This document shows positions 1-13,257 of a stretch of 13,257 bases of DNA, piece after piece. The translations under genes were made by a program, and so were the position numbers. The notes below the pieces were generated by a model. The model ran no database searches. It had not been told where the DNA came from and worked only from the letters and a program-made list of their open reading frames with translations. Origin of the DNA: Candidatus Undinarchaeales archaeon. Lineage in GTDB: Archaea; SpSt-1190; JASMDC01. The stretch covers positions 1-13,257 of the forward strand of contig JASMDC010000063.1 in assembly GCA_030753015.1 (NCBI GenBank), given 5' to 3'. The first letter of the stretch is position 1. Every line of letters begins with the position of its first letter.

Positions 1-53
1 TCTCACTTAGTCAAACGACTCCGACGTTTCTTGCGATAACATTGGCTTGCCCG

Positions 54-320
54 ATGGATATTCAAGCGCACCTCAAAGCACTCGAAGAGTTCGTCTCGTC
101 GGTCGAACAGCTCGCCGGTCAATCGCCTTCTGCTCGAGTGAGGCGTAAACAGCTCGCTGCCGTCGAAGCAGCGAGACGTCAACTTGAACGGACCGGACTA
201 CCAATACCCGAAAGCCTGTCGGTCGAGTTCGAGGCCCTCAAGGAAGGCGCAGCTGTGGAGTTCGATAAGGAGCAGGGCGACAAGGGTCCCCGCGCCGCGA
301 ACGTCAAGCTGTCCGCCTAG
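54..320 (+). CDS. Chimeric ORF: unrelated helical N-terminus fused in frame to the C-terminal half of a cold-shock domain (truncated csp paralogue or assembly chimera)
   Basis: ATG at 54 (track starts at TTG 42). The last 32 aa (VEFEALKEGAAVEFDKEQGDKGPRAANVKLSA) match the C-half of the CSP at 497..697, but the RNP1 (GFGFI) and RNP2 (IFFH) motifs are absent. Confidence 0.45.
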   Translation: MDIQAHLKALEEFVSSVEQLAGQSPSARVRRKQLAAVEAARRQLERTGLPIPESLSVEFEALKEGAAVEFDKEQGDKGPRAANVKLSA

Positions 321-415
321 GACCGGGAACAACCGAACTTCCCGGAGGATATTATCCTAGCCAGCGGTAGCTGTACCCTACGGTATGGCTACCGCAGGTT
401 CCCGGCCGACAAGGT

Positions 416-496
416 GGTAAATTAATAAAGTAATCGCTTACCACGTAGACCGGGCTGCCCTTCGGGACGGCCTGTTTGATCTGAAGGTGTAAACAC
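416..496 (+). promoter_or_regulatory. Putative csp promoter and structured 5' leader with SD
   Basis: AT-rich TATA-like tract TAAATTAATAAAG (418-430) in GC-rich DNA; hairpin 451-474 with a C(UUCG)G tetraloop; AAGGTG SD-like motif at 484-489 before ATG 497. Confidence 0.55.
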
Positions 497-697
497 ATGA
501 AAGGAACTATTAAGAAATTGATCGGTGACCGTGGCTTCGGCTTCATTGTCACAGAAGAAGGCGATGAGATCTTCTTCCACCGCTCTGGCCTCAAAGAGGT
601 CGAGTTCGAGGCCCTTAAAGAGGGCGCTGGCGTAGAGTTCGAAAAGGAGCAGGGTACAAAGGGACCCCGCGCAGCGAACATCACGCTGTCAGCCTAG
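497..697 (+). CDS. Cold-shock domain protein (CspA family)
   Basis: 66 aa with MKGTIK, RNP1 RGFGFI, RNP2 EIFFH and C-terminal GxKGPRAANI; SD present. Confidence 0.96.
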   Translation: MKGTIKKLIGDRGFGFIVTEEGDEIFFHRSGLKEVEFEALKEGAGVEFEKEQGTKGPRAANITLSA

Positions 698-945
698 GAC
701 CTCTACGAACGGATCTCTCCAGGGGCAACCCCTTACAGGGTCTGCCTCTGGAGCTCCACAAGTAATGCATAGGTGATCGGGGCCGGGGCCCACTTTACTT
801 TTGATATCCTCTTGGATCGGTACATCGTTCTTTCTGAGATACACGTGTCCGGTCGGTCCCTTACTGCGGAGCGCGAGAATCCCCCGACCGGTCGGGCCGC
901 ACATGGGCAAAGGATAAATAGCGGGGACCGGGCTTTGGTCCGACA

Positions 946-1860
946 GTGACAGGGTACGAGCTGGACCTCGAGTCTGACGGGTACGATACCGCCCATACCG
1001 CTGACAGCTATGCGACCGCTGGCGACCTCAACGGGCGGGGCGCGGCCCTGGCAGGAGTGCTCACCGCCGTGGTCCTCGGAGCGCTCTCCGGGTGCTCTCC
1101 AAAGGAGTACACGAAGCCCGAGGAGGACAGTGTCATCGACGCGTACGATCCTGCCGAGGTTCCCGCCCTCAAGGAGGCGCTGGAGGACCGCAAGCTCGCC
1201 CTGGCCCTCATAACGACCCACGACCACAACGGTGCCACCGAGGGCATGGAGGAGATGTTCGCAGCCGACTTCGAGGACATCCCTGGCTACGTGCTCCGTA
1301 CGGGACGCCCCGAGGACATCGATGCCATGCTCAACCACATCCGCGACTATGCCGCCGTGAAGAAGATCGACACGCTCATCCTGGCCTACCACGGGAGCTC
1401 CTCTTCGATGTCAGTGAGCGGCATGGAGTCGCTGAGCGAGTGGAACGTCGATGAGGTGTTCGCAGGCTACGAGGACAGCTTCACGCCCGACGCCCGCATC
1501 ATCCTGTATTCCTGCTCGGTGGGTTCCGGGGATGGGAACGTCACGACCGCCATAGCCCGGGCGCTCGACCGCGATGCGATAGGTGCGAGAGGTTCTCTTA
1601 TCCCCGAGACCGAGCTCGCATCCAGCGCGCGTATCGGCGAGTTCGAGGTGGACGGGGACGGCAGGCTCACCTTCGATGCGGATAACTACGCGAGGTTCGA
1701 CAAGCTCAGGTTCAAGGGTTCGACGTACTACGATGCAGTGGCCCCCAGGTCCTATAAGGGTGTGGGCGACAACGTGATCGACGCCGACGGGCCCCATGGA
1801 GAGTCACTGTTCCTCCACGTGGACATGGAACCTGCCGTTAAGGACGTCCCGGGAAAATAG
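946..1860 (+). CDS. Putative lipoprotein with DUF4347-like / caspase-fold (clan CD) domain
   Basis: Hydrophobic stretch AALAGVLTAVVLGA followed by lipobox-like LSGC (Cys codon 1093); LILAYHG (His codon 1390) and IILYSC (Cys codon 1513); high GC3; TATA-like ATAAATA at 914-920. The start codon is uncertain. Confidence 0.65.
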   Translation: MTGYELDLESDGYDTAHTADSYATAGDLNGRGAALAGVLTAVVLGALSGCSPKEYTKPEEDSVIDAYDPAEVPALKEALEDRKLALALITTHDHNGATEGMEEMFAADFEDIPGYVLRTGRPEDIDAMLNHIRDYAAVKKIDTLILAYHGSSSSMSVSGMESLSEWNVDEVFAGYEDSFTPDARIILYSCSVGSGDGNVTTAIARALDRDAIGARGSLIPETELASSARIGEFEVDGDGRLTFDADNYARFDKLRFKGSTYYDAVAPRSYKGVGDNVIDADGPHGESLFLHVDMEPAVKDVPGK

Positions 1861-1886
1861 CCGCATCATCCCGCCCGACGCATCGA

Positions 1887-1893
1887 TTTTTTT
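1887..1893 (+). terminator. Oligo-T tract, candidate archaeal terminator of 946..1860
   Basis: T7 run 27 nt after the TAG stop, followed by ACTTT. Confidence 0.45.
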
Positions 1894-1984
1894 ACTTTGA
1901 ACCGATAGGTTCCCTGCCCCTGCATATGCGGGGTGGGAATGATCACAATTGGGTGCCAATGAGGACGCCGTTCGGGCATAGCCA

Positions 1985-1991
1985 TTTAAAA
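1985..1991 (+). promoter_or_regulatory. Archaeal TATA box (TTTAAAA), probably driving a leaderless transcript of the zinc-ribbon/KaiC/HK/RR operon
   Basis: Lies 22-28 nt upstream of ATG 2013, the spacing expected for leaderless archaeal mRNA. Confidence 0.6.
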
Positions 1992-2012
1992 CATCGTTCG
2001 TACGTGGCGTAT

Positions 2013-2708
2013 ATGGGTGACGTGGAGCCGGATGTGCTTTCCATTCTCGCGTTCGTGAGACAGAACCACGAGATCGCACCCACATCGGACACCAAGTTTC
2101 ATTACCCGGAGATAGAGACGCTGCTCGACACGACCGCGGAACGTGTACAAGAGATCCTGGCCGAGATGGAGAGCAAGGACCTCCTCAGGCATCTCGAGGA
2201 GTCGACGTCCGTCGGTTGCCCGAACTGCAGCTCGCTTTCGCTTCTCAGGCAGAACATATGCCCCATCTGCTCGAGCGACCAGATCGAGGTCCAGAACGAG
2301 GCAACGGGGATGATGGTATGCAGCTCGTGCCAGAACGTGTTCTACTTCCCGGCCACGAGACTCAAGTGCGACAGCTGCGAGACGGTCCTGCCCGAGATCG
2401 GCCTCAGCATGATCACGGCGAACAGCTACGGCATCACCAGCAAGGGCCTCGGGCTTATTTCCGAAAGGAAACAGGAGGGTCAGGAGGATGTGTTCAAGCG
2501 TATGATGGCCTCTATCTTCTTCGCGCTCATCCTCACCTTCACGTTCGCCGTCTACCTCATCTACAAGCAGAAGGGGTTCGTCGACATTTTCATGTTCGTA
2601 CTGTACGGGACGGTCATCCTCTCCTATATGATTACCTCGTACTACATCGGCAAGAGCGGTGTGAGCAACACGGAAGGATCCTCCCTGCCGTCACACAAGA
2701 TCCCCTGA
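2013..2708 (+). CDS. TackOD1-like multi-zinc-ribbon protein with two C-terminal TM helices
   Basis: FHYP...EILAEMESKDLL helical segment, four CxxC knuckles (CPNC, CPIC, CSSC, CDSC), YGITSKG wing-like motif, then two hydrophobic helices. ATG 2013 is preferred over 1926 because of the TATA position. Confidence 0.7.
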   Translation: MGDVEPDVLSILAFVRQNHEIAPTSDTKFHYPEIETLLDTTAERVQEILAEMESKDLLRHLEESTSVGCPNCSSLSLLRQNICPICSSDQIEVQNEATGMMVCSSCQNVFYFPATRLKCDSCETVLPEIGLSMITANSYGITSKGLGLISERKQEGQEDVFKRMMASIFFALILTFTFAVYLIYKQKGFVDIFMFVLYGTVILSYMITSYYIGKSGVSNTEGSSLPSHKIP

Positions 2709-2718
2709 GAGTGATACC

Positions 2719-3414
2719 ATGGCTATCAAAAGGTTGACGTCCGGTGTTCCCGGCCTTGACAAGATGATCGAGGGAGGGTTCGTTAAGGGTTCGAGCGTTC
2801 TGCTCTCCGGTACACCGGGGTCCGGCAAGACAACGCTCGCCATGCAGTTCCTGATCGAGGGAGCGTTGAACGCAGGAGAGCCCAGCATTTTCATCAGCTT
2901 CGAGGAGGGGCTCGAGCTCATACGTGAGAACTTCATACGCTTCGGATGGAGCATCGATGATCTGGAACGACAGGGCAAGCTGGTCCTGGTGCAGAAGGAC
3001 GCGACGCTGGTGGGGGCGCTCCTGGAAAACGAGCTCGGCCAACTGCAGGAGATCCTGGAGAGGGTGGGTGCCAAACGTGTGGTCATCGACTCCGTGAGCG
3101 TTATGAACGAGAGCTCGGACAAGGTCGACCGGCAGACGCTCGCCCAGCTCGTGGACTTCCTGCGGTCGAAGGGATGCACGACACTCTTCATCCATGAGCG
3201 GAGCGTCGCAGCAGTCGATGAGATCAAGTACGAAGCGATCGACTTCCTCTTCGACGGTATCATACTCCTTAGCAGGATGCGGACGGGCAACTCCTTCCGC
3301 CAGATCCTGAGAGTACCGAAGATGCGCTACACGAAGATCATGCCCAAGATCGTTCCTGTGCAGATATCGGACAAGGGTGTGGCCGTGTACCCTGAGATGT
3401 CCGTCTTCGAATAG
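2719..3414 (+). CDS. Single-domain KaiC-like (RAD55/KaiC family) RecA-fold ATPase
   Basis: RLTSGVPGLDKMIEGG N-terminus, Walker A GTPGSGKT, catalytic SFEE, Walker B RVVIDS, DGIILL and KMR finger motif. Confidence 0.93.
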   Translation: MAIKRLTSGVPGLDKMIEGGFVKGSSVLLSGTPGSGKTTLAMQFLIEGALNAGEPSIFISFEEGLELIRENFIRFGWSIDDLERQGKLVLVQKDATLVGALLENELGQLQEILERVGAKRVVIDSVSVMNESSDKVDRQTLAQLVDFLRSKGCTTLFIHERSVAAVDEIKYEAIDFLFDGIILLSRMRTGNSFRQILRVPKMRYTKIMPKIVPVQISDKGVAVYPEMSVFE

Positions 3415-3415
3415 G

Positions 3416-5575
3416 ATGAAGCATGAGGTGTCCGCTATCGCGGGAAATGAACGGACCACACTGGAGCTCGCTCAGGAGGAGCTGCGCAAGAGCGAGGAGC
3501 GCACCCGGTCCATCATCGACGTCATCCCCGACCTGATGTTCCAGATTCACAAGGACGGCACCTTTCTGAGCTACAAGGGGGGACGAGAGGACCTGTATGC
3601 ACAACCGGAGCTGTTCCTGGGCAAGAAGGTCCAGGACGTGCTCCCGAAGGACCTCGCCGCCCTGACTATGCGCCATGTGAAACTCGCCCTCGATAGCGGC
3701 GAAAAACAGTCCTACGAGTACGATCTCCCGATCAATGGCCAGGTGTGCAGCTTCGAGTCACGCATGGTCAAGAGCGGGGTGGACGAGGTCGTCGCCGTCG
3801 TGCGCGACATCACCGAGCGGAAGAGGACGGAGGAGAGCGTGCAGCAGGTGGCCGATGAATGGAGCTCGACCTTCGACTCGATCTCGGACCTGATATCAAT
3901 CCAGAGCACGGATTGCAGGCTCATCCGCGTCAACAAGGCCTACGCCGACGCCTTCGGGATGGAGCCAGAGGAACTGGCTGGCAAGCGATGCTTCGGGGTG
4001 GTCCATGGATCGAAAGAGCCTACTCCGGATTGTCCCATGTGCAACGTGCTAGAGGATAAGGAGCCGTTCACGGTGGAGTTCTTCGAACCGCACATTGGGG
4101 CTCATCTGGAGGTGTCGGTCTCACCGATACTGGATGAGAAGGGGGAGGTCGCCAGGGTCGTGCACATCGCAAAGGACATCACAGAGCGCAAGAAGATGGA
4201 GGAGGAGCTGGATGAACACCGACGGAACTTAGAGGTGAGGGTGGCCGAACGGACCGAGGACCTCAACGAGGCCGTCGAGCGTCAAGAAAAGGAGGTCGAG
4301 GAGCGCTCCCGGGCCCAGAACGAGGTACGTTTTATACAGTCCCTGACTTTGACCATAAGCGATGCCGGGGACCTAAGGACCGCACTGTGTGCGGTCCTCG
4401 AAAAGGTGTGTGTTGACACGGGGTGGAACCTCGGTGAGATATGGTCGCACGGTACCGATGGGGAACTGGGATGGTCCGACGTTTGGTACCACTCCAATAA
4501 GGGGATGACGCGATGGAGGAATGAATCCAAGGAGGTGACCTTTCGAGAAGGGGAAGGGCTTCCAGGGATATGCTGGTCCTCAAGGGAACCCGTCCTTTTC
4601 CACGACATCAGCTGTGATCCGAGGTTCATTCGAGGCGAACTCGCAAGAGCGTTCAAGTTACGGGGCGGTGTTGCTGTACCTGTACTGATGGAGGACGATG
4701 TGCTGACCGTCCTGACGTTCTTCAAGTATAACCCTCTTGAGGAGGAGGACGAACGCTGGGCCCAGCTCGTCTTTTCGAGCGTGTCCCAACTCAAGACGAT
4801 CATTGAGCGCAAACGAGCCGAGGATGAACTTCGTGGGACCCAGGAAGAGCTGATCCAGTCCGAGAAGATGGCCTCCCTAGGGTTGCTGGTGGCCGGCGTT
4901 GCACACGAGGTGAACAATCCGCTTGCGTTCCTCAGATCGAATTCGGAGTCCATTGTGGACAAGATAGAGACGATCAATGAACAAGTAGATGCGAGCGAGG
5001 CCGTGGATACCATGGCCCTCGATGGTATAGGGGCCATGGCCCGCACGAACTTGAGGGGGATCGACAGGATCGCCGACATCACAAGGACCCTGAAGCGGTT
5101 CGCCGCACCCGACGCCGGGGAAATGTCACCTTCGGACGTCAACCAGGGGATACGGGACACGCTGCTCATGGTGCACAACCAGCTGAAGCACCATGTCACC
5201 GTTCACGAGGAATACGGGGACGTACCAAAGGTGGTCGGGCGCATCGGCCAGCTGAACCAGGTGTTCATGAACATGATCCTCAACGCTTCGCAGGCCATGG
5301 AGAAAGGAAACATATGGGTGCGAACGCGGGAGCGGTCCGGCAACGTCTACGTGGAGGTACGTGACGACGGAGAGGGGATCGCCGATGAGGACCTCGACAG
5401 GTTGTTCGATCCATTCTTCACTACGAAGGACGATGGGACCGGCCTCGGGCTCAGTACGTGCTATCGCATCATCCAAGAGCATGGTGGTTCCATCAAGGTG
5501 AAGAGCACCAAGGGGAAGGGTGCGACCTTCACCATATGCATCCCGGTAGGTGAACGAAATGAGCGAAAGAGATGA
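3416..5575 (+). CDS. Soluble sensor histidine kinase 1 (PAS-PAS-coiled coil-GAF-HisKA-HATPase)
   Basis: Two PAS/PAC units ending in DITERK; GAF (GEGLPG...DPRF...VAVPV); H-box HEVNNPL, N-box QVFMNMILNA, G1 DDGEGI, F-box FDPFFTTK, G2 GTGLGL; no TM segment. ATG 3416 sits immediately after the KaiC stop. Confidence 0.93.
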   Translation: MKHEVSAIAGNERTTLELAQEELRKSEERTRSIIDVIPDLMFQIHKDGTFLSYKGGREDLYAQPELFLGKKVQDVLPKDLAALTMRHVKLALDSGEKQSYEYDLPINGQVCSFESRMVKSGVDEVVAVVRDITERKRTEESVQQVADEWSSTFDSISDLISIQSTDCRLIRVNKAYADAFGMEPEELAGKRCFGVVHGSKEPTPDCPMCNVLEDKEPFTVEFFEPHIGAHLEVSVSPILDEKGEVARVVHIAKDITERKKMEEELDEHRRNLEVRVAERTEDLNEAVERQEKEVEERSRAQNEVRFIQSLTLTISDAGDLRTALCAVLEKVCVDTGWNLGEIWSHGTDGELGWSDVWYHSNKGMTRWRNESKEVTFREGEGLPGICWSSREPVLFHDISCDPRFIRGELARAFKLRGGVAVPVLMEDDVLTVLTFFKYNPLEEEDERWAQLVFSSVSQLKTIIERKRAEDELRGTQEELIQSEKMASLGLLVAGVAHEVNNPLAFLRSNSESIVDKIETINEQVDASEAVDTMALDGIGAMARTNLRGIDRIADITRTLKRFAAPDAGEMSPSDVNQGIRDTLLMVHNQLKHHVTVHEEYGDVPKVVGRIGQLNQVFMNMILNASQAMEKGNIWVRTRERSGNVYVEVRDDGEGIADEDLDRLFDPFFTTKDDGTGLGLSTCYRIIQEHGGSIKVKSTKGKGATFTICIPVGERNERKR

Positions 5576-6488
5576 GGACATGGTACACGACATCCTGGTC
5601 GTGGACGACGAGAGGGACGTGCTGGAAGCGCTCCGCATTACACTCGCGGACGCAAAGCGATTCAGGAGCAAGACCACACTGGTATGCAATGCCGAGGAGG
5701 CGCTCGCAGAGCTTGATAAGCGCGAGTTCTCGCTTGTCATCTCGGATTATAAGATGCCCGGGATGAACGGCGTGGACCTGCTGGCAGCGGTACGCGAGCG
5801 ACATCCCCGGACCATGCGTGTGCTCATCACCGGTTACTCGGACGTCGCCATCGCCCGGGAGGCCATCAACCGGGCGAAGGTTGACCACTACGTGGAGAAG
5901 CCATGGGATAACAAGGCGCTCAGGGAAATCGTCAAGGGCCTGCTTTCCCTCCACGCCTACCGGAGGTCCCCTGACCTCTCACCAAGCACCGAGAGGGCCA
6001 TGGACACCGACCAGCGCTTCTCGCTGGAGCCGGGATTCATCTATAAGGTGTCGGAGAGGAAGGGTGAGAGGAGCTTCGAGATCCTTTCGGACCTCGTGAC
6101 CCATGGTCATCAGGGCCTTGTCATCACCATACAATCCCCCGAAGTGCTCAGGAAGAAGTACGGATTCGAGAACACGCGCATCCTGTATCTTGGAAAGGAG
6201 AAGCATGGGGGCGAGTGGGTCGACGCGAGCGACCTGATATCAATCGGTATCCTCATTCGGGACTTCCTAGAGGATGCAGAGAACGGGGTCGTGGTCCTGG
6301 ACGGTATCGAATACCTTATCACTTCATTCAGCTTCGAGACGATAATCAAGCTCATCCAGAACCTGTACGAGTTCAACACATTCAACCGTTCGCTCATAAT
6401 AATACCCGTCAATCCCAATGCTCTGGACAGGAAGGAGATGGCGATACTCGAGCGGTACGCCGAACCAGTCGAGGAAGGCAGGGACTGA
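5559..6488 (+). CDS. Response regulator 1: REC + DUF835 (inactive KaiC-like) output domain
   Basis: REC motifs ILVVDDE, ISDYKMP, LITG, EKPW. C-terminal domain has PGFIY...GLVIT..P...VVVLDGIEYL and no Walker A. SD GGTGA (5549-5553) before ATG 5559, overlapping the HK1 end. Confidence 0.88.
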   Translation: MSERDEDMVHDILVVDDERDVLEALRITLADAKRFRSKTTLVCNAEEALAELDKREFSLVISDYKMPGMNGVDLLAAVRERHPRTMRVLITGYSDVAIAREAINRAKVDHYVEKPWDNKALREIVKGLLSLHAYRRSPDLSPSTERAMDTDQRFSLEPGFIYKVSERKGERSFEILSDLVTHGHQGLVITIQSPEVLRKKYGFENTRILYLGKEKHGGEWVDASDLISIGILIRDFLEDAENGVVVLDGIEYLITSFSFETIIKLIQNLYEFNTFNRSLIIIPVNPNALDRKEMAILERYAEPVEEGRD

Positions 6489-6513
6489 CCGACCGGTGCC
6501 CCTTCGTGCCAGG

Positions 6514-6535
6514 GAATAACGCTTAAGTAACTTAA
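6514..6535 (+). promoter_or_regulatory. Putative BRE/TATA promoter for the second HK-RR cassette
   Basis: GAATAAC-GCTTAAGTA in the intergenic gap; TTAAGT-A-ACTTAA (6523-6535) is also a perfect inverted repeat. Confidence 0.5.
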
Positions 6536-6655
6536 TGGATTGGGGCTGCACAGGGAAGAGACAGACGTGAGGATGGGCTGTGGGATTCTCCGCTTGCGTT
6601 GATGCCATCGCGACCCCCTATCTCATCCGTTCCCCTTCCCTGCCTGGGTGAAGGA

Positions 6656-8590
6656 TTGAGCGAGCAAGTAGATTCGCTGCCAGAGCGTCAGAAGGAAACG
6701 CTCGACGGAAAGAGCGCTCTAACGCAGTCCATCCTCGACGCGATGCCCGACCTGATGTTCCAGATCCGGAAGGACGGCACCTTCCTTAGCTACAAGGGGG
6801 GGGTGGACGAGCTGTACGCCCCTCCTGAGCAGTTCCTGGGGAAGAAGATCCACGAGGTGCTGCCCAAGAATCTCGCCGACCTGACGATGCGGAATATGAA
6901 GGCCGCTCTCGGTAATGGCGGGACGCAGACGTACGAGTACGAGCTGCCCATCAGCGACGAGACGCGATACTTCGAGTCGCGGATGGTCAAGAGCGGGACG
7001 GACGAGGTCGTCGCCGTCGTGCGCGACATCACCGAGAGGAAGAGGAACGAGCGTGAGATCCAAAGCTCCGAGGAGCGGCTCAAGGTAATCTTCGAACACG
7101 CTCCCGACGGATACTTCGTAAGCGACTTCAAGGGATACTTTACAGACGGGAACAAGGCCACTGAGGAGATCTGTGGCTTCAAGCGTGAGGACATCATCGG
7201 TACCAACATCCTGAGGAACTGTCCGATCGTACCCATTGACCAGGTACCTCTGGTGGCCAAGATACTTGCTCAGAACATCAAGGGGAAGTCCACGGGACCC
7301 GACGAGCTGGAGATCGTGCGCAAGGACGGAAAAAGGCACATGGTCGAGGTTAAGACGCTGGTCATGGAGATCAAGGGTGAGCCACGCGTGCTGGGAATCG
7401 TAAGGGACATCCACGAGCGCAAGGTGGCCGAAGCCCAGGTACGCGAGTACCAGGAACAGCTGACCTCCATCTTCCAGACCGTCCGGGACGGCCTTGCTCT
7501 CATCGACCTCTCTGGCGCCATACTGCGCGTCAATAAGGCGTTCGCCACCATCTCGGCCTACAAGGAGGACGAGCTCGTTGGTAAGCAGATCCACAAGCTG
7601 GAGATGTTCTCGAAGGCAGGGCGTGCACAGCTCATGACGGGATACGCCAAGATGCGGCTCGGCCGCCGGACACCTGCCTTCGAGCTAGAAGCGAGCAGGA
7701 AGGGCGGCGAGCGGTTCCACCTCGAGGTATCGGCCGATCCGATCAAGAAGGAGGGAGTGGTGGTCGGGATGGCGGTGTCGCTCAAGGACATCACCGACCG
7801 CAAGAGCCTGGAGGGAGAACTGCGAGAGCACGCAAAGAACCTGGAGGACGATGTACGGGCACGTACCAACGAGATGATCCAGTCGGAGAAGATGGCCTCG
7901 ATAGGGCTTCTTGTCGCAGGAGTGGCCCACGAGGTGAACAATCCCCTGGCGTTCATCAAGTCCAACTCCGAGGACATGCAAGAGGATATCGAGAATGTCC
8001 TGGAGAAGGTCAGCAAGAAAGGAGACGTTGATACGGAACTGCTGGACGAGGTCGACGCGCTCATCGAGACCAATCTCAAGGGTATCGACCGGATAGCGGA
8101 AATAACCAAGACGCTGAAGCGGTTCGCGCGCCCGGAGACGACCGAGATGGTGCCGTCGGACATCAACCAGGGGATACAGGACACGCTGGTCATGGTCCAC
8201 AACAAGATCAAGTACAGGGTCGAGGTCCTCGGGGACTATGGCGAGGTCCCCGCGGTGATGGGACACATCGGCCAGCTGAACCAGGTCTTCATGAACATCA
8301 TACTCAACGCGTCACAAGCAATGGACAAGGGTAACGTATGGGTCCGGACTTGGCATAAAGACGGCAATGTCATGGTGGAGATCCGCGACGATGGCAAGGG
8401 GATCCCGGAGAAGGACCTCGGCCGGATATTCGATCCCTTCTTCACGACGAAGGAGGGGGGGACAGGGCTCGGGCTCAGTGCGTGCTACAGGATCGTGCAG
8501 GAACACAACGGTTCCATTGATGTGAGGAGCACGGTAGGGAAGGGAACTGCTTTTACGATAACTTTACCGGTGGGTGGAAGGAATGGATGA
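6656..8590 (+). CDS. Soluble sensor histidine kinase 2 (PAS-PAS-PAS-HisKA-HATPase)
   Basis: Three PAS/PAC units (ending DITERK, DIHERK, DITDRK); HEVNNPL, QVFMNIILNA, DDGKGI, FDPFFTTK, GTGLGL. TTG 6656 follows SD GGTGA (6647-6651); the track start at 6599 is an alternative. Confidence 0.92.
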   Translation: MSEQVDSLPERQKETLDGKSALTQSILDAMPDLMFQIRKDGTFLSYKGGVDELYAPPEQFLGKKIHEVLPKNLADLTMRNMKAALGNGGTQTYEYELPISDETRYFESRMVKSGTDEVVAVVRDITERKRNEREIQSSEERLKVIFEHAPDGYFVSDFKGYFTDGNKATEEICGFKREDIIGTNILRNCPIVPIDQVPLVAKILAQNIKGKSTGPDELEIVRKDGKRHMVEVKTLVMEIKGEPRVLGIVRDIHERKVAEAQVREYQEQLTSIFQTVRDGLALIDLSGAILRVNKAFATISAYKEDELVGKQIHKLEMFSKAGRAQLMTGYAKMRLGRRTPAFELEASRKGGERFHLEVSADPIKKEGVVVGMAVSLKDITDRKSLEGELREHAKNLEDDVRARTNEMIQSEKMASIGLLVAGVAHEVNNPLAFIKSNSEDMQEDIENVLEKVSKKGDVDTELLDEVDALIETNLKGIDRIAEITKTLKRFARPETTEMVPSDINQGIQDTLVMVHNKIKYRVEVLGDYGEVPAVMGHIGQLNQVFMNIILNASQAMDKGNVWVRTWHKDGNVMVEIRDDGKGIPEKDLGRIFDPFFTTKEGGTGLGLSACYRIVQEHNGSIDVRSTVGKGTAFTITLPVGGRNG

Positions 8591-9506
8591 AGAAACGGAA
8601 GGGACCAGCTACAAGATCTTGATAGTGGACGACGACGTGGACGTCCTCAGGGCCCTTGAGCGGAACCTGACTAGGGCCAAGGATTTCAAGAGTGTCGTCG
8701 AAACGGCCAACAACGGCGAAGAGGCGCTCACGAAGTTGGCTGCACAGGAGTTCGCTCTCGTGATCTCGGACTTCAAGATGCCGGGCATGAGCGGCGTGGA
8801 CCTGTTGAAGCTTGTGAAGGAACGCTATCCTACTACAGTGCGCGCCCTCATCACCGGATATTCCGATGTGTCGATCGCCAGAGATGCTATCAATAGGGCA
8901 AAGATCGACCATTACATGGAGAAGCCCTGGGACCGCGATGAGATCCGTAGTGCGGTCAAGGGATTGCTGGACCTCCACGAGTTCAAGCGTCGTGTCGAGC
9001 TATCACCGGACACCGAGCAGACTGCAGAGGGTGAACAGCAGTTCTCCATGAATCCCGGATTCATCTACATGGTGGAAGAGCGGAAGGGGATGAAGAGCTT
9101 CGAGATCCTCTCCGACCTCGTCACCCATGGTCATGAGGGACTTGGCATCACCATCCAGTCGCCAAAGATCCTGCGACAGAGGTACGGGTTCGAAAAGACA
9201 CGCATCGTCTACATGGGGAAAGAACAGCACGGCGAGGAGTGGGTGGACGCTTCCGATATCGTGGCGATAGGCATCATCATCCGAAACTTCCTCGAAGAGG
9301 CGAAGAACGGTGTCGTCGTCATAGACGGTATCGAGTACCTCATCTCGTGCTTCAGCTTCGATACCATCGTCAAGCTCATCCAGAACCTCTACGAGTTCAA
9401 TACCTTCAACGGCTCGCTGATCATCTTCCCCGTGAATCCGAAAGCTCTTGAGAGGAAGGAGCTTGCGATCCTCGAACGCTACCTCGAGCCTGTCGGAGGT
9501 GAGTGA
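8583..9506 (+). CDS. Response regulator 2: REC + DUF835, paralogue of RR1
   Basis: ILIVDDD, ISDFKMP, LITG, EKPW, VVVIDGIEYL; aligns along its full length with 5559..6488 and overlaps the HK2 stop. Confidence 0.88.
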   Translation: MDEETEGTSYKILIVDDDVDVLRALERNLTRAKDFKSVVETANNGEEALTKLAAQEFALVISDFKMPGMSGVDLLKLVKERYPTTVRALITGYSDVSIARDAINRAKIDHYMEKPWDRDEIRSAVKGLLDLHEFKRRVELSPDTEQTAEGEQQFSMNPGFIYMVEERKGMKSFEILSDLVTHGHEGLGITIQSPKILRQRYGFEKTRIVYMGKEQHGEEWVDASDIVAIGIIIRNFLEEAKNGVVVIDGIEYLISCFSFDTIVKLIQNLYEFNTFNGSLIIFPVNPKALERKELAILERYLEPVGGE

Positions 9507-9508
9507 AC

Positions 9509-12112
9509 ATGAGCTTCCTCCTGGACCCACCGCTCCTGTTCGCCATGGGTTTCCTCGTCCACCTCTTGGGGAAGGCCCTCGGATGGGAGCGACGTGCCAA
9601 GATCGCCCTCGGTACGGGTGTGGTGGTGCTGTTCTGGGCGGTGAGCTCGCTCCTGTACCTGGACGTGCTGGGCTGCGTATTCCCGTGCTTCTGCTACGGT
9701 GTGACGTTGCTCCCGACAACAGTGTGTCATCAGGGGACACCTCCCGACGCCGCCACGTTCATGGTTTCGGGCGTGCCCTGGGTACCGTTCGTGGGGAACG
9801 TGCCGCCCTGGGCCGCGGCCGCGCTCTTCCTCCTCTACATCATCTGGGTGTTCATCGGGTACGACCTTGCGCTCAAGTTCACGAAGCGCAGGGTGAGCGA
9901 CGGGTCCGGATATATCTTCATCCTGGTCCTCTTCCCCTTGTGGACGCTCCTCGGTTACTGGGTCTCGGCGGAGGTAGGGGCTGCCGTCGGACCACCACTC
10001 GCCAACCTCCTGAACTATCTCCTGCGGACACAGATAACGACGGGCATCGGCTTCTCCAAGACCCTCCAGTTCGTGCTCAATCCGCTTTGTCTGGTCCTCG
10101 GCTACGCACTGGCACTATGGAGGACGGCTCCTCAGCCTGCCACCGGTCAGGTCTACAGCAAGGACGATGTCAAGAGCACCGGGCTCGACCTGGGCGACAC
10201 CCAGTTCGCGGTCGCCCGGGACGAGGATGCCGTGAAGTGCGTCCAGCAGGCCATCAAGGGACTCGGTACCAAGTGCGAGTGGATCGACGACAACGGCACT
10301 GCCGAGGACGCGATGAAGCATGTTGTCAAGGACGGGGACAGGGTCCTCATCAAGGTGAACATCTGCGGCGGTGTCGCCCAGCGAAAGGGTACCTGGACCT
10401 CGACCGACGTCGCCGGTGAGGTCGTCAGACTGGTGAAGGCCGCCGGCGGGAAGCCCTTCGTGTGCGATGCGGACATGATCTGGACCCACTTCTGGCCCGC
10501 GGCGGAGTTCAAAGGCTGGAAGCAGTGGGCCGAGGACAATGATGTCGAGCTCGTGAACCTGTCCGAGACCGATCGTGTGAGGTTCGACTTCGGTCTGGAT
10601 AGCCACTCCTGGGAAGTGGACGTCTCTAAAGAGATCGTCGAGGCCGACGTCATCATAACCGTTCCTGTGATGAAGACGCACGTGCTCACGGGAATCACCA
10701 TCGCCATGAAGAACATGTACGGCACCTATCCGCAGGTCGACAAGGCGATGTTCCATAAGAAGGGCATCGAGGATGTCATCTACTACGTGAACAAGGCGTT
10801 CACTCCCAACCTCGCCATCATCGACGGGAGCATCGGCGGGGAGGGGCAGGGACCGCTCACAGCGGACGATGTCAACTACCAGACCATCATCGCGTCGAAC
10901 GACGTGGTCTGTGCCGATGCCATCGCCTGCAGGATAATGGGTTACGATCCGCTTGAGGACATCATCCATCTTCGGTTGGCCCACGAGAGGAACCTAGGTG
11001 ACGGATCAGTGGACTTCGACCTCGATGAACTGCCCTATCCCCATCCAAAGGATGGGAACTGGAGGCGTCCGGACACTGATGTGTTCAGCTTCTATAACAG
11101 GTTCACCGAGGGCGTGCTCAATCTTCCCGTGCTCGGACCCCTGTTCAAGAGCTTCTTCAACATGGGCGCCGACTTCCTCATGTACGACACGGCCAAGCTT
11201 CCCACTATCGGGTACGTAACGCCCGGAGTGCTGACCGCCGTGCACGACGGATTCGACTGGGCGCTCGAAGGTCAGGAGGACACCGGTCCGGACGATAGAA
11301 GGAGGTGGAACAACACGTACATCCTCGCGTTCGTCGCCATCCTCTCCCTGGTCCTGTTCGTCCTGGACGGGTACGTGAGCCTCCTTACAGCTTTCCTTGT
11401 CCTCAACTTCGCCGGGTTCCTGGTGCTGGCATGGGTGATGGGTATCTGGATGGAGACAACGTCCTACATGGTGCTGATAGGGATCTCGGCGCTCTTGGGC
11501 TTCGTGCTCGAGTCCATCACGCCATCGGGCGGGATGTGGACCTATGCCAACGGGCTCATGCCCCCTCTGTCCGCGGTGCCCACCTGGGCCGTGCTCATGA
11601 CATCCATCTTCGCTCTCACGAGCGCGGTCGCTCCGTACCTCGAGTGGCTGGACGTGTTCAAGCGGCTGAGGAACGGCATCTGGGTGCTCCCTGGTTGGCT
11701 GTGCAGGACGCTACCGTTCCTGCTGGCGTCGGCCGGATTCGTCATCCTCCTACATTGGGAGGGCTACCTCAATCAGGCGCTAACGTCCTTCACCTGGAAG
11801 GCGTTCATCTGGCAGGGGCCGCAGGCGATGTGGGTGGTCTACCTCTATGTCGTGATGTGGCTCTTCGGGTTCTACTATGCACTGAGCCGCTCGATGGAAT
11901 GGAACGCTGCCCTGATGGTGTCAGGGATCGTCTTCGGCGGATGGATAGAGCTCATCGGCTGGCAGGCAGAGATGTGGTACTACCTCCATAACGGTACCCT
12001 TCCGCTCTTCCTGTGCATCGCGTGGGCGCTCAACGCGTTCGCCGTGCAGGGGCTCGCGTACGTAATCGGTTACGACCTGAAGGATGCTATCGTGAGGGGA
12101 CGCCAGAGCTAG
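9509..12112 (+). CDS. Multi-pass membrane protein with central DUF362 (COG2006-like) domain
   Basis: SD GGAGGTGA (9495-9502) before ATG 9509. About 5 N-terminal hydrophobic segments; DUF362-type motifs GDRVLIKVN, ADVIITVPVMKTH, ITIAMKNMYG, IIDG, D.V.ADAIA..IMG; about 8 C-terminal TM helices. Confidence 0.85.
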   Translation: MSFLLDPPLLFAMGFLVHLLGKALGWERRAKIALGTGVVVLFWAVSSLLYLDVLGCVFPCFCYGVTLLPTTVCHQGTPPDAATFMVSGVPWVPFVGNVPPWAAAALFLLYIIWVFIGYDLALKFTKRRVSDGSGYIFILVLFPLWTLLGYWVSAEVGAAVGPPLANLLNYLLRTQITTGIGFSKTLQFVLNPLCLVLGYALALWRTAPQPATGQVYSKDDVKSTGLDLGDTQFAVARDEDAVKCVQQAIKGLGTKCEWIDDNGTAEDAMKHVVKDGDRVLIKVNICGGVAQRKGTWTSTDVAGEVVRLVKAAGGKPFVCDADMIWTHFWPAAEFKGWKQWAEDNDVELVNLSETDRVRFDFGLDSHSWEVDVSKEIVEADVIITVPVMKTHVLTGITIAMKNMYGTYPQVDKAMFHKKGIEDVIYYVNKAFTPNLAIIDGSIGGEGQGPLTADDVNYQTIIASNDVVCADAIACRIMGYDPLEDIIHLRLAHERNLGDGSVDFDLDELPYPHPKDGNWRRPDTDVFSFYNRFTEGVLNLPVLGPLFKSFFNMGADFLMYDTAKLPTIGYVTPGVLTAVHDGFDWALEGQEDTGPDDRRRWNNTYILAFVAILSLVLFVLDGYVSLLTAFLVLNFAGFLVLAWVMGIWMETTSYMVLIGISALLGFVLESITPSGGMWTYANGLMPPLSAVPTWAVLMTSIFALTSAVAPYLEWLDVFKRLRNGIWVLPGWLCRTLPFLLASAGFVILLHWEGYLNQALTSFTWKAFIWQGPQAMWVVYLYVVMWLFGFYYALSRSMEWNAALMVSGIVFGGWIELIGWQAEMWYYLHNGTLPLFLCIAWALNAFAVQGLAYVIGYDLKDAIVRGRQS

Positions 12113-12200
12113 AATCGGTACCTGGTCCTTCTGTACATCAGTGAGAGGGTGCGCGGATCCGCGGATTTAGATCGGACATTCAGATACGTTCGCCTGCCCC

Positions 12201-12219
12201 GAAGAAATACCTATTTAAA
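12201..12219 (+). promoter_or_regulatory. BRE-like purine run plus TATA box for the Cys-repeat gene
   Basis: GAAGAAA followed by TATTTAAA; TTTAAA (12214-12219) lies 24-29 nt before ATG 12243. Confidence 0.6.
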
Positions 12220-12242
12220 CCATCCACGGGTTCGACTTTAGT

Positions 12243-13257
12243 ATGGGAAGAAGCATCATTGGGATCCTGTTCCCAATCTTTATGATCATCACGCTCCTGG
12301 GTGCAGGGGTCGACTGTACGACGGTCGCAGACTGTGGCGGTTCGGACCATCATTGCGAGGGTAACACTCTCGTGCAGAACGTGTGCACGCAAGGTTCTTG
12401 TATGCAGGACTTCCGCCCGTGCGAGAACTCGTACTATGATAACGGTCCAGCAGTGTGTCAGGAGGGTGCGTGCGCTCGTGCCCCTGATGCGCCCGTACCT
12501 ACCACCAGTAGTGGCAGCTGCACGACGGTCTCCGACTGCGGAGGCTCGGACCACCATTGCGAGGGTAACACTCTCGTGCAGAACGTGTGTTCCCAAGGTT
12601 CTTGTATGCAGGACTTCCGTCCGTGCGAGAACTCGTACTATGACAACGGTCCAGCCGTATGTCAGAACGGTGCATGCGCTCGTGCCCCCGACACCGCCGG
12701 GCCGGTGATCAGTGAAAGCGGCTGCACTACGGTCGCTGACTGCGGCGGCTCGGACCACCACTGCGAGGGTAACACTCTCGTGCAGACCGTGTGCACACAA
12801 GGTTCTTGTTCGCTGGACTTCCGTCCCTGCGAGAACTCCTACTACGATAACGGTCCAGCCGTATGTCAGGAGGGTGCGTGCGCGCGTGCTCCCGACTCAG
12901 CGGGTCCTGTCATCGATGACAACAGCTGCACGACGGTCTCCGACTGCGGTGGCTCGGACCACCATTGCGAGGGTAACACGCTAGTGCAGACCGTGTGCTC
13001 CCAGAGTTCCTGTGTGCTCGACTTCCGTCCGTGCGAGAACTCGTACTATGATAATGGCCCCGCCGTATGTCAGAACGGTGCATGCGCTCGTGCTCCCGAC
13101 ACGACCGGGCCGGTGATCAGTGAAAGCGGCTGCACGACCGTCGCTGACTGTGGCGGCTCGGATCACCACTGTGAGGGTAACACACTTGTGCAGACGGTGT
13201 GCTCACAGGGTTCTTGTTCGCTGGACTTCCGTCCGTGCGAGAACTCGTACTACGATA
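12243..13257 (+). CDS. Secreted or surface cysteine-rich tandem-repeat protein (3' end beyond window; absent from supplied ORF track)
   Basis: Manual translation is open to the window end: MGRSIIGILFPIFMIITLLGAGVD (signal-peptide-like), then repeats of CTTV[A/S]DCGGSDHHCEGNTLVQxVCxQxSCxxDFRPCENSYYDNGPAVCQ[E/N]GACARAPD plus a 10-aa linker. Synonymous variation between units supports this frame. Confidence 0.9.
   Translation, partial: MGRSIIGILFPIFMIITLLGAGVDCTTVADCGGSDHHCEGNTLVQNVCTQGSCMQDFRPCENSYYDNGPAVCQEGACARAPDAPVPTTSSGSCTTVSDCGGSDHHCEGNTLVQNVCSQGSCMQDFRPCENSYYDNGPAVCQNGACARAPDTAGPVISESGCTTVADCGGSDHHCEGNTLVQTVCTQGSCSLDFRPCENSYYDNGPAVCQEGACARAPDSAGPVIDDNSCTTVSDCGGSDHHCEGNTLVQTVCSQSSCVLDFRPCENSYYDNGPAVCQNGACARAPDTTGPVISESGCTTVADCGGSDHHCEGNTLVQTVCSQGSCSLDFRPCENSYYD
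12315..13257 (+). repeat. Coding tandem repeat, 204-bp (68-aa) unit, at least 4.6 copies
   Basis: Units begin at 12315, 12519, 12723, 12927 and 13131, an exact 204-bp period with no indels. Confidence 0.96.

Follow-up and report, generated by a model that had tools for sequence, protein, structure and literature searches.

A candidate operon joining KaiC and TackOD1 to duplicated histidine kinase and REC-DUF835 genes and a DUF362 membrane protein in an Undinarchaeota-labelled archaeon

On what do response regulators act, when they contain neither a DNA-binding domain nor a P-loop? The question is raised by a string of genes on the + strand of contig JASMDC010000063.1, analysed here over a window of 13,257 nt. 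The string extends from 2013 to 12112 and encodes, in this order, a TackOD1 protein, a KaiC ATPase, a histidine kinase (HK1), a response regulator (RR1), a second kinase (HK2), a second regulator (RR2) and a DUF362 membrane protein. In an earlier note the genes up to RR2 were read as a system in which two kinases feed inactive KaiC-like regulators, converging on one active KaiC. The strand, position and content of the six genes named there were confirmed. All parts are of known types; signalling between them is only predicted. The best overall explanation, with a probability of about 0.5, is that the string is an operon encoding a signalling pathway based on protein interactions, and the chances appear even that the string is one functional unit, encoding the protein targets of its own regulators.

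Parts and arrangement of the gene string

The first gene (2013..2708, ATG to TGA, + strand), previously described as "Zn-ribbon-TM", encodes 231 aa matching positions 28-138 of the 188-position profile PF18551 (E 4.1e-12; score 46.5 bits, cut-off 32), with four CxxC motifs and two C-terminal hydrophobic/TM helices. Judged from its sequence, the product is a truncated, membrane-anchored TackOD1 protein; its structure matches TackOD1 clusters of the Atlas (TM 0.53), and the corresponding ORF of the sister genome G001 is also of 231 aa. The second gene (2719..3414, + strand) encodes a single-domain KaiC of 231 aa (PF06745, E 2.3e-60), whose PDB sequence matches include KaiC (1.6e-59) and PH0186 (2e-34). 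As claimed earlier, all ATPase motifs are present: Walker A GTPGSGKT at residue 31, FEE at 61 and VVIDS at 121.

Two kinase-regulator pairs follow, all on the + strand. HK1 (3416..5575, starting at ATG) has the Pfam architecture PAS - PAS_4 (Cys-rich) - GAF - HisKA - HATPase_c, the matches being PAS_4 in two stretches, GAF_2, HisKA and HATPase_c; it is soluble, no hydrophobic segment being found by a segment scan, and its H-box is at residue 497, numbered from ATG 3416. RR1 (5559..6488, from ATG 5559 or 5580) combines a receiver (REC, 7.5e-22) with DUF835 (2.9e-26). HK2 (6599..8590, start at 6599 or 6602), a soluble paralogue of HK1, contains three PAS domains, HisKA and HATPase_c, and RR2 (8583..9506) is again a REC-DUF835 protein (6.6e-23 and 1.2e-23). 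The phosphotransfer residues are intact, as had been noted, in both kinases (H-box, N, G1, F, G2) and in both receivers (DD, phospho-Asp, Thr, Lys); Pfam likewise returns no DNA-binding family for RR1 or RR2, in agreement with the earlier reading.

The regulators are 66% identical to each other, and the kinase cores show 66% identity over 250 aa. The N-terminal PAS domains share 79 of 120 residues, while the central sensor domains differ. By their sequences, the two pairs are paralogues derived from a tandem duplication. The tandem layout is not an assembly artefact, because 3788-7029 is matched without a single difference by a contig from the DNA run (X8) of an independent study. The view of the pairs as two input sets did not hold: they are the product of tandem duplication, and the sister species has one pair only. 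The last gene (9503..12112, + strand) encodes a polytopic membrane protein with about 10-11 hydrophobic segments and a central DUF362 (LarA-clan) domain (PF04015, 1.4e-44), its nearest Atlas cluster being a 788-aa archaeal DUF362 protein.

The spacing, as read from the sequence, is operon-like, with 10 nt between TackOD1 and KaiC and 1 nt between the KaiC stop (3414) and the HK1 ATG (3416). HK1 and RR1 either overlap or are 4 nt apart, depending on the RR1 start (5559 or 5580), and there is an 8-nt overlap between HK2 and RR2. The DUF362 gene starts at GTG 9503, overlapping RR2 (stop 9506) by 4 nt, or at ATG 9509, 2 nt past the stop. The only sizeable gap is the 110-nt spacer between RR1 and HK2 (6489..6598, + strand), in which an AT-rich stretch (6522-6538) could be a candidate internal promoter. 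The earlier description of a packed, co-directional unit was thus right as to spacing, but ended the unit too early, since it should reach 12112 and include the DUF362 gene.

A TATA-like box, ATTTAAAA (1984..1991, + strand), is located 21 nt 5' of ATG 2013 and may act as promoter; its distance suggests a start of leaderless type. A similar layout is found at the next unit, where TATTTAAA (12212-12219) lies 23 nt 5' of ATG 12243. An oligo-T run (1887-1893) lies 3' of the stop of the upstream gene. RNA-library contigs map within or around HK1 (3405-3602, 4571-4732, 5238-5373); none of these short contigs crosses a gene junction with 31 letters to either side, and such a library can contain DNA. 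Most likely, as far as can be read from the DNA, 2013-12112 is one operon, in which three pre-existing parts have been joined.

Fold of DUF835 and its association with DUF362

The model of DUF835 (pLDDT 92.4) has as its best PDB match ArlH/FlaH (4yds, E 6.2e-6, TM 0.68), followed by KaiC and RecA, at sequence identities of only 9-19%. Since the model has the KaiC/RecA fold and a GK[ST] P-loop is absent from both RR1 and RR2, the description of DUF835 as an inactivated KaiC-like domain is upheld. Compared profile to profile, DUF835 and KaiC match weakly (probability 2.3%, E 0.02), though in a sensible register. The full-length model of RR2 (pLDDT 81.7, pTM 0.60) shows two folded domains, connected through a helix plus a linker of low confidence at 138-160.

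An association with DUF362, missed in the earlier note, emerges from the rest of the genome, which contains nine DUF362 ORFs and six REC matches in total, and in which four of the five response-regulator proteins carry DUF835. At all three REC-DUF835 loci a DUF362 ORF is found at 0-759 nt, the chance of such an ORF within 800 nt of a random 1-kb gene being 0.010. The three neighbouring DUF362 proteins are not each other's nearest paralogues, and the DUF835 domain from contig C27 belongs to a clade other than that of RR1, RR2 and the regulator of contig C53; for these reasons the adjacency does not stem from one duplicated block. DUF362 was found at none of 80 metagenome DUF835 loci, and is also absent from an HK-REC-REC...DUF835 locus of genome G023, so that the link is confined to the genus in the data examined.

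Candidate targets and competing readings

The intact motifs and the gene order suggest that each kinase phosphorylates its own REC-DUF835 regulator. Because DUF835 has no P-loop and the regulators have no DNA-binding parts, the phosphorylated proteins would have to act through contact with other proteins, the likeliest of which would be products of the string itself. The first choice would be the DUF362 membrane protein, coupled to RR2, since DUF362 adjoins every REC-DUF835 locus of the genome; the RR1 gene is 3 kb away from it. That this protein is a direct target is put forward tentatively, and is compatible with a contact between DUF835 and KaiC. The second choice would be KaiC with its membrane-anchored TackOD1 partner, a pair heading type IV pilus operons elsewhere, which appears here to have been set directly 5' of HK1. 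A direct DUF835-KaiC contact, itself compatible with targeting of DUF362, seems improbable.

The earlier note went further, proposing that phosphorylated REC-DUF835 proteins bind or join the KaiC ring, and that the inputs of the two kinases are integrated by KaiC and passed on to the TackOD1 protein in the membrane. Given the ArlH/KaiC fold of DUF835, a side-by-side contact of ring type is conceivable; the 1 nt between KaiC and HK1 points the same way. The link has some comparative backing: on contig C26 of the present genome a DUF835 and a KaiC gene are divergent, with 67 nt between them; KaiC adjoins DUF835 at six of the 80 metagenome loci, all in one clade of eight, which has a support of only 0.745 and is placed beside the clade of RR1, RR2 and C53; and at locus L112 a KaiC gene and two DUF835 genes form an overlapping string, in that order. 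At most DUF835 loci, however, the link is missing. KaiC was not found near the C27 and C53 loci (two of the three REC-DUF835 loci in the genome), at 74 of the metagenome loci, many of them on short contigs, or within 30 kb of any of the 11 DUF835 genes in G022, G030, G023 and G017. In addition, the adjoining KaiC genes are polyphyletic, coming from more than one lineage, a KaiC-TackOD1 cassette exists without kinase or regulator, and a single HK-RR pair suffices in the sister species. Such convergence on a KaiC ring is considered unlikely.

KaiC and TackOD1 form a separate conserved pair, which recurs in a distant archaeal genus (G023, G177), where it stands at the head of a type IV pilus-like (T2SSE/T2SSF) operon and has no kinase or regulator gene beside it. 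A self-contained cassette of this kind might merely stand upstream of an unrelated two-component/DUF362 unit, transcription being shared and function not. HK-REC...DUF835 units without KaiC, on C27 and at G023 locus L154, agree with mere juxtaposition, as does the conservation of the whole string within one genus only. Against it, KaiC and HK1 are separated by 1 nt, no promoter-like or terminator-like sequence was found, by reading the sequence, at their junction, and neither this contig nor contig C8 of G001 carries a pilus ATPase gene which the cassette could serve. Moreover, G001 retains the order TackOD1-KaiC-HK-RR-DUF362TM, at ~85% DNA identity, despite a deletion that reshaped the kinase genes beside KaiC; the one pair present there has a kinase of chimeric make-up. 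Juxtaposition is rated as rather doubtful. Alternatively, KaiC might lie upstream of the kinases, its state being read by their shared N-terminal PAS, with the REC-DUF835 proteins as outputs. In cyanobacteria KaiC acts on SasA and CikA, and the output pathway continues to RpaA; there, as here, the ATPase goes together with histidine kinases and response regulators. This analogy and the titles of PDB entries 6x61 and 5jwr, among the structural matches, would favour the arrangement, together with the similarity of the first PAS, as opposed to the central sensors, its retention in the chimeric kinase of G001 and the position of KaiC directly 5' of HK1. SasA, however, uses a KaiB-like thioredoxin fold and not PAS to sense KaiC, and Pfam finds no such domain in the present kinases; the present KaiC, moreover, is single-domain. 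This arrangement is very unlikely. The present system also differs from the cyanobacterial pathway in that its regulators lack a DNA-binding domain.

Relation to described systems

Makarova, Galperin and Koonin, in mBio in 2017, are said to have proposed KaiC-like ATPases as archaeal signalling hubs. The present string resembles that proposal in encoding both an active KaiC and inactivated KaiC-like domains, alongside two-component parts, and differs from it in that the KaiC link covers only a minority of DUF835 genes. The Thermoplasmatota, suggested earlier for a synteny search, are the wrong phylum, the lineage being labelled Candidatus Undinarchaeota.

REC-DUF835 ("iKaiC") is a published type of archaeal regulator (Galperin, Makarova, Wolf and Koonin 2018, PMC5847659). 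Table 2 and the related text of that survey give 36 proteins of this kind, from Methanomicrobia and Thermoplasmata, and state that no regulator of the protein-interaction class had been studied experimentally. With those proteins, the present ones share the receiver, the DUF835 output and the neighbouring histidine kinase; they differ in occurring in an Undinarchaeota-labelled lineage, as the main regulator type (4/5), and in their tandem duplication, with KaiC-TackOD1 and DUF362 genes on their flanks.

For archaeal type IV pilus loci, Makarova, Koonin and Albers 2016 (PMC4858521) report KaiC ATPases and double-Zn-ribbon (TackOD1) proteins of arCOG06883. As there, and as in G023 and G177, where T2SSE and T2SSF follow, KaiC adjoins TackOD1; unlike in those two genomes, TackOD1 comes first here, and it is a truncated form with two membrane helices at its end, where G023 TackOD1 has HTH_AsnC. 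The lack of a pilus ATPase gene on the present contig and on C8 is a further difference from pilus loci.

DUF835 shares its fold with ArlH/FlaH (4yds) and with other RecA-fold proteins of weak or lost ATPase activity, and these proteins provide precedents for RecA-like domains acting through protein contacts; ArlH, according to the entry title, binds ATP, whereas DUF835 has no P-loop. Locus L047, which belongs to the same organism, does not widen the conservation of the string beyond the genus; the host is a marine archaeon. The structural matches of DUF835 also include an entry of the E. coli Bcs cellulose-secretion macrocomplex (9fnn_E).

Gene content and transcription

The window is one whole contig (C77) of genome assembly G000, which totals 3.85 Mb in 117 contigs. 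On its + strand, a gene at 946-1860, whose 304-aa product has a single hydrophobic segment at the N terminus, is followed by those for a zinc-ribbon (TackOD1) protein of 231 aa that ends in two membrane helices (2013-2708), a KaiC of 231 aa (2719-3414), histidine kinase HK1 (3416-5575), response regulator RR1 (5559 or 5580 to 6488), a second kinase, HK2 (6599/6602-8590), and a second regulator, RR2 (8583-9506). A membrane protein of 867-869 aa with a central DUF362 domain (9503/9509-12112) and a secreted cysteine-rich repeat protein, which runs off the contig (12243-13257), complete the series.

Pfam searches recovered every domain named in the earlier note, KaiC and the REC-DUF835 architecture of both regulators among them. 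The phosphotransfer residues are intact, as had been claimed: both kinases possess the H, N, G1, F and G2 boxes, and both receivers (PF00072; E 7.5e-22 for RR1, 6.6e-23 for RR2) have the phospho-acceptor set and share the motifs DDE/DDD, ISD[YF]KMP, ITGY and EKPW. Phosphotransfer from each kinase to its neighboring regulator is predicted from gene order and intact motifs. In place of a DNA-binding domain, the regulators carry DUF835 (PF05763), scoring 92.3 bits in RR1 and 83.8 bits in RR2 against a curated cut-off of 33.1; the GK[ST] P-loop is absent from both, in agreement with the Walker A loss originally described. The window KaiC (PF06745, 204.3 bits) has the ATPase motifs attributed to it, namely Walker A GTPGSGKT, the Glu pair FEE and Walker B VVIDS; solved KaiC chains are matched at E 1.6e-59, and K201 and R203 occupy positions that do not vary in the alignment. 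None of the named NCBIfam KaiC equivalogs (KaiC_arch_3, thermo_KaiC_1, circ_KaiC) was reached, the best score being that of TIGR03880, 146.8 bits for a cut-off of 249.45.

The zinc-ribbon protein scores 46.5 bits on the TackOD1 profile (PF18551; cut-off 32), covering positions 28-138 (111/188), and a structure search matches it to TackOD1 clusters. The C-terminal third of the profile is replaced by the two TM helices, and only 4 CxxC were found; the full cysteine set, according to a 2018 census, comprises 5 CXXC + HXXC (PMC5847659). DUF362 (PF04015, LarA clan CL0471) scores 153 bits in the membrane protein, for a cut-off of 24; in PMC11770544, DUF362 and the LarA N-terminal domain are placed in one Pfam clan.

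TackOD1 and KaiC are separated by 10 nt, KaiC and HK1 by 1 nt; HK1 and RR1 overlap or lie 4 nt apart, HK2 and RR2 overlap by 8 nt, and RR2 and the DUF362 gene either overlap by 4 nt or leave a 2-nt gap. A seven-T run follows the gene upstream of TackOD1; ATTTAAAA is located 21 nt upstream of the ATG at 2013, and TATTTAAA 23 nt upstream of the ATG at 12243. At the sequence level, we infer a transcription unit extending over 2013-12112, with an internal promoter possibly located in the 110-nt spacer between RR1 and HK2. A seawater RNA library (run X20) provided seven short contigs, with HK1 covered at 3405-3602, 4571-4732 and 5238-5373; none of the seven bridges genes, so that X20 cannot show co-transcription, and window parts without RNA cover in this run carry no meaning.

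Over 3788-7029 the window is identical to a DNA contig obtained in another study, and the tandem HK-RR arrangement is therefore real. Two joints found in sequencing run X19 (3823>8429 and 5612>8715) were disregarded, having sides shorter than 30 letters. Locus L047 was rejected as independent support for the RR-HK-RR order because, being 99.5-100% identical to the window, it represents the same organism.

Origin and type of the kinase-regulator pairs

The two kinase-regulator pairs arose by duplication, as sequence similarity indicates. Identity is 66% both between RR1 and RR2 and between the kinase cores (over 250 residues), and 79/120 residues are identical in the first PAS domains of HK1 and HK2; the central sensor domains identified by Pfam are unlike, consisting of PAS_4 + GAF in HK1 and of two further PAS domains in HK2. 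In the sister-species genome, G001, the order is 304-aa protein, TackOD1, KaiC, HK, RR, DUF362 protein and repeat protein, with a single kinase-regulator pair. Its kinase has an HK1-like start and an HK2-like continuation, with 79% overall identity to HK2, and its regulator shares 90% identity with RR2 and 68% with RR1. RR1-like proteins are also present in other populations (P0002, P0004 and P0005; P0004 is 87% and P0002 73% identical to RR1), so that the duplication is probably older than the divergence of the two species. One pair was probably lost in G001 through recombination between the repeated PAS-coding segments, a step that we infer.

The structure of the RR2 DUF835 domain was modeled by using 43 sequences, hand-picked from 80 metagenome DUF835 loci and the window so that most of the domain was spanned and near-duplicates were avoided. 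The model (pLDDT 92.4) was compared with the PDB by Foldseek, the top match being ArlH/FlaH (4yds, E 6.2e-6, TM 0.68), followed by the Bcs cellulose-secretion macrocomplex (9fnn_E) and then by RecA and KaiC entries. A weak hhalign alignment of DUF835 to KaiC, of 2.3% probability, pairs ERKGMKSF with Walker A and VVVIDGIEY with Walker B. The modeled structure assigns to DUF835 a RecA/KaiC-like fold which has lost the Walker A loop. In the full-length RR2 model, a helix and a linker of low confidence connect two folded domains.

"DUF835 (iKaiC)" is already an archaeal regulator type: the 2018 census lists 36 REC-DUF835 proteins and reports that none has been characterised by experiment (PMC5847659). 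A search with RR2 among representatives returned mainly receiver-only matches, about a dozen of the best 150 spanning both domains. The architecture is split at 11 of the 80 metagenome loci (L060, L063, L065, L082, L091, L096, L101, L102, L105, L106, L125), a stand-alone receiver gene being immediately followed by a stand-alone DUF835 gene of ~190 aa. DUF835 and TackOD1, which belong to separate genes in the window operon, occur elsewhere on closely related receivers: P0021 and P0022 are REC-TackOD1 regulators, whose receivers share 44-46% identity with the RR1 and RR2 receivers.

Candidate targets of the DUF835 outputs

Receiver domains were matched six times in G000, corresponding to five regulator proteins and one hybrid kinase, and a kinase-core search detected three histidine kinases, three other HATPase_c matches falling outside this count. 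DUF835 is carried by four of the five regulators. With only three kinases and five regulators, the pairings are exhaustively testable in vitro.

A DUF362 gene, a link missed in the earlier note, stands beside every REC-DUF835 locus of G000. In the window the DUF362 membrane protein directly follows RR2; on contig C27 a hybrid HK, a REC-PAS-DUF835 regulator, a 208-aa ORF and DUF362 are found in this order; on contig C53 a DUF362-Fer4 gene precedes REC-DUF835. There are nine DUF362 ORFs in G000, and the chance of finding one within 800 nt of a random 1-kb gene is 0.010. Inheritance of one duplicated block does not explain the adjacency, since the DUF362 neighbors of the three loci are not each other's nearest paralogues and the C27 DUF835 falls in a different clade of the DUF835 tree. 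Two of the three pairs are retained in G001. Outside the genus, DUF362 was found near DUF835 in none of the 80 metagenome loci, nor at the HK-REC-REC...DUF835 locus of G023, a genome of a distant archaeal genus (g20). The adjacency was found in no paper; PMC12423673 matches DUF362 only by way of DUF3623 and is irrelevant. That the DUF362 protein is a direct target of the regulators is a tentative reading, somewhat on the improbable side; the recurrent adjacency is nonetheless a concrete lead on the targets of dead-KaiC outputs.

As to the proposal that both pairs converge on the active KaiC via DUF835, a genomic link to KaiC is present in a subset of DUF835 proteins; it is no general property, and for the window locus it is suggestive at most. 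G000 contains 9 DUF835 genes and, by a profile search, 11 KaiC ORFs, which are found together only in the window and on C26, where the gene for a 1155-aa DUF835 protein is divergent from a KaiC gene, 67 nt away (L002 = G000:C26:38000-52000, 6527-10822). KaiC is absent from the other two REC-DUF835 loci (C27, C53), and the 11 DUF835 genes of four other genomes all lack a KaiC within 30 kb. Among the 80 metagenome loci, six contain KaiC (L100, L103, L110, L112, L114, L115), a lower bound because many of the 80 sit on short contigs. All six fall in one DUF835 clade of eight (support 0.745), whose two other members are on short contigs and which adjoins the clade of C53, RR1 and RR2. A co-evolution test revealed no shared lineage between the KaiC tree and DUF835, the DUF835-adjacent KaiCs not being monophyletic. 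Complex prediction from the KaiC and DUF835-domain alignments scored 0.10, with a mark of 0.32 and without controls, and speaks neither for nor against binding. Direct contact between DUF835 and KaiC is rather unlikely; if real, it would make the window the first case worked out in which the proposed KaiC hub receives two-component input.

The tightest KaiC/DUF835 string seen is at L112:613-3102 (+), where overlapping genes encode KaiC, a stand-alone DUF835 (180 aa) and an X-DUF835 protein (381 aa). In the 1155-aa protein of C26 the C-terminal DUF835 is the sole recognised domain, and on contig C6 of G001 a DUF835 match within a 1155-aa ORF has a KaiC match ~3 kb away. At L031:5250-10400 (labelled Thermoplasmatota) KaiC and DUF362 genes lie 3.6 kb apart, a single case which may be due to chance. 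DUF835 yields ~1000 matches in the phylum of genome G022 (133 genomes).

KaiC and TackOD1 form a cassette of their own. TackOD1 is present in 17 of 121 genomes searched, from 8 genera, and adjoins KaiC in two of these, the window genus and g20 (G023, G177). In G023 an operon on the - strand (L153 = G023:C50:13000-30000, 2644-9158; 37.7% GC over the stretch) comprises KaiC, TackOD1-HTH_AsnC, a T2SSE ATPase, T2SSF, a 184-aa ORF and T2SSF. The pair here clearly heads a type IV pilus-like operon, in line with PMC4858521, which connects arCOG06883 and KaiC ATPases with type IV pilus loci of archaea. KaiC and TackOD1 are adjacent in such loci, as they are in the window, but the window TackOD1 ends in membrane helices and that of G023 in a HTH domain; moreover, unlike pilus loci, neither C77 nor the corresponding G001 contig, C8, has a match to the pilus ATPase T2SSE (PF00437). 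At G000:C55:23055-29920 a KaiC gene lies ~5.4 kb from a T2SSE ATPase gene, and this KaiC may be the pilus- or archaellum-linked KaiC of G000. The architecture of the cyanobacterial clock output (KaiABC-SasA-RpaA) was not found either: its KaiC has two domains, whereas that of the window is single-domain (231 aa); its output kinase has a KaiB-like N-terminal domain, whereas the window kinases start with PAS; and its output regulator binds DNA, whereas the window regulators carry DUF835.

Each part of the string is of a known kind, be it the bacterial-type two-component pair that ends in an iKaiC output, the cassette of KaiC and TackOD1, or the DUF362 protein. New are their union in one string, which the neighborhood lists of the 2017 KaiC hub study may already include, the near-exclusive DUF835 outputs of G000 and the DUF362 adjacency. 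The string is read, at a probability of about 0.5, as one functional unit whose protein targets are encoded in cis. Much more speculative, and quite improbable, is an extension in which dead-KaiC outputs have taken over nearly all two-component signalling in this lineage and REC-DUF835, once phosphorylated, docks on a KaiC-type ring and on the LarA-like DUF362, so that HK input, KaiC ATPase switch and membrane/redox enzyme would form one physical complex. If true, this would be a direct bridge between bacterial-type and archaeal KaiC-type signalling, with DUF362 as the first identified effector. To our knowledge, no REC-DUF835 regulator, TackOD1 protein or DUF362 protein has a tested function, and the compact seven-gene string brings together candidate partners for each of the three. 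Within the paper collection searched, "DUF835" and "TackOD1" each led to the 2018 census alone (PMC5847659); a review (PMC6393860) merely cites the KaiC hub study.

Host lineage and flanking genes

The sequence was found, wholly or partly, in 19 DNA runs, 18 of them carrying a marine, seawater or hydrothermal-vent metagenome label and the other the bare label "metagenome"; together with the RNA run they derive from 11 studies. Assignment of the host to Thermoplasmatota, assumed in the earlier note, is not supported, G001 being labelled Candidatus Undinarchaeota archaeon. The phylum is represented in the collection by 17 species genomes, 15 of which measure 0.6-1.2 Mb, against 3.6-3.85 Mb for this genus. 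The genus is either a large-genome outlier of a DPANN-type phylum or the product of a classification or binning problem. G000 and G001 have ~99% completeness and ~5% contamination.

Upstream of the operon, cold-shock-domain genes are arranged in tandem (3-320 and 497-697, +), the second encoding a complete 66-aa CSD (PF00313, E 8e-19). Contigs from one RNA run and one DNA run contain a joint which goes back 377 nt (from 597 to 221), the pattern that a tandem repeat or copy-number variation would give.

The protein encoded at 12243-13257 is made up of cysteine-rich repeats recurring every ~200 nt (~68 aa), which contain ...DCGGSDHHCEGNTL...CENSYYDNGPAVC..., and has no match to a Pfam family. 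The G001 copy (L001:16297-19194) extends over at least 966 aa and includes many copies of the repeat. A TATA-like box precedes the window gene at 12212-12219, and RNA-library contigs cover the gene at 12315-12959.
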